Program-made: the position numbers and the translations under genes
Shown: one piece after another, positions 1 to 64,000 of the stretch
Numbering within the stretch: the stretch's first letter is position 1
Layout: each line of letters starts with the position of its first letter
From: Actinobacteria bacterium UBA7524
GTDB taxonomy: Bacteria; Actinomycetota; Coriobacteriia; Anaerosomatales; UBA912
Direction of reading: 5' to 3'
NCBI GenBank assembly: GCA_002478275.1
Contig: DLMY01000020.1
Location: 13,727-77,726 of the forward strand
Length of the DNA stretch: 64,000 nucleotides
Notes under the pieces: generated by a model
What the model saw: only the letters and a program-made list of their open reading frames with translations
Databases searched by the model: none
What the model was told of the DNA's origin: nothing

Positions 1-138
1 GATGCGGTGGTGAGAGCGATCGAGCTTTCCGAGGAGAAGTACTGCGCCGTGAAGGGGATGTTCGGACCGCAGGTCGACATCACCACCACGTTCGAGGTCC
101 TAGAAGCGCCCGCGCCAGGCGCGGCCTTGAACCGCTGA
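1..138 (+). CDS. OsmC/Ohr-family peroxiredoxin-like protein (3' end only; 5' end outside window)
   Basis: Frame +1 is open from the window edge to TGA at 136-138. The tail AIELSEEKYCAVKGMFGPQVDITTTFEV matches the conserved C-terminal Cys region of OsmC-family proteins. Confidence 0.7.
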   Translation, partial: DAVVRAIELSEEKYCAVKGMFGPQVDITTTFEVLEAPAPGAALNR

Positions 139-158
139 CGCGAGAGCGAGACGGTCCA

Positions 159-860
159 GTGGCTGACGTAGTGCTGCTACCGGTCTTCAACGAGGCGCCC
201 ACGGTCACAAGCGTGCTCGATGCGGTGCGCGAACACTTCGATGGAGAGATCATCGTCGTGGACGACGGTTCGACGGACGATACGGCGAGTGTACTGGCAG
301 TGCGGCCTGACGTCACCCTGGTGACACACCCCGTGAACCTGGGATACGGTCGCGCGCTGGCAGAAGGGTTCGCTCTTGCGCGTGCCAGGTCGGCACAGTC
401 GGTCGTGACCATGGACTGCGACGGGCAGCACGAGCCGGCACACATCGAGCGGTTCCTTGAGACGGCGCGCCACGGAGTGGACATAGTGTCGGGTAGCCGC
501 TACCTGCCCGGCAGCCGGGAGATAGGCCTGGCACCTGAGTCTCGGCGGGAGATCAACGCCAGGGTCACGGCCGAGATCAACCGCGTGACCGGGTGGGGAC
601 TGACCGACGCGTTCTGTGGCTTCAAGGCCTATCGTCTGTCTTCGCTTGAACGGATCTCCTTGACCGAACCGGGCTATGCGATGCCGATGGAGTTGTGGGC
701 CAAGGCGTTCAGGAACCGCCTGGAGATCGCGGAACTGCCTGTGGAGCGGATCTACTACGATCATGACCGTTCTTTCGGAGAGGACCTCGACGACCCGGAG
801 ATCCGCTTCACCTACTACATGCGCGTGTGGCAGACCGCGCTCGAGGAGGACTCACCATGA
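159..860 (+). CDS. Family-2 glycosyltransferase (DPM1/GtrB-like, small, no obvious TM segment)
   Basis: 233-aa ORF starting at GTG 159. LLPVFNEAPTV...IIVVDDGSTDDT and TMDCDGQHEP are GT-A/GT2 signatures (DxD-type). Confidence 0.88.
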   Translation: MADVVLLPVFNEAPTVTSVLDAVREHFDGEIIVVDDGSTDDTASVLAVRPDVTLVTHPVNLGYGRALAEGFALARARSAQSVVTMDCDGQHEPAHIERFLETARHGVDIVSGSRYLPGSREIGLAPESRREINARVTAEINRVTGWGLTDAFCGFKAYRLSSLERISLTEPGYAMPMELWAKAFRNRLEIAELPVERIYYDHDRSFGEDLDDPEIRFTYYMRVWQTALEEDSP

Positions 861-1537
861 CACGCATCGTCTGCGTCGGAGCCCATCCCGACGACGTGGA
901 GATCGGTATGGGGGCTACCGTCGCGAAGTTCGCGGCCGAGGGCCACGAGGTCACGCTGATCGACCTGACGGACGGAGAGCCCACGCCGCAGGGCACACAC
1001 GAGACCAGGATGCTGGAGGCGGCCCGTGCGGCGCGATCGCTGGGTGCGATGCGACGTACACTCGATCTGCCCAACCGCTATCTGTTCGACACGGTCGAGG
1101 CGCGTACCACCCTGGCCGAGGTCCTGCGGGAGACCAGGCCGGACGTGGTGTTCGCACCCTATCCGCAAGACGCCCACCCGGATCACATCGCCGCTGCGAG
1201 CATCGTTGACGCGGCGCGGTTCTACGCGAAGTTCACGAAGACTGCCATGCGGGGTGAACCGCACTACCCGACGCGCATCTATCGTTACATGGCGGTCCAT
1301 CTGAGGCTCGTCCGAGAGCCTTCCTTCGTCGTCGACGTGAGCGATCATCTCGACGCGAAGCTCATCGCACTTCGGTGCTATGAGTCCCAGTTCGAGTCGA
1401 ACACCGCGAACGCGGGCATCATCGACATGATGAAAGCGACGGCGGAGATGTGGGGCCGCACAATAGGAACCAGCGCCGGCGAGCCGTTCTTCGCGGCTGA
1501 GCCCGTGGGTCTGCGCACGTTCGACGCACTGCTGTAG
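857..1537 (+). CDS. PIG-L/LmbE-family zinc de-N-acetylase (BshB/MshB-like)
   Basis: ATG 857 overlaps the upstream stop (ATGA). It carries VGAHPDDVEIGMGATVAKF and DAHPDHIAAA (the AHPDD and HxDH motifs of the LmbE family). The longer track ORF (827) would overlap the GT2 gene more deeply. Confidence 0.88.
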   Translation: MTRIVCVGAHPDDVEIGMGATVAKFAAEGHEVTLIDLTDGEPTPQGTHETRMLEAARAARSLGAMRRTLDLPNRYLFDTVEARTTLAEVLRETRPDVVFAPYPQDAHPDHIAAASIVDAARFYAKFTKTAMRGEPHYPTRIYRYMAVHLRLVREPSFVVDVSDHLDAKLIALRCYESQFESNTANAGIIDMMKATAEMWGRTIGTSAGEPFFAAEPVGLRTFDALL

Positions 1538-1547
1538 AGGAGATTCG

Positions 1548-3110
1548 ATGGTACGGACTCGTCCCGCCATTCCTTCGGGTCACGGCGAACTCCTCCTGCG
1601 TCCACCATACGGGTCGTGGACTTCTATCGCCGAGGAGAACATGGCGTTGCTGGCCACCTCCGACATCGAGGTTGCGGGTGTCGCCCTCGGGGCGTTGCGA
1701 CGGCAGGCGCGCCGTGAGGCGGTGACGGAGGCCGTGGCGTACTCCGGGTGCCTGGGGGTACCACTCGCCGAAGCTGAGCCAGAACCGCGGATGCTTGTCG
1801 TTACCGGCCATCAGCCCGAACTGTTCCATCCGGGTGTATGGGCGAAGATGTTCCTGCTCGATCGATTCGCTCGTGAGAACGATGCGGTCGGGATCGACCT
1901 TGTCGTGGACTCGGACTCCTCTCATGACGTCGGGATGAACATCCCATGCCTTTCTCCAGTGGCCCGGCGCTGCAGGGTCTCGCTGACGTCTGGTGGGCCA
2001 GGTGCATGCTATGCATGCGCACCGGTCCCCGATACCGCCTCGATAGAGCGGTTCTGCGAGGAGAGTTCTGCACTTGCCGGCGCTCTGCCCGCACCAGCCG
2101 TCGCACGCCATCTTGCGCGCTTCTGCGAGGAACTGCGGGGTGCCGGGAGCGATGCGTCTGACCTGGGTCAGCTGATGACCGTCACGCGGCGGCGTTTCGA
2201 GGCGGATGCAGGCACGAGTTACCTCGAACTCCCCGTGACCCGTCTTGCCTCCACACACGCTTTTTCGAGCTTCGCGCAACACCTCATGCGGCATGCCGCG
2301 AGATTCCGGACCGTCTACAACGCCGCTCTCGATCACTACCGTACGGTGCACAAGACTCGCTCGCGAGCGCAGCCTGTCCCGGACCTGGCCGAGACCTACG
2401 GGGCGGTCGAGCTGCCGTTCTGGGTGTTGAGCGGCATGAAGCGCAGGACCTTGTGGGTCCGGTCGACGGACGCGAACCTCGAGGTCCTCGCTGACGATGA
2501 GATCGTGGCTCATCTGCCTGCCGCTGGGACGCCGAAAGACCTTGGCGAGCTCGACCTCGCGCCCAAGGCCCTGGCTCTCACGATGTACGCGCGTCTCTTC
2601 TTGAGTGACCTGTTCATACACGGAGTCGGAGGAGGCAGGTACGATCAGGTCACCGATGCAGTCATCAGGTCCTTCTTCGGGATCGAGCCACCCTCGTTCA
2701 CGGTGGCGTCGCTGACTATGTATCTGCCAATCGGCGCGCACATCGTCTCCGCGGAGGAGGTCGCTGAGGCGCGGCGGCGCCTCAGCCGCTTCGAGCACAA
2801 CCCGGACGAGATGTTGCGTGAGGCCGAGTTCGAGTCTGACGTGGAAGCCAGCCGGGCCACGGCCTTGACAGCGGAGAAGGCAGACCTGCGCCGCGCGATA
2901 TCGACTGAAGGTGCGGACAAGAAGTCGCTTGGCACCAGAATCCGGGATGTCAACGAAGAACTGCGTGCGCTTCTTGCCCCTCTTGCTGGGCAGATGCGCA
3001 TCGAACTTGCGGCGCTGGAGGCACAGCATGCTCGAAGTGAGGTGCTGACCGACCGTACTTACCCGTACTGCCTCTGGAGCCCTGAAGAGGTTGCCGACAA
3101 GGTCGGGTGA
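1548..3110 (+). CDS. Hypothetical 520-aa protein with BshC-like motifs (function unproven)
   Basis: ATG 1548 is preceded by GAGGAG. It has VVTGHQPELFHPGVWAK (compare BshC GGQQAGLLTGPLYTIHK) and DLVVDSDSSHD (compare BshC VAGEDHDLDE), plus a charged, heptad-like C-terminal third. Coding status is confident; the functional call is tentative. Confidence 0.55.
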   Translation: MVRTRPAIPSGHGELLLRPPYGSWTSIAEENMALLATSDIEVAGVALGALRRQARREAVTEAVAYSGCLGVPLAEAEPEPRMLVVTGHQPELFHPGVWAKMFLLDRFARENDAVGIDLVVDSDSSHDVGMNIPCLSPVARRCRVSLTSGGPGACYACAPVPDTASIERFCEESSALAGALPAPAVARHLARFCEELRGAGSDASDLGQLMTVTRRRFEADAGTSYLELPVTRLASTHAFSSFAQHLMRHAARFRTVYNAALDHYRTVHKTRSRAQPVPDLAETYGAVELPFWVLSGMKRRTLWVRSTDANLEVLADDEIVAHLPAAGTPKDLGELDLAPKALALTMYARLFLSDLFIHGVGGGRYDQVTDAVIRSFFGIEPPSFTVASLTMYLPIGAHIVSAEEVAEARRRLSRFEHNPDEMLREAEFESDVEASRATALTAEKADLRRAISTEGADKKSLGTRIRDVNEELRALLAPLAGQMRIELAALEAQHARSEVLTDRTYPYCLWSPEEVADKVG

Positions 3111-3204
3111 TCCTGCCGGGGACACAGGTGGCACCGTGTCGCGTGAGGCGTGCTATCATACGGCCACTCTTTGCACCTTACAGTCGCGTGAAAGGACAAG
3201 TTCC

Positions 3205-3381
3205 ATGTCGATCCCCGTCGTTGACTCCGACCTGTGCACCGCATGTGGCATCTGTGTCGATGAGTGCCCCGTATCCTGCTACGACCTTGAGGATGTCGCG
3301 GTGCTGGCACGACCGGACGACTGCACTGAGTGCGGTATCTGCGTCGACGCATGCCCCAGTGGTGCCATCTCCATGCCGTAG
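3205..3381 (+). CDS. 2x[4Fe-4S] ferredoxin (58 aa)
   Basis: ATG 3205 follows AAAGGA. There are two CxxCxxCxxxCP motifs (CTACGICVDECP and CTECGICVDACP). Confidence 0.9.
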   Translation: MSIPVVDSDLCTACGICVDECPVSCYDLEDVAVLARPDDCTECGICVDACPSGAISMP

Positions 3382-3395
3382 AGCCATCTTGGGCC

Positions 3396-3425
3396 GGTCC
3401 ACCGTCCTGTCCGGCACGGTGGACC
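3396..3425. terminator. Bidirectional stem-loop between the convergent ferredoxin and plsY genes
   Basis: GGTCCACCG-12 nt-CGGTGGACC forms a 9-bp perfect stem, placed between the stop codons at 3381 (+) and 3429 (-). There is no clear U-tract. Confidence 0.5.
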
Positions 3426-3428
3426 CGC

Positions 3429-4178
3429 CTAACCCTTCGGGCCCATTCCGTCGTTGATGTAGAACTTCGGCTCGGCTCCCGCGAGTAGCCCCATGAAGCG
3501 TTTGTGGTGTGCAGCGTAGACGACGGCACCCATCAGTAGCGCGAAGGGCCAGTCTGGGGATCCCAGCAAGAGCGCGGTGAGCGGCAGAGTCGCCGCGGCA
3601 GCGACCTGTCCGGCCATCATGTAGCGCGTGATGAAGATGATCGCGAGCCCGACGGCTACGACAGCTACGAAGTAGCGCCAGTCGTAGGCGAGTAGCGCAC
3701 CGCCACCGGTCGCCAACCCTTTGCCCGTACGCGAGAAGCGCTTCTTGATGATCGCCATCCACAAGGAGTAGTTGTGACCGAGTACTGCTCCCGCGACGAC
3801 GATGATGGGGATCGGAGCGCTCGCCATCATTCCCAGGCTGTCCGGGAGTCCCGGTGGAGAGAGCAGCGATAAGACCGCGTCATCTGCGATCTGAGAACCG
3901 TAAGGCAGCTGGATCGCCATGCCGCTGGCAAGAAGCTTGGCGGCTGCAACGGGCAGAATCCCTTTGAGCGCATCGCCGATCATCGCTACCGTGAACCAGC
4001 CCCATGAGCCTGTGGAGCGTCGGACGTTCATGGCGCCGACATTCCCGCTCCCGTGTGTGGTGACGTCCTCTCCGATGATCGCCTTGACGATGATATAGGC
4101 GAACGGTATCGAGCCGATCATATAGGCCGCAGCAGCCCACAGGGCGGGTGAGAGTAGTCGTTCCGTGAACTGGTCCAT
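3429..4178 (-). CDS. plsY: Glycerol-3-phosphate acyltransferase PlsY
   Basis: It has the HGSGNVGAMNV motif and is a multi-TM protein. ATG 4178 is preceded by GAGGAGAG, 7 nt upstream, inside the end of the upstream gene. Confidence 0.88.
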   Translation of the reverse strand: MDQFTERLLSPALWAAAAYMIGSIPFAYIIVKAIIGEDVTTHGSGNVGAMNVRRSTGSWGWFTVAMIGDALKGILPVAAAKLLASGMAIQLPYGSQIADDAVLSLLSPPGLPDSLGMMASAPIPIIVVAGAVLGHNYSLWMAIIKKRFSRTGKGLATGGGALLAYDWRYFVAVVAVGLAIIFITRYMMAGQVAAAATLPLTALLLGSPDWPFALLMGAVVYAAHHKRFMGLLAGAEPKFYINDGMGPKG

Positions 4179-4180
4179 CG

Positions 4181-5083
4181 TCAGGCTCTCCTCGGCACGA
4201 CACACTCGATGGCCCGGGGCAGGATCGAGATGTCGTAGCGGCTCTCAAGCAGGACTTCGCCATCGATCTGCGCCGGGACGGCTGAATCGCATTCGATCAC
4301 GAGCGAGGTGTGGCGGCTCATGTGGACAGGTCGCATCTTCGTGTGCTTGCCGGCGATGACGAACGGCAGTCGGACGAGTGCCTGCGGGAGGGAGAGCGGG
4401 TCGATCATGCACACATCGAACTGGCCGTCGTCGGATACCGCGTCCGGCGTGATGAAGAATCCGCCCCCGTACGTGGGGCCGTTCGTGACGGCCACTATCA
4501 GCGTGTCGTGTACCTCTGGCGGCTGCCCGTCGAAGCTGATGCGCAGCTCGAAGCTGGACAGGTCGTTGAAGAGCACGTGCAGGAGTGCGGTGAGATAGAG
4601 CCACAGCCCGGAGCGTTTCGTCGTGACCTTGTACTCGACGGCCTTGGCGGTGACTTTGGCGTCCAGGCCGGCAGCGAAGCTGTTGTTGAAGTAGATACCG
4701 TTGCAGAGTCCGACGTCGAACCGCTTGCGCACCCCGGTCGCCAGTGCGAGTGCCGCCTCCGTGAGGTCCTCGGGGACACCTAGGGTACGCCTGGTGTCGT
4801 TACCTGAACCGGTGGGCAGAAGGCCGAGGGCGGGCCGGTCATCAGCCGGTCGGCGCATGAGTCCGTTGAGGACTTCATGGACCGTGCCGTCACCGCCCAC
4901 GGCGACGATGAGGTCGTATCCTGCCGCTGATAGCGCGATGTCCGTCGCGTGGCCCATCGCCTGTGTCTCGACGGTGTCATGCGGGATGCTTTGCAGCAGG
5001 CGTTCGATGACGGGTAGCAGTCGAGCTGCTTCACCATGCTTCGCGGCCGGGTTGGTGATGACCAGGGTCCTTGCCGCGTTCAT
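4181..5083 (-). CDS. Diacylglycerol/lipid kinase, YegS/BmrU family
   Basis: LIVAVGGDGTVHEVLNGL and LGLLPTGSGND are DAGK catalytic-domain motifs. The start was chosen at MNAARTLVITNP (ATG 5083, preceded by GAGGGATAGGGG), because the longer track ORF runs through the tRNA-Arg gene. Confidence 0.88.
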   Translation of the reverse strand: MNAARTLVITNPAAKHGEAARLLPVIERLLQSIPHDTVETQAMGHATDIALSAAGYDLIVAVGGDGTVHEVLNGLMRRPADDRPALGLLPTGSGNDTRRTLGVPEDLTEAALALATGVRKRFDVGLCNGIYFNNSFAAGLDAKVTAKAVEYKVTTKRSGLWLYLTALLHVLFNDLSSFELRISFDGQPPEVHDTLIVAVTNGPTYGGGFFITPDAVSDDGQFDVCMIDPLSLPQALVRLPFVIAGKHTKMRPVHMSRHTSLVIECDSAVPAQIDGEVLLESRYDISILPRAIECVVPRRA

Positions 5084-5196
5084 GCGTCCCCTATCCCTCA
5101 TCGATGGCAGTGAGCTGTCGTCTTGCGTGCATTCGGCCAAAGGTCGTGGTCGGCGTCTTGCGGGTATGATACTCTGCGTTGGCGTCAAGCGCACCG

Positions 5197-5272
5197 GCCC
5201 TCTTAGCTCAGTGGATAGAGCGTCTGCCTCCGGAGCAGAAGGCCGCAGGTTCGAATCCTGCAGAGGGCACCA
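5197..5272 (+). tRNA. tRNA-Arg (anticodon CCG), CCA-encoded
   Basis: It folds by hand into a cloverleaf: acceptor GCCCTCT/AGAGGGC, D-arm GCTC/GAGC, anticodon stem TCTGC/GCAGA with loop CTCCGGA, T-arm GCAGG-TTCGAAT-CCTGC, and a terminal ACCA. Confidence 0.93.
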
Positions 5273-5285
5273 TACGCACACAGAG

Positions 5286-5321
5286 AAGGAGGCCGGCCCC
5301 GCGTGGGGGACCGGCCTCCTT
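5286..5321. terminator. Stem-loop between tRNA-Arg and the end of the convergent EF-G gene
   Basis: AAGGAGGCCGG...CCGGCCTCCTT forms a stem of about 11 bp, followed by TTCG on the + strand. Confidence 0.55.
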
Positions 5322-5341
5322 TCGTACGTCGGTGCCACCTG

Positions 5342-7411
5342 TTAGTGTCCCTCGGCCCTTTCCTTCTGATACTGCTCGACGATCTTCTTGGCCATGTCCG
5401 GGGGGACCTGTTCGTACGATTCGATCTGGATGGTGTACGTCCCGGTACCGCTGGTCAGGGAGCGGAGATGCGTGGAGTAGTGCACCACTTCCGCGTAGGG
5501 CGCTTGTGCCTTGATGACCTGCTCACCCGGGTCGGGTGCGTCCATCCCCAGGATGCGTCCACGAATCGAGGAGATGTCGCCCATGACCGCGCCGGCGTAC
5601 TCGTCCGGAACGTGGATCTCCAGCGTCGCGATCGGCTCGAGCAACACCAGGTCCGCCTTCTCTGCGGCCGCCCTGAACCCGATCCTGGCCGCCGTGCGGA
5701 AAGCCATCTCGTTCGAGTCGACGCTATGGTAGCTGCCGTCGTATACTGCGACCTTGACGTCGACGACCGGGTAGCCGGCCAACACGCCCTCGGTCATCGT
5801 GTTCTGCACGCCTTTGTCGACCGCCGGGATGAACTGGCGCGGAATCCGTCCGCCTACGATCTCGTCGACGAACTCGTAGCCGCCACCGGGGTTCGGTTCA
5901 AGGCGCAGCCAGCAGTCGGCGAACTGTCCCGAGCCACCCGTCTGCTTCTTGTGACGTCCCTGGGCCTGTGAGGTCTTGCGGATGGTCTCCCGGTAGGGGA
6001 TGCGCAACTCCTCGAGTTCGGCTTCGACGTGGAACCTGTCGTGTAGTCTCGCGATGACCACGTCGATCGCGGTCTCACCCAAGCCGGTCAAGACGGTCTG
6101 GTGGGTCTCCTCGTCGCGTGTGAGCAGCAGTGAGGGGTCCTCGTCAACGATGGTCTTGAGCGCGGTGCCCAGCTTGTCCTCATCTGCTTTCGTCTTGGCG
6201 ACGATCGCGACGGGATAGAGCGGCTCGGGTGTCGGCAGGGGCGCGAAGGAGGTCTTGCCGGAAGCCGAGAGCGTGTCGTTGGTCAGCGTGTCCGAGAGTT
6301 TCGCCAGCACGGCGATATCGCCGGCAGGCGCCCCCTCGATACCCTCAGTCTCCTTGCCGGTCATCTTGAATACGTGCGCGACCCGTTCCTTCTTACCCGT
6401 GCGGGAGTTGACCAGTTCGGTGCCGGGCGTCAGCGTCCCCGAGACGATCTTGAGGAACGAGAGCCTTCCGACGTAGGGGTCCGAGAGGCTCTTGAAGACG
6501 TGCGCGGTCACCTCACCACTGGTCGAGAAGGGGATCTCGTCGCCGTCAACGGTCTTGAGTGGCCCGTGCGCAGTAGGTTCCGGGAAGAACGTGACGATCT
6601 CATCCATGAGATCTTCGACGCCCTGCAAAGTGAGTGCGGAGCCGACGAACACCGGGATGAAGATGCCCTGGGCGATCGCCTTGTCCAGCAGCACCTCTAG
6701 CTCTTCCTGGCTTAGACGCTCGCCTTCGAGGTACTTCTCCATCAAGTCGTCGTCTGCTTCGGCGACCAGCTCACACAGCCGGTCACGGGCGGCTTCGGTG
6801 GCCTCTGAGAACTCGGCAGGTATGTCGCCGATCTCCTCTTTGGCGCCCTGGTGACGGTAGGACTTCATGCGGATGACGTCGATGACTCCAGAGAAGTCGC
6901 TTTCCTTGCCCATCGGTATCTGAACGGCGCCGACGCGGTGGCCGAATTTGGCCTCGAGGGCCACCATGGCCGCGTCGAAGTCGGCATGTTCCTTGTCCAG
7001 GCGGTTGACGAAGACGGCCCGGGCGATACCCATATCGCCCGCTATCTTCCAGAGCCGTTCGGTTTGGACCTGAGGTCCCGCGACTGCGTCAACCACGAAC
7101 AGCGCCATCTCGGCCGCCTCCATGCCTGCGATGGCTTCGCCGATGAAGTCGGCGTATCCGGGGGTGTCGATGACGTTGACTTTGACGCCTTTGTGCGTGA
7201 AGGGTGCTAGTGCGAGGTTGATTGTGAGCTTACGCTTGATCTCTTCTGGGTCGTAGTCGAGGTTCGAATGTTCCTCGTCCACGCTCCCCAGGCGCTTCGT
7301 GACGCCGGCCAGGTGCAGCATCGCCTCCGCTAGAGAGGTCTTTCCCGCACCGCCGTGGCCGACCAGTACGACGTTACGGACCTTGTCAGTACTTGGCGCT
7401 CCCAAGTGCAT
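5342..7411 (-). CDS. Elongation factor G paralogue (stand-alone, outside a str operon)
   Basis: The G domain reads VGHGGAGKTSLAEAML, DTPGYADF and NRLD, and full-length EF-G domain architecture is suggested by its size. The start was set at ATG 7411 (GAGGAGGAG just upstream); the alternative GTG at 7447 lacks an SD. Confidence 0.88.
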   Translation of the reverse strand: MHLGAPSTDKVRNVVLVGHGGAGKTSLAEAMLHLAGVTKRLGSVDEEHSNLDYDPEEIKRKLTINLALAPFTHKGVKVNVIDTPGYADFIGEAIAGMEAAEMALFVVDAVAGPQVQTERLWKIAGDMGIARAVFVNRLDKEHADFDAAMVALEAKFGHRVGAVQIPMGKESDFSGVIDVIRMKSYRHQGAKEEIGDIPAEFSEATEAARDRLCELVAEADDDLMEKYLEGERLSQEELEVLLDKAIAQGIFIPVFVGSALTLQGVEDLMDEIVTFFPEPTAHGPLKTVDGDEIPFSTSGEVTAHVFKSLSDPYVGRLSFLKIVSGTLTPGTELVNSRTGKKERVAHVFKMTGKETEGIEGAPAGDIAVLAKLSDTLTNDTLSASGKTSFAPLPTPEPLYPVAIVAKTKADEDKLGTALKTIVDEDPSLLLTRDEETHQTVLTGLGETAIDVVIARLHDRFHVEAELEELRIPYRETIRKTSQAQGRHKKQTGGSGQFADCWLRLEPNPGGGYEFVDEIVGGRIPRQFIPAVDKGVQNTMTEGVLAGYPVVDVKVAVYDGSYHSVDSNEMAFRTAARIGFRAAAEKADLVLLEPIATLEIHVPDEYAGAVMGDISSIRGRILGMDAPDPGEQVIKAQAPYAEVVHYSTHLRSLTSGTGTYTIQIESYEQVPPDMAKKIVEQYQKERAEGH

Positions 7412-7498
7412 CTCCTCCTCGGCCGAGCGTATAGGACAACGCGCCACGCGCCTGTCCGGTCACGTGGCGGCTGGACGGATACCATGCAAGCATACTCC

Positions 7499-7527
7499 TT
7501 ATCACGTCTGTGCCACACTGGTAGAAT
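7499..7527 (+). promoter_or_regulatory. Candidate sigma-70-type promoter for the cyclophilin/TPR operon
   Basis: TTATCA (7499-7504), a 17-nt spacer, then TAGAAT (7522-7527) preceded by TG. It lies in the divergent intergenic region. Confidence 0.35.
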
Positions 7528-7587
7528 GACACATTGTGCGCGGCCCGTATGGCCGCATCGGGTACGTGCCGAGAAGGAGAGCCTTCC

Positions 7588-8256
7588 ATGTCGCCAAAGC
7601 CGCTTCGCGTCTTGACTCTGATCATCGTGTTCGCCCTGTTCGCCATGACGCTTGGCGTTGCGGGTTGTGCGACGCCGTCCGAACCCGAAACGTCGAAGGA
7701 CACTGCCGTCCAAGACGAGCCGGTTACCGAGGAGGAGCCCGTAGAGGTTCCCCAGATCGCCGAGGAGAACGCCTTGTATACAGCAACGTACGAACCGAAC
7801 GGCAGCGAGATAGCGGTCATCACGACACCGAAGGGTGTCATCAAGTTCGAGTTCTACGCCGAGGATGCGCCGAACCATGTCGCGGCGTTCATCGAGCTTG
7901 CCCAGAAGGGCTTCTACGATGGGACCAAGTTCCATCGTGTCGAACCGGGATTCGTGATCCAGGGTGGAGACCCGCTCTCGAAGGACGACGACCCGAACGT
8001 GGGTACCGGGGGACCGGGCTACCGGCTGGCGGCGGAGTTCAACTCTCGCCAGCACCTGGACGGCACAGTAGCGATGGCACGTTCTCAGCACCCGGACTCC
8101 GCTGGGTCTCAGTTCTATATCTGCCTTGGCCCACAGTCCTTCCTTGATGGGAACTACACCGTATTCGGTCAGGTCACCGAGGGGATGGATGTTGTGCGCT
8201 CAATCGCCGTGGGCGATGTGATGCAGTCTGTGACCATCGAGAACGCCACACCGTGA
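7588..8256 (+). CDS. Cyclophilin-type peptidyl-prolyl isomerase, lipoprotein
   Basis: ATG 7588 follows GAGAAGGAGAG. It has a signal peptide with lipobox LGVAGC, and cyclophilin motifs [15 protein letters not shown] and GSQFYI. Confidence 0.9.
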
Positions 8257-9641
8257 CGCAAGGCGGACCCGCCGTGGATGACGCTCGTTTCCAGGAAGCG
8301 AAGGCGGCGTACGACGCGGGCGACTATCGCGTCGCCGCGAAGGGCTTCCTTGCCGCTGCGGGACGTGGCACCGACGGCAACGGAGCTGCGTACCACATGG
8401 CCGGCAACGCCCTGATGCGGCTTCGTCGCTACTCTGATGCGGTATCCGTGTACCGACATGCCTTGCGCGACGAACTCTATGAGAAGCGCGCCGCGGCCAG
8501 GGTGAACCTTGCGTCAGCTCTCGTCGCCCAGGCCGAGTATGGTGAAGCGGTGGAGGAGTACCGCGCAGCACTCGAAGACCCTGAGTACGATGCCCATTAC
8601 AGAGCACTCCAAGGGATGGCCGGAGCGCACATGCAGATGGGACACATCGAGGAGGCGGCTACCGCCTACCGGCAGGCAGCACTCGACTCGGGTAATCCCG
8701 ACCCCGGGAAGGCGCTCAACAACCTCGGACTCTGCTTCATGGCGCTTGACCGGCCCGGCGACGCGGTCGAGGCGTACAAGGCGGCGCTTGGCTTCGACAC
8801 GTATTCCGGTCGCGGAAAGGCGCTGGCCAATCTGGGTATCGCGTTTCACGCTCTGGGTTTGGATGCCGAGGCGGTCAAGGCGTTCGAGAAGGCGATTCAG
8901 CTCCACGGACACTCGCTGTCGGGCCAGGCTCTTGAGGCCTTCGACAGGAGCCAGGCGGCGCTCGTCGCACCCACGCCCGAACGTGAGGTCGTGGAGGGCT
9001 GGCAGACCGGAGAGATGCCGCCGGTGATCGAGTCGAGCATGGTCGGAATGTCCGGTTTCGACGACGGAGCCACTGTGGAGTTCGCGGCTATCCCGGGCAG
9101 TGATATCGAGTCTGGCACTCCGGGTACCGGTGCCGTTCTCGAAACGGAGGAGATCGAGGAGTCAGCCTTCTTCACCCGTTCGGACCAGGATATGCGTGAA
9201 GCCGACCGAGAGCTGAGAAGGGCCGAGCGGCTCAGCCGCAGAGAGACGCGCAACCCCTGGCGGACTGTGGTGTCGATCGCGTCGGTCGTGGTCGTGGTGG
9301 CCGGCGCTCTGCTGGCGCTGTACTTCACCGGACTCGGCTTCCCGACGCAGGCGATGACCGTCGATGGCCTGCTTGAGGCACGTGCCGCAGGTAGTGCGGT
9401 CGACAAGTACTGGGTGGCAGTGCCCGATGCTGACGTGGACAAGGAGATGGCGAAGCTGCCTCCTGTCAAGGAGTTCCAACTCGGAGCGATCGAGCGCGCG
9501 GCTCGTACGTCCCGGGTCGAGGTGACTGTGACGCCAGACAACGGAGCTCCATTACGTTATGAGATCACGTTGTCGCGCGAGGGTGTCGGTTGGAAGGTCA
9601 GTGGAGTGGCCAACGACTGGCGAACGCCAGAAGATGACTGA
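8253..9641 (+). CDS. TPR-repeat membrane-anchored protein
   Basis: The GTG start overlaps the upstream stop (GTGA). It has multiple TPR-like repeats (AxxYxxAL... patterns), one TM helix ([20 protein letters not shown]) and a small C-terminal domain. Confidence 0.75.
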
Positions 9642-9771
9642 GTGAGGCGAGCGGGTTTTCGAGGTCCGCAGGAGTAGTCCTATGTGCGATGCATCTCCCT
9701 CACTTAGCCCGGATCGGCCCACTCGTGTACACTTGCCCGGATTGTAAGAGCGAGAATGGCGGCGAAGCGCC

Positions 9772-10194
9772 GTGACGGAAAGGAAGAACGTGGAGCAGAA
9801 GACCTTCATCATGATCAAACCGGACGCTGTGGCCAGGGGCCTCATCGCCCCGATCGTCCAGCGTTTCGAGAACACCGGCCTCACGATCGAACGGCTCGAA
9901 CTCGGAACGGTCACTCCCGAACAGGCCGCCGAGAACTATGCGGAGCACGAGGGCAAGCCCTTCTACCCCGGTCTCATCGAGTACATCACGTCAGGCCCTG
10001 TCGTGAAGATGGTGTTGTCCGGACCTGAGGCCGTGATGGTCTGCCGTAAACTCATGGGTGCGACCAACCCGCGCGATGCCGCGCCTGGAACCATCCGCGG
10101 TGATTTCGGACTGGTCGTGGACGCCAACGTCGTACACGGATCGGACTCGCCGGAGTCCGCACTTCGCGAGATCGAGATCTTCTTCGGGGACTAG
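9772..10194 (+). CDS. ndk: Nucleoside diphosphate kinase
   Basis: It has KTFIMIKPDAVARGLI and NVVHGSDS (active-site His). The start is uncertain: GTG 9772, or GTG 9790 after AAGGAAG. Confidence 0.92.
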   Translation: MTERKNVEQKTFIMIKPDAVARGLIAPIVQRFENTGLTIERLELGTVTPEQAAENYAEHEGKPFYPGLIEYITSGPVVKMVLSGPEAVMVCRKLMGATNPRDAAPGTIRGDFGLVVDANVVHGSDSPESALREIEIFFGD

Positions 10195-10235
10195 CGGAGT
10201 GGCGCCGATGCCTGGGGCGCCTCACGCTGATATAC

Positions 10236-10259
10236 GTGCCGGACATGCCGGTCCGGCAC
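10236..10259 (+). terminator. Stem-loop downstream of ndk
   Basis: GTGCCGGAC-6 nt-GTCCGGCAC forms a 9-bp stem. There is no U-tract, so it could instead be an attenuator or processing site. Confidence 0.35.
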
Positions 10260-10288
10260 CGACTCTGCCGGGAGTATGGGGGTAGCAT

Positions 10289-11311
10289 ATGTTCTTCCGT
10301 GTCATGGACAAGGAACGGGTGCCTGAACTCGTTTCCGGACTGTCCGAGAGCTTCGAGCTTTTCGGTCCAGTAGCGAAAGGGGAGAAGTTCGTTCTGGACC
10401 GCATCGAAGACCCAGCGGAGCTCAGGCTGGACTTCGATACCACGCTACTGCCGCCCAAGAAGCTCTTCTTCCCTCCAGAAGATCAGATGATGCGCTTCAG
10501 GGTGGCTGACAACGAGGTGCTCGACGACGAGGTCTTCGCGGCACCCCGGATGATCTTCGGGTTGCACCCGTGCGACATCAACGCACTGATGCTGATGGAC
10601 AACGTCTTCACGGGCGACTACGAGGATCCCTATTACACGGCCCGTCGGGCCTCGACGATGATCGTAGGCGTCTCGTGTGTCCCCACGGAGAGCTGCTTCT
10701 GCAATGCCTGGGGTACCGACGAGGTCCATTGGGGCTTCGACGTCTTCCTGACGGACATCGGAGACAGGTACTTCGTGTCCGTGCACTCGGTCAAAGGCGC
10801 CGAACTGCTCGACCAGCACGTCGTGACGAGAGAGATCACCGACGAGGACACCGCCGCCTTCCAGGAGCGCACGAGAGCATTCAAGTCCTCATTCACCGAG
10901 GAACTCGATACGGCGCAGTTGCCGCTGCTCCTGGATGCGAAGTTCGATGACAAGCTTTGGGATGAGCTCGGTGAGCGGTGCCTGAGCTGCGGTGCCTGTT
11001 CAATGGTATGCCCGACTTGTTACTGCTTCGACGTCAAGGACCGGCTCGCGGCCGACGGCAAGACGGGTGTCAGGGTCAGGACGTGGGACTCCTGCCAATT
11101 CAGTGAGTTCGCGGAGGTGGCTCACGGCGACAACTTCCGTGCGAGCCGGGCGAGCAGGGTCAAGTACCGTTACTACCACAAGCAGTGGGGTTATCTCTCG
11201 AAGTTCGAGCGTGTGTTGTGCGTCGGATGCGGCAGGTGCGCGAAAGCGTGTCTTGCCGGAATCAGTCCCAGAGAAGTCGTGAAGGCGCTGGAGAAGGGCG
11301 GTGAGTGCTGA
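10289..11311 (+). CDS. hydB: [NiFe] hydrogenase group-3b-type beta subunit (AsrA/HydB-like Fe-S protein)
   Basis: It has Cys clusters CLSCGACSMVCPTCYCF and CVGCGRCAKAC. It is the first gene of the beta-gamma-delta-alpha order known for sulfhydrogenase-type enzymes. Confidence 0.8.
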   Translation: MFFRVMDKERVPELVSGLSESFELFGPVAKGEKFVLDRIEDPAELRLDFDTTLLPPKKLFFPPEDQMMRFRVADNEVLDDEVFAAPRMIFGLHPCDINALMLMDNVFTGDYEDPYYTARRASTMIVGVSCVPTESCFCNAWGTDEVHWGFDVFLTDIGDRYFVSVHSVKGAELLDQHVVTREITDEDTAAFQERTRAFKSSFTEELDTAQLPLLLDAKFDDKLWDELGERCLSCGACSMVCPTCYCFDVKDRLAADGKTGVRVRTWDSCQFSEFAEVAHGDNFRASRASRVKYRYYHKQWGYLSKFERVLCVGCGRCAKACLAGISPREVVKALEKGGEC

Positions 11312-12165
11312 TGAGCGCATCGGCGTATCGCGAACTCCAGGCGAATCCGTATAGGCCGTGGCCTGCGCGTATCACTTCGATCATGGATCTGACCGAGCAC
11401 GAGAAGCTCTTCGAACTTCGTATCATCGACAACGAGGTACGTGAGGCGTTCAAGTTCGACAGCGGGCAGTTCGTCGAGCTGTCCATCTTCGGTGTGGGTG
11501 AAGCGCCGATCTCGATCTCCTCGGCGCCCAGCAAGCAGGGTTTCATCGAGCTGTGCGTACGTAACGCTGGCGACGTGACCGGGGCGCTGCACCGCAAGCA
11601 GTGCGGTGACGTAGTCGGTCTGCGCGGTCCTTTCGGTCGCGGCTTCCCGTTCTCGGAGATGAAGGGTCATGACGTCTTGCTTGTGGCCGGCGGGCTCGGC
11701 ATCGCGCCGCTCAAGTCGCTCATCAACCACATCCATGATGACAGACACGATTTCGGCAAGGTGACGATCTTGTACGGCGCCCGGAACCCTGATGAGGTGC
11801 TGTTCCGCTATCAGTTCGACATGTGGAAGCACCGCGACGATTTCGATCTGAAGTTGACGGTGGACGAGGCAGACGACACGTGGACCGACGGCGTGGGGCG
11901 CGTGACCGGACTGTTCGAGGAGCTGGACATCGACCCGTCGGTGACGTACGGGGCCATCTGTGGGCCGCCGGTGATGTATCGCTACGTCATCGACGAGATG
12001 CGTGAGAAGAAGATGGATGTCGACAAGATCTACGTGAGTTTCGAGCGGCGGATGAAGTGCGGGATCGGTAAGTGCGGACACTGTGGTGTTGGGCACCAGT
12101 ACGCGTGTGTGGATGGTCCCGTCTTCAACTACTGGGAAGCCATGAACCTCCAGGAGGCGATATAG
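11311..12165 (+). CDS. hydG: Hydrogenase gamma subunit (FAD/NAD(P)-binding, 2Fe-2S; AsrB/PyrK-like)
   Basis: It has the ferredoxin-reductase-type fold motifs GVGEAPISI and LLVAGGLGIAPL, and the C-terminal CGIGKCGHCGV cluster motif. ATG 11311 overlaps the upstream TGA. Confidence 0.82.
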   Translation: MSASAYRELQANPYRPWPARITSIMDLTEHEKLFELRIIDNEVREAFKFDSGQFVELSIFGVGEAPISISSAPSKQGFIELCVRNAGDVTGALHRKQCGDVVGLRGPFGRGFPFSEMKGHDVLLVAGGLGIAPLKSLINHIHDDRHDFGKVTILYGARNPDEVLFRYQFDMWKHRDDFDLKLTVDEADDTWTDGVGRVTGLFEELDIDPSVTYGAICGPPVMYRYVIDEMREKKMDVDKIYVSFERRMKCGIGKCGHCGVGHQYACVDGPVFNYWEAMNLQEAI

Positions 12166-12915
12166 ATGGCCGCTCGAGTCGTGGTCATCGGCCTGGCGAG
12201 TGATTTCGGGTGTCAGGTACAGATGACTAACATAGAGGACGACCTGCTTGACGTGCTCGGAACCATCGACCTCGTTTACTGGCAGCTTGCCGCGAGCGGA
12301 CACATGCCCGAGGAGTACGACGTGGCGATCGTCGAGGGTGCTGTCACGACCGACGCGCATGTCGAGACGCTCAAGCGCGTGAGGGAGACGGCGAGTGTCG
12401 TGATCGCGCTGGGAGCCTGTGCGGCTACAGGTGGTATCCCTGCCCTGGGCGCAACGGGTGATCTGGAAGCTCACTACGGTTGCGTATACGGACAAGACGC
12501 AGCCCAGGTCGCATGCGGACGCATCACACCTATGGCGATCGATTCCGTCATCGGCGTCGACTATGTGGTGCCGGGATGCCCGATCGACACCGAGGAGTTC
12601 CTCGTCGTGCTGTCTCGGGCGCTGCTGGGACTCAAGAGCAGGGTTCCCGCAGAGCCGATGTGTGCGATCTGCAAGACCAAGGAGAACGTCTGCTTCTTCG
12701 AGCGCGGCGAGCTGTGCCTCGGCGTGATAACCAGGACCGGATGTGGAGCTCGCTGCATCACGCTGGGACGGCCTTGCACGGGGTGCCGGGGTGTGGCGCC
12801 TGAGGCGAACCTCGACTCGGCCATCGCACTTCTGGCTGAGAAGGGGATCACCGCCGAGCGGCTGTTCGAGCGAGCTCGTCTGTACAACACTCTCGAGGAG
12901 GCGCTGGATCGATGA
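12166..12915 (+). CDS. hydD: [NiFe] hydrogenase small (delta) subunit
   Basis: It shows a NuoB/20-kDa-like pattern: SDFGCQV, ALGACAATGGIP and VPGCPI, plus distal Cys clusters. Confidence 0.85.
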   Translation: MAARVVVIGLASDFGCQVQMTNIEDDLLDVLGTIDLVYWQLAASGHMPEEYDVAIVEGAVTTDAHVETLKRVRETASVVIALGACAATGGIPALGATGDLEAHYGCVYGQDAAQVACGRITPMAIDSVIGVDYVVPGCPIDTEEFLVVLSRALLGLKSRVPAEPMCAICKTKENVCFFERGELCLGVITRTGCGARCITLGRPCTGCRGVAPEANLDSAIALLAEKGITAERLFERARLYNTLEEALDR

Positions 12916-14174
12916 GCACCCTTACTGTTGAGCACGTTGCCCGCATCGAGGGCCATGGCACCATCTCGGTAGACGTCGAAGGAGGAGAAGTCCGCGACAT
13001 CAGGATGGACGTGATAGAGCCGGCGCGCTTCTTCGAGTCCATGGTTCGCGGGCGGCGCTTCGACGAAGTCCCGTTGATCACGAGCCGCATCTGCGGGATC
13101 TGCTCGCCCAACCATGCTCTGACTTCGATCAAGGCGCTTGAAGCGGCAATGGGCGTTGAGGTGTGCGACAGGACGAACCTGCTCCGCAAGCTGCTCGTCT
13201 ACGGCAGCTACCTTCAGAACCACGCGACTCACCTCTACCTGTTCGCTGCTCCCGACTACGTGAATCTCGGCAGCGTCTTTCCGCTTGCGGAAACGCACCC
13301 GGATGTCGTGCAGCGCGCATTGCGTATCAAGAAGCTCGGCAACGACCTTACGACTCAGGTCGGTGGTAGGCCGGTTCATCCCATCACCGCGGTGGTGGGG
13401 GGCTTCACCTCCGAACCGTCCGTGTCCGTGTTGGAGGCCATGCATACCGCCTTGCTCGACGTGGCCAAGGACGCGGTTTCGACGGCCGAGTTGTTCGCGG
13501 CCTTCGAGGAGTTGGACCTGTCGACCGGCGGTGAGATGCTCGCGCTTTCCTCGGCGGATGACTACGCGATCTACGACGGTGACATCGCGGCGCTTGACGG
13601 TGGTTGGCGCAAGCCGGTGGCCGGGTATCGTGACGTGATCCGCGAGGACGTGGCCGCGCACAGCAACGCAAAGCACTCGACGGTCGACGGCAGGACGTTC
13701 ATGACCGGTGCTCTACCGCGCATCAACATCAACGGTGAGCGTCTGGTCGATGAGGCGAGAGCCGCGATGGAGAGCGTAGCTGGCCTGCAGGGATCGAGAA
13801 ACCCGCTGCACAACAACGTCTCTCAGGCGATCGAGTTGATAGATGCGGCAGTTCGCTGCGCCGGCTACATCGAGCAGCTCCTTGCCGAGCCCGGAGAGAG
13901 CACGCCCGTCGAGTACCAGGTACGTGCAGGTGACGGGGCGGCCGCGACCGAAGCTCCCAGGGGCACGCTGTACCACTGGTATGAGGTCGACGATGACGGC
14001 ATAGTGCGCGCCGGAGACGTGATCACGCCCACGGCGCAGAATCTGGCGAACCTGGAAAGCGATATGCGGGCGTTCGCTCCGACGGTCGCAGGACTGCCCG
14101 AACAGGAGTTCTTGCTGGCCATCGAGCGGCTCGTACGTGCGTACGACCCCTGTCTGTCGTGTTCGGTGCATTAG
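12912..14174 (+). CDS. hydA: [NiFe] hydrogenase large (alpha) subunit
   Basis: It has the N-terminal RICGICSPNH and C-terminal DPCLSCSVH Ni-binding motifs. The ATGA overlaps the delta subunit, and the stop TAG follows the His directly. Confidence 0.92.
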   Translation: MSTLTVEHVARIEGHGTISVDVEGGEVRDIRMDVIEPARFFESMVRGRRFDEVPLITSRICGICSPNHALTSIKALEAAMGVEVCDRTNLLRKLLVYGSYLQNHATHLYLFAAPDYVNLGSVFPLAETHPDVVQRALRIKKLGNDLTTQVGGRPVHPITAVVGGFTSEPSVSVLEAMHTALLDVAKDAVSTAELFAAFEELDLSTGGEMLALSSADDYAIYDGDIAALDGGWRKPVAGYRDVIREDVAAHSNAKHSTVDGRTFMTGALPRININGERLVDEARAAMESVAGLQGSRNPLHNNVSQAIELIDAAVRCAGYIEQLLAEPGESTPVEYQVRAGDGAAATEAPRGTLYHWYEVDDDGIVRAGDVITPTAQNLANLESDMRAFAPTVAGLPEQEFLLAIERLVRAYDPCLSCSVH

Positions 14175-14279
14175 GCCGGATCGAGGAAATCGCCCGGGGC
14201 TATGGCGGGAATCCGCAATGACTGGTAAAACCTTGTCTCAACCATCTTTGGCGGTTGACAGGGGTTGAAGGGAGAGCTC

Positions 14280-15581
14280 TTGCGAAAGGCCGGCTTCCCG
14301 GGCGGCGTGCACCCGCCCGATCGCAAAGAGGCGTCCAGGGACGAAGCGATACGACGGGCACCTGTGCCTGAGGTGCTCGTCGTCCCTATGAGCCAGCATC
14401 TGGGGGCACCCTGTGCGCCTACGGTCGAAGTGGGCGAGCACGTCCGTCGCGGCCAGGTGGTCGGGGCCGTCGACGCCATGGTGTCGGCCCCGGTGCACTC
14501 GCCGGTCGACGGAGAAGTCACGGCGATAGTACGTGTGATGCTGGCGTCGGGCGTCATGGCTCAGGCTGTCGAGATCACGCCCGCGGCCGACCAGGACTTC
14601 GGTTCGTTCGAGCGGATACCGGACGCAGAGAGCGTTGCGGAACTCGTTCGTGCCGCAGGCATCGTCGGGCTCGGAGGAGCCACGTTCCCTGCGGCGGTCA
14701 AGCTAAGCCCGCCGAAGGACATGAGGATCCACACGGTCATCCTCAACGGCTGCGAGTGCGAGCCGTATCTGACGTGTGACCACAGGCTCATGCTCGAGCA
14801 GCCGCAGCGCGTGGTGAAGGGTGCCGAGATCATCCGCGAAGCGGTCGGAGCGTCCCGGGCGGTGATCGCGGTCGAGGACAACAAGCCTGACGCTGCTTCC
14901 GCACTCGGTGCCGTGTCGGGGGCCGACGTTGACGTCCATGTACTGCCTACACACTACCCGCAGGGTGCTGAGAAGCAGCTGATACTCGCCGTGCTGGGCA
15001 AGGAGGTTCCACACGGCAAGCTTCCGGCGGCCACCGGCGCGCTCGTGCACAACGTCGGCACCGCCGCGGCGATCGCAGACGCGGTGGAGCTGCGCCGGCC
15101 GCTCATGGAGCGCGTCGTCACGGTCACCGGTAAGGTGGCCTCTCCCGCCAACCTGCTGACGCTGCTGGGCACGCCCGCGCAGGTCCTCGTCGACGAGGCT
15201 GGCGGGCTGACGGGCGACGTCGGACGCCTGATCGCAGGCGGCCCGATGACCGGCAACGGCCTGGCGGACCTCTCGATCCCCGTGATCAAGGGTACGTCGG
15301 GCATCGTCGCCCTGCCTGCCGAGGAGACCCCGCCGGCGGTTTGCGGTGACCAACCCTGCATCCGGTGCTCGCGTTGCGTGAGCGCGTGTCCGATGTACCT
15401 TCAGCCCTACGCGATCGGCATCTACGCGAACCGTTCCGATTGGGACGGGACCGAGAGGTACAAGGCGCTCGACTGCATCGAGTGCGGTTGCTGCAGCTAT
15501 GCGTGTCCGACCAACCGCCCGCTGGTGCAACTGATCCGCCGGGCCAAGCATGCGTTGATGGAGAGGGGGGCGAAGCTGTGA
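14280..15581 (+). CDS. rnfC: Rnf complex subunit C
   Basis: It has FPGGVHPP near the N-terminus, GLGGATFP, and two 4Fe-4S motifs (CIRCSRCVSACP and CIECGCCSYACP). TTG 14280 follows GAAGGGAGAG; the track start at 14265 is also TTG. Confidence 0.9.
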   Translation: MRKAGFPGGVHPPDRKEASRDEAIRRAPVPEVLVVPMSQHLGAPCAPTVEVGEHVRRGQVVGAVDAMVSAPVHSPVDGEVTAIVRVMLASGVMAQAVEITPAADQDFGSFERIPDAESVAELVRAAGIVGLGGATFPAAVKLSPPKDMRIHTVILNGCECEPYLTCDHRLMLEQPQRVVKGAEIIREAVGASRAVIAVEDNKPDAASALGAVSGADVDVHVLPTHYPQGAEKQLILAVLGKEVPHGKLPAATGALVHNVGTAAAIADAVELRRPLMERVVTVTGKVASPANLLTLLGTPAQVLVDEAGGLTGDVGRLIAGGPMTGNGLADLSIPVIKGTSGIVALPAEETPPAVCGDQPCIRCSRCVSACPMYLQPYAIGIYANRSDWDGTERYKALDCIECGCCSYACPTNRPLVQLIRRAKHALMERGAKL

Positions 15582-16588
15582 GCGAGCAGGAGACCCAGAC
15601 AGCGTTGCCGCGCCTCGCTTCGTCCCCGCATATCTCCGACGGGGAGAGCTGCACCAGGATCATGTTATGGGTGGTCGCGGCACTTACGCCGGTCACGCTG
15701 TGGTCGGTATGGAACATGGGGATGGTCGCGGTCGGACTTCTGGCCGCGTGCATACTGTCCGCCGTCGGTACGGAGTGGGTCTGGAACCGGGTGGCCAAGC
15801 ATCCACAGACCATCACGGACGGCAGTGCGCTGCTGACAGGTCTGCTGCTTGCGCTTGCGCTGCCCCCCAGGACGCCGCTTTGGATAGCCGTGGCCGGCGG
15901 CATCGTCTCCATAGGCCTGGCCAAGATGCTCTTCGGTGGCCTGGGTTGGAACCTCTTCAACCCGGCACTGGTGGGTCGCGCGTTCATCGCGATCTCCTGG
16001 GGCGGCGTGTTGGCGGAGCAGAAGGTTCCCGGCGGGTGGTTCCGCGGCATCGACGTCTTGGCGCCTGAGGGTCTCGACGCCCTGACCGGCGCGACACGGC
16101 TGGCCATCGCTGGTGCGGACATGGCGGCCGGGGGTGCGTACGGTTTCGACGCGAAGGCCCAGTACGTCCCGCTTCTGTTCATGAACCTGGAAGGGTCGCT
16201 CGGCGAGATCTCTGGAGCGCTCCTCATCCTGGGGGGCTTCGTGCTTGTCGCTCGCGGAATCATCGACTGGAGGATCCCCGTGAGCTACATCGGCACGGTC
16301 GCGGTGCTCGCCTGGGCGTTCGGCGTCGATCCCGTCTTCAGCGTGTTGGCGGGAGGCGTGCTGCTCGGGGCGTTCTTCATGGCGACCGACTATGTGACGT
16401 CCCCTATGACGCCGACGGGCCGGCTGCTGTTCGGTTGCGGATGTGGGCTGATCAACATCGTCGCGAGGCTGTTCGGCCCCGCTCCCGAGGCCACGACCTG
16501 GGCGATCCTGTTCATGAACGGCCTGGTGCCGCTGATAGACAGGCTTACGCTGCCGCGCGTGTTCGGATGGGAGGGTCGCCGTGGATAG
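15578..16588 (+). CDS. rnfD: Rnf complex subunit D
   Basis: It is a polytopic NqrB/RnfD-like protein. It carries the FMN-attachment-type motif in ...GATRLA... and the TDYVTSP motif. GTG 15578 overlaps the rnfC stop (GTGA) after GAGAGGGGGG. Confidence 0.88.
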   Translation: MSEQETQTALPRLASSPHISDGESCTRIMLWVVAALTPVTLWSVWNMGMVAVGLLAACILSAVGTEWVWNRVAKHPQTITDGSALLTGLLLALALPPRTPLWIAVAGGIVSIGLAKMLFGGLGWNLFNPALVGRAFIAISWGGVLAEQKVPGGWFRGIDVLAPEGLDALTGATRLAIAGADMAAGGAYGFDAKAQYVPLLFMNLEGSLGEISGALLILGGFVLVARGIIDWRIPVSYIGTVAVLAWAFGVDPVFSVLAGGVLLGAFFMATDYVTSPMTPTGRLLFGCGCGLINIVARLFGPAPEATTWAILFMNGLVPLIDRLTLPRVFGWEGRRG

Positions 16589-17192
16589 AGTGGCGTCTAC
16601 TCCCGCGAAGATGGTACTTGCGGTTCTGGTGACCTGCGCAGTCTCGGCGACCGCACTCACGCTCACTTACGAGATGACTCGCGGACGCATCGCCGAACAG
16701 CAAAGAGCCGCCGAGGAAAGAGCCCTCAAGTCGGTGCTTTCCTCGGCAGAGGAGTTCGAGGCGCTCGACGACGGGCTGCTCGAAGACGCCCAGGAAGCCG
16801 CTGGAGAGGTTCAGGTCTTCGGCCTGTGGGTGGGACGCGACGCGACTGGCGGACCCCAGGGTTTTGCCGTGCGCTGTGCTCCCCGAGGTTACGGCGGACC
16901 CATGCAGCTGGTCGTCGGTTTAGATAGAGATGGGAAAGTCTCCGGTGTCAGTATCATCACGCAGAATGAGACACCGGGACTCGGCACGAAGATCATGACC
17001 GATGCGTGGTTCCTCGAGCAGTTCGTCGGATGGGACGGCACGTCGATCGACACAGCATCCAAGGAGTTCGATTCGATCAGCGGTGCGACCAAGTCCGCGG
17101 TCGGTGTTCGTAAAGGCGTTATCGTCGCCGGGCACGTCTATGCTGACGTGCTGGCCGGGATCGAGGTACCGGAAGGGGGTGGGGGACAGTGA
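16581..17192 (+). CDS. rnfG: Rnf complex subunit G (FMN-binding)
   Basis: It has an N-terminal TM anchor and the FDSISGATKSAVGV FMN-binding motif. Confidence 0.88.
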   Translation: MDRVASTPAKMVLAVLVTCAVSATALTLTYEMTRGRIAEQQRAAEERALKSVLSSAEEFEALDDGLLEDAQEAAGEVQVFGLWVGRDATGGPQGFAVRCAPRGYGGPMQLVVGLDRDGKVSGVSIITQNETPGLGTKIMTDAWFLEQFVGWDGTSIDTASKEFDSISGATKSAVGVRKGVIVAGHVYADVLAGIEVPEGGGGQ

Positions 17193-17851
17193 GTGAATGG
17201 ATAGCGGTTTTCAAGCGCGGCCTCCTGATCGACAACCCCCTGACCGTGTTGATGATCGGGTTGTGTGCGACCCTCGCCGTCTCGACCAAGGTCGAAGGCG
17301 CGTTGTTCATGGGCCTCGCCGTCATCTTCGTCATGACCGCATCCAGCGTGCTGATCTCGACGATGCGACGTTTCGTGCCAGAACTGGTGCGCATCCCAGT
17401 GTTCATCGTCGTGATCGCCTCGTTCGTGACCATAGTCGACTTGACGATGCACGCCTTCCTGCCTGACATCTACACGTTTCTGGGCGTCTGGATCCCGCTC
17501 ATCGTCGTGAACTGCCTTATCCTCGGCAGGGCCGAGGCGTTCGCGTATCACAACCCGCCCCGTCTGGTGTCCGCCGATGGCCTCGGGATGGGACTCGGGT
17601 TCGCCGTCGTGATCGTCGTGCTTGCGTTCATCCGCGAGTTCGTCGGTAGCGGTGAGATCGTATTCATGGGAACCAGGTTGATCGCTATGCCCTCGTGGTA
17701 TCGCGGTCCTGGTGTCGTGATGCTGTTCCCGGGCGCGTTCCTCGTGTTCGGTTTCCTCGTGGCAGCGATGACAGCGCTCAATCGCCGACTCGCCGCACGC
17801 AAAGTCGAGCCGATCCCCGGGTGTACGTTGGACGAAGGAGGCCCGAGCTGA
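17189..17851 (+). CDS. rnfE: Rnf complex subunit E
   Basis: It is a NqrD/RnfE-like hydrophobic protein (GLCATLAVS, VNCLILGRAEAF). GTGA overlaps the upstream gene. Confidence 0.88.
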   Translation: MSEWIAVFKRGLLIDNPLTVLMIGLCATLAVSTKVEGALFMGLAVIFVMTASSVLISTMRRFVPELVRIPVFIVVIASFVTIVDLTMHAFLPDIYTFLGVWIPLIVVNCLILGRAEAFAYHNPPRLVSADGLGMGLGFAVVIVVLAFIREFVGSGEIVFMGTRLIAMPSWYRGPGVVMLFPGAFLVFGFLVAAMTALNRRLAARKVEPIPGCTLDEGGPS

Positions 17852-18471
17852 TGGAGACGCTCAGTCACTTCGCGCTGCTCCTTGTCGGCGGTGCGCTCGT
17901 CAACAACATCCTGCTCACGCGGTTCATCGGGCTGTGCCCGTTCTTCGGTGTGTCGAACGCGATGGAGACATCGATAGGCATGGCGGGCGCGGTGTTGTTC
18001 GTGATGACGCTTGCCTCGACGGGGACCTGGGTCTTCTGGAACGTGTTGCTCGAGCCTCTCGGGGTGGGTGACTTCCTCTACATCCCCGCATTCATCCTGG
18101 TGATAGCCTCGCTGGTCCAGTTCGTCGAGATGTACCTGCGCAAGGCGAGCCCGGGGCTGTACCGCGCGCTCGGCATCTTCTTGCCGCTGATCACCACGAA
18201 CTGCGCGGTCCTTGCCACGGCGACCGAGTCGGTCAAGCCTGGCTTCTTCAAGATGAACGTGGCGTATTCGTTCGGTTTCGGTGAGACGCTCGTATACACC
18301 CTTGGGGTCGCGATCGGTTTCGGATTCGCGCTCATCAGCTTCGCCGCACTTCGCGAGCGTCTTGAGGTCGCCCCGGTGCCGGAGATCATGAAGGGTACTC
18401 CGATGGCGTTCATCACGGCAGGACTGCTCTCATTCGGCTACGTGGGCCTCGGCGGCCTGTTCGGTCTGTAA
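17851..18471 (+). CDS. rnfA: Rnf complex subunit A
   Basis: ATG 17851 overlaps the rnfE stop. It has ALVNNILLTRFIGLCPFFGVS and ITTNCAVLA motifs, as in NqrE/RnfA. Confidence 0.88.
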   Translation: METLSHFALLLVGGALVNNILLTRFIGLCPFFGVSNAMETSIGMAGAVLFVMTLASTGTWVFWNVLLEPLGVGDFLYIPAFILVIASLVQFVEMYLRKASPGLYRALGIFLPLITTNCAVLATATESVKPGFFKMNVAYSFGFGETLVYTLGVAIGFGFALISFAALRERLEVAPVPEIMKGTPMAFITAGLLSFGYVGLGGLFGL

Positions 18472-18484
18472 GGAAGGGAAGCAC

Positions 18485-19384
18485 GTGGATCTGGAGCTCG
18501 TACTCAAAGCAGTGCTCTCCTTGGCCGTGATCGGCCTGGCGGCTTCGTTCATGCTCGCCGTGGCGTCGCGCCGGTTCGCGGTCGAGGTGGATCCCCGCGT
18601 CGAGCGCGTCTTGGCGGTCTTGCCCGGAGCGAACTGCGGAGCGTGTGGGAGTCCTTCGTGCTTCGCCGCCGCGGAAGCCATGGTGACCGGCGATGTTCCC
18701 GTCACGGCTTGTACCGCCGGAGGCCAGCCGGTCGCTGATGCGGTCGCAGACGCGTTGGGTGTCGAGAAGTGTGAGGTCTCCTCGGCGGTCAGCATGCGCC
18801 AGTGCGGCGGTGGCAAGGTCGCGAAGCGGCGATTCGAATACAGTGGCGTCATGTCATGTGCCGCGGTCGTTCGCGTGGCCGGCGGTGATCTGATCTGTCC
18901 GACCGGATGTCTCGGCTACGGTGACTGCGCTCGCGCGTGTCCGTTCGATGCGATCATCATGGACGAGCGTGACCTGCCCTACATCGATCTGGACAAGTGC
19001 ACGGGATGCGAGGTCTGCGTCACGGCTTGCCCGCGTGGCGGGACAGGACTGCTCGCTATGCGCCCGGCTGATGCGGGTATCGCCGTGCGATGTTCGGCCC
19101 ACGACAAGGCCAAGGAGCGCAGGGGTTACTGTTCGGTGTGCTGCATCGCCTGCAAGCGCTGTGAGAAGGTCTGCCCGACAGATGCGATCGTGGTCGTCGA
19201 TCTTCTCGCCGTCGTTGACTACGACAAGTGCATCTCGTGTGGCAGGTGTGTCGAGGTGTGTCCTCAGAAATGCATCGACCTGACCGGACGGGCTCTGGCT
19301 CTCTCGGTCCGCGACAGTGACGGAGCCGGTCCTGACGTGGACGGCTTCGAGGCGATGACCGATGAGGAGGCCGCGTCGTTGTGA
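18485..19384 (+). CDS. rnfB: Rnf complex subunit B with polyferredoxin extension
   Basis: It has an N-terminal TM, the LPGANCGACGSPSCFAAAEA motif, and several CxxCxxCxxxCP clusters. Confidence 0.88.
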   Translation: MDLELVLKAVLSLAVIGLAASFMLAVASRRFAVEVDPRVERVLAVLPGANCGACGSPSCFAAAEAMVTGDVPVTACTAGGQPVADAVADALGVEKCEVSSAVSMRQCGGGKVAKRRFEYSGVMSCAAVVRVAGGDLICPTGCLGYGDCARACPFDAIIMDERDLPYIDLDKCTGCEVCVTACPRGGTGLLAMRPADAGIAVRCSAHDKAKERRGYCSVCCIACKRCEKVCPTDAIVVVDLLAVVDYDKCISCGRCVEVCPQKCIDLTGRALALSVRDSDGAGPDVDGFEAMTDEEAASL

Positions 19385-19743
19385 CACGTGGCGATACCGT
19401 ACTGGTGTGCCTCGTCGCAGCGATGGCCCTGTTCGCGCTGCCGCTGTCGGGTGCGCTGGCAGGTGCCCCGGCTCAAGACGTGGCGGTGTTGCAGGGACCA
19501 GCGGGCGTGACGCGTGTCCCTCTCGACCAGGATGCCTCCTATGTCGTCGAGGGTTCGAGCGGCGAGGTCGTGTTCAAGGTTCGAGATGGAGCCCTCAGGT
19601 GTGTCACCTCCACATGCCCGGACCATGTGTGCGTGCGCTCCGGTCTGTTGCGCCCCGGTGCGCCCATAGTCTGCGCACCCAACGGGGTGACGGCCACACT
19701 CGAAGCGCGGGCTGAAGGTGATCTCGATGCGATCTCACGCTGA
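19381..19743 (+). CDS. NusG-domain-II-containing small membrane-anchored protein
   Basis: The GTG start overlaps the rnfB stop. It has a signal/anchor and the motif VVFKVRDGALRCVTSTCPDHVCVRSGLLRPGAPIVCAPNGV, typical of this family. Confidence 0.75.
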   Translation: MTRGDTVLVCLVAAMALFALPLSGALAGAPAQDVAVLQGPAGVTRVPLDQDASYVVEGSSGEVVFKVRDGALRCVTSTCPDHVCVRSGLLRPGAPIVCAPNGVTATLEARAEGDLDAISR

Positions 19744-20257
19744 TTCCCAGACGACCTCGCTGGCTTTGACCGCAGTCCTGGTCGCCGTCGCTGTCTGTCT
19801 CGGATACGCAGAAGCAGTGCTGTTGCCGACGATGCCCGTAGCCGGCGTGCGGATAGGTCTTGCGAACATCGCCGTGGTCATGGCGCTGGCATTCCTCGGG
19901 TCCGGCAGGGCGCTTCTGGTCTCTGTGGTCAGAGTCGTTCTGGTCGCAGCGATCACCGGCACCCTCGGCGGACCGGCGTTCGTCTTCGCGCTGAGCGGCG
20001 CTGTCGCCGCCTGGTTGGCGATGTGCGCCGTGGCACGCGCCGGGCATCTGTTCAGCGTGATCGGATGGTCCGTGGCCGGCTCGGCCGCGCACGTCTCGGC
20101 ACAGCTTCTCGTAGCCTCTTTCTTCGTGGGCTCGGCGGTGCCGCTGCTCATGTTGCCGGCTTCCCTTGGTCTGGCTCTGGCGACCGGTCTTGTGACCGGT
20201 CATCTCTCCCGTCTCCTACTCTCCCGGATACCCTCACCGTCGCTATCGGCCGCGTGA
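19718..20257 (+). CDS. Gx transporter family protein (Hpre_diP_synt_I-like)
   Basis: It has five or more hydrophobic helices and the motif LPTMPVAGVRIGLANIAVVMAL. It overlaps the upstream gene; ATG 19727 is an alternative start. Confidence 0.72.
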   Translation: MISMRSHADSQTTSLALTAVLVAVAVCLGYAEAVLLPTMPVAGVRIGLANIAVVMALAFLGSGRALLVSVVRVVLVAAITGTLGGPAFVFALSGAVAAWLAMCAVARAGHLFSVIGWSVAGSAAHVSAQLLVASFFVGSAVPLLMLPASLGLALATGLVTGHLSRLLLSRIPSPSLSAA

Positions 20258-20272
20258 GTAGGGAGGTGGCGC

Positions 20273-20935
20273 ATGGCGCCACGCATCGTTGGGGGGATCG
20301 GGTCTTCAAGGCAGATGTTGCTTTCGGGATGTCCTGAGTCGGTGACGGACGCAGGCCTCGTGTCCGTCCTGCTCGGAGATGAAGCTGAACGGCTTGGCAG
20401 AGACGTGCTGCGCGAGCATCCCGCACCCGAGGCCCTCTGGAGAGTGAGTGCGGAGGACCTGGTCCACCTGCCGGGGGTCGGCCCCGTTGCTGCCGCACGG
20501 CTTCTGGCCTCCCTGGAGATGACACGCAGGGTCGGAGTGTGGAGGCCCACGTCACGGCCTTCGATATCCACACCCGAGGACGTCGTGGCCCTGTGTTGGC
20601 CCCAGATGCGCGGATCTGACAGGGAGCGTTTCTGGGCGCTTGCGCTGTCGACGAAGAATCGCCTGTTGCGTACGGTAGAGGTCTCGGTCGGCTCTCTCAA
20701 TGCGTCGATCGTCCACCCCAGGGAACTGTTCAAGGAGGCAGTCAAGCTCTCGGCGGCATCAGTCGTTGTCGCTCACAACCATCCGAGCGGCGATCCCACT
20801 CCCTCCGGAGCCGACATCCAGCTGACCCGCAGGTTGGTGAAGGCCGGGGACGTACTGGGGATCGAGGTGCTCGATCACGTCGTGATCGGCGATGGGGGTG
20901 AGCACGCGAGTCTTCGCGAACTCGGGCTGATGTGA
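20273..20935 (+). CDS. radC: RadC-family JAB/MPN-domain protein
   Basis: ATG follows GGGAGGTGG. It has an HhH-like [12 protein letters not shown] and the JAMM motif [20 protein letters not shown]. It sits upstream of mreBCD, as in many Gram-positives. Confidence 0.88.
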
Positions 20936-21144
20936 CAGGGTCAACGCCGCTACCTGGGCGATGTCTTCGCCTCCGCACGCTCGCAAGACCCTCGCTATGC
21001 TACACTTGTCCGGTTCAGACGTGCGGTCGACGAGCGATGGGGCTCTGTCGACCGTTCGAGCGTGCTCGCAACGCAGCGTTTCGGCTGTTCTCGCGTGCCG
21101 GGTGTGATCAGGCACGTGGATGCGAAGGGAAAGGGATAGCGACC

Positions 21145-22185
21145 GTGTCGCTTATAGATATGTTCTTCAACTCATGGGGCGGCGACATGGCCGTCGACCT
21201 CGGAACGGCCAACACGCTCGTGTCGGTTCGTGGCCGGGGCATCGTCTTGATAGAGCCGTCGGTCGTGGCTGTGGAGAAAGACACCAAGCGCGTGCTCGCC
21301 GTCGGTATCGAGGCCAAGCGTATGCTCGGACGCACACCCGGCAGTATCGTTGCCATCCGCCCACTGAAAGACGGCGTCATCGCCGACTTCGAGGTCACCG
21401 AGGCGATGCTGCGCTACTTCATCAACAAGACGCGCGTGAAGCGCTTCCCCTGGCAGCCCAAGCCGCGAGTGGTGGTATGCGTACCGTCCGGAGTGACCGA
21501 GGTCGAGAAACGAGCGGTGTTCGAGGCCACGATGCAGGCGGGCGCTCGCCAGGCCTATCTCATCGAGGAGCCTATGGCCGCTGCGATCGGTGCCGGTCTT
21601 CCGATCCAGGAGCCGACGGGCAACATGGTCGTCGACATCGGCGGAGGGACCACCGAGGTCGCGGTCATCTCGCTCGGCGGCATCGTCGTGGCGCAGTCCA
21701 TACGCATCGCAGGCGACGAGTTCGATGAAGCGATCATCGCCCACGTCAAGCGCGTGTACAACGTGCTTATCGGCGAGCGCACCGCCGAGGAGATCAAGTT
21801 CGAGATCGGTAGCGCATGGCCGCTTCTCGAGGAGGTCGATGTCGAGATACGAGGACGTGACCTGCTCACAGGCCTCCCCAGGACCGTCGCCATGGAGTCC
21901 GAGGAGATCCGTGAGGCGATCGAGGAGCCGCTCGGGGCGATCATCGATGCTGTGAAGGCCACGCTTGAGAAGACGCCGCCGGAACTTGCGAGCGATCTGA
22001 TGGAGTACGGGATCGTGCTGACCGGTGGAGGCTCGTTGCTTCGTGGGCTGGATGAGCGCTTGAAGAGCGAGACCGGTATGCCCGTCCATGTCTCCGAGAA
22101 TGCGCTGACCAACGTGGTGGACGGTTCCGCGATGGCCCTCGAGGAGATAGACGCGCTCAAGAAGATCCTCACCGGCGCCCGCTAG
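21145..22185 (+). CDS. mreB: Rod-shape determining actin homologue MreB
   Basis: It has [36 protein letters not shown] and [11 protein letters not shown]. The start GTG 21145 follows GAAGGGAAAGGGA; ATG 21160 is an alternative. Confidence 0.93.
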
Positions 22186-22203
22186 GAAGCTGGTCTTCCG
22201 GAT

Positions 22204-23061
22204 ATGAAGATGGGCCAACGTGACAGAGCCGGAGGCAGCGGGATACTCCTTGCGCTTCTCGTCGTCTTGTCACTCGTGATGACCACGATCTACTTCCGTG
22301 AAGGGGAGACCGGGCCCCTGCACCGGACCCGCCAGACGGTCAGGGCTATCACAGCGCCTGTCTCTGCGGCAGGTGATTGGGTGTTCACTCCCGTGCGGGC
22401 GGTTCGTTCCTGGATGCGGAATCTCGGTGTGAGCCGGGAAGAGGTGGATGCCCTCAGAGCGCAGAACGTCGAATTGCGAGCCCGCGTCGTCGAGCTCGAA
22501 GAGGCGGGGTTGGAGAACGAACGCCTCCGGCGCTTGATCGATTTCCTCGAAACCAGTGAGTTGGAGGCCAAGGGAGCGAGGGTGATCAGGCGTCCCGCCA
22601 CTGCTTGGGAGGGTACGATCCTGATCGACCGGGGGTCGCGCGACGGTATCGAGCCGGGGATGCCCGTTCTGGCTCCCGGCGGGCTGCTTGGTCAGACGGT
22701 GGATGTCACGGCTCGCTCCTCGACGGTCCGGCTCATCACCGACCAGCGATCGGGAGTGGCCGCGATCCTTCAGTCCACCCGCGCAGAGGGAGTCGTGCGC
22801 GGCTCTATCGAGGGGCGGTTGTCCCTGGAGTATGTCAGCCGTGAGACGACGGTGAATGTGGGTGACGTGGTTCTCACGTCGGGCATGGGCGGTGTCTACC
22901 CCAGGGGTCTGTTCATCGGTGAGGTAAGCGACTACGAGTTAAGAGACAACGACCTGTTTCCACGCATCGTCGTGAGGCCCATCGCGCGATTCGAGGGTAT
23001 CGAAGAAGTAGTCGTCTTGCTTGGTGCACCGCCGCAACCTGAGATAGGGGGCGGCGAGTGA
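22204..23061 (+). CDS. mreC: Rod-shape protein MreC
   Basis: It has an N-terminal TM, a coiled coil (LRAQNVELRARVVELEE), a beta-rich C-terminus (VLTSGMGGVYPRGLFIG), and the expected position after mreB. Confidence 0.88.
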   Translation: MKMGQRDRAGGSGILLALLVVLSLVMTTIYFREGETGPLHRTRQTVRAITAPVSAAGDWVFTPVRAVRSWMRNLGVSREEVDALRAQNVELRARVVELEEAGLENERLRRLIDFLETSELEAKGARVIRRPATAWEGTILIDRGSRDGIEPGMPVLAPGGLLGQTVDVTARSSTVRLITDQRSGVAAILQSTRAEGVVRGSIEGRLSLEYVSRETTVNVGDVVLTSGMGGVYPRGLFIGEVSDYELRDNDLFPRIVVRPIARFEGIEEVVVLLGAPPQPEIGGGE

Positions 23062-23573
23062 GTCGTACACTGCCTATCGTAGCGGCACTCGTGGTCGCGG
23101 CCCTCTTGCAGGTCGCCCTTGCCCCACACCTGGCTATCGGCGGCGTTGCGCCCAACCTGCTCCTGCTCGTCGTGTTGTCCTTGGCGCTACTTCGAGGAGC
23201 CGGGTCGGGTGCTGCAGCCGGGTTCGCGGCGGGTCTCGTGTTCGACCTTCTCGGCACAGGGCCGATCGGTCCGGCGGCTCTCGTCTTGGCGGTTGTCGGA
23301 TACCTCGCAGGGTCGCTCCAGGAGAACATGTTCGCAGAAGGATGGCGGCTTCCGGTCACCGTGGTCTTCATCGCCGGCCTGGTCGCGGAGCTGTCCTACG
23401 CGGCTGTTCTTGCAGTCCTCGGAGTCGGGTCACCGTTCCTGTCATCGTTGACCGCCGTGATCCTGCCTGCCGCTGCCTATAATGGTGTGTTAGCGCTCCT
23501 GGTGTATCCGTGGTTGGCTCGCTTCTTGCGGCAGGAGCGGCGCGTTACGACGTTCCGCCGCATCGGCAGTTAG
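23058..23573 (+). CDS. mreD: Rod-shape protein MreD
   Basis: It is a small polytopic membrane protein that overlaps the mreC stop, in the canonical position. Confidence 0.8.
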   Translation: MSRTLPIVAALVVAALLQVALAPHLAIGGVAPNLLLLVVLSLALLRGAGSGAAAGFAAGLVFDLLGTGPIGPAALVLAVVGYLAGSLQENMFAEGWRLPVTVVFIAGLVAELSYAAVLAVLGVGSPFLSSLTAVILPAAAYNGVLALLVYPWLARFLRQERRVTTFRRIGS

Positions 23574-23606
23574 GAAGATGACGGCGGGTTTCCGGTTGTC
23601 ATCTTC
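23572..23606 (+). terminator. Stem-loop between mreD and mrdA (possible attenuator)
   Basis: GGAAGATGAC-15 nt-GTCATCTTCC forms a 10-bp perfect stem that overlaps the mreD stop. Confidence 0.35.
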
Positions 23607-23642
23607 CCGAGCGTATCGATCGTGATGAGGATACGGACCTAG

Positions 23643-25502
23643 ATGCTCGACTTCCGACAACACCTGAAAGGCCGTTACGCCGCCCTGGCGATGATCGTCC
23701 TTGCCATCCTCGGTATCCTGCTCGTTCGTCTGTGGAGCATGCAGGTGCTTTCGGGGGACGACTACGTCGCGATGGCCGAGAACAACCGGTTGCGGGAGAT
23801 ATCGATCGATGCGCCGCGCGGCCGGATACTCGATCGCAACGGAACACCGCTCGTCACCAACAGGCCCAGTCTCGCAGTCGTTGCCGCAGCGGGGACGAAA
23901 GACGACGAGGAGCTGCTCAACCGCTTGTCCGCACTGTTGGGCATGAATGTCGAGGAGATCCGGGAACGGGTTTCCTCGGTCAAGGAAGCGGCGTTGAGGC
24001 CTCGTGTCGTCATGATCGATGCGAGCAAGGAGATAGTCGCGTATCTTGCCGAGCATGAGGCGGAGTTCCCCGGAGTCGAGGTCCAGGTCATCCCGTTGAG
24101 GGAGTACCCCAACGGTCAGGTGGCCGCCCACATCCTCGGGTACACAGGGGAGATCTCCGAGGCGCAGATAGCCGAACCCGACTTCGAGGGGTACGTCTTA
24201 GGGGACACGGTCGGGAAGACGGGTGCCGAGCGTCAGTTCGAGTCGGTGCTGCAAGGCGACAAGGGGTATCGCAGGATCGAGGTCGACGCAGTCGGGCGTC
24301 CTCGCAATATCGTCGAGGAGACGGATCCCGTGCCCGGACGCGACATAGTCCTCACCATCGACCTCGAGGTACAGCGTGTCGCCGAGGAAGCCTTGATGCT
24401 CGCTCTTGAAGAGGCACATTCGGACGATTTCACCTCCGCCCGTGCTGCAGCCGCTGTCGCAGTGGACGTGCAGACCGGAGAGGTCTTGGCGATGGCCAGT
24501 CTGCCGACGTACGATCCGCAGCTCTTCCTGGGTGGCATCTCCGCCGCCGACTGGGAACGACTGAACGCGAAGGACAGCGAATACCCGCTGAACAATCGGG
24601 CTACCATGGCGCTCTATCCGACTGCCTCGACCTTCAAGGTGATAACGGGCCTTGCCGGCCTGACGTATGGCACGACGAGCGAGTGGAAGATGTACCGCTG
24701 CGATGGCCGTTGGACCGAGATGGGTGAGCAGTGGTCCAAGTACTGCTGGAAGCGAGCGGGCGGCCACGGCGCGGTCAGTTTTCACCGGGGGATCGTCGAC
24801 AGTTGCGACACGGTGTTCTATGAGATCGGTTACGACTTCTACAAGCAAGGTGACGAGAAGCTTCAGAAGTACGCACGTCAGTGGGGCTACGGAGAGCTCA
24901 CAGGAATCGACCTTCCCGGGGAGGTTTCGGGACGAATGCCGGATGCAGCCTGGAAGGCGGCGTTCAATCGCAACTACCCGGAGTTCCGCACGTGGCTGCC
25001 GGGCGATACCGTCAACATCTCGATCGGGCAGGGAGATATGCTCGCCACTCCGTTGCAGGTGGCGGCGTCTTACGCTGGAATCGCTAATGACGGCAGGATA
25101 ATGAGACCGCATGTCCTCAAGCAGGTGCTCGACTCGCAAGGGGAGCCGGTCATCGAGATGAAACCCGAAGTCGCATTCTCACCGGATGTCGACCCCGGGC
25201 ATCTTGCCGTCATCCATAGGGCCCTGGTCGCAGTCACACAGGAGGGAACCGGTGCCAGTGCGTTTCGCGGGTTCGAGGCGAAGGTCGCCGGCAAGACGGG
25301 GACCGCAGAGGTCGCCGGCAAGGATGACTACGCGTGGTTCGCGGCGTATGCGCCCGCGGCGGAGCCCCGCTATGCGGTGGCCGTCGTGATCGAGCAAGGT
25401 GGGCACGGCGGCTCAGTCGCGGGGCCGGCGGCTCGCGAGATACTGTCGGCCCTGCTGGGGTTGCCGGTCGAACATGTCAAGGCGACCGATGTGTCGAGGT
25501 AG
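23643..25502 (+). CDS. mrdA: Penicillin-binding protein 2 (elongasome transpeptidase)
   Basis: It has an N-terminal TM, a PBP dimerisation region, the active-site STFK, the SCD triad position and KTGTAE. Confidence 0.9.
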   Translation: MLDFRQHLKGRYAALAMIVLAILGILLVRLWSMQVLSGDDYVAMAENNRLREISIDAPRGRILDRNGTPLVTNRPSLAVVAAAGTKDDEELLNRLSALLGMNVEEIRERVSSVKEAALRPRVVMIDASKEIVAYLAEHEAEFPGVEVQVIPLREYPNGQVAAHILGYTGEISEAQIAEPDFEGYVLGDTVGKTGAERQFESVLQGDKGYRRIEVDAVGRPRNIVEETDPVPGRDIVLTIDLEVQRVAEEALMLALEEAHSDDFTSARAAAAVAVDVQTGEVLAMASLPTYDPQLFLGGISAADWERLNAKDSEYPLNNRATMALYPTASTFKVITGLAGLTYGTTSEWKMYRCDGRWTEMGEQWSKYCWKRAGGHGAVSFHRGIVDSCDTVFYEIGYDFYKQGDEKLQKYARQWGYGELTGIDLPGEVSGRMPDAAWKAAFNRNYPEFRTWLPGDTVNISIGQGDMLATPLQVAASYAGIANDGRIMRPHVLKQVLDSQGEPVIEMKPEVAFSPDVDPGHLAVIHRALVAVTQEGTGASAFRGFEAKVAGKTGTAEVAGKDDYAWFAAYAPAAEPRYAVAVVIEQGGHGGSVAGPAAREILSALLGLPVEHVKATDVSR

Positions 25503-26654
25503 ATGCAGATGAGGATAGGAGACGACGGGTTCAGGCGTCTCATGAACGTGCCGTTGCTGGTGTCGGTGGCCCTGCTGGTGCTGTACGGCAGCGTCATGGT
25601 GCAGTCGGCGACGTCAGGCATGGCCGGTGGTGGGGGCATGTTCTACCGGCATCTGTTCGGCCTGGGTCTGGGCTTCGTCCTGCTCGTCGTCGCCTGGTTG
25701 ATCGACTACAGTAAGTTCGCCGGGTGGATAGGTCCGCTGATCTTCTTGAATGCGTTTCTCATCCTTTCGCCCCGGATCCCGGGCCTTGGCGCCACGGCCA
25801 AGGGCGCCACCTCCTGGCTGGAGATCGCGGGTGTGCGGTTGTTCCAGCCCTCAGAGCCAGCCAAGCTTGTGACCATCGTGATCATGGCGGCCGTGATAGC
25901 TCAGTACAAGGGCAGGATCGAGCAGCCACGAGACGTGGCGAAGATACTTGGGATTCTTGCGATACCGCTCGGTCTGATCCTGCTTCAGCCGGATCTGGGT
26001 ACTGGTCTGGTCTTCGTGGCGATCACCATGGGGATGCTTCTGGTTGGTGGCCTGAAAGTGAAGTGGTTCGTTGCGTTCGGGCTCACGGTGGTGCTGGGCT
26101 TGGGGCTGCTCCTCCCGATAGATGCTGGATTGGATGCCATGGCGGGCAAAGACGTCGCTCTCAAGGAGTACCAGAAGAACCGCCTGCTCGTGTTCGTTGA
26201 CTCCTCCCGTGATCCTAAGGGTGCGGGCTACAACCTCGCGCAGTCCAAGATCGCGATCGGCTCGGGTGGCCTGAGCGGTCAGGGACTCGGTTCGGGCACC
26301 CAGGGCAACCTCAACTTCCTGCCCGAACGCCACACGGATTTCATCTTCTCCGTGCTCGGTGAGGAGCTCGGTTTCCTCGGCGCCGCATTGTTGCTCGGCC
26401 TGTATCTTGTGCTGATGATCACCGCACTCGAGATATCGGTGCAGTCGAAGGACCTGTTCGGATCGCTGATCGCGGCCGGGCTGATCAGTATGTGGGCGTT
26501 CCAGGTGCTTGAGAACGTGGGCATGACGATAGGGCTGATGCCGATCACCGGCATCCCGTTGCCGTTCATGAGCTTCGGTTCCTCGGCGATGATCACCAAT
26601 CTGGCCGGAACGGGTATGTTACTGTCGGTCTGGGCCCGCCGGCGCAGGACCTGA
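25503..26654 (+). CDS. rodA: SEDS glycosyltransferase RodA
   Basis: It is an FtsW/RodA/SpoVE-family polytopic protein (QPSEPAKL, PERHTDFIFSVLGEELG, GIPLPFMSFGSSA) that immediately follows mrdA. Confidence 0.9.
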   Translation: MQMRIGDDGFRRLMNVPLLVSVALLVLYGSVMVQSATSGMAGGGGMFYRHLFGLGLGFVLLVVAWLIDYSKFAGWIGPLIFLNAFLILSPRIPGLGATAKGATSWLEIAGVRLFQPSEPAKLVTIVIMAAVIAQYKGRIEQPRDVAKILGILAIPLGLILLQPDLGTGLVFVAITMGMLLVGGLKVKWFVAFGLTVVLGLGLLLPIDAGLDAMAGKDVALKEYQKNRLLVFVDSSRDPKGAGYNLAQSKIAIGSGGLSGQGLGSGTQGNLNFLPERHTDFIFSVLGEELGFLGAALLLGLYLVLMITALEISVQSKDLFGSLIAAGLISMWAFQVLENVGMTIGLMPITGIPLPFMSFGSSAMITNLAGTGMLLSVWARRRRT

Positions 26655-26683
26655 TCTCGGGCTACGAAGAGAGGAGCGCGTCG

Positions 26684-27625
26684 ATGCGCTTGCCCATAGA
26701 TGTGTTCGATACCGTGCGCAGCGGTACACAGATACAGAAGGAACGCGAGAAGCCGGTTCGGATCGCGGTGTTCGTCGAATTCGACGCTCCCGATGAGCTC
26801 GTCGAATCCGTTCGCGAGCACCTTCGCCCGGCAAGCGCCGGGGCCAGACTGCATATCGAGGTGGCCGAACCGGGGACCAAGCTCATGGTCGACCCTTCCG
26901 CCGACGCGGTCGTCGGCATCGCGGGAAGCGGGAAGGGTGGTTTGAGCGAATCACTCGCCGCCGCGCGCGAGCGTGCCGTGCCAACGGCTTTGGTCGCTTT
27001 GGCCGAAGACAGAGACGGTGTCGCACGCAGGTTCGACCATCCCTTGCTCGACACGCTCGCCAACGAGGACCCGTCAGAGGCCGTCGCGCTGGAGCTCGGC
27101 GATTGGCTCTCCATGCGTATCCCGGCTAAGCGACTCGCACTCGCACACAACTTCGCTTTCATGCGCAGGGCCGTTGCACTGGAGCACGTGCGCAACACCG
27201 CGCTCCAGAACGCGCTCATCGGTGCGGTGACGATAATCCCAGGCGCCGACATGCCTCTCATGACCGCCAACCAGGCCAAGATGGTCCTGCAGATCGCGGC
27301 GGCGTACGGTGAGGTGCTCGGAGCCGAGCGGGCCAAGGAGCTTCTCGGCGTCGTCGGCGGCGCGTTCGCATTCCGGACCGCCGCTCGCCAGGTGGTCGGA
27401 ATGGTGCCGGGCTTCGGTTGGGCCATCAAGGGCGGCATCGGCTACACCGGGACTCTCGCCATGGGCTATGCGGCGATCAAGTACTTCGAGGGAGGGGTTG
27501 ACCTCGAGGGCCTCAAACGGCGTTTCGACACCTTGCGTGCGCAGGTCGCCTCGAGGCGTCGTTCCCTCAGCGAGGCGCCGACCGACGAGATCGAGATCGC
27601 CGAGGAGATCCATACCGGTGTCTAG
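26684..27625 (+). CDS. DUF697-like protein with degenerate P-loop
   Basis: ATG follows GAAGAGAGGAG. The C-terminal half (GADMPLMTANQAKMVLQIAAAYGE...GWAIKGGIGYTGTLAMGYAAIKYF) resembles DUF697. The N-terminal half has GIAGSGKGG, a Walker-A-like motif lacking the Ser/Thr. Confidence 0.55.
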   Translation: MRLPIDVFDTVRSGTQIQKEREKPVRIAVFVEFDAPDELVESVREHLRPASAGARLHIEVAEPGTKLMVDPSADAVVGIAGSGKGGLSESLAAARERAVPTALVALAEDRDGVARRFDHPLLDTLANEDPSEAVALELGDWLSMRIPAKRLALAHNFAFMRRAVALEHVRNTALQNALIGAVTIIPGADMPLMTANQAKMVLQIAAAYGEVLGAERAKELLGVVGGAFAFRTAARQVVGMVPGFGWAIKGGIGYTGTLAMGYAAIKYFEGGVDLEGLKRRFDTLRAQVASRRRSLSEAPTDEIEIAEEIHTGV

Positions 27626-29453
27626 CGTCTGGGAACGTGTGGAGCCGTTGCTTGGTACCGTCGAGCGGCCGGCCCGGTATCTGAACTCGGAGTGGAACGC
27701 GGTCCACAAGGACGCTACGGAGTATCGCGTCGCCCTCATGTACCCGGATGCCTACGAGATCGGGATGGCGAACCAGGCCATCGCTATTCTCTATGAGCGT
27801 CTCAACGCGATTCCCGGTGTGTCTGCCGAGCGCGTCTTCGTCCCGTGGGTGGACATGATCGAGCGGATGCGTTCGGCGGCGGTCGGGCTGTTCACCCTCG
27901 AGTCGAGCGTACTGGTGCGAGATGTGGACCTCCTCGGCATCACGCTTCCCTACGAGCTCACGTACACGAACATCCTCGAGGCTCTCGACCTGGCCGGACT
28001 GCCCGTGCGAGCGGACCAGCGTGATGAGACCCACCCCCTCGTCGTCGGCGGAGGGCCGTGCGTCTTCAATCCGGAACCCGTGGCGCCGTTCTTCGACGCG
28101 TTCCTGATCGGCGAGGGTGAACAGGCGGTTGCCGAGATCGTGTCTGCGCATCGCGAGGCGTTGGCTGGGGGACTATCGCGGCCCGATACGCTGGCGCGGA
28201 TCGCGTGCATCGATGGTGTTTACGTGCCGTCGCTCCATGAACCGGGGTCCGCGGGTCGTGGCGTGCGTGTGACGAAGCGGGTCGTGGACGATATGGATGC
28301 GTGTCGCGGCCCGTTGTGCCCCGTGGTGCCGTACATGGATGTCGTTCACGACCGGGTGGCAGTCGAGGTCCTGAGGGGTTGCACACGAGGCTGCAGGTTC
28401 TGCCAGGCCGGAATGGTCTACCGCCCCGTACGCGAACGCTCTGCCGATACGGTCGTACGTGACGTGCTTGAGGGCCTGAGGTGTACCGGATACGACGAGG
28501 TCTCGCTGACATCGTTGTCAACGACCGACCACTCTCAGCTCGAGGAGGTCTTGCGCAGACTCACGCGTAGACTGGAGGGGACCGGGGTGACCGTGTCGCT
28601 CCCGAGCCTTAGAGCCGACGCGTTCGGTGTCGAGATGGCGCGTCTCGTCGCAGGAGCCGGCCGAAAGTCCGGACTCACGCTCGCGCCCGAAGCGGGGACT
28701 CAACGTTTGCGTGACGTCATCAACAAGAATGTCACGGAAGAGGACCTTCTGAGTGCGGTGGAGTCTGCGTTTCGGTCCGGATGGCGCCGGGTCAAGCTCT
28801 ACTTCATGCTCGGACTGCCGACAGAGACCGACGACGATGTGCGCGGGATCGGTGACCTGACCGCTAAGGTGCTTCGCGCCGCCCGAGACGTCACACCCGC
28901 GGATCAGCGCGGCAGCGTCCGGGTCGCGGTGTCAGTCTCGACCTTGGTCCCCAAGGCACACACGCCGTTCCAGTGGCAGGGACAGATTCCTCGCGAGGAG
29001 ATCGAGCGAAGGCAGGCCGTGTTGCGCGAATCGATGCCCCGCAAGGGCGTCGACCTGTCGTGGCACGACGCCGACGTCTCACTGCTCGAGGCGGTCCTTG
29101 CCCGCAGTGGGCGCGAGGCTGCCGATGGCATCGAGGCGGCGTGGCGCGCCGGCGCTCGCTTCGACGCCTGGACCGAACGGTTCGACCTGGCGGTGTGGCG
29201 CGAAGCGTTCTCCTCGGCGGGTATGGATATCGACGCGATGGCGCACAGGAGCTACGAGCGGGAAGATGTCCTCCCGTGGGGCCATATCACTTCGGGAGTC
29301 GCCGAGGATTACCTGTGGGCGGAGTACGAGCGGGCACTGGCGGGGGAGGCCACACCGGACTGCTCCTTCGAGGCGTGCACCGGTTGTGGCGTGTGCGGTC
29401 CCGCAGGGCTCGGTGTAGACATGGTGTTGGGCGGTGAGCGCCGTGGCCGGTGA
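27618..29453 (+). CDS. Radical SAM protein, TIGR03960-like (B12-binding-like N-domain)
   Basis: The start GTG 27618 is in frame with the long track ORF. It has ERPARYLNSEWN and MANQAIAILY N-terminal motifs and the CTRGCRFCQAG radical-SAM cluster. Confidence 0.82.
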   Translation: MSSVWERVEPLLGTVERPARYLNSEWNAVHKDATEYRVALMYPDAYEIGMANQAIAILYERLNAIPGVSAERVFVPWVDMIERMRSAAVGLFTLESSVLVRDVDLLGITLPYELTYTNILEALDLAGLPVRADQRDETHPLVVGGGPCVFNPEPVAPFFDAFLIGEGEQAVAEIVSAHREALAGGLSRPDTLARIACIDGVYVPSLHEPGSAGRGVRVTKRVVDDMDACRGPLCPVVPYMDVVHDRVAVEVLRGCTRGCRFCQAGMVYRPVRERSADTVVRDVLEGLRCTGYDEVSLTSLSTTDHSQLEEVLRRLTRRLEGTGVTVSLPSLRADAFGVEMARLVAGAGRKSGLTLAPEAGTQRLRDVINKNVTEEDLLSAVESAFRSGWRRVKLYFMLGLPTETDDDVRGIGDLTAKVLRAARDVTPADQRGSVRVAVSVSTLVPKAHTPFQWQGQIPREEIERRQAVLRESMPRKGVDLSWHDADVSLLEAVLARSGREAADGIEAAWRAGARFDAWTERFDLAVWREAFSSAGMDIDAMAHRSYEREDVLPWGHITSGVAEDYLWAEYERALAGEATPDCSFEACTGCGVCGPAGLGVDMVLGGERRGR

Positions 29454-30138
29454 CGAGTTTCGCCTGCGTTTGTGCTGCGGTAAGCGCGGTAGACTGCGTT
29501 TCCTGTCGCACCTCGAGTATTCCCACGCGTTCGAGCGTGGTGCGCGAAGGGCCGCTATACCGTATTCTGTGACTAAGGGTTTCAGCCCGCATATGAAGGC
29601 CGCGTTCGGGCCGGCGTTGCCCGTAGGCACTCAGGGGCTGCGTGAATACATCGATGTGTGGTTGACACGATACGTGGCCGCCGAGACGGTGCTTGCGGCA
29701 CTGGGGCAGGCATTGCCCGGCGACCTGGCTCCGACAGAGGCCGGTTATGCGGCCGCGAAGGAGCCATCGCTCGGGGCCGCATGCACGATCGGTGTCTACG
29801 AAGTGAGGGTCGAAGGAGGTGATGTGGCACAGGATATCGTGAGCCGTGCGCTTGACGACGTAGTCGGGGCCGGTGTGTGGCAGGTCGAGCACAAGGGCAA
29901 GACCAAGGTTTTCGATCTGGCCGAAAGTCTCCCGAAGGAGATGGACGTCCGGTCGACAGGAGAAGCAGAGGTGGTCGTCGGCGTGACGACCCGAATGGGC
30001 CAAGGCGGCTCTCTGCGACCTGATTCGCTCGTAAGCCATGCGCTCTCCCGGGCTGGCGTCGCTGGTGCGGTGACACTGGTGACGCGTCTGGACACTCTCA
30101 TCGAGACCGAGGAGGGGACGTTCAGACGCCCGATCTGA
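29434..30138 (+). CDS. TIGR03936/DUF2344-like radical-SAM-associated protein
   Basis: It has GRLRFLSHLEYSHAFERGARRAAIPYSVTKGFSPHMK, and it overlaps the radical-SAM gene by 20 nt. Confidence 0.78.
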   Translation: MSAVAGDEFRLRLCCGKRGRLRFLSHLEYSHAFERGARRAAIPYSVTKGFSPHMKAAFGPALPVGTQGLREYIDVWLTRYVAAETVLAALGQALPGDLAPTEAGYAAAKEPSLGAACTIGVYEVRVEGGDVAQDIVSRALDDVVGAGVWQVEHKGKTKVFDLAESLPKEMDVRSTGEAEVVVGVTTRMGQGGSLRPDSLVSHALSRAGVAGAVTLVTRLDTLIETEEGTFRRPI

Positions 30139-30148
30139 TGGGAGAGCA

Positions 30149-31627
30149 GTGGTGGGCCAACCGCTGCGCGAGATGCTCATCTCGCACGATACGAACGAGA
30201 CACGTGTCGCGTTGCTCGAAGACCGTGAACTCGTTGAGCTTTACATAGAGCGTCCGAAACGTTCCGTGGTCGGCAACGTCTATCTGGCGAAGGTCAAAGA
30301 CGTGCTCCCCGGTATGCAGGCCGCGTTCGTCGACATCGGACTCGAGAAGAACGCCTTCCTCCACGTGGACGAGGTGGTCAGTCCCGAGGGCGTTGAGGGG
30401 CTGCCCCGCCGGGACATCCAGTCGCTGCTCAAGTCGGGCCAGCAGGTCATGGTTCAGGTGCTCAAGGATCCGATGGGCACGAAGGGTGCGCGGGTCACGA
30501 CCGAGATCACCCTGCCGGGCCGCTTCCTGGTGTTGATGCCCTTCTCGGAATTCGTTGGCGTGTCCAGGAAAGTCGATGATGCTGAGAGGGATCGGCTGCA
30601 TGCCGCCATAGCGCCGCACGTCCCCGAGGGGATGGGGGCCATCGTCAGGACGGTCGCCAGCGGCGTGAGCGAGCGAGATCTCGTCTCGGACCTGGAGTTC
30701 TTGCTCAGATTGTGGCGCCGTGTGAGCCGCCAGTCCGATGAGGCGCTGGCTCCCGAGGTCGTCTACACAGAGATGGACCTCGCACTGAGGCTGGTGCGCG
30801 ACGTCTTCTCCAGCGAGTACAAGCGATTGGTCATAGAGGACAAGACCACGCATGACAAGGTGGTCTCGTTCATGAAACGCACCTCTCCTCAGCTTGTGAA
30901 GAGAGTGCAGCTTCACAAGGACAGGCAGGCGCTGTTCGATGTCTACCGGCTGCAGTCCGCCATCGAATCCGCCCTCACCCGCACGGTCACACTGCCCAGC
31001 GGCGGGTACGTCGCGATCGACCGGACCGAGGCGCTCACCGCGATAGATGTGAACACAGGTAAGTTCGTCGGACGCAAGAACCTCGAGGAGACCATCTACC
31101 AGACCAACCTCGAGGCCGCCGATGAGATCGCCAGGCAACTGCGGCTCAGAGACATCGGCGGGATCATCGTCATCGACTTCATCGACATGGAGGACTCCTT
31201 CCACCGGGCCGAGGTCACGAGGCGGTTCAATCTCGCGTTGGAGAGGGACCGAACGAGGACCCGGGTCACCGAGATCAGCAAGCTGGGCCTGGTCGAGATG
31301 ACGCGCAAGAACGTGACCGACGGACTCTACGGCCTCCTTACCGAAGCGTGTCCAGGGTGTTCCGGCGAGGGGAGGATTCTTTCCTCGGCCACGCGCAGGA
31401 TCGCTGTCGAACGCAGGTTGAGGGAGATTCTGCTCAACGGGCGCGCAAGTGCGTACCTGTTCGGGGTGAATCCCAAGACATATCGCCTGCTCATGGCCCC
31501 GGGACTGAACCTCGTTCCAGCGCTGCGCGCGTCGACCGGTAAGAAGGTCGTGATAGTGGAGGACGAGAGTTGTGCTCCCGCTGAAGTGAAAGTGCTCATC
31601 GAGGGCAAGGCGGGGATGTCGGAGTGA
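30149..31627 (+). CDS. rng: Rne/Rng-family ribonuclease (RNase G/E catalytic core)
   Basis: It has an S1 domain (GNVYLAKVKDVLPGMQAAFVDIG), AIDVNTGKF, and IGGIIVIDFIDM (DNase-I-like site), plus the zinc-link CPGCSGEG. ATG 30170 is an alternative start. Confidence 0.9.
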   Translation: MVGQPLREMLISHDTNETRVALLEDRELVELYIERPKRSVVGNVYLAKVKDVLPGMQAAFVDIGLEKNAFLHVDEVVSPEGVEGLPRRDIQSLLKSGQQVMVQVLKDPMGTKGARVTTEITLPGRFLVLMPFSEFVGVSRKVDDAERDRLHAAIAPHVPEGMGAIVRTVASGVSERDLVSDLEFLLRLWRRVSRQSDEALAPEVVYTEMDLALRLVRDVFSSEYKRLVIEDKTTHDKVVSFMKRTSPQLVKRVQLHKDRQALFDVYRLQSAIESALTRTVTLPSGGYVAIDRTEALTAIDVNTGKFVGRKNLEETIYQTNLEAADEIARQLRLRDIGGIIVIDFIDMEDSFHRAEVTRRFNLALERDRTRTRVTEISKLGLVEMTRKNVTDGLYGLLTEACPGCSGEGRILSSATRRIAVERRLREILLNGRASAYLFGVNPKTYRLLMAPGLNLVPALRASTGKKVVIVEDESCAPAEVKVLIEGKAGMSE

Positions 31628-31649
31628 TCTGGAGCTGGTAGCGGGTTCG

Positions 31650-31678
31650 TTGACGCTGCCGGTCGAGCCTGATAGCAT
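31650..31678 (+). promoter_or_regulatory. Candidate promoter of rplU-rpmA-obg
   Basis: TTGACG (31650-31655), a 17-nt spacer, then TAGCAT (31673-31678), 40 nt upstream of the rplU ATG. Confidence 0.5.
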
Positions 31679-31717
31679 ATCCCCTTGCGCAATCAGCGAT
31701 AGAGAGGGCATTTCAGG

Positions 31718-32290
31718 ATGTACGCTGTCGTTTCTACAGGCGGGAAGCAGCTCAAGGTCGAGAAGGGCATGGAGGCCGTCGTCGAGAAGCTTGACGTGGC
31801 GGTCGGCGATTCCGTGACCTTCGACGTCCTGTTCGCGGCCGATGGCGATTCGATCGTCGCCGGTTCCGACGCTCGCGAAACCGCATCGGTCACCGCTCAG
31901 GTCGTCGAGCATTTCCGCGGCGATAAGCAGGTGGTTTTCAAGTTCAAGAAGCGTAAGGGATACAAGCGGCTCAAGGGACATCGCCAGGAGCAGACGCGGG
32001 TGTTGATCACCGATGTCGTCATGGGCGAGGTCGCGGCCAAGAAGGCTGCTCCCAAGGCGACTGCGAAGGCGGAGAAGCCGAAGGCCGAAGCTCCTAAGGC
32101 GGCTGCGAAGGCCGAGAAGCCGAAGGTGGAAGCTCCCAAGGCGGAGAAGCCGAAGGCGGAAGCCGTCGGCGAGACCAAGCTCGATACGTCGCGGTGCCTT
32201 GCGCTCAAGTCCAACGGAGAGCAGTGCGCCAACAAGCCCAAAGAGGGCTCGAAGTACTGCGGAGTGCACGCGAAGAAGTACGAAGGTTAA
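31718..32290 (+). CDS. rplU: Ribosomal protein bL21 with ~85-aa C-terminal extension
   Basis: It starts MYAVVSTGGKQLKVEKG and has FKFKKRKGYKRLKGHRQ. The core ends near residue 105. It is followed by AKAEKPK repeats and a Cys3-His tail. Confidence 0.92.
   Translation: MYAVVSTGGKQLKVEKGMEAVVEKLDVAVGDSVTFDVLFAADGDSIVAGSDARETASVTAQVVEHFRGDKQVVFKFKKRKGYKRLKGHRQEQTRVLITDVVMGEVAAKKAAPKATAKAEKPKAEAPKAAAKAEKPKVEAPKAEKPKAEAVGETKLDTSRCLALKSNGEQCANKPKEGSKYCGVHAKKYEG
32063..32164 (+). repeat. In-frame tandem repeat (42/39-nt units) inside rplU encoding AKAEKPK(A/V)EAPKA
   Basis: Units start at 32063 and 32105, with a partial third from 32144. They are near-identical at the DNA level. Confidence 0.8.
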
Positions 32291-32335
32291 GCGAGGGTTC
32301 ACACCCCCGGAATCACGAAGGCAGGTCAGAGGGTC

Positions 32336-32590
32336 ATGGCTCACAAGAAAGGCCTTGGTAGCACGAAGAACGGCCGGGATTCCCGCGCCAAGCGGCTCGG
32401 CGTGAAGCGTTTCGGCGGACAGGAAGTCACCGCCGGCTCCATCCTCGTGCGTCAGCGCGGTACGCACTTCCATCCCGGCGAGAACGTTGGCCGTGGAGGC
32501 GACGACACGCTGTTCGCGCTGGTAGATGGTACCGTGGAGTTCACGCGCGGACTGAAGCGCCGCGTACACGTGCGACCGCTTGAGGGCTAG
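32336..32590 (+). CDS. rpmA: Ribosomal protein bL27
   Basis: It has [24 protein letters not shown]...RQRGT.FHPG. There is no N-terminal propeptide, and no Prp protease gene lies between rplU and rpmA. Confidence 0.95.
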
Positions 32591-35211
<2,621 letters not shown>

Positions 35212-35262
35212 GAATCGCGCGGCCCGGATGGTCGCGTTGGGACAAGGAAGAGGGGACGGCAG

Positions 35263-36516
35263 ATGTCGGAAGTGATGACGTTGGCGGTGCGGGCGAGAGA
35301 GGCGGCCCAGCGGTTGTCGACCACGTCGACCGGACAGCGCAACAGAGCGTTGCTGGCGATGGCACATGCTCTCACGCATAACCAGGATGACATCCTCAGC
35401 GCCAACGAACAGGACATGAACGAGGCGCGTGCGAAGAACGTGCAGGAATCTCTGCTCGATCGGCTTGAGCTGAACCCGTCGCGCCTCAAGTCGATGTCCG
35501 AGGCGCTCAAGGCACTTTCTCTGTTGCCGGACCCGATCGGTGAAGTCATCGAGGGTCACACACTGCCCAACGGCATCAGGCTCTCGCAGGTGCGGGTACC
35601 GCTCGGTGTGGTCGGCATGATCTACGAGGCCAGGCCTAACGTCACCGCGGACGCCGCCGGACTGTGTATCAAGACCGCCAACGCGGTCATCCTGCGAGGA
35701 GGTTCGCTTGCGGTCAACTCCAATATCGCGCTGGTGCGGGCGCTCTCGAACGCCGCGGTGGCTTCGGGTATGCCCGAGGGTTGCATCGGCCTGATCGAGT
35801 CCACCGAACGTGAAGCTGCCGAGGAGCTCATGGGGCTTCACGGCTACATCGATGTGCTGATCCCTCGCGGCGGTGCGGGTCTGATCCGTAGTGTCGTGGA
35901 GAACGCGAAGGTGCCTGTCATCGAGACGGGTGTGGGGAACTGCCACGTCTACGTGCATGGGTCGGCTGACCCCGAGATGGCGCGCAAGATCGTGATCAAC
36001 GCAAAGACGCAGCGTCCCGGCGTGTGCAACGCGGCGGAGTCGCTTCTGGTGGACGAGGAGTGTTACCGCACGGTGCTCCCTCCGATCCTCAAAGAACTCG
36101 AACAGGCCGGAGTGACGATCATGGGTGACGACGCCTCACGCGGCCTGGGTGCGGTCATGAGCATCGAGCCGGCGACCGAGGCCGACTGGGGCACCGAGTA
36201 TCTCGACCTCAAGATCTCCGTCAAGGTCGTCAGTGGCCTCGACGACGCGATCAGGCACATCAACACCTTCGGGACGAAGCACTCAGAATCGATCGTCACG
36301 GAGGACTACACGGCCGCACAGCGCTTCCTGAACGAAGTGGACGCGGCGGCGGTCTACGTCAACGCGTCGACGCGCTTCACCGACGGCGGCGAATTCGGTC
36401 TTGGTGCCGAGATCGGCATTTCCACACAGAAGCTGCACGCACGCGGTCCGATGGGATTGGCCGCGTTGACGTCTGCCAAGTTCATCGCGTACGGAAGTGG
36501 TCAGATACGGGAGTGA
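35263..36516 (+). CDS. proA: Glutamate-5-semialdehyde dehydrogenase
   Basis: It has IYEARPNVT, GNCHVYV, CNAAESLLV and HSESIVT. Confidence 0.93.
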   Translation: MSEVMTLAVRAREAAQRLSTTSTGQRNRALLAMAHALTHNQDDILSANEQDMNEARAKNVQESLLDRLELNPSRLKSMSEALKALSLLPDPIGEVIEGHTLPNGIRLSQVRVPLGVVGMIYEARPNVTADAAGLCIKTANAVILRGGSLAVNSNIALVRALSNAAVASGMPEGCIGLIESTEREAAEELMGLHGYIDVLIPRGGAGLIRSVVENAKVPVIETGVGNCHVYVHGSADPEMARKIVINAKTQRPGVCNAAESLLVDEECYRTVLPPILKELEQAGVTIMGDDASRGLGAVMSIEPATEADWGTEYLDLKISVKVVSGLDDAIRHINTFGTKHSESIVTEDYTAAQRFLNEVDAAAVYVNASTRFTDGGEFGLGAEIGISTQKLHARGPMGLAALTSAKFIAYGSGQIRE

Positions 36517-37130
36517 GAACCAAGTCGCGGCTCGGCATAATGGGCGGGACGTTCGACCCCGTCCACTTCGGCCATCTCGTGACCGCCGAGGAGGCACTTG
36601 TCCAATTCAATCTGGACAAGGTCATCTTCATGCCCACTGGTAACCCGGTGCGCAAGACGGGTTCGGCTGTTTCGGACTCCGAGCACCGCTATCTCATGAC
36701 GGTCATCGCGACCTCGGCGAACCCTGACTTCGACGTCTCACGCATGGAGATCGATCGACCCGGTCTGACCTATACGGTGGACACGATGCTCGCGTTGCGA
36801 GAGCAGTATGGTGCGCAGACGGAACTCTACTTCATCACCGGCGCCGATGCCGTCTGGGAGATCGCCACGTGGAAGGACGCCGAGCGTTTCGTCGGCCTGT
36901 GTACCTTCATCGCGGCCACGCGTCCTGGCTACGACATCGAGGCCGCCTTGGCCGACCACGCCGAGATCCTCTCGCGTCTGGCCATCGAGTTCATCGAGGT
37001 ACCCGCGCTGGCCATCAGCTCGACAGACATCAGGGAGCGCGTGGCGGAGCGACGTCCCATCCGGTACCTCGTGCCGGAGCCCGTGGCGTCTTACGTGCAC
37101 AAGTACGGGCTCTACCAGGGAGATTACTGA
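36513..37130 (+). CDS. nadD: Nicotinate-nucleotide adenylyltransferase
   Basis: It has GIMGGTFDPVHFGHL and ISSTDIR. GTGA overlaps proA. Confidence 0.92.
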   Translation: MRTKSRLGIMGGTFDPVHFGHLVTAEEALVQFNLDKVIFMPTGNPVRKTGSAVSDSEHRYLMTVIATSANPDFDVSRMEIDRPGLTYTVDTMLALREQYGAQTELYFITGADAVWEIATWKDAERFVGLCTFIAATRPGYDIEAALADHAEILSRLAIEFIEVPALAISSTDIRERVAERRPIRYLVPEPVASYVHKYGLYQGDY

Positions 37131-37131
37131 G

Positions 37132-37728
37132 ATGCCCGCACCGTCGTTGGAGACGCTGCGGGCCGACGTCCGTGAACGCCTCGGCGACCGCGCGTTCGCC
37201 CATTGTGAGGCGGTCGAACGCACCGCCGCGCAGCTTGCCGCAACCTATGGCGTCGATGTCGGACTGGCGTCGACGGCAGGCCTTCTGCACGACTGGGCAC
37301 GCGAGGACGGTCACCGCTCGCTGCTCGACCAGGCGGGGGAAGCCGGAATACCGACCGGCCCGGTCGACGTTTCCGTACCTTATCTGCTGCACGCTCCTGC
37401 GGGTGCCGCGGCGCTCAGCCAGGTGTATCCAGGACTCGCCGAGGAGATCATCCAGGCTGTCGGGCGTCACACGACCGGCGCAGCCGACATGAGCGAGTTG
37501 GACATGATCGTCTACGTCGCGGACATGATCGAGCCGGCGCGGGAGTTTCCCGGCGTAGCCGAGCTTCGCGCGGCCGTAGGCGATGTGGACTTGTTCGAAC
37601 TCTACGCGCGCTGCTACCAGGCGTCGCTGATGCATCTCGTCCGCAGACGTAAGCATCTGCATCCGGACACGCTGACCGCGTGGAACGCGATAGTGGATGC
37701 CGGCAGGCGCGACGGTGAGACATCATGA
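37132..37728 (+). CDS. yqeK: HD-domain bis(5'-nucleosyl)-tetraphosphatase YqeK
   Basis: ATG 37132 is in frame with the long track ORF. It has LLHDWARE, GRHTTGAADM and ADMIEPAREFPG, in the canonical position after nadD. Confidence 0.85.
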   Translation: MPAPSLETLRADVRERLGDRAFAHCEAVERTAAQLAATYGVDVGLASTAGLLHDWAREDGHRSLLDQAGEAGIPTGPVDVSVPYLLHAPAGAAALSQVYPGLAEEIIQAVGRHTTGAADMSELDMIVYVADMIEPAREFPGVAELRAAVGDVDLFELYARCYQASLMHLVRRRKHLHPDTLTAWNAIVDAGRRDGETS

Positions 37729-38960
37729 GCAGACGTGGAGGCCGTGACGAATCCAGACCGTCGAGGCGCAGCCGCAAGAATCGTGGCGCGTCCCGTCACG
37801 AGCAGAACGATCTGCTGCGCCACGAGTCGGACGCCCTGCCCCGCCATGAGCCCACCAGGCGTTCACGCCGTCCCGCTGAGCCCCCGCCGATCCCTTCGGG
37901 GTGGCGTTCCTCACGCAGGGGCTCGCGTCAGATCAAGAAGGCTCGCCGCGAGGCCAAGGTCCACAACGTCCGGGAGTCAGCGGTGACGCTTGCCCACAGG
38001 ACGAAGCGTACCGCAGGCCATGTCGCCTATCTCGTCGGCGTGACGTTCGCTGCCATAGTGGGCGCGGTGGTCCTGGTCGCCCTTCTCTCCCTCGCGATCA
38101 ACGGCATCGCCCGTTGGAATGCAGTGAGAGTGGCACAGAACCGCAGTCCGGCCGACGCCAGGCTTGAGAAGGCGCGAGACAACCTCCTGATCGTCGGGGT
38201 CGACGAGAACGATCGCGCTGCCGGTTTCCTCGCTCTACGCGTCGACGGCGAGGAGGGCTACATATACGGCATCGCGATTCCGGACGGAGCCTTCATCGAG
38301 GTGCCGGGGCAGGGCTTCGAGCGCATCGGCGATTCGTGGCAGGCGGGGCCGGACGTCTCGTTGGACGCCGTGGCGAACTTCTTCGGGGTGCCTTTCGCGA
38401 AATTCGTGAAGGTCGACTTCGCCGTCTATCAGACCGCGTTGACGGAGCAGTCACTCGTGACCATCGACGAAGCCATCGAGACCTCGAATCTCGATGCTGA
38501 TGACAGACAGCGCTTCGTCACCGCATTCCAGGAGACACCCAGCGACAACGTCGCCCTTGTCCCGATGCCGGTCAAGCCGATCACCCTGGGGAGCCAGACG
38601 TACTTCGAGCCCCAGCGCGCTGAGATCTCCGACCTCGTTGAGATGTGGTGGGGCGTCAAACTCGATGCCGAGGAGACCCCGACCCGCGTGATCGTCTACA
38701 ACGGCTCCGGGGTGCCGGGCATCGCGGGGATCGCTGCCCAGCAGTTGATACGCGGCGGTCTGAGGGTCGTCGACACCAAGAACGCCGACAGGTTCGACTA
38801 TGCGACAACAAAAGTGATCGTGCAGCAGGGTCCTGCGAGCGTGGGTGACGATATCGTGCAGGTCATCGGTGTCGGCGAGATCGTGGAACAGGCGGCAGAC
38901 CAGCAGGTGGCCGATGTGATCGTGATCATCGGTAAGGACTATCAGCCCCCTGCGCGTTAG
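37725..38960 (+). CDS. LCP (LytR-CpsA-Psr)-like protein with LytR_C domain
   Basis: It has an Arg-rich N-terminus, one TM, an LCP-like core (NLLIVGVDEND...) and a C-terminal LytR_C-like region (RVIVYNGSGVPGIAG...ADRFDY). The catalytic Arg motif is not clearly recognisable. Confidence 0.65.
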   Translation: MSRRGGRDESRPSRRSRKNRGASRHEQNDLLRHESDALPRHEPTRRSRRPAEPPPIPSGWRSSRRGSRQIKKARREAKVHNVRESAVTLAHRTKRTAGHVAYLVGVTFAAIVGAVVLVALLSLAINGIARWNAVRVAQNRSPADARLEKARDNLLIVGVDENDRAAGFLALRVDGEEGYIYGIAIPDGAFIEVPGQGFERIGDSWQAGPDVSLDAVANFFGVPFAKFVKVDFAVYQTALTEQSLVTIDEAIETSNLDADDRQRFVTAFQETPSDNVALVPMPVKPITLGSQTYFEPQRAEISDLVEMWWGVKLDAEETPTRVIVYNGSGVPGIAGIAAQQLIRGGLRVVDTKNADRFDYATTKVIVQQGPASVGDDIVQVIGVGEIVEQAADQQVADVIVIIGKDYQPPAR

Positions 38961-39038
38961 CGTCCATGAACATCAGGAACCGGCTGCAGAGCCCCTGCAT
39001 TCGCAACGCGGCCTGATACGGGAAGTGAGGGATCGACA

Positions 39039-39410
39039 CTGGATACGAAGGAGATCGCACTACTGGCGGCCCGTGCGGCCAGCGACAAGAAGGCAGAGGA
39101 GATCGTGGCGATCGACGTCGCCGAGCTTCTCGTCATCACGGACTACTTCGTCATCTGCACCGGGCGCAATGACCGGCAGGTGAAGACGATCGCAGACGAG
39201 GTCGAGGACCGGCTTAGAGAGACACTCGGGATCAAGCCGATCGGCCGCGAGGGGACCGATGAAGGCAAATGGGTACTGCTGGACTTCGCTGATGTCGTTG
39301 TCCATGTCTTTCAGCCCGAGGAGCGGGATTTCTACAGGCTTGAGAAGCTGTGGAGCGACGCGCCGAGGCTTCCGCTGGGCGCGGATGTCACCGGAGAGCC
39401 TGTAGCGTGA
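39039..39410 (+). CDS. rsfS: Ribosome silencing factor RsfS
   Basis: It has ITDYFVICTGRNDRQVKTIADEV and WVLLDFADVVVHVF. The conserved N-terminus (KEIALLAARAASDKKAEEIV) lies upstream of the first ATG (39105). The only start-like in-frame codon there is CTG 39039, 6 nt after GAGGGA, so the start is uncertain. Confidence 0.8.
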   Translation: MDTKEIALLAARAASDKKAEEIVAIDVAELLVITDYFVICTGRNDRQVKTIADEVEDRLRETLGIKPIGREGTDEGKWVLLDFADVVVHVFQPEERDFYRLEKLWSDAPRLPLGADVTGEPVA

Positions 39411-40333
39411 GGGATCCGGCCAAGCGCCTTTGGCTGACGGCAGCGCTCATAGGAGTGGCGGTCGTCTGGGGCGGCACGTTCGTCATGGTCAAGGACGCAG
39501 TGGCGTCCTACCCGCTCTACTCCTTCCTGGGCTGGCGCTTCTCAGTCGCGGTCCTTGCGTTCGTGCTCATCTTTCCCCGCACTCTGTTGCGCCTCGACCG
39601 CCGCACGGTCGCCGTTGGCGTCCTGGCCGGACTGTTCCTGTGTGCGGGCTACATCTTCCAGACGTGGGGTCTGCAAGGCACGACCGCCAGCAAGGCAGCG
39701 TTCATCACCGGCATGTTCGTGGTCATCACGCCACTCATGCAGGCGGTTGTACTGCGCAGGATGCCTCGTGCGGCGACGGCCGGCGGCGCGGCCATCGCGG
39801 TCGTGGGGTTGTGGTTGCTCTCCGGCGGGGCCGCAGGTGGGTGGAATGCCGGCGATACACGCGTGTTCCTGTGTGCGGTCGCCTATTCCGCGCACATGAT
39901 AGTGCTGGGCAGTCTGGGCAAGAAGCACGACGTCTTGCCGCTTACTCTCGTGCAGCTCGTGACGACAGCCGTGTTCTGCTCGGCGATAGCTCTGATGGTC
40001 GAACCCTTCGCCGCCCCGAGCACCGCTTCGGTGTGGGCGGCCGTCCTGGTGACCGGAGTCCTCGCCTCCGCCGTCGCCTTCGCGGTGCAGACTCTCGCTC
40101 AGCAACACATCTCGCCTTCGCGCACTGCCCTCATACTGACCAGCGAACCAGCGTTCGGAGGGCTGTTCGGGTGGATGGCCGGTGACGTCCTGGGGCTTCG
40201 CGGCCTTGCGGGCGCAGGGCTGATCCTTGCGGGGATGGTTCTGGCGGAGGCGGTCGCTGCGCGATCTGCCGAGGAGCCCCTGGTCCACGAGCCTGCGCTT
40301 GAGGGGCCCAGTGTAGCGATGCTCGACGAATAG
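39407..40333 (+). CDS. EamA/DMT-family transporter
   Basis: It has ten hydrophobic segments and two EamA-like halves. GTG 39407 overlaps the rsfS stop. Confidence 0.8.
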   Translation: MRDPAKRLWLTAALIGVAVVWGGTFVMVKDAVASYPLYSFLGWRFSVAVLAFVLIFPRTLLRLDRRTVAVGVLAGLFLCAGYIFQTWGLQGTTASKAAFITGMFVVITPLMQAVVLRRMPRAATAGGAAIAVVGLWLLSGGAAGGWNAGDTRVFLCAVAYSAHMIVLGSLGKKHDVLPLTLVQLVTTAVFCSAIALMVEPFAAPSTASVWAAVLVTGVLASAVAFAVQTLAQQHISPSRTALILTSEPAFGGLFGWMAGDVLGLRGLAGAGLILAGMVLAEAVAARSAEEPLVHEPALEGPSVAMLDE

Positions 40334-40335
40334 GT

Positions 40336-40365
40336 GAGGCCGCGGCGAATGCTCGCCGCGGCCTC
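40336..40365. terminator. Bidirectional terminator hairpin
   Basis: GAGGCCGCGGCGA-ATGC-TCGCCGCGGCCTC forms a 13-bp perfect stem between convergent stops (40333 on + and 40407 on -). Confidence 0.65.
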
Positions 40366-40406
40366 GGTATCCACTCTCAGGTGGCCAACTGATCGTCAGG
40401 GATGTA

Positions 40407-42008
40407 TCAGCGGACAACCTTCGTCACGGCGGTCCGAGAGTTGTTGCTCAGGTCCTTGTCGTTGCCAGCGCTCACTGTGGCTGTCCACGTGATGTCACCG
40501 GTTCTCGCGGGTGCTGTCCAGTTCCACGTGTAGGTCTGTTCGGTCGAGTTGCTTGGCGTTGTGAATGCGGTGGTGTACTCGTCGACGACCGCACCGGCTT
40601 TGTTCCTGCCCACGAGGGTCAGGGTGCCAGTGGCCGCACCGGACAGGTTGTTCTTGATGCGGACCGAGATGTTCGACGAGGCGCCCATCTTGATCTGGGA
40701 AGGCACGTTCACCGCGGTGACCGTGACGTCGTTCCACGACACCGGATCGGCCGGGATGCCGACGTTGTCATACTCGATGATCAGCGAGGCGTCGTAGAGC
40801 GGGGTGCCCTTGTAGTCACCCTTGATGTAGAGGCTCAGGTCGAAGTCGTTGGTGAGCTTGACGAAGTTCTCATCGGACAGACCGTCGCCGTCCTCGTCGA
40901 GGTATGCCATCCAGTTCTTGCTTTCGAGAAGCGGTGAAGGTACGGGTTCCCCGGTGATTTCGTCCAACATCGGCGCAAGAAGGTCGATATCGGTGAACGA
41001 GAGCTCGCCGACCGTGTACTGTGGGATCTCAACGCCAGGCAGGTCCTGGCCGTAAGCTCCTGCCTTCAGGCGCCAGCGCGGGTTCGGTCCTGCGAAGGGG
41101 TCACGGTCGAGCGACGTGTACCAGGCGTTGGTGTACTCGCCCGCAGCGTCGCGCAGGATGGTGCCGGCTGGAATGAAGTGGCCGTCACCTTCGAATGCGT
41201 CGACGGCGGACAGCCAACGCCCGTCAGATGCGACGGTGTAACGGGGCAGGATGCCCGTGGCGCCATGGTTGCCGAAGTCCTCCGGCCGAATCTGGTCGTT
41301 GGGGCTACCGGTGATGTTGTGCGTGATGACGAGGCGAGCGGACGTGACCTTGTAGTTCGCGTTCGGCTGCTTCCACTCCGCAGGCAGTGGGATCTTCGCG
41401 TAGAGCCGGATGTCGGTCGGCTTCTTGGCGTAGTTACCCCACTTGTACAGCAGTCCGTCATCCTTGACTTTGATGGTGTAGTCGACACCCTCGACGAGGG
41501 TCGGCATCCAGGGTGCGTTCAGGACGTGGTCCATGACTACGTAGTGCTCGGTGCTGGCCTTGACCATGTTCGAGCCGAGTCCACCGAGCCACTCGCCCTT
41601 GAGAGCGCCCGTCTTCCACTTCGGAGTCTCGGGGGTCTTGGGCTTGACGCCTATGACGTTGCCAGCCTCGTCGAATATATTGGCGACCCAGCCCTCCTGG
41701 TATTTCCCGTCGAGCGGACGCGCCACCGCTTCGCCACCGAAGTCGCTGCCGTCGTAGCCATAGATCGAGTCGATGGCGTAGTAGGTCAGCCCGTCCTTGG
41801 CGTCCTTCTGACCCTTCTGCAGGTCCAGGCAGGCGGTGCCATAGTAGGTGCCGCTCCCGTCACCCTGGACGTCGTTGATTGAGAACACGTGCTTGGGCGC
41901 CATGTACTTGACGGTGGCCGCCTGTGCGACAGCAGGCGCGAAAACCATACTTGATAGAACGATCACGCAGCTCATCGCGGCGCGCGTCGATCGTGAGAGT
42001 ACGTTCAT
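40407..42008 (-). CDS. Secreted hypothetical protein with C-terminal CARDB/Ig-like domain
   Basis: ATG 42008 follows GGAGGA. It has a signal peptide (CVIVLSSMVFAPAVAQA/A), a Ca-binding-like DEDGDGLSDEN, and a C-terminal beta-sandwich-like segment (VTAVNVPSQIKMGASSNISVRIKNN...). I recognise no catalytic motif. Confidence 0.7.
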   Translation of the reverse strand: MNVLSRSTRAAMSCVIVLSSMVFAPAVAQAATVKYMAPKHVFSINDVQGDGSGTYYGTACLDLQKGQKDAKDGLTYYAIDSIYGYDGSDFGGEAVARPLDGKYQEGWVANIFDEAGNVIGVKPKTPETPKWKTGALKGEWLGGLGSNMVKASTEHYVVMDHVLNAPWMPTLVEGVDYTIKVKDDGLLYKWGNYAKKPTDIRLYAKIPLPAEWKQPNANYKVTSARLVITHNITGSPNDQIRPEDFGNHGATGILPRYTVASDGRWLSAVDAFEGDGHFIPAGTILRDAAGEYTNAWYTSLDRDPFAGPNPRWRLKAGAYGQDLPGVEIPQYTVGELSFTDIDLLAPMLDEITGEPVPSPLLESKNWMAYLDEDGDGLSDENFVKLTNDFDLSLYIKGDYKGTPLYDASLIIEYDNVGIPADPVSWNDVTVTAVNVPSQIKMGASSNISVRIKNNLSGAATGTLTLVGRNKAGAVVDEYTTAFTTPSNSTEQTYTWNWTAPARTGDITWTATVSAGNDKDLSNNSRTAVTKVVR

Positions 42009-42393
42009 CGAGGAATCCTCCAGTCCCAGATTGACAGAACACACGAAATTCCCACCCCGTGCCTGCATTCACCCCCTGCTGCACATCGGTTCGCCACATG
42101 CGCATGAAGCTGCGCGTGATGTCGGGGAGCGATGGATGTGCTTGCGATTGCCGGTGTGCCGTCCCCGAATGTGTGACGAACATCACACTGATTCACGGAA
42201 TGCTAACACCGGTTAAGCGCCTGGCCTTGTAAGAGGACGTGACGAATAGGCCAAATGGTGAGTGGAGAGGATGGATTGTGCAGTTCGTGAAGGATTCACA
42301 GTTAGGAAGGCCCAGGGATGGGAAACGGCGGTACGCGTGTTCGGGGTACACACCGACTGAACCCGGGATGGGCACTGTCGTCCGCAGGATGCG

Positions 42394-42421
42394 TTGACGC
42401 GAGAGCGCAGGTTGCTATACT
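42394..42421 (+). promoter_or_regulatory. Candidate promoter of tRNA-Ala
   Basis: TTGACG (42394-42399), a 16-nt spacer, then TATACT (42416-42421), about 30 nt upstream of the tRNA 5' end. Confidence 0.55.
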
Positions 42422-42451
42422 ACCGCTTGTCGCTCTGAAGGGGCGATTCGT

Positions 42452-42527
42452 GGGGCCTTAGCTCAGCTGGGAGAGCGCATGGCTGGCAGCCATGAGGTCA
42501 GGGGTTCGATCCCCCTAGGCTCCACCA
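42452..42527 (+). tRNA. tRNA-Ala (anticodon GGC), CCA-encoded
   Basis: It folds into a cloverleaf: acceptor GGGGCCT/AGGCTCC with the G3:U70 alanine identity pair, anticodon loop CTGGCAG and T-loop TTCGATC. Confidence 0.93.
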
Positions 42528-42540
42528 ACCGCATCTCACG

Positions 42541-42573
42541 ACGCCCGCCGCACCTGGCGGGCGTTTTGTCGTT
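42541..42573 (+). terminator. Rho-independent terminator after tRNA-Ala
   Basis: ACGCCCGCC-GCACCT-GGCGGGCGT forms a 9-bp stem, followed by TTTTGTCGTT. Confidence 0.75.
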
Positions 42574-42706
42574 GCTGCACGCGCAAACGCCCCGCGCGAA
42601 CGCTTGGCCGATCGATCCACACACGCGCGCACATGACGCGCGCGCAGGGGTACACTCTCCGAGAGTCCCGAGTCGAACAGCCGCCGCCTGAGAGGGGAGC
42701 CCCGAC

Positions 42707-43678
42707 GTGCCGTCCACCGTCATCCGCTGCGAGTCACTCGCCAAGTTCTACGGCAAGAATCGCGGAGTCGAGGACCTGACCTTCGAGGTTCGCCCCGGGC
42801 AGGTCTACGGGTTTCTCGGCCCGAATGGTGCGGGGAAGACGACCACGATCCGCTGTCTTCTGTCGATGCTTCGGCCCACTTCGGGCGATGCGTATCTGTT
42901 CGATGAGAAGGTCGGCGTCGACGGGCGAGCGCTTCGGGGGCGCATCGGTTACGTGCCGGGTGATGTGAAGCTGTTCGAGCGACAGACCGGGCGCTGGATA
43001 CTGGATTACGTGGCGGGTCTGCGCGGGTCGCGCGGTCCGCTGGAGGCCGAGGTCTGCGAACGGCTGGAATTCGACCCGAACCGTCGGGTCAAGGAGCTTT
43101 CGAAGGGAAACAAGCAGAAGCTCGCCTTGGTGATCTCGCTCATGCACGATCCCGAGCTGCTGATCTTGGACGAGCCGACCAGCGGGCTCGACCCCCTTAA
43201 CCAACAGGTCGTCTTCGACATACTCGAAGAACGCGTGCGCGACGGCGCGACGGTGTTCCTGAGCAGCCACATCCTGTCTGAGGTGGAGCGGGTCTGCGAA
43301 CGGGTGGCGATCATCCGGCAGGGCAGGGTGGTCGCCGAGGAATCCGTCGAGACACTCCTGTCCCGCGCCATACGTAAGGTCGAGGCGACGTACGCAGAGG
43401 ACCTGCCTCAGGCGTTCCTCGACAGTCTGGCGGGACTCGCTTCCGTCGAACTCGTGGGCACTAACGGGCTTCGTGCCACGGTCGCCGAGGATATCGACGG
43501 GGCGCTTCGGGCGCTTCTGGGCAGGACGGTCAAGGACTTCACGGTGGAGCATGCCTCGCTCGAAGAGGTGTTCCTGCAGTACTACGGGCACGGTGAGAGT
43601 GGCGCCGACCGTGAGGCGGGAGAGAACGACGGTGACGTCGCCGGGTCTGCTGCGGGCGAAGAAGGGGGTGCGCGATGA
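42707..43678 (+). CDS. ABC transporter ATP-binding protein
   Basis: GTG follows GAGAGGGGAG. It has Walker A (GPNGAGKTT), the signature LSKGNKQK and Walker B (LLILDEPTSGLD). Confidence 0.9.
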   Translation: MPSTVIRCESLAKFYGKNRGVEDLTFEVRPGQVYGFLGPNGAGKTTTIRCLLSMLRPTSGDAYLFDEKVGVDGRALRGRIGYVPGDVKLFERQTGRWILDYVAGLRGSRGPLEAEVCERLEFDPNRRVKELSKGNKQKLALVISLMHDPELLILDEPTSGLDPLNQQVVFDILEERVRDGATVFLSSHILSEVERVCERVAIIRQGRVVAEESVETLLSRAIRKVEATYAEDLPQAFLDSLAGLASVELVGTNGLRATVAEDIDGALRALLGRTVKDFTVEHASLEEVFLQYYGHGESGADREAGENDGDVAGSAAGEEGGAR

Positions 43679-44478
43679 GCTGGACCGTCTTCAAGTCATC
43701 GCTGCAGCTCAGGCGCACCGCGCTTCTCTGGTACTCGATCGGGATCACCGCCTACGGGTGGATGATCGTGGCGTTCTACCCTTTGATGGAGGAGAACCTC
43801 GACTATATGGAAGCGGTCGAGGCCATGTTCAGCGAGGAGCTGCTCGCTGTCTTTGGCGGTGCGGGACTGGACTTCGCGACGATCGGCGGGTTCCTGGGTG
43901 TCGAGTACCTGAGTCTGATGTGGGTGTTCATCATCGGCGCGGCCGTGATCACGTTCGCTGCGAGTGCGCTGGGCGGGTCGGTCGATGATGGGACGATGGA
44001 GCTCACGCTCGCCCAGCCGGTCTCGCGTCTGCAAGTCGTGCTCTCGCGCTACGCTGCGCTTGCGGTCTACGCGGCCCTGCTGAACTTCGTGACGGCTGCG
44101 ACTCTATATCTGCCTGGCTTGTTGCACGACGTCGACATCCCGCTTGATGCTGCGGCGCTGCTGGCGGCTATCGGTTGGGTGATGTCGATGGCGATCGGCG
44201 GGTTCGCCTACGCGGTATCGGCTTTCTCCTCGGGCTCCGGACGTGCTGTCGCGGCCAGTCTTGGCGCGATCGCTGCGATGTGGCTTACCGATATCCTCGG
44301 CAACATCTCGGAGAAGTTCGACTGGCTGACCGATGTCTCGATGTTCCATTACTGGAAGCCCAACGAGGTATTCGACAGTCTGCACGTCGCATCGGAGAGC
44401 TGGGCGGTGTTCGGGGTGGCTGCTGTGGTGTTCTTCGCCGTGGCAGTGATCGGCTTCATGCGCCGCGACGTCGTCTGA
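43675..44478 (+). CDS. ABC-2-type transporter permease
   Basis: It has six hydrophobic segments, and ATGA overlaps the ATPase gene. Confidence 0.75.
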   Translation: MSWTVFKSSLQLRRTALLWYSIGITAYGWMIVAFYPLMEENLDYMEAVEAMFSEELLAVFGGAGLDFATIGGFLGVEYLSLMWVFIIGAAVITFAASALGGSVDDGTMELTLAQPVSRLQVVLSRYAALAVYAALLNFVTAATLYLPGLLHDVDIPLDAAALLAAIGWVMSMAIGGFAYAVSAFSSGSGRAVAASLGAIAAMWLTDILGNISEKFDWLTDVSMFHYWKPNEVFDSLHVASESWAVFGVAAVVFFAVAVIGFMRRDVV

Positions 44479-44591
44479 GGCGGGTGCGGGCGGAGGGCGA
44501 CCTGCGTGAGGGCGGCCGGTTCCGCGTCAGGCACTCCTCGGCTAGAATCGCAAGGTACCGAATCGAAGCGCCAGATGGAGGCCGATCCGAC

Positions 44592-47132
44592 GTGTCAGAC
44601 AACGTGTCCGCCAAGTACGAGCCGCTGCAGATCGAGCCGAAGTGGCAAAGCGTGTGGGAGCAGGCCGGCCTGAACAAGGTCGACGAGGACCCCGCCAAAC
44701 CCAAGTACTACGTGCTCGAGATGTTCCCGTACCCCAGTGGCGACATCCACATGGGCCACGTGCGCAACTACACCATCGGCGATGTCGTGGCCAGGCACCT
44801 GGCGATGCGCGGCTACAGCGTGCTGCATCCGATGGGGTGGGACGCGTTCGGGCTGCCGGCGGAGAACGCCGCGATCAAGGGCAACACGCATCCGGCGACG
44901 TGGACGCATGCGAACATCGACAAGCAGAAGGCCAGCCTCGCGCGGATGGGCTTCAGCTACGACTGGGACCGCACGGTGGTCACGTGCGACGAGGACTACT
45001 ACCGCTGGGGCCAGTGGATCTTCCTGAAGTTCTGGGAGCGCGGGCTGGTCGAGCGCAAGATGTCGCCGGTCAACTGGTGCCCGGGCTGCAAGACGGTGCT
45101 CGCCAACGAGCAGGTGCTGGGTGACGGGGAGTGCTGGCGCTGCAAGAGCATCGTCGAGAAGCGCGACCTGGAGCAGTGGTACTTCAAGATCACCGAGTAT
45201 GCACAAGAGCTCCTCGATTCGCTCGACGAGATGCCGGGATGGCCGGAGCGCGTCAAGACGATGCAGGCGAACTGGATCGGCCGCTCCGAGGGTGCCGAGG
45301 TGGACTTCGTGCTGTGCGGTGCCGATGGCGAGCCGACCGATGAGCGCATCACCGTGTTCACGACGCGCCCCGACACGCTGTTCGGCTGCACGTTCTTCCT
45401 GCTCGCGCCGGAGCATCCGCTCGTGCACGAGCTGGTGCACGGCACGCCGTATGCGGCCGACGTGATGACTGTGGTGCGCGCGGCGGAGCGCGAGAGTGCG
45501 GTGGAGCGCTCGATGGGCGAGCGCGAGAAGCATGGCGCGTTCACTGGCCGCTACGTCATCAACCCCGTCAACGGCGAGAAGGTGCCGGTGTGGGTCGCCG
45601 ACTACGTGCTCATGGAGTACGGGACCGGCGCGGTCATGGCGGTTCCCTGCGGCGATCAGCGCGACTTCGAATTCGCGCGCGCCTACGGTCTGCCGATCCC
45701 GCCCGTGGTCGTGCCTGAAGACGACCCGCTCGCCGACAAGCTGCGCAACACGCCCGAGCGCGTGCTCGACGACGTGACGTGGGAGTGCGCGTACGACGGC
45801 CCCGGCATCATGGTGCAATCCGGGCAGTTCACCGGCACGCCGACCGGCAAGGGCGGCGAGGGCGTCACCGCCGTCATCGAGTGGCTCGCCGAGCGCGGGT
45901 TGGGCACAGAGGCGATCAACTTCCGTCTGCGCGACTGGCTGATCAGCCGCCAGCGCTACTGGGGCAACCCGATCCCCGCTATCCACTGCCCGGCGTGCGG
46001 GCTCGTGCCGGTGCCCGAAGCCGAGCTGCCGGTGCGTCTGCCCCAAGACGTCGACATCACCAAGGGCGAGACGCTCGCGGACCATCCGGAGTTCTACGAG
46101 ACGACGTGCCCGAAGTGCGGTGGGGCGGCCGCGCGCGAGACCGATACGATGGATACGTTCACTTGCTCCTCGTGGTACTACCTGCGCTATTGTGACGCGC
46201 GCAACGCCGAGGAGATCTGGGACACCGACAAGGCCGCCTACTGGATGCCGGTCGACCAGTACATCGGCGGCATCGAGCACGCTATCCTGCACCTGCTCTA
46301 CTCGCGCTTCTTCACGAAGGTCTTCCGCGACATGGGCCTGCTCGCACACGGCGAGCCGTTCACGAACCTGCTGACCCAGGGCATGGTCAAGCTCGACGGC
46401 CACACCATGTCGAAGTCGCGCGGCAACGTCGTGGCGCCCGAGGACATCATCGCGAAGTACGGCGCGGACACGCTTCGTGCGTTCATCCTGTTCATGGCGC
46501 CGCCCGACAAGGACCTCGATTGGTCATACGAGGGTCTCGACGGGATCTACCGCTGGCTCGCGCGCGTCTGGCGATTCGTGAACGACTCCGCCGAGGAGAG
46601 CGCTTCGGGCAGCGACGCGGTGGCCGGTGGCGATGAGGCGGCCGCCAAGCTCTACCGCGAGATGCACAGGGTGATCGGCAAGGTCACCGATGATGTCGCC
46701 CGTTTCCAGCTCAACACCTCGATCGCCGCGATGATGGAGCTCACCAACTCCGCCTACGAGTACCGAAACGCCGTTCCCGCAGGCGGTCGTGATGTGGCGC
46801 TGCAGCGGGAGGTCGCCTCGGCGCTTGTCCGCATGCTCGCGCCGTACGTACCGCACATGGCCGAGGAGCTCTGGCGCGAAGTGCTCGGCGAGCCCGACTC
46901 CGTCCACCTGCAGGCGTGGCCCGAGTTCGACCCGTCAGCTGTCGTGACGGAGACCATCGATATGGTGGTCCAGGTCAACGGCAAGGTGCGTGGCAAGATC
47001 ACCGTCGCGACCGACGCGCCGCAAGACGAGATCACCGCTGCAGCACTTGCGGCCGTGCCTTCGTGGATCGAGGGCAAAGAGGTCAAGAAGGTCGTCGTGG
47101 TGGCGGGCAAGCTCGTCAGCGTGGTGGTCTAG
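44592..47132 (+). CDS. leuS: Leucyl-tRNA synthetase
   Basis: GTG 44592 follows GGAGG. It has YVLEMFPYPSGDIHMGH (HIGH) and the TMSKSRGN (KMSKS) motif. The longer track ORF would overlap the permease gene. Confidence 0.95.
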   Translation: MSDNVSAKYEPLQIEPKWQSVWEQAGLNKVDEDPAKPKYYVLEMFPYPSGDIHMGHVRNYTIGDVVARHLAMRGYSVLHPMGWDAFGLPAENAAIKGNTHPATWTHANIDKQKASLARMGFSYDWDRTVVTCDEDYYRWGQWIFLKFWERGLVERKMSPVNWCPGCKTVLANEQVLGDGECWRCKSIVEKRDLEQWYFKITEYAQELLDSLDEMPGWPERVKTMQANWIGRSEGAEVDFVLCGADGEPTDERITVFTTRPDTLFGCTFFLLAPEHPLVHELVHGTPYAADVMTVVRAAERESAVERSMGEREKHGAFTGRYVINPVNGEKVPVWVADYVLMEYGTGAVMAVPCGDQRDFEFARAYGLPIPPVVVPEDDPLADKLRNTPERVLDDVTWECAYDGPGIMVQSGQFTGTPTGKGGEGVTAVIEWLAERGLGTEAINFRLRDWLISRQRYWGNPIPAIHCPACGLVPVPEAELPVRLPQDVDITKGETLADHPEFYETTCPKCGGAAARETDTMDTFTCSSWYYLRYCDARNAEEIWDTDKAAYWMPVDQYIGGIEHAILHLLYSRFFTKVFRDMGLLAHGEPFTNLLTQGMVKLDGHTMSKSRGNVVAPEDIIAKYGADTLRAFILFMAPPDKDLDWSYEGLDGIYRWLARVWRFVNDSAEESASGSDAVAGGDEAAAKLYREMHRVIGKVTDDVARFQLNTSIAAMMELTNSAYEYRNAVPAGGRDVALQREVASALVRMLAPYVPHMAEELWREVLGEPDSVHLQAWPEFDPSAVVTETIDMVVQVNGKVRGKITVATDAPQDEITAAALAAVPSWIEGKEVKKVVVVAGKLVSVVV

Positions 47133-47313
47133 CCGCCTCGGCGAGAGCTCCCGAAAAGCGACATACTCCTGGCGTTCAGATGTGGTTTGGACGCCGTTAA
47201 GTGCCGGGTGCTTCACTCTTTCATGCGGCATGCCGGTGTCTGCTGGTATGACCGCACGATCCTGTCGTTGGCGTCGTCCCCTCCGTGCGTCCGCTGAGTC
47301 GGGGGGTATCGTC

Positions 47314-48057
47314 ATGGTCTGGAACGAAGATGACTCGGTACTGACACGCATGGTGCGCAGGGCGGGCCTTTCGGGGGTTCCACCTCGCGTGCTGCTACTG
47401 GTGGCGGTCGCGTGTGTCGCGGTGGTCGTGGTCGCGGCGCTGCGATGGTGGCCTGCGACTGATGCGGCCGGAGCGGGATTCTCGATCGACGAGGAGATCG
47501 CTGTCGATCCTGCTGAGCCTGAAGGCGCCTCAAACGGCGGTGAGAGTACTGTCACCGAGGAGCCGGGCGAGACCGCGCCGGTCGTCGTTCATGTCGCCGG
47601 TGCGGTGATGAGACCGGGGCTGGTGAGTCTGCCCGGTGGCAGCAGGTGCGGTGATGCCGTGGATGCGGTCGGAGGACTGACGGGCAACGCGGCTGCATCG
47701 TCGGTCAATCTTGCGCGGGTTCTCGTCGACGGCGAGCAGATCTACGTTCCCACGCTCGATGAGGTCGCATCGGGAACGTATCCGGGTGGGCCTGCCGGGG
47801 GAGTAGCGTCTGGTGTGGGCGGAGCGCCTACGGGTAGCGCTGGTCCCGCTGGCGCACCTGGCGCGCTCGTCGATCTGAACACCGCAACGGCGCAAGAACT
47901 GGAGGCGTTGCCCGGGATCGGCCCTTCGACGGCGGCCAAGATCATCGCGGACAGGGAGTCGAACGGTGCGTTTCGTAGCGTGGAGGACATCCAGCGCGTC
48001 TCAGGTATCGGCCCCAAGAAGTACGAATCGCTCAAAGAGCTGATCGTGGTGCGCTAG
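47314..48057 (+). CDS. comEA: ComEA-family DNA-binding protein
   Basis: ATG follows GGGGGG. It has a TM, an SLBB-like region and the C-terminal HhH pair LNTATAQELEALPGIGPSTAAKII...VSGIGPKKYESL. Confidence 0.88.
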   Translation: MVWNEDDSVLTRMVRRAGLSGVPPRVLLLVAVACVAVVVVAALRWWPATDAAGAGFSIDEEIAVDPAEPEGASNGGESTVTEEPGETAPVVVHVAGAVMRPGLVSLPGGSRCGDAVDAVGGLTGNAAASSVNLARVLVDGEQIYVPTLDEVASGTYPGGPAGGVASGVGGAPTGSAGPAGAPGALVDLNTATAQELEALPGIGPSTAAKIIADRESNGAFRSVEDIQRVSGIGPKKYESLKELIVVR

Positions 48058-50673
48058 GTGCAGACACCGACACGCCCGTCCATCCCGCTACTGGTCTGGC
48101 TGGTGTGCGCGTTCTGGGCAGGGCTCGTGTTGGCGGAACATGTGTGCTGGACCCTGGGCCCACCGACGGGCCTCCCGGCGTGGTCGGCGCTCATCGGTGT
48201 CGTGGCAGCTGCGATGTGTGTGGCAGGCCTGGTGGTCGTGCGCCTACCGGTCCCGGTCGGCTTCGTCGGTAGGTTCGCGCCGGCGTTTCTTCTCGTCTTG
48301 GCCTTGTCGTGCGGCACTGCATACGGGCTGATGTACTGGGCGCGCATCGCTAACGCTCAAGAACAACTCACGTCGGCCGCTACACAGCAACTCGATGCGG
48401 AGGTGACCGGCGACCCCATAGTGCGCGAGCGAGGCGCCACGGTTCTGGCGAAAGTCGCGCAGGGCCCTTTGCGTGGCCACGTCCTGGGGGTGATGTGGCC
48501 GGCGAGCGCTGCCGTCCCACGCGCGGGCCAGATCGTCTCCGTGAGGGGGGCGGTGATGGCAGATGCCGATCAGCGCGATGTCTGGGCGCGGCGGCGCTTC
48601 CGATCGGGCCAGGTCGGTACGGTGCGCGCGTGGAAGGCGGAGGTTCGCGAGTGGGCTCGAACGCCGGTGGGGCTATGTGGTCCCGTACGTGCGCGCGTGT
48701 CGGACACGCTGCGGGCCATCGCATCCCAGGGTTCCGGCCTGCTCGAAGGCGTTCTCCTCGGTGACAGGACGACACTCAGGGGCGGGACGCTGGAGACCGA
48801 TTTCCGCACGTGCGGGTTGTCTCACATGGTCGCGGTATCGGGGACGCACCTGGCCATCGTCGCGTATCTGCTCGGCGGAGTGCTGGGTGCGGCCGGCGTC
48901 GCCCGCTCCTGGCGTCTGGTCGCGGTGCTGTCGGGTTGCGTGGTGTACGTGTCGCTCACGGGCGCACACACCTCGGCGTTGCGAGCACTTCTGATGGGCG
49001 CGGTCGCGCTTTCCGCATCTCTTTCAGGACGCCGGAAGGACCCGCTGGGTGCGCTGGCTTCCGCCACGTTCCTGCTACTCTTGCTCGCTCCTTCGCAGGC
49101 GTTCGATATCGGTCTGGTGCTGTCCGTCTCGGCTGTCGCGGGTCTCGTGACGTTCGCGCCGCTGGCCACACACTGGATAGCCGCCGCGCTGCCGCGAAGA
49201 GTACATCGCATCGGGTCGGCGATGGGGGTCACACTCGTAGCACAGGCGGCCACACTGCCTGTGACCGTCCCGGCGTTCAATTCGCTGTCGCTTGTCGGCC
49301 CCATCGCCAATGTCGCCACGGCGCCGCTCGTCACACTCGGCCTGGGAGCCGGTCTTGCCGGGGTGGCCATGCTTCACGTATCGAACTGGGCGGGTGTGTG
49401 GGCGCTCAGGCTCGCGTCGATGCCGCTGGACCTGGCCGCTGTGTTGGCAGCTCGGTTGGCGAGCCTCCCGTATGCCGCGATCCCCGTGGGCGGATCGGCC
49501 CTGGTGCTCTCTGCTGCCATCGGGGCGTGCTTGGCGCTGCTCTGGGCTCGCTGGCCCGTGCCTCGCGACCCTCGCGCGGCACGTCGGGTGATCGTGCTCG
49601 CAGTCGTGGCAGCGATCGTGTTGGGCGCGGGACCGCCTCCGTCACGCTCGGCGAGAGTCGTGGTGCTCGACGTCGGCCAGGGAGACGCGATCCTGCTCAA
49701 GGACGGTGGAGCGGCAGCACTCATCGACACCGGGCCCGATCCCGGATTGCTGAGAGAAGCGATGGCGCGTTGCGGCCTGAGGCATCTCGACGCGGTGGTG
49801 ATCACACACGATCATGCAGATCACACAGCTGGACTGCCCGGACTTGTCGGGGTCATCAGGACAGCGCGCGTGTTGGTGCCCGACACTGAAGACCCCGATG
49901 ACTTCGCCGCCGTAGCGGCCTACGCACAAGGGGCAGGCGCGGAGTTCGCGACGCTTACACAAGGTCAGCGCTTCAACGTGGGCGAGATCACGTGCGAGGT
50001 ACTGTGGCCCACGCCCGGATGGCGCGGCGACGATGTGAACGATTCCAGTGTAGTGATTCGCGCTTCTGTGGGAGACACGGCGATCCTGCTGACCGGAGAT
50101 GCCGAGGAAAGCGTGTACGACTCACTGATGGCTGGCGGGCTCCTCCCGCAGACCACTGTGCTCAAAGTCGCACATCACGGGAGCGAGAACGGCATCTCGG
50201 ATGCTGCGCTCGAACGCCTTGCACCGCGAGCGGCCATCATCAGCGTCGGGACGCCGAACGACTACGGCCATCCGTGTGCTCAGACGCTTGAACAACTGAG
50301 GAGCCACGGCATCCGCGCGCTTCGCACCGACAGGTCCGGGGACATCACGATGGACTTCGGGCGAGGTCGCATCGACGTGCGGGAGGCCGGCGACCTGTGC
50401 GACAATGCTGCGCGCGAGCCATTCCCGTCCATGCCACCCACCCTGGAGCGCGCCGCATGCCCGAGGGCCTGCAAGACCTCAAACCTGTCTACCTCATCTA
50501 CGGCGAAGAAGAGGTGCTGCTCGAGCGCGCCCTCACCCGGCTTCGCAAGCGCGTTGAAGAAGCAGGCGGATCCGATTTCGACGTCGATGTCCTTGACGCC
50601 GAGAGCGCGGAGCCCGACGCCGTTGTCGCCTCGGCCAATATGCTCCCGCTCATGTCAGCCAGACGGCTCGTGA
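48058..50673 (+). CDS. comEC: ComEC/Rec2 DNA internalisation channel with MBL domain
   Basis: It has a polytopic competence domain and a metallo-beta-lactamase motif (VITHDHADHTAG, VAHHGS). The reading frame has no stop until 50673, which puts it 217 nt into holA. Confidence 0.85.
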   Translation: MQTPTRPSIPLLVWLVCAFWAGLVLAEHVCWTLGPPTGLPAWSALIGVVAAAMCVAGLVVVRLPVPVGFVGRFAPAFLLVLALSCGTAYGLMYWARIANAQEQLTSAATQQLDAEVTGDPIVRERGATVLAKVAQGPLRGHVLGVMWPASAAVPRAGQIVSVRGAVMADADQRDVWARRRFRSGQVGTVRAWKAEVREWARTPVGLCGPVRARVSDTLRAIASQGSGLLEGVLLGDRTTLRGGTLETDFRTCGLSHMVAVSGTHLAIVAYLLGGVLGAAGVARSWRLVAVLSGCVVYVSLTGAHTSALRALLMGAVALSASLSGRRKDPLGALASATFLLLLLAPSQAFDIGLVLSVSAVAGLVTFAPLATHWIAAALPRRVHRIGSAMGVTLVAQAATLPVTVPAFNSLSLVGPIANVATAPLVTLGLGAGLAGVAMLHVSNWAGVWALRLASMPLDLAAVLAARLASLPYAAIPVGGSALVLSAAIGACLALLWARWPVPRDPRAARRVIVLAVVAAIVLGAGPPPSRSARVVVLDVGQGDAILLKDGGAAALIDTGPDPGLLREAMARCGLRHLDAVVITHDHADHTAGLPGLVGVIRTARVLVPDTEDPDDFAAVAAYAQGAGAEFATLTQGQRFNVGEITCEVLWPTPGWRGDDVNDSSVVIRASVGDTAILLTGDAEESVYDSLMAGGLLPQTTVLKVAHHGSENGISDAALERLAPRAAIISVGTPNDYGHPCAQTLEQLRSHGIRALRTDRSGDITMDFGRGRIDVREAGDLCDNAAREPFPSMPPTLERAACPRACKTSNLSTSSTAKKRCCSSAPSPGFASALKKQADPISTSMSLTPRARSPTPLSPRPICSRSCQPDGS

Positions 50674-51473
50674 TCCTGCGTGGTCTCGACCGCTATCCTG
50701 CCGATCGACTTGAGCCTCTGATCGACTATGCGGGGGACCCCAACCCCACGACCACACTCGTGCTCGTGGCCGCCAAGATCGCGAAGAACATGCGTATCTA
50801 CAAGGCCATCGATGCCCTGGGGGGCGTGGGTCACTACGCCGCGCCCAAGAGGGGGGAGTACCCGCGTATCGTCATCGAGATGTTCGCCGACCGCGGCAAG
50901 ACGATCGGTCGTGACGCCGCCGAGGTGCTTGCCCGGGCCGTCGGTTTCGACACCCAGGCGAAGGACAATCTGCGCCGTCTTGAGATCGAGGTCGAGAAGG
51001 TTCTTGCCTACACTGGCGAGCGCGAGACGCTGTCGCGTCAGGACGTTGAAGAGGTCGTCTCCGAGACAGCACCGACCTCGGTGTTCGAACTCACCGACGC
51101 TATCGGCGCCCGTGACTGCCGAGGAGCCCTGGCGCTGCTGGCACGTCTCATCGATGCGCAGGAGTCCGTTCTCGGGATCCATGCGCTGTCGTTGAGACTC
51201 GTGCGGCAACTCCTGTCCGCTCGCGCCGTCATCGAGCGGCCCGATCATGGCCGGTCGGGTGATACGGTTGCCAAGGTGCTGGGCGTGCAGCCGTGGCTTG
51301 CGACGAAGATCCTCAAGCAGGCAGAGCGCTACTCCACCGCAGAACTCGTGGACGCGCTGCGACTGGCTGCCGATAGTGAGGCACAAATGAAAACGAGCCG
51401 GGATCCCCGGCTCGTTTACGAGCGATGGCTTGTTGCGGTCTGCACCGGCGAGCTCGCCGGACACAAACGCTAG
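50457..51473 (+). CDS. holA: DNA polymerase III delta subunit
   Basis: It has [18 protein letters not shown] and the expected position after comEC. The start is at MPEGLQDL (ATG 50457), with GGAG 8 nt upstream. Confidence 0.85.
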
Positions 51474-51730
51474 GAGGCGCTTACCCGCTTGGCGATACCC
51501 GACTTGCGGTTCGCTGCCTGGTTCTTGTGGATGACACCCTTGGTGGCTGCCTTGTCCAGCAGACGGTTGGCGGCCTGAGCGGCGGCCTTGGCCGTATCGG
51601 CGTCACCTTCGGCGATCGCCGCGTCGACCTTCTTGACGGCCGTCTTGATCTCGGACTTGACGGCCTTGTTGCGAAGGCGTGCCTTCTCGTTGGTGAGCAC
51701 GCGCTTCTTCTGGCTCTTGATATTCGCCAC
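51470..51730 (-). CDS. rpsT: Ribosomal protein bS20
   Basis: It starts [23 protein letters not shown] and has ...AANRKSG... Confidence 0.95.
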
Positions 51731-51869
51731 GTTCTACGGTCCTTCCAGCTGAAGATGTGATACCCGTCGTCGCAGTGGGGTGCGGACGAACCCTGCGATA
51801 CTATCACACGCCACCGGGTGGCGCCATATGCGATGGCGCAATCGTTCCCACCTGCTATGATAGGGCGCT

Positions 51870-53672
51870 ATGAGCGATCCCTCCCACATCCGCAACTTCT
51901 CCATCATCGCGCACATCGATCACGGTAAGTCCACGCTCGCGGACCGCATCCTCGAGCTGACGCATACTGTGGCCGATCGTGACATGAAAGAGCAGGTACT
52001 CGACTCGATGGACATCGAGCGAGAGCGTGGTATCACCATCAAGGCACAGGCCGTGCGCGTCATGTACGAGGCCGATGACGGGCAGACCTATCAGCTCAAC
52101 CTGATCGACACGCCAGGACACGTCGACTTCACCTACGAGGTCTCGCGCTCGCTGCAAGCGTGCGAGGGCGTCTTGCTTGTGGTCGACGCCGCTCAAGGTG
52201 TCGAGGCGCAGACGGTGGCCAACGCCATGATGGCGACGAACGCCGATCTCGAGATCATCCCGGTCATCAACAAGATCGACCTGCCCGCGGCAGATCCGGA
52301 GCGCGTGCGCCACGAGATCGAAGAAGGACTCACCATCCCTGCCGACGATGCCGTGCTTGCCAGCGGCAAGACCGGCGAGGGGGTATGCGAGGCGCTCGAG
52401 GCGGTCGTCAAACGCGTCCCGCCGCCAGTAGGCGATCCCGACGCGCCACTCTCGGCACTCATTTTCGACTCGTATTTCGACACCTATCGCGGTGTGGTCG
52501 CGCTCATCCGTATCGTCGACGGTGAGGTCCGCAAGAACATGAAGATCCGCCTGATGGCCACCGGTGTGGTCACCGACGTCGAGGAGGTCGGAGTCCGCAG
52601 GCCGGCCAACATGCCGGTCGACGCGCTGACGGTCGGCGAGGTCGGCTACCTGGTCACGGGCCTCAAGGACCCCGCGCTCGTCAAAGTCGGCGACACCGTC
52701 ACGCCGGCCAAGCACGGCGCCACCGAGCCGCTTCCCGGGTACCGCGACGTCAAGCCGATGGTATACACCGGCCTCTTCCCGATAGACGGCGACCAGTACC
52801 CGGACCTGCGCGACGCGCTCGACAAGCTCAAACTCAACGACCCGGCGCTCATCTTCGAGCCCGAGAACAGCCACGCGTTGGGGTTCGGGTTTCGGGTGGG
52901 TTTCCTCGGCTTGTTGCATATGGAGGTCGTGAAAGAACGGCTGGAGCGGGAGTTCGACCTCGACCTGTTGGCGACGGCTCCGAGCGTTGCGTATCGCGTG
53001 ACCAGGACCGATGGCGAGGTGCTCGAGATCCACTCGCCGCAAGACATGCCCGATCCCGGCCACATCGACCACGTCGAGGAGCCCTATCTCACCGCCCAGG
53101 TCATCGTGCCGCCTGACTACGTCGGCGCGGTCATGGAGCTTGCCGAGGGGCGCCGTGCGACCTTCAAGAACATGCAGTACCTGTCCAAGACCACCGTGGA
53201 CATGCACTACGAGATCCCGCTTTCCGAGCTGATCATGGACTTCTTCGACCAGCTCAAGAGCCGCACCAAAGGTTACGCGTCTCTCGATTACGAGTTCCTG
53301 GGCTATCGCCGAGGAGACCTCGTCAAGCTTGATATCCTGCTTGCGGGCAAGCCGGTCGACGCGCTGTCGTTCATCGTCCACAAGGACAAGGCGTACGCAC
53401 GCGGTAAGGTGCTGACGGAGAAGCTGCGCGAGATCATTCCTCGGCAGATGTTCGAGGTGCCGATACAGGCGGCCATCGGCGGGCGGATTCTCGCGCGTGA
53501 GACGGTGCGGGCGAAGCGCAAGGACGTGCTCGCGAAGTGTTACGGCGGCGACATCACCCGCAAGCGTAAGCTGCTCGAGAAGCAGAAAAAGGGCAAGAAA
53601 CGCATGAAAAGCGTGGGCAACGTCGAAGTACCACAAGAGGCCTTCATGGCGATTCTCAAAGTCGATGACTAG
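51870..53672 (+). CDS. lepA: Translation elongation factor 4 (LepA)
   Basis: It has [28 protein letters not shown] and NKIDL, plus the LepA-specific C-terminus [22 protein letters not shown]. Confidence 0.96.
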
Positions 53673-53684
53673 AGGAGACCTTTT

Positions 53685-54908
53685 GTGGACGAGACTGTCC
53701 TCCCCGGCGCTGGCTCGCACGACGAGCTGAGCGCCGCGGCACTGCCCGCGCACCTCTACATCCACGTTCCTTTCTGCAGCTCGAAGTGCTCGTACTGCGA
53801 CTTCTTCTCCATCACCGACGTGAGCGACGAGCGTATCGAGCCGGTGCGCCGCGGTCTCGACGACCAGATCGCCCGATGGGCCGAGCTGGGGCTTCCCGGC
53901 ATGATCGAGACGATGTACATCGGCGGAGGCACCCCGACGGTGCTCACCACACGACTCGTGGAGCTGCTACGAATCGCATTCGACGCGTTCGACCGCTCCG
54001 ACCGTGCCGAGGTGACCGTCGAGGCGAACCCGGACTCGCTCACCTCGCTGCTGGTAGAATCGCTCGCCGAGGCCGGGGCGACGCGCATCAGCCTCGGCGT
54101 CCAGTCGTTCGACGCACGCGAGCTGGCGCTTCTCGGCCGCGCGCACACCGTCGACGACGCGCTGATCGGCTGCGAAGCCGTACGCATGGCCGGCATGGAC
54201 CTGTCCGTCGACCTGATGTGCGGGATCCCGGGCCAGTCCGTCGACACCTGGCTCGAATCGCTCGAACAGGTACTGACCACGGGCGCGCGACACGTGTCTG
54301 TCTACCCGCTCACCCTCGAGGAAGGGACGCCGCTCCAGTCCGCGTGTAGCGAAGGCCGCCTCCGCGCTCCCGACCCCGATCTGACCGCCACTCTCATGCG
54401 TATCGCCGAGGAGTGCCTTCAGTCCGCCGGACTCCGCCGCTACGAGGTGGCGAACTACGCGGTCCCGGGTCACGAGTCCCGGCACAACCTCGCATACTGG
54501 ACGAGCAGACAGTACATCGGCATCGGCCCTTCGGCCCATGGCATGCTCGATGTGCCGACTGCGATCGCTGCCGGGGTGCTCGATCCCGAGCAAGCTGCGG
54601 ATGCGAGCCGCGTGCGCTACAGCGAGGCCGATGACCTCGACGAGTGGCTTGCCGGCGCCGGGGGAGAGGTCGAGCTGCTGAGCGCGGCCGAGGCGGCTCG
54701 TGAAGACGTCATGCTGGAGCTGCGCCTGACGCGGGGGACCACTATCGCCCAGGTCGAGCGCGCGAACCTCATGCCGGTCATGGAAGACCTCGAGTCGCTC
54801 GGGCTCATCGAGCGTGGCGGCACGGGTGAGCAGACGCGGTTCCGTACCACCTCGCGCGGCTGGCTGCTGGGCAACGAGGTCTTCTCGCGTGTGTGGGCTG
54901 GAGTCTGA
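53685..54908 (+). CDS. hemW: Radical-SAM heme chaperone HemW (HemN-like)
   Basis: GTG follows AGAGGAGA. It has YIHVPFCSSKCSYCDF and the expected position after lepA. Confidence 0.88.
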   Translation: MDETVLPGAGSHDELSAAALPAHLYIHVPFCSSKCSYCDFFSITDVSDERIEPVRRGLDDQIARWAELGLPGMIETMYIGGGTPTVLTTRLVELLRIAFDAFDRSDRAEVTVEANPDSLTSLLVESLAEAGATRISLGVQSFDARELALLGRAHTVDDALIGCEAVRMAGMDLSVDLMCGIPGQSVDTWLESLEQVLTTGARHVSVYPLTLEEGTPLQSACSEGRLRAPDPDLTATLMRIAEECLQSAGLRRYEVANYAVPGHESRHNLAYWTSRQYIGIGPSAHGMLDVPTAIAAGVLDPEQAADASRVRYSEADDLDEWLAGAGGEVELLSAAEAAREDVMLELRLTRGTTIAQVERANLMPVMEDLESLGLIERGGTGEQTRFRTTSRGWLLGNEVFSRVWAGV

Positions 54909-54911
54909 CAC

Positions 54912-54938
54912 CTGGCACTCGCTATAATAGAGTGCTAG
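54912..54938 (+). promoter_or_regulatory. CIRCE operator (HrcA binding site) overlapping a -10-like TATAAT
   Basis: CTGGCACTC-N9-GAGTGCTAG compared with the consensus TTAGCACTC-N9-GAGTGCTAA. The N9 spacer contains TATAAT (54923-54928). It sits directly upstream of hrcA. Confidence 0.8.
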
Positions 54939-54950
54939 CAACGCCCACTT

Positions 54951-54966
54951 CGAGTGCTAGCACTCG
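54951..54966 (+). promoter_or_regulatory. Second, spacer-less palindrome built from CIRCE half-sites
   Basis: CGAGTGCTAGCACTCG is a perfect 16-nt palindrome, 12 nt after the CIRCE and 33 nt before the hrcA start. Confidence 0.45.
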
Positions 54967-54998
54967 CCACGAACACCCGGCCAGCGAGGAGAAAGCCC

Positions 54999-56060
54999 GT
55001 GCTCAACGCACGTAGGAAGCTCGTGCTCAAGGCTCTTGTCGAGGAGTACATACGCAGTGGAGAGCCCGTCGGTAGCCGGGTACTCGTCGAGCGCCACGGT
55101 ATCTCGTGCAGCCCGGCCACCGTGCGAAACGAACTTGCCGCACTCGAGGAGTCAGGCCATGTCTTCCAGCCTCACGTGAGCAGCGGGCGCGTTCCTACCG
55201 ATGCAGGTTACCGCGCGTTCGTCGACGGCCTGCTGGAAAGTGGCGAGCCGCTGCCCGCGTTGGACGCAGACACGCTTCCCGTCGACCACCTCGACCTGGC
55301 CAGCGAGGTCGACGACCTCATGCGCCGCACCTCGACCGTGCTCGCGCACCTGACGCACTACGTGGCCGTCGTCCTCGCGCCGACCGTCTCACTCGCGCGC
55401 ATCAGACGTATCGACCTGGTGCCGATGGGCCCGAGCCGCGCGCTGGTCGTACTCATCACCTCGACAGGACAGGTGGTCAATCGCCATATCGACCTCGCCG
55501 AGCAGATCTCCCCCGACCGCCTTGCCGAGATCGAGAGGGCGCTTAACGCCGCGTTCGGCGACAAGCACGCCAGTGAGGTCAGGGCGCTTCGTGGAGCTCT
55601 CGAGTCCGAGGCGCTCGACAGGAGCGGCTCCGCCCGTGCTTCGGCGCGAGGCGAGGCGACACCCGACCGCAGCGCGCTGGCTGCCGTGCTCGACGAGATA
55701 CTCGACTGCCTGAACGAAGCCGACCGCGACCGGCTCTACCACGTCGGCGTCCCGGAACTCCTCGAGCTGCCGGAGTTCGCCGAATCCGCGCGACTCAGAC
55801 CGCTGCTCGGCTTGCTCGAAGACGGCTTCGCGATGCTCGAGACGCTCTCGGACTTCGTGCGCACCGGTGGGCTCACCGTGCGTATCGGCAGCGAGAACAC
55901 GCGCCGCGAGCTCGGCGAGATGAGCGTGGTCATGACGAACTACTCCTCCAGCGACGCCAACGGGGTCGTCGGCGTCATCGGCCCGACTCGCATGGACTAT
56001 CCGAGAACCATCGCCGCGGTGCGCCGTACCGCCGACGGGTTGACCGACGTGCTACGGTAG
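54999..56060 (+). CDS. hrcA: Heat-inducible transcription repressor HrcA
   Basis: GTG 54999 follows GAGGAGAAAG. It has a winged-helix N-terminus (RKLVLKALVEEYIRSGEPVGSR) and ATVRNELAALEESG. Confidence 0.92.
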   Translation: MLNARRKLVLKALVEEYIRSGEPVGSRVLVERHGISCSPATVRNELAALEESGHVFQPHVSSGRVPTDAGYRAFVDGLLESGEPLPALDADTLPVDHLDLASEVDDLMRRTSTVLAHLTHYVAVVLAPTVSLARIRRIDLVPMGPSRALVVLITSTGQVVNRHIDLAEQISPDRLAEIERALNAAFGDKHASEVRALRGALESEALDRSGSARASARGEATPDRSALAAVLDEILDCLNEADRDRLYHVGVPELLELPEFAESARLRPLLGLLEDGFAMLETLSDFVRTGGLTVRIGSENTRRELGEMSVVMTNYSSSDANGVVGVIGPTRMDYPRTIAAVRRTADGLTDVLR

Positions 56061-56135
56061 CCGGACGGTTGCAGCACCTCGCGGACGGCCATCACGCGGC
56101 CGGACCGCCGACCGAGACAGGGAGACGGACAGACA

Positions 56136-57254
56136 GTGTCGACAGGTACCAAGGACTACTACGAACTCCTCGGCGTATCGAAAGATGCGAGCGAGGCTGA
56201 GATCAAGAAGGCGTTTCGCCACAAGGCGCGTGAGACGCACCCCGACGTCTGTAAGGACCATGATGCCGAGGAGCGCTTCAAAGCCGTCAACGAGGCCTAC
56301 GACGTGCTGTGCGACCCGCAGAAGCGCGCTATGTACGACCAGTACGGGACGGTCGACCCCCGCTCGGTGGGACCTGGCGCCGGAGTGGGCTTCGAGGACA
56401 TCTTCGCCGGAATCGGCATGGAGGACCTGTTCAGCGCGTTCTTCGGTGGGATGGGCGGGCCCAGGCGCGTCAACATGGACGGGCGCGACATCGTCGCCAC
56501 CGTGACCGTAACGCTCGAAGAAGCCGCCACCGGCGTCACCAAGCAGATCGCGCTCAACCGCCTGGTGCCGTGCGACGAGTGCAACGCCACCGGAAGCGCC
56601 GACGGGTCTGGCGTATCGCGCTGTTCCGACTGCAACGGCAGCGGGCAGCGCCAGAGCTACCGCCGCACGATCCTGGGCACCATGACGACGATGACCCCGT
56701 GCGAGACGTGTCAGGCCACCGGCAACGTCATCACGACACCGTGTCCCGAGTGTGAGGGCCAGGGCCGCGTGCCCGACCGCGAGCACGTCGACGTCGAGAT
56801 ACCGGCCGGTATCGACGACGGGATGCAGATCCGGCTCCGAGGACACGGCGAGGCGGGCATGCGAGGCGCCACTTCCGGCGACCTGATCGTCACGGTGCGC
56901 GTCGCGCCCCATGAGTACCTGCACCGCGAGCGCGACGACCTGCACTGTCGCGCGGGCATCAGCATCGCACAGGCCGCGCTGGGCACCGAGATCGACGCGT
57001 GCGGCATCCTCGAGGACAACAAGGCCGTCATCCCCGCAGGCTCCCAGCACGGCGACACCGTGCGCCTCAAGGGCCGCGGCATGCCGCGCCTGCGCGGTTC
57101 GGGCCGCGGTGACCTGATCGTCCACATCGCCATCGAGGTCCCGCGCAAGCTCGACAAGCGCCAGCGCGAATTGCTGGCAGAGCTCGGCGAGACCCTGGGC
57201 GACCCCGAGCGTCGCTCCGTCCTCCAGCGCCTGCACGACTGGCTGACCGGATAG
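56136..57254 (+). CDS. dnaJ: Chaperone DnaJ
   Basis: It has a J-domain (DYYELLGV...HPD) and four CxxCxG zinc-finger repeats (CDECNATG, CSDCNGSG, CETCQATG, CPECEGQG). Confidence 0.95.
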   Translation: MSTGTKDYYELLGVSKDASEAEIKKAFRHKARETHPDVCKDHDAEERFKAVNEAYDVLCDPQKRAMYDQYGTVDPRSVGPGAGVGFEDIFAGIGMEDLFSAFFGGMGGPRRVNMDGRDIVATVTVTLEEAATGVTKQIALNRLVPCDECNATGSADGSGVSRCSDCNGSGQRQSYRRTILGTMTTMTPCETCQATGNVITTPCPECEGQGRVPDREHVDVEIPAGIDDGMQIRLRGHGEAGMRGATSGDLIVTVRVAPHEYLHRERDDLHCRAGISIAQAALGTEIDACGILEDNKAVIPAGSQHGDTVRLKGRGMPRLRGSGRGDLIVHIAIEVPRKLDKRQRELLAELGETLGDPERRSVLQRLHDWLTG

Positions 57255-57258
57255 CGGG

Positions 57259-58041
57259 ATGGCACTGCACCGCTTCTTCGCGACCGCCCCGCTCGACGTG
57301 ACCCTCCCTGCCGAGGAACCATTGACGCTGCCCCTGACCGCCGATGACGTCCACCACGCGGTGCACGTGCTCAGGCTCGGGCCCGGGGATACGGTGGAGC
57401 TTGCGGGCCAGGACCGCCGCGTGTACGACGTGAAGGTCACCGATGTCACGGATGAAGCGATCGTTGGTCATCCGCTTGCCGTCCGGGCGTCTGCAGGAGG
57501 CCCCGAAGTCACGCTGTTCCAGGGACTCGCCAAGGGCGACAAGCTCGATCTCGTCGTGGAGAAGGCCGTTGAGGTCGGCGCCGCGGGCGTGGTGCCGGTC
57601 GGCTTCGAGCGTTCGGTGGTCCGTCTGAGTCCGGAGCGCGCCAGATCGCGTGGCGAGAGGCTGCGACGTGTCGCTGAAGCGGCGGCCAAGCAGTCGCACC
57701 GCGACCACGTGCCTGCGATCGCCGATCCGGTCGATGAGCGTGAGCTGTTGCCCCTGCTTGAGCCCTTCGACGTCGTACTCGTTCCCTGGGAAGATGCGGC
57801 GTCCGGCGCCCCGGGCATCGGCGAGGCGCTCTCGGCAGCGCAGGCTACAGGCGATTCCCGTGTGGCCGTGATCGTCGGTCCCGAGGGAGGGCTCACCGAC
57901 GCCGAGGTCGGGGCGCTCCAGGCGGCAGGTGCTGTCGCCGTCTCGCTCGGCGAGACCGTGCTGCGCACCGAGACCGCGGGCATCGTTGCGCTTGCGTTGT
58001 GCATCTACGAAATGGGTGGTCTCGGTGGCACACGCCGCTGA
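57259..58041 (+). CDS. rsmE: 16S rRNA (uracil1498-N3)-methyltransferase RsmE
   Basis: It has a PUA-like N-terminus (HRFF...HHAVHVLRL) and a SPOUT C-terminus (VIVGPEGGLTDAEV, LGETVLRTETA). Confidence 0.85.
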   Translation: MALHRFFATAPLDVTLPAEEPLTLPLTADDVHHAVHVLRLGPGDTVELAGQDRRVYDVKVTDVTDEAIVGHPLAVRASAGGPEVTLFQGLAKGDKLDLVVEKAVEVGAAGVVPVGFERSVVRLSPERARSRGERLRRVAEAAAKQSHRDHVPAIADPVDERELLPLLEPFDVVLVPWEDAASGAPGIGEALSAAQATGDSRVAVIVGPEGGLTDAEVGALQAAGAVAVSLGETVLRTETAGIVALALCIYEMGGLGGTRR

Positions 58042-59377
58042 GCCTACGCCGCGCGTGTGCGTCAAGACGTTCGGCTGCAAGGTCAATCAGGTCGAATCCT
58101 CCGATGTCGCCGCCAGGCTCTCTGCCGCCGGCTTCGTGCACGCCTCCGAAGAAGCGGCCGACGCCGTCATCATCAACACCTGCACCGTCACACTCGAGGC
58201 CGACCGTAAGGTGCGCAAGGCCATTCGGCATGTAGCAGCGCTTCCCGGCGCGCCTGCGGTGGTCGTCACCGGTTGCTCCGCGACGCTGCACGCCGCCGAA
58301 CTGCAAGAACTCGCGGAGCGGGTGGTCGTGGAAACCGACAAGAGCGCCGTACCCGACTTGGTGGCGCGGTTGCTCGCAGGTAGAGAAGGGGTCGCAAGGA
58401 CGCCGGATACGCGGCCGTTGGAGCCACCCTCGCAGCTTGCCACCGGCGCCAGCACCCGCACACGTGCGATGCTCAAGGTGCAGGACGGCTGCGACGCGTA
58501 CTGCGCATACTGCATCGTGCCGTACGTACGCGGGACCCCTTCGCCCGTGCCCTTCGATGAGATCGTCTGCCGGGCGAGAGACCTCGTCGCAGCGGGAACT
58601 CGCGAGATCGTCGTCACCGGCATCAACGTCGGCAAGTACCGTGACGATTCCGGCCGTCGACTCGCCGACGTGCTCGCCGCCATCGCCGCAACCGGCGTCA
58701 AGCGCATCCGCCTGTCCAGCGTCGAGCCGGGTGACCTGGACGATTCGCTCCTGTCCGCCCTCTCGCACACCCAGGCCTTTTGTCCGCATCTGCACGTGCC
58801 GTTGCAGTCGGGCTCCGACGCCGTGCTGCGAGCGATGCGTCGCACCTATACTGCCGAGGAATACCTCGATGCCCTTGCCCGCGCGCGCGATGCCATCCCG
58901 GGACTCGCGGTCACGACCGACGTCATCTGCGGCTTCCCGGGCGAGAGCGCCGAGGACGCTGCTGCGACGTCCGAGCTGTGTGTGCAAGCCGGGTTCAGCA
59001 AGCTGCATGTGTTCCGCTATTCGAAGCGTCCCGGGACGCTGGCGGCGACCATGGCCGGTCACGTGGACGGCTTTGAGATCGCGAGAAGGGCCGATGCGCT
59101 CAGGGCGGTCGGCGATGAGCTGCGCAGCGAGTTCCTCGACGGCAAGGTGGGCAGCACCGTCGAGGTCCTGGTGGAGAAGATCGATGCCATGGCGGGTTTC
59201 GCCGAGGGGACCACCGGCGACTACGCCCGGGTTCGGATAGGCTTGCTCCCCGACGGCCCGACGTCGGTTTCCACACGGGTGGGGGAGCTCGTGCAGGTGA
59301 AGGTGGTGTCCCGCGACGGAATGCTGCTGGTCGCCGAGCCTGACGTTGAGTTCGCCTCAGACTCCAATTCCGCGTGA
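58016..59377 (+). CDS. mtaB: tRNA methylthiotransferase, MtaB-like (MiaB family)
   Basis: It has VKTFGCKVNQ, the radical-SAM cluster GCDAYCAYCIVP and a TRAM-like C-terminus. The start is uncertain: GTG 58016 or 58025. Confidence 0.85.
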   Translation: MVSVAHAAEPTPRVCVKTFGCKVNQVESSDVAARLSAAGFVHASEEAADAVIINTCTVTLEADRKVRKAIRHVAALPGAPAVVVTGCSATLHAAELQELAERVVVETDKSAVPDLVARLLAGREGVARTPDTRPLEPPSQLATGASTRTRAMLKVQDGCDAYCAYCIVPYVRGTPSPVPFDEIVCRARDLVAAGTREIVVTGINVGKYRDDSGRRLADVLAAIAATGVKRIRLSSVEPGDLDDSLLSALSHTQAFCPHLHVPLQSGSDAVLRAMRRTYTAEEYLDALARARDAIPGLAVTTDVICGFPGESAEDAAATSELCVQAGFSKLHVFRYSKRPGTLAATMAGHVDGFEIARRADALRAVGDELRSEFLDGKVGSTVEVLVEKIDAMAGFAEGTTGDYARVRIGLLPDGPTSVSTRVGELVQVKVVSRDGMLLVAEPDVEFASDSNSA

Positions 59378-59405
59378 CCGTGGTAGAATTGCCAGTCAGG
59401 GGAGT

Positions 59406-59427
59406 GTCTGGCGTCGACGCGCCAGAC
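59406..59427 (+). terminator. Short stem-loop downstream of mtaB
   Basis: GTCTGGCG-TCGACG-CGCCAGAC forms an 8-bp stem. There is no U-tract. Confidence 0.3.
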
Positions 59428-59481
59428 CCGTCCCGCGTGGCGCCTCAGCGCTGCGTGTCCTAGTAGACAGAAGGTGCATGG

Positions 59482-60456
59482 TTGGTAGAGCCGACCCAGA
59501 TCAAGCTCGTCGTCCCACCGGAACTCGATATGATCGATCTCCTCGGTCAGGGCGATGACCTGCTCAGACTCATAGAGGACCGTTTCGAGTCGGACATCTC
59601 CGTGCGAGGCAACCAGATCACCATCTCCGGTCAGCCCATGGACAGTCAGGCTGTCTCAGCGCTGTTCACCGAGATGATCGGGCTGCTCGAGCGAGGTGAA
59701 CGCCTGAACACCGATTCTCTCGAGCGTTCGATTGAGATGCTCAGCGACGGCGAATGCCGCCCGACGGCGGTGTTCTCCGACGTCATACTCACGCACAAGG
59801 GCAAGTCCATCCGTCCCAAGACCGGTGGCCAGAAGCGATACGTCGATGCGATCCGCAACAACACGGTGACCTTCGGCATCGGCCCCGCCGGTACCGGCAA
59901 GACCTATCTCGCGATGGCTATGGCGGTTGACGCTCTCAAGCGCCGTGAGATCGGGCGCATCATCCTCACCCGGCCTGCCGTTGAGGCAGGGGAGTCGCTG
60001 GGCTATCTGCCCGGCACCTTGTTCGAGAAGGTCGACCCGTACCTGAGGCCGCTGTATGACGCACTGTTCGACATGATGGACGCGGAGAAGTCGCAGCAGC
60101 TCATGGACCGCGGTGTGATCGAGGTCGCGCCGCTGGCTTTCATGCGCGGTCGAACGCTCAACGACAGTTTCATCATCCTCGATGAAGCGCAGAACACGAG
60201 TCCCGAACAGATGAAGATGTTCCTCACCCGTCTGGGCTTCGGCTCCAAGGTCGTCATCACGGGAGACGTCACGCAGATCGATCTGCCCGTCGGCGCATCG
60301 GGCCTCAAGCAGGTCCGCACCATTCTCGACGGCGTCAAGGGCATCGAGTTCATCGAGCTCGGTGCGCGGGACGTCGTACGTCACAAGCTGGTCCAACGTA
60401 TCGTGAGTGCTTATGCAGCTCACGAGGAGAGCCAGGCCGAACGCCGCGATGGCTAG
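59482..60456 (+). CDS. phoH: PhoH-family ATPase
   Basis: TTG start follows AGAAGGTG. It has Walker A (GPAGTGKTYLAMA), ILDEAQN and a KH-like N-terminus. Confidence 0.9.
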   Translation: MVEPTQIKLVVPPELDMIDLLGQGDDLLRLIEDRFESDISVRGNQITISGQPMDSQAVSALFTEMIGLLERGERLNTDSLERSIEMLSDGECRPTAVFSDVILTHKGKSIRPKTGGQKRYVDAIRNNTVTFGIGPAGTGKTYLAMAMAVDALKRREIGRIILTRPAVEAGESLGYLPGTLFEKVDPYLRPLYDALFDMMDAEKSQQLMDRGVIEVAPLAFMRGRTLNDSFIILDEAQNTSPEQMKMFLTRLGFGSKVVITGDVTQIDLPVGASGLKQVRTILDGVKGIEFIELGARDVVRHKLVQRIVSAYAAHEESQAERRDG

Positions 60457-62584
60457 TCTCCTGGACAGACTCACACGGTTGGCGCCTTCGCGCGGACCGC
60501 TTGCCTCGCCGTTATTGCAGCGAGTGGTTCTCGGCATCCTCGTTGTCGCCGTCACCGCGTTCCCGCTGGTCGTGCAGACTCCGCCGATAGACCTTGTGGA
60601 AGGTGCTCCAGCCCCACGTACCATACGCGCCAATCGCCTCGTCCAGTTCGTCGACGAAGAGGCCACCGCGCGCGCCCGCGATGAAGCTGCAGCCGCAGTC
60701 GAGCCGGTGACGTCTCACGACCAGACGGTGCTGCCTGACGCACGCTCCGAGGTCACCGGCTTCTTCGAGACCGCTATCGCTGCTCGTGTCGCTGCCCGCG
60801 AGGCGACGCCGACAGCCGAGAGTCCCGAACCGGCCGTTTTCGAGCAGCTCAAGACGCAGTATCCCGACACCCCGGATGTCTATCTTCAGACCGCCTCGCA
60901 GATGGACGTGAGCGCGCTGCAGACGGCGCGCAACTCCGCCGAACAGCTGGTCACCACGGTGCTCTCGCGTCGCTTCACCGCCGATGAGCTGCCTGCGGTG
61001 ACCGAGCAGATGCGTGAGAGCACGAACCGCATGGCGTACGTCCAGCCGGTCCGCGAGCTTATCGCAGGTATCGTCGGTGCGGCGCTCAAGCCGACGCTGA
61101 CCCCTGACGAGGCGGCGACATCCGCTGCACGTGAAGCTGCCAGCGACAACGTGAGCACAGTGGTGATAGTCAAACAGGCGGGCGAGAACATCGTCTTCGA
61201 AGGCGAGATCGTGACTGCCGAGGATATCGAGATCGTCCGCAGTCTAGGCCTTCTGGAACAAGGTGGGTCCGGCATATCTTTCCTCGCCCTTGTGGCGATG
61301 TGTGCGGTCATGGTGGTCGCTGCAGGCGGTTACATCTGGCGCTACGACCAGCAGGTCTGGGACTCACTGCGGGACCTGTCGATTCTTGCGACCCTGTTCG
61401 TGGGGATGTTGTGGGCTACCCGTCTTGTGTTGTGGTGGCGGCCCGAGGTCTCGGTGTACCTGTTACCGGTGCCGTTGGCCGCGATGCTCGCCACCTTGCT
61501 GCTCACGGCGCGCGAAGGGATGGTCATCGCGGTACTCACGACCCTGGCCGCCATACTCCTGGGCTTCTCGGGCGGCGCGGACTCGGTCGGCACCCTGGTA
61601 TGGGCTATCGCCGGGGTGGTAGCGGTGGCGTTCATGACCGACCGCCGCGCCTTGTTCTACGTCGGTGCGTCTCTCGTTGTCTCCGGCGCATCGATAGCGT
61701 GGCTCACCACCGTGGCCTCGGGCGTGCCCGTATCCGACGCCAACACGGTCGCGCTATATGGTGCGATCGGTGGCCTGCTTTCGGCCGTGCTGGGCTACGG
61801 CCTTCTGCCGTTCTTCGAGTACCTGTTCGGGGTCACCACAGACGTCCGTCTGCTGGAACTGGGCAATCCCACGCAGCCGCTCCTGCGTGAGCTCATGGTG
61901 AAGGCCCCGGGAACGTACAGTCACTCCGTGATGACGGGCAATCTCGCGGAGACCGCCGCCGAGGCGATCGGGGCGAGACCCCTTCTCGCTAGGGTCGGCT
62001 CGTACTACCACGATGTCGGCAAGCTGCGCAGACCCGGCTTCTTCATCGAGAACCAGGCGGGGGCAGCCAATCCCCACGACTCGACCGCCCCGTCTTTGTC
62101 TGCGCTGATCATCACAGCTCATGTGCGGGAGGGTCTTGAGCTTGCCGCGAAACATCGTCTCCCCCAGGAGGTCATGGACATCATCCGGCAGCATCATGGC
62201 ACCTCGTTGGTCAGCTACTTCTATCAGAAGGCATCCGAAGGAGACACACCGGTCTACGAGACCGATTTTCGCTATGACGGCCAGAAGCCCCAGTCGCCGG
62301 AAGCGGCGTTGGTCATGCTAGCCGATGCCGCAGAAGCGATCGTGCGCACGGTGCGCAAGCCTACGCAGTCCCGCATCGAGGCGTCGGTTCGCAAGGTGGT
62401 CGACGCGAAGGTCGCCGATGGACAACTCGATGACGCGCGGCTGACCCTTGGGGATATCGAGACCATCGTGCGTGTGTACACGCGGATGCTCTCAGCCGTG
62501 TATCATCCCAGGATCGAGTACCCGGACCAGCCGAGCAGGAGGCCCGCGCATGAACATTCGGATCACGAGCCATCGAGATCCTGA
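60449..62584 (+). CDS. 7TM-HD (HDIG) membrane phosphodiesterase, PgpH/YqfF-like
   Basis: It has an extracellular N-domain, seven TM helices, and HD-domain motifs (HSVMTGNLAE, YYHDVGK, IIRQHHGT). It is in the canonical position between phoH and ybeY. Confidence 0.85.
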   Translation: MASLLDRLTRLAPSRGPLASPLLQRVVLGILVVAVTAFPLVVQTPPIDLVEGAPAPRTIRANRLVQFVDEEATARARDEAAAAVEPVTSHDQTVLPDARSEVTGFFETAIAARVAAREATPTAESPEPAVFEQLKTQYPDTPDVYLQTASQMDVSALQTARNSAEQLVTTVLSRRFTADELPAVTEQMRESTNRMAYVQPVRELIAGIVGAALKPTLTPDEAATSAAREAASDNVSTVVIVKQAGENIVFEGEIVTAEDIEIVRSLGLLEQGGSGISFLALVAMCAVMVVAAGGYIWRYDQQVWDSLRDLSILATLFVGMLWATRLVLWWRPEVSVYLLPVPLAAMLATLLLTAREGMVIAVLTTLAAILLGFSGGADSVGTLVWAIAGVVAVAFMTDRRALFYVGASLVVSGASIAWLTTVASGVPVSDANTVALYGAIGGLLSAVLGYGLLPFFEYLFGVTTDVRLLELGNPTQPLLRELMVKAPGTYSHSVMTGNLAETAAEAIGARPLLARVGSYYHDVGKLRRPGFFIENQAGAANPHDSTAPSLSALIITAHVREGLELAAKHRLPQEVMDIIRQHHGTSLVSYFYQKASEGDTPVYETDFRYDGQKPQSPEAALVMLADAAEAIVRTVRKPTQSRIEASVRKVVDAKVADGQLDDARLTLGDIETIVRVYTRMLSAVYHPRIEYPDQPSRRPAHEHSDHEPSRS

Positions 62585-63002
62585 ACCTCTGGACCTGACC
62601 GCCTTCGGGCAACTCGCGGAGTTCGTATTGGAGCGCGAGGACGTGCCCGAACAGACCGAGCTGTCACTGGCGGTGGTCGATATCGAGGAGATGACGGCAC
62701 TCAACGAACGCTATCGTTCGCTTGAGGGTCCGACAGACGTACTCTCGTTCGGCTGTGACGACCCGTGCCCCGTCGGCAGTGACGAGCCGATCACCCTCGG
62801 TGACGTCGTCATCGCTCCCGAGGTAGCGGAGGCACAGGCGTCCGAACACGGGAACACCGTCGAAGAGGAACTGAACCTGCTGCTGGTACACGGTGTGCTG
62901 CACTTACTGGGCTACGACCACGGTGACGATGAGAGTGCCGAGGCCATGCAGCAGCGAGAGTCCGAACTGCTCGAAGCCTACGCCCTGCACAGTAAGCGAT
63001 AA
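62550..63002 (+). CDS. ybeY: Endoribonuclease YbeY
   Basis: ATG follows GCAGGAGG. It has LNERYR, TDVLSF and the zinc motif HGVLHLLGYDH. It overlaps the upstream gene by 35 nt. Confidence 0.92.
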   Translation: MNIRITSHRDPEPLDLTAFGQLAEFVLEREDVPEQTELSLAVVDIEEMTALNERYRSLEGPTDVLSFGCDDPCPVGSDEPITLGDVVIAPEVAEAQASEHGNTVEEELNLLLVHGVLHLLGYDHGDDESAEAMQQRESELLEAYALHSKR

Positions 63003-63011
63003 GGGACCCAG

Positions 63012-63713
63012 TTGAGAGCGAAGTCTCTTCTTTGGAGCTTCAACTACGCGATCGCCGGGATCGTGTTCGCGATCAGGACCCAGCGCAACATGCGCCTTCA
63101 TGCTGCAGCCGCCGCCGTGGTCCTCGTGTCCGCGGTCGTGCTCGGTGTGGCCCGCTGGGAGATGGTCGCCCTGCTGTTCGCAATCACGTTCGTTTTCGTG
63201 AGCGAGCTGGTCAACACCGCGATCGAGGGAGCCGTTGACGTCGCTACGGTCCAATTCGATCCCATGGCCAAGGTGTCGAAGGACGTTGCGGCCGGCGCCG
63301 TTCTGGTCGCCAGTCTCAATGCGGTCGCAGTCGGTTACCTGGTGTTCTTCGAGCGTGCCGCTCGAATGGCGGAGCGAGGATTCTCGCTGGCGCGCCAGAC
63401 ACCACTCCATCTGACGGTCATCGCGATCTCGCTCAGCGCGTTGGCGGTCCTCGTGGTCAAAGCGTTCAACAAGGAGGGCAGTTTCCTTCGGGGCGGCTGG
63501 CCGAGCGGACACACCGCCCTGGCCGTGTCAGGGGCGACCGCGCTCGGATACGTGACCGGAAGCGCCAAGGCCCTTGTGCTCGCCATGTTCATCGCGGCAT
63601 TGGTCGCTCAGAGCCGGGTCGAGACTGACACTCACACCATACCGCAGGTCGTCTTCGGGGCGCTCCTGGGCTTTCTCATCACGACTGCGGTCTTTCAAGT
63701 ATCCTGGTCCTGA
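63012..63713 (+). CDS. dgkA: DgkA-type lipid (undecaprenol/diacylglycerol) kinase fused to a PAP2-like phosphatase domain
   Basis: TTG start. The N-terminal half (SFNYAIAGIVFAIRTQRNMRLH, ELVNTAIEGAVD) matches prokaryotic DgkA. The C-terminal half has WPSGHTA and SRVETDTH, which are the PAP2 motifs PSGH and SRx5H. Confidence 0.8.
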   Translation: MRAKSLLWSFNYAIAGIVFAIRTQRNMRLHAAAAAVVLVSAVVLGVARWEMVALLFAITFVFVSELVNTAIEGAVDVATVQFDPMAKVSKDVAAGAVLVASLNAVAVGYLVFFERAARMAERGFSLARQTPLHLTVIAISLSALAVLVVKAFNKEGSFLRGGWPSGHTALAVSGATALGYVTGSAKALVLAMFIAALVAQSRVETDTHTIPQVVFGALLGFLITTAVFQVSWS

Positions 63714-63735
63714 CCACGGGAGGTTGTAGGAGTCT

Positions 63736-64000
63736 TTGATATCCGGAGTAGCCATAGTCATCACGTTGGCACTCAGTGCCGTGGCGGCGCTCATGGCCGC
63801 CGAGGAGGCCGCGAGCACTCTCGTGTCCTCGGGCCGTGCGTTGAGGCTCGCGGAAGCCGACCGCGGGGGAGCCGCCTCGCTGGTCGCTCTCCTCGGCAAG
63901 GCGCATCGTCTGCGTGCGGTCACGGCGCTTACGGCCGGTCTTGCATACTCCGTTGGGGCCCTGACCGCCGCATGGTCACTGTTCGTCCATACGCGTCTGG
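63736..64000 (+). CDS. DUF21/CNNM-type membrane domain protein (hemolysin/CorC-like), 5' part only
   Basis: TTG 63736 follows GGGAGG...AGGAG. The hydrophobic N-terminus (GVAIVITLALSAVAALMAAEEAA) is typical of DUF21-CBS proteins that follow ybeY/dgkA. It is truncated by the window end. Confidence 0.6.
   Translation, partial: MISGVAIVITLALSAVAALMAAEEAASTLVSSGRALRLAEADRGGAASLVALLGKAHRLRAVTALTAGLAYSVGALTAAWSLFVHTRL

What the first reader, a model, noticed from the sequence alone, without database searches (positions are those of the whole stretch)
1..3381. OsmC / GT2 / LmbE-type deacetylase / BshC-like / ferredoxin cluster: candidate non-canonical low-molecular-weight thiol or aminosugar-conjugate pathway
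Three tightly packed same-strand genes follow the order glycosyltransferase, LmbE-family de-N-acetylase, BshC-type protein. The GT2 stop and the deacetylase ATG share ATGA at 857-860, and only 10 nt separate the deacetylase from the next gene. This is the logic of bacillithiol synthesis (BshA, BshB, BshC).

Two things differ from that pathway. First, the opening enzyme is a small family-2 (inverting, DPM1/GtrB-like) transferase, not the retaining GT4 enzyme used by BshA and MshA. Second, the third protein is only remotely BshC-like. A thiol-peroxidase-family OsmC gene ends 20 nt upstream, and a 2x[4Fe-4S] ferredoxin follows.

An alternative reading is a polyprenyl-phosphate-GlcNAc made by the GT2 and then deacetylated (ArnC/ArnD-like logic) for envelope modification, with the 520-aa protein adding a further group. 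As far as I know, neither variant corresponds to a characterised pathway.
Basis: partly seen in the sequence, partly recalled or inferred. Interest (0 to 1): 0.7.

Follow-up and report, generated by a model that had tools for sequence, protein, structure and literature searches.

The report
Bacillithiol-like operon with swapped enzymes
Three tightly packed genes (a family-2 glycosyltransferase, a bacillithiol-type sugar deacetylase and an unannotated enzyme with the fold of the bacillithiol cysteine-adding protein BshC) form a module conserved across at least seven bacterial phyla, and it is a testable candidate route to an undescribed protective thiol or amino-sugar conjugate in groups, such as Planctomycetes, for which none is known.

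Summary
GT2 (159-860), a PIG-L/LmbE deacetylase (857-1537, ATGA overlap) and a 520-aa ORF (1548-3110, 10-nt spacer with AGGAG) lie on one strand. An OsmC tail lies upstream and a 2x[4Fe-4S] ferredoxin downstream.

- **Deacetylase:** it passes NCBI's BshB1 cut-off, but every cassette copy has Ala where BshB has Arg109, a docked malate contact.
- **520-aa protein:** it matches no Pfam, NCBIfam or PDB sequence model. Its confident AlphaFold model (pLDDT 92) nevertheless finds B. subtilis BshC as top structural hit (E 4e-13, full length).
- **Family size:** at least 3,600 clusters at 50% identity, all unannotated.
- **Conservation:** the GT2 sits directly upstream in 70 of 75 informative loci from seven phyla. 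The deacetylase lies between them in 31 loci. Planctomycete loci instead carry an Eis/AAC(2')-like acetyltransferase downstream.
- **Not core:** OsmC and ferredoxin accompany the cassette only in Coriobacteriia.

My best reading (about 0.45) is a BSH/MSH-style pathway that makes an aminoacyl-GlcN conjugate, probably a non-bacillithiol thiol. The main rival (about 0.25) is a polyprenyl-phosphate-linked aminosugar pathway. I found no publication describing the cassette.

The parts
1..138 (+). 3' end of an OsmC-family gene (last 45 codons plus stop). A lineage-specific neighbour, not part of the conserved cassette.
   Evidence: The frame-1 translation is 56-65% identical to the C-termini of PF02566 OsmC genes at the same position in L001 and L003. 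OsmC is present upstream only in the 14 Coriobacteriia loci.
159..860 (+). Soluble family-2 glycosyltransferase (233 aa) of DPM1/PpgS type. Cassette gene 1.
   Evidence: - PF00535 E 4.7e-27.
- Best NCBIfam model is PpgS at 116 bits, far below its cut-off of 370.
- Best PDB sequences are DPMS 5mlz and ArnC.
- No hydrophobic segment: maximum KD19 is 1.21.
- Found directly upstream of the BshC-like gene in 70 of 75 loci, at 41-72% identity.
- Invariant DDGS, DCDxQH, SGSRY and TDxxCGFK motifs.
857..1537 (+). BshB1-type PIG-L/LmbE zinc de-N-acetylase (226 aa). Cassette gene 2, translationally coupled to gene 1 through the ATGA overlap.
   Evidence: - PF02585 E 8.8e-28.
- TIGR04001 BshB1 scores 201.6 bits against a cut-off of 182.5.
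- Best PDB hits are 2ixd (BC1534 BshB), 6p2t (B. subtilis BshB1) and 1uan.
- Metal and catalytic residues His10, Asp12, Asp13, His107, Asp109 and His110, plus Arg51, are invariant in 33 cassette copies.
- BshB Arg109 is Ala106 in all 33 copies.
1548..3110 (+). 520-aa protein of a large unannotated family with the BshC fold (class-I aaRS-like Rossmann core plus C-terminal coiled coil). Cassette gene 3 and the putative ligase.
   Evidence: - No Pfam, NCBIfam or PDB sequence hit.
- AlphaFold2 model with pLDDT 91.9 and pTM 0.85.
- Foldseek top hit is 4wbd BshC (E 3.7e-13, TM 0.53/0.51, 547 columns). Second is class I LysRS 1irx, followed by other class I aaRS.
- 3,601 clusters at 50% identity match the family profile.
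- Invariant G87, P90, G96, K100, D121, R265, E288, W292, R349, H358, G359, G361, G362, Y365 and R503.
1538..1547 (+). 10-nt spacer containing the Shine-Dalgarno-like AGGAG for the 520-aa gene.
   Evidence: Read directly from the sequence.
3205..3381 (+). 2x[4Fe-4S] ferredoxin (58 aa). A lineage-specific neighbour, not part of the conserved cassette.
   Evidence: Fer4 E 5.4e-15. Detected downstream only in Coriobacteriia loci.

Best explanation
The three genes 159-3110 form a self-contained operon for an amino-sugar conjugate. It follows the plan of bacillithiol and mycothiol synthesis but uses different parts.

- **Step 1 (inferred).** The soluble DPM1/PpgS-like GT2 transfers an N-acetylhexosamine, probably GlcNAc from UDP-GlcNAc and with inversion of configuration, to an unidentified acceptor. 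That acceptor probably carries an anionic group.
- **Step 2 (inferred from strong family membership).** The BshB1-type zinc deacetylase removes the N-acetyl group and exposes the 2-amino group.
- **Step 3 (inferred from fold and gene linkage).** The 520-aa BshC-fold enzyme acylates that amine with an activated amino acid, most likely cysteine. The product would be a low-molecular-weight thiol that is not bacillithiol.

In Planctomycetota an Eis/AAC(2')-like GNAT follows the ligase gene. It may N-acetylate the product, as MshD does in mycothiol synthesis.

Shown here: the gene identities, the fold of the third protein, and the cross-phylum linkage of GT2 and the BshC-like gene (with the deacetylase in 31 of 75 loci). 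Not shown: the sugar, the acceptor, the amino acid and the order of steps.

My confidence that the three enzymes act in sequence on a HexNAc conjugate is about 0.65. My confidence that the product is a soluble thiol is about 0.4 to 0.45.
For: - **Tight coupling.** The genes share a 4-nt overlap and a 10-nt spacer with a ribosome-binding site.
- **GT2 and BshC-like pair.** They are adjacent on one strand in 70 of 75 loci that have enough upstream sequence. These loci come from Actinomycetota (Coriobacteriia), Ca. Sysuimicrobiota, Armatimonadota, Bacillota, Nitrospinota, Atribacterota and Planctomycetota. Their identities to the window proteins co-vary (r = 0.83).
- **Deacetylase between them.** It sits there in 31 loci with otherwise unrelated flanks.
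- **No other recurring neighbour.** A Pfam census of the immediately flanking genes found 111 families in 83 proteins, none in more than 3. The cassette therefore behaves as an autonomous module.
- **Deacetylase family.** It passes the BshB1 equivalog cut-off and keeps all catalytic residues.
- **Third protein.** Its model is confident and BshC is the best structural match over its full length. A relaxed profile alignment is co-linear and lines up three motif pairs: G87/Q89 with G90/Q92, D121/D123 with D134/D136, and FIxGxGxxxY 356-365 with 347-356.
- **Product is not bacillithiol.** Arg109 of BshB is replaced by Ala in all 33 cassette deacetylases, and the transferase is an inverting-type GT2 rather than a retaining GT4.
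- **GNAT in planctomycetes.** It lies downstream on the same strand in 16 planctomycete loci and in an independent gene call. This parallels MshD.
- **No membrane partners.** None of the three proteins has a transmembrane segment, and no flippase or GT-C gene is linked.
Against: - **No sequence-level link to BshC.**
  - Pfam PF10079 and NCBIfam BshC models do not hit.
  - Profile searches with filters off fail in both directions.
  - hhalign gives P = 0.079, and 4 of 100 column shuffles reach the same score.
- **BshC's own reaction is unsolved.** It has never been reconstituted (PMC5790435), so the fold does not prove cysteine ligation.
- **The GT2's relatives use lipid acceptors.** All its closest characterised relatives use polyprenyl phosphates. 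It keeps equivalents of the DPMS acceptor-phosphate residues Arg117 (R114), Arg131 (R129) and Ser135 (N133) (PMC5526996).
- **The deacetylase is not next to the pair in planctomycetes.** The one PIG-L near a planctomycete cassette (L055) belongs to a different subfamily and has a signal-peptide-like N-terminus.
- **No thiol-specific partner is consistently linked.** I found no reductase, redoxin or S-transferase. OsmC linkage is confined to one syntenic lineage.
- **No metabolite or expression data exist.**
Confidence: 0.45

Rival explanations
1. Lipid-linked aminosugar pathway. The GT2 would be a peripheral polyprenyl-phosphate HexNAc synthase like PpgS, GacI or ArnC. The LmbE enzyme would deacetylate polyprenyl-P-HexNAc on the cytoplasmic face. 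The BshC-fold enzyme (and the GNAT in planctomycetes) would re-acylate or aminoacylate the amine. The modified sugar would then be flipped and transferred to an envelope polymer by enzymes encoded elsewhere.
For: - The best NCBIfam hit of the GT2 is PpgS (E 1.3e-33, full length). Next come dolichyl-P hexose transferase, AglJ and ArnC.
- The best PDB sequences are DPMS and ArnC, and similarity runs through the acceptor region to about residue 188.
- The DPMS Dol-P phosphate ligands Arg117 and Arg131 are conserved and Ser135 is replaced by Asn.
- From my own knowledge: PpgS itself has no membrane helix, and 'polyprenyl-P-HexNAc then deacetylase' is established logic (ArnC/ArnD, Bordetella Lgm, Francisella FlmF2/NaxD).
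Against: - No flippase, GtrA/GacJ-like small membrane protein or GT-C transferase is linked in about 70 loci. In the known systems these genes usually cluster.
- All three proteins are soluble.
- The deacetylase is closest to the soluble-substrate BshB1 enzymes.
- The carriers have very different envelopes (Gram-positive Coriobacteriia, planctomycetes, Atribacterota), so a shared envelope target is hard to picture.
- PpgS equivalog membership fails: 116 bits against a cut-off of 370. DPMS Lys178 is Ala.
- No known lipid-linked system contains a BshC-fold enzyme.
Confidence: 0.25
2. Soluble but non-thiol conjugate. The chemistry would be the same three steps, but the BshC-fold enzyme would attach another amino acid or carboxylic acid. 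The product would be a compatible solute, a cofactor or a signalling or secondary metabolite rather than a redox buffer.
For: - Nothing in the sequence specifies cysteine.
- No residue set resembling the Cys/His zinc site of CysRS or MshC is conserved. No cysteine is invariant in the family.
- No thiol-handling genes are linked outside Coriobacteriia.
- The planctomycete GNAT resembles aminoglycoside and aminosugar N-acetyltransferases rather than MshD.
Against: - The only characterised protein with this fold and this pathway position (after a BshB-type deacetylase) adds cysteine.
- The cassette is housekeeping-like, single-copy and spread over many phyla. That fits a core metabolite such as a redox buffer better than a specialised product.
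- An OsmC peroxidase gene abuts it in one lineage.
Confidence: 0.15
3. Ordinary bacillithiol synthesis with non-orthologous replacements. The cassette would make authentic BSH, with the GT2 replacing BshA and a divergent BshC.
For: The deacetylase passes the BshB1 equivalog threshold, and the third protein has the BshC fold.
Against: - From established CAZy knowledge, DPM1-like GT2 enzymes invert the anomeric configuration, whereas BSH has an alpha-linked GlcN made by a retaining GT4.
- The docked malate contact Arg109 is Arg in BshB of Bacillus and Thermus but Ala in all 33 cassette deacetylases.
- The 520-aa protein fails every BshC sequence model.
Confidence: 0.05
4. No common pathway. The genes would be neighbours for other reasons, and the BshC-fold protein would be a non-catalytic or unrelated Rossmann-fold protein.
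For: Sequence-level homology to BshC is statistically marginal. In anammox and a few other genomes the gene stands alone.
Against: - Adjacency in 70 of 75 loci across seven phyla with variable flanks.
- Overlapping or abutting reading frames.
- About 18 invariant polar and glycine residues clustered in loop motifs typical of an active site.
Confidence: 0.1

Closest known systems
Bacillithiol biosynthesis (BshA GT4, BshB1/2 LmbE deacetylase, BshC)
   Same: - It has the same three-step logic: glycosyl transfer, N-deacetylation, then a third enzyme acting on the amine.
- The deacetylase is BshB1-type, scoring above the NCBIfam cut-off with all catalytic residues kept.
- The third protein has the BshC fold, including the C-terminal coiled coil.
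   Different: - The first enzyme is a GT-A-fold, inverting-type GT2 instead of the retaining GT-B GT4.
- The third protein belongs to a separate family that BshC HMMs cannot see. At the HIGH position it has H-x-G where BshC has T-G-P.
- The deacetylase has Ala in place of BshB Arg109.
- The genes here form one tight operon. In Bacillus, bshC is separate from bshA and bshB1 (PMC5790435).
Mycothiol biosynthesis (MshA, MshB, MshC, MshD)
   Same: It runs GT, then LmbE deacetylase, then a class-I-aaRS-like ligase, then a GNAT. The planctomycete version of the cassette (GT2, BshC-like, GNAT) mirrors the MshC-then-MshD order. The 520-aa protein also resembles class I aaRS folds.
   Different: - The 520-aa protein is not a CysRS paralogue and has no MshC-like sequence or zinc-site cysteines.
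- The GNAT is Eis/AAC(2')-like, not MshD-like.
- The GT is GT2, not GT4.
- The deacetylase scores far below the MshB cut-off: 47.9 bits against 224.
Polyprenyl-phosphate aminosugar pathways (M. tuberculosis PpgS/Rv3779; ArnC/ArnD/ArnT; Bordetella LgmABC; Francisella FlmF2/NaxD/FlmK)
   Same: They pair a small DPM1-like GT2 with deacetylation of the transferred N-acyl sugar. PpgS is the best-scoring curated model for the GT2, and the DPMS phosphate-site arginines are conserved.
   Different: - From my own knowledge, the deacetylases in those systems are NodB or YdjC types rather than BshB1-type LmbE.
- They contain no BshC-fold enzyme.
- Their flippase and GT-C genes are usually linked, and none is linked here.
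- The PpgS cut-off is not reached.
Hopanoid HpnI (GT2) / HpnK (LmbE-type deacetylase) pair
   Same: From my own knowledge (Schmerk et al. 2015), a GT2 adds GlcNAc to bacteriohopanetetrol and a PIG-L-family enzyme then deacetylates it. This is a precedent for a GT2 plus LmbE pair.
   Different: - No hopanoid genes are linked to the cassette.
- The HpnB model scores only E 7e-5 against the GT2; no HpnI model appeared among the hits.
- The next enzyme in that pathway is a radical-SAM protein (HpnJ), not a BshC-fold protein.

Membership tests
BshC (bacillithiol cysteine-adding enzyme; Pfam PF10079 + PF24850, NCBIfam BshC model) | Significant match to the family's sequence models | tested here: not met
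   - No Pfam or NCBIfam hit at E up to 10 and 1 respectively.
- None in 10 distant family members.
- hmmsearch --max fails in both directions.
- tblastn of BshC against the window does not find the ORF.
- hhalign gives P = 0.079, and 4 of 100 shuffles reach that score.
- Genuine BshC proteins carry PF10079 and PF24850.
BshC (bacillithiol cysteine-adding enzyme; Pfam PF10079 + PF24850, NCBIfam BshC model) | Fold: class-I-aaRS-like Rossmann core with connecting-peptide inserts plus a long C-terminal coiled coil, about 540 aa | tested here: met
   AlphaFold2 model with pLDDT 91.9. Foldseek ranks 4wbd first (E 3.7e-13, probability 1.00, TM 0.53/0.51 over 547 columns), followed by class I aaRS. Long helices span 402-500.
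BshC (bacillithiol cysteine-adding enzyme; Pfam PF10079 + PF24850, NCBIfam BshC model) | Signature motifs GGQQxGL, GEDHD and FIAGPGExxYW | tested here: inconclusive
   Co-linear counterparts exist: TGHQPxL, VDSD and FIHGxGGxxYD, with identical spacing in the third motif. The residues differ, and the alignment is not statistically significant.
BshC (bacillithiol cysteine-adding enzyme; Pfam PF10079 + PF24850, NCBIfam BshC model) | Adds cysteine to GlcN-malate; mutants accumulate GlcN-Mal | not testable with these tools
   Needs genetics and metabolite analysis. Even for BshC the reaction has not been reconstituted (PMC5790435).
BshB1 (TIGR04001, GlcNAc-malate deacetylase) | Score above the curated equivalog cut-off | tested here: met
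   201.6 bits against a cut-off of 182.5, aligned over the full length. The best PDB hits are BshB proteins 2ixd, 6p2t and 1uan.
BshB1 (TIGR04001, GlcNAc-malate deacetylase) | HxDD + H zinc site and catalytic His/Asp residues (His12, Asp14, Asp15, His110, Asp112, His113 in BC1534) | tested here: met
   All six, plus Arg53, are invariant in the window protein and in 32 other cassette copies. Residue roles are taken from PMC4101496.
BshB1 (TIGR04001, GlcNAc-malate deacetylase) | Substrate contact Arg109 (docked GlcNAc-Mal) | tested here: not met
   Ala in all 33 cassette proteins (DAHPDH). It is Arg in B. cereus, B. subtilis and Thermus BshB (DRHPDH).
BshA/MshA-type retaining GT4 glycosyltransferase | GT-B fold; Pfam Glycos_transf_1 / Glyco_trans_4 domains | tested here: not met
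   The first enzyme matches only GT2 (GT-A) models. No GT4 family appears among the 25 window families shown, out of 68 matched (incomplete list).
Polyprenyl-phosphate HexNAc synthase (PpgS, NF058614) / DPM1-like GT2 | Score above the PpgS equivalog cut-off | tested here: not met
   116.3 bits against a cut-off of 370. Planctomycete and Atribacterota orthologues score 89-101 bits.
Polyprenyl-phosphate HexNAc synthase (PpgS, NF058614) / DPM1-like GT2 | GT2 catalytic core with DxD/QH motif and the acceptor-phosphate site (PfDPMS Arg117, Arg131, Ser135, Lys178) | tested here: inconclusive
   DCDGQH, R114 and R129 are conserved. Ser135 becomes N133 and Lys178 becomes Ala. This is compatible with a phosphate or another anionic acceptor, and it does not show that the acceptor is a lipid.
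Polyprenyl-phosphate HexNAc synthase (PpgS, NF058614) / DPM1-like GT2 | Membrane association or linked membrane partner (GtrA/GacJ-like protein, flippase, GT-C) | tested here: not met
   No hydrophobic segment in 26 orthologues: maximum KD19 is 1.47. No recurrent membrane-protein neighbour.
MshC / class I aminoacyl-tRNA synthetase-like ligases | HIGH and KMSKS nucleotide-binding signatures and a CysRS-like zinc site | tested here: inconclusive
   H94-P-G96 lies at the N-terminus of the first Rossmann helix (strand 83-88, helix 95-110), which is where HIGH sits in class I aaRS. A Gly-rich loop at 358-363 follows strand 355-358. There is no KMSKS sequence and no conserved cysteine. Ligand binding cannot be tested here.

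The most novel reading that the evidence does not exclude
The GT2 / BshB1-like / BshC-fold cassette would synthesise a previously unknown low-molecular-weight thiol: a cysteinyl-hexosamine with a beta- or phospho-linked aglycone, N-acetylated in planctomycetes. This thiol would be the missing cytoplasmic redox buffer of Planctomycetota (including anammox bacteria), Nitrospinota, Atribacterota, Ca. Sysuimicrobiota and anaerobic Coriobacteriia. The 520-aa family would be a second, more aaRS-like branch of BshC enzymes, and its chemistry could finally reveal how BshC activates cysteine.
Probability: 0.35. Interest if true: 0.9.

Novelty: new variant of a known kind. Interest (0 to 1): 0.72.

Why it matters
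Several major bacterial phyla have no documented or predicted low-molecular-weight thiol. Hiras et al. (2018) state this explicitly for Planctomycetes.

This cassette is widespread: at least 574 GTDB species genomes in a capped scan, and about 3,600 protein clusters at 50% identity. It is completely unannotated. Enzyme for enzyme it maps onto the bacillithiol and mycothiol plan, while differing at every step. It therefore gives a concrete gene target for finding a new redox metabolite.

Some carriers are cultured planctomycetes (Novipirellula sp. SH528, Gemmata sp. IIL30), so the test is feasible.

It also supplies a second family with the BshC fold. BshC's reaction has resisted in vitro reconstitution for more than a decade, so a divergent homologue that keeps an H-x-G element at the nucleotide-binding position is a useful new handle.

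If the lipid-linked rival is correct instead, the result would be a new type of N-acylated aminosugar donor for envelope modification.

There is also a practical point for annotation. Pipelines will name the deacetylase 'BshB1' in genomes in which I found no adjacent BshA or BshC, which is misleading.

Tried and rejected
1. **OsmC test in the wrong frame.** My first Pfam and NCBIfam test of the OsmC tail used window:3-140 and found nothing. I repeated it in frame 1 by BLAST against annotated OsmC neighbours.
2. **Sequence routes to BshC all failed.**
   - Pfam at E up to 10.
   - PDB phmmer and profile searches, where only designed helical bundles matched the coiled coil.
   - hhalign against one BshC sequence and against a 24-sequence BshC profile.
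   - hhalign in global mode.
   - hmmsearch --max.
   - A column-shuffle control showed the hhalign score is marginal: 4 of 100 shuffles reach it.
3. **A 'second GT2' upstream in Pirellulaceae loci.** This was a single-linkage clustering artefact. The gene is Nif3-like.
4. **The L055 arrangement GT2 / BshC-like / GNAT / PIG-L.** It looked like a four-gene set, but that PIG-L is a different subfamily. It scores below the BshB1 cut-off, has NDYHPDH and has a signal-peptide-like N-terminus. I do not count it.
5. **ccmABCEF downstream of the cassette.** I considered it as a thiol link. It occurs only in Sysuimicrobiota/Armatimonadota-like MAGs, so it is lineage synteny.
6. **OsmC and ferredoxin as pathway members.** Rejected for the same reason.
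7. **Promoter and terminator scan of 1-4400.** It found nothing.
8. **The BshC structure paper (PMC4303302) is not held**. Statements about its ligands are therefore omitted.
9. **Literature searches.** Searches for a BshC-like family, for planctomycete thiols or for GT2-based thiol pathways found no description.

Full report
**1. What is in the sequence**

- A 233-aa ORF (159-860, GTG start) matches Glycos_transf_2 (E 4.7e-27).
- A 226-aa ORF (857-1537) matches PIG-L (E 8.8e-28). Its ATG overlaps the preceding stop, giving ATGA at 857-860.
- A 10-nt spacer containing AGGAG follows, and then a 520-aa ORF (1548-3110).
- A 58-aa 2x[4Fe-4S] ferredoxin lies at 3205-3381.
- The window opens in the last 45 codons of an OsmC gene that stops 20 nt before the GT2. 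I first tested this in the wrong frame. I then confirmed it by 56-65% identity to the C-termini of Pfam-annotated OsmC genes at the same place in relatives.
- The N-termini and lengths of all three proteins agree with their homologues, so the start codons are sound.
- None of the three proteins has a hydrophobic segment.

**2. The deacetylase**

It scores 201.6 bits on NCBIfam TIGR04001 (BshB1, cut-off 182.5), and only 48 and 40 bits on the MshB and BshB2 models. Its best solved relatives are BC1534 (2ixd), B. subtilis BshB1 (6p2t) and Thermus TT1542.

I used the residue roles summarised in PMC4101496 to read an alignment of 33 cassette-linked deacetylases. The zinc ligands, the catalytic residues and Arg53 are invariant. 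Arg109, a contact to docked GlcNAc-malate, is Ala in all 33 (DAHPDH). It is Arg (DRHPDH) in the Bacillus and Thermus enzymes.

The enzyme is therefore BshB1-like, but it forms a distinct subfamily whose substrate pocket differs at a position thought to read the aglycone.

**3. The glycosyltransferase**

- Its best curated model is PpgS, the mycobacterial polyprenyl-phospho-GalNAc synthase. The match is E 1.3e-33 over the full length, but 116 bits is far below the cut-off of 370. Dolichyl-P hexose transferase, AglJ and ArnC follow.
- The best solved sequences are P. furiosus DPMS and ArnC.
- An alignment of 26 orthologues from all the phyla is strongly conserved (54% mean column identity). It shows DDGS, DCDxQH, SGSRY and TDxxCGFK motifs and an acidic, non-hydrophobic C-terminus.
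- I mapped the DPMS structure paper (PMC5526996) onto the profile alignment. The Dol-P phosphate ligands Arg117 and Arg131 correspond to the invariant R114 and R129. Ser135 corresponds to the invariant N133, and Lys178 corresponds to Ala.

The acceptor therefore probably presents an anionic group. The data do not say whether that is a polyprenyl phosphate or a small phosphorylated or carboxylated molecule. As a DPM1-like GT2, the enzyme should invert the anomeric configuration (established CAZy knowledge). That alone excludes authentic alpha-linked GlcNAc-malate as its product.

**4. The 520-aa protein**

Sequence searches find nothing:
- no Pfam or NCBIfam model at permissive thresholds;
- no PDB sequence;
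- no Pfam domain in ten distant relatives.

The family is nevertheless large. More than 1,000 proteins were scored in the word-indexed search, all nameless or 'hypothetical'. A full HMMER scan found 3,601 clusters at 50% identity, 1,764 of them below 1e-30.

An AlphaFold2 model built from 44 sequences is confident (pLDDT 91.9, pTM 0.85). Foldseek against the PDB puts B. subtilis BshC (4wbd) first, with E 3.7e-13, probability 1.00 and TM 0.53/0.51 over 547 columns at 11% identity. Class I LysRS comes next (E 4.8e-6), followed by a series of class I aminoacyl-tRNA synthetases.

I then verified the BshC sequence against 4wbd, collected BshC homologues (all carry PF10079 and PF24850) and compared the two family profiles.
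- hhalign gives only P = 0.079.
- 4 of 100 column-shuffled controls reach that score.
- HMM searches with filters off fail both ways.

By sequence, then, this is not a member of the BshC family.

The relaxed alignment is, however, co-linear over 432 columns, and it superposes residues that are invariant or nearly so in both families:
- G87/Q89 with G90/Q92 (TGHQPxL against GGQQAGL);
- D121/D123 with D134/D136 (VDSD against EDHD);
- F356-I-x-G-x-G-x-x-x-Y365 with F347-I-x-G-x-G-x-x-x-Y356.

In the model, H94-P-G96 sits at the N-terminus of the first Rossmann helix (strand 83-88, helix 95-110). This is where class I synthetases carry HIGH, and where BshC has T-G-P. I conclude that the protein is a very distant, structurally recognisable relative of BshC that forms its own family.

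**5. Gene neighbourhood**

574 of 600 stretches were confirmed as relatives, and 80 loci were kept. They come from:
- Coriobacteriia;
- Ca. Sysuimicrobiota, Armatimonadota and Bacillota MAGs;
- Nitrospinota;
- Atribacterota;
- many Planctomycetota, including anammox genera, Novipirellula sp. SH528 and Gemmata sp. IIL30.

By tblastn, 70 of the 75 loci with at least 1.6 kb of upstream sequence have the GT2 on the same strand directly upstream, at 41-72% identity. Identity of the two proteins to the window's copies co-varies (r = 0.83). 31 loci have the deacetylase between them. The five exceptions are three anammox loci, one Atribacterota locus and one Pirellulaceae locus.

Independent database gene calls show the same triad in further lineages, with overlapping or abutting frames.

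ORF clustering shows that OsmC, the ferredoxin, PlsY, the DAG-kinase-like gene and EF-G accompany the cassette only in the Coriobacteriia loci. Those loci are syntenic throughout, so they carry no independent information.

A Pfam census of the genes immediately flanking the cassette in the other phyla found 111 families in 83 proteins, none in more than three. There is no recurrent flippase, GT-C transferase, small membrane partner, redoxin or reductase.

The one further recurrent partner is a GNAT of about 475 aa. It lies a median 62 nt downstream on the same strand in 16 planctomycete loci and in an independent gene call. Its profile is closest to Eis-family and AAC(2') amine acetyltransferases rather than MshD.

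**6. Interpretation**

The conserved unit is GT2 plus the BshC-fold protein, usually with a BshB1-like deacetylase between them. Each component has a counterpart in bacillithiol and mycothiol synthesis, and the planctomycete GNAT adds a counterpart of MshD.

The most economical reading is a soluble pathway: HexNAc transfer, N-deacetylation, then acylation of the freed amine by the BshC-fold enzyme, most likely with cysteine. The product cannot be bacillithiol itself, because of the inverting GT2, the Arg109-to-Ala change and the divergent third enzyme.

I put about 0.65 on the sequential three-step chemistry and about 0.4 to 0.45 on a soluble thiol product.

The chief rival (about 0.25) is a polyprenyl-phosphate-linked aminosugar that is deacetylated and re-acylated before export.
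- In its favour: all characterised relatives of the GT2 use polyprenyl phosphates, and the phosphate-site arginines are conserved.
- Against it: no membrane partner is linked in about 70 loci, the deacetylase has BshB1 character, and the carriers have very different envelopes.

A non-thiol soluble conjugate (about 0.15) cannot be excluded, because nothing in the sequence specifies cysteine.

**7. Comparison with what is known, and novelty**

The literature searches found no description of a BshC-like second family, of a GT2-based thiol pathway or of a planctomycete thiol.

[quoted passage not shown] The BSH review stresses that the BshC reaction has never been reconstituted (PMC5790435).

I therefore class this as a new variant of a known kind of pathway, containing an uncharacterised enzyme family. 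If the thiol reading holds, it would fill a recognised gap and give a new route to BshC chemistry.

**8. Limits**

- There are no metabolite, expression or genetic data.
- The acceptor, the sugar and the amino acid are all inferred.
- Only 64 kb of this genome is available. The rest of the window is housekeeping for an anaerobe: Rnf, NiFe hydrogenase, MreBC/PBP2/RodA, LeuRS. It contains no canonical BshC.
- Whether canonical thiol pathways exist elsewhere in this genome or in other carriers could not be tested.
- The planctomycete deacetylase partner is unidentified. The PIG-L near L055 belongs to another subfamily.

Noticed in passing
window 5197-5272 (+) and 4181-5338 (-): A tRNA-Arg(CCG) gene lies inside the longest mechanical ORF of the DAG-kinase-like gene (DAGK_cat/YegS_C). 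The real start of that gene must be downstream of the tRNA, giving about 300 aa as in relatives.
   Followed up: partly
window 42452-42527 (+): tRNA-Ala(GGC). This and the tRNA-Arg are the only Rfam or ARAGORN hits in the 64 kb.
   Followed up: no
window 1419-3134 (-): A 571-aa antisense ORF, longer than the real gene, runs opposite the BshC-like gene. Similar antisense ORFs cluster across the high-GC loci (clusters 2, 4 and 6). These are composition artefacts, not genes.
   Followed up: partly
window 857-1537 (+): The PIG-L protein gives sub-threshold hits to the N-terminal GT4 models Glyco_trans_4_4 (E 3.5e-5) and Glyco_transf_4. This reflects a Rossmann-like resemblance and is not evidence of a hidden BshA.
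   Followed up: no
window ~50000-52000: Cumulative GC skew rises steadily from 1 to about 50 kb, then flattens and turns slightly negative. This may mark a switch of replication or coding-strand bias.
   Followed up: no
window 7500-64000: The rest of the window is chromosomal housekeeping typical of an anaerobe: cyclophilin, Rnf complex subunits, NiFe hydrogenase, MreB/MreC/PBP2/RodA, LeuRS, HrcA, PhoH, ComEC, RadC and radical-SAM proteins. Only the 25 strongest of 68 matched families were listed.
   Followed up: partly
L026, L029, L033, L039, L042, L045, L046, L051, L055, L059, L060, L063, L066, L072, L074, L077, L084 (just downstream of the BshC-like gene): In planctomycete loci a GNAT of about 475 aa follows the BshC-like gene on the same strand. 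Its profile is closest to Eis-family and aminoglycoside 2'-N-acetyltransferases.
   Followed up: partly
L016-L018, L021, L022, L034, L037, L043 (downstream of the cassette): Cytochrome c maturation genes (ccmA-like ABC ATPase, CcmC, CcmE, CcmF) follow the cassette in Ca. Sysuimicrobiota/Armatimonadota-like MAGs. This is probably lineage synteny.
   Followed up: partly
L085/L086 7952-9428 and L087 7791-9978: In two further lineages the triad is followed by a PNP_UDP_1 phosphorylase-superfamily gene and a VanZ-like gene. L087 also has an Indigoidine_A (pseudouridine-5'-phosphate glycosidase-like) gene. PNP_UDP_1 also appeared twice in the flank census.
   Followed up: no
L025, L029, L030, L041, L042, L047, L064, L065, L067, L072, L080, L083 (upstream of the GT2): Pirellulaceae-type loci carry a Nif3-like (YbgI) gene directly upstream of the GT2, and most also carry a xylose-isomerase-like TIM-barrel gene further upstream. 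My clustering first mislabelled the Nif3-like gene as a second GT2.
   Followed up: yes
L055 9110-10165 (+): A 351-aa PIG-L protein downstream of a planctomycete cassette has a signal-peptide-like N-terminus and an NDYHPDH motif. It scores 111 bits on BshB1, below the cut-off. It is probably an exported deacetylase unrelated to the cassette enzyme.
   Followed up: yes
L032, L038, L061 (anammox: Scalindua, Brocadiaceae), L040, L069: In these genomes the BshC-like gene has no GT2 or PIG-L within 6 kb. Either the partners are encoded elsewhere or the protein works in another context there.
   Followed up: partly
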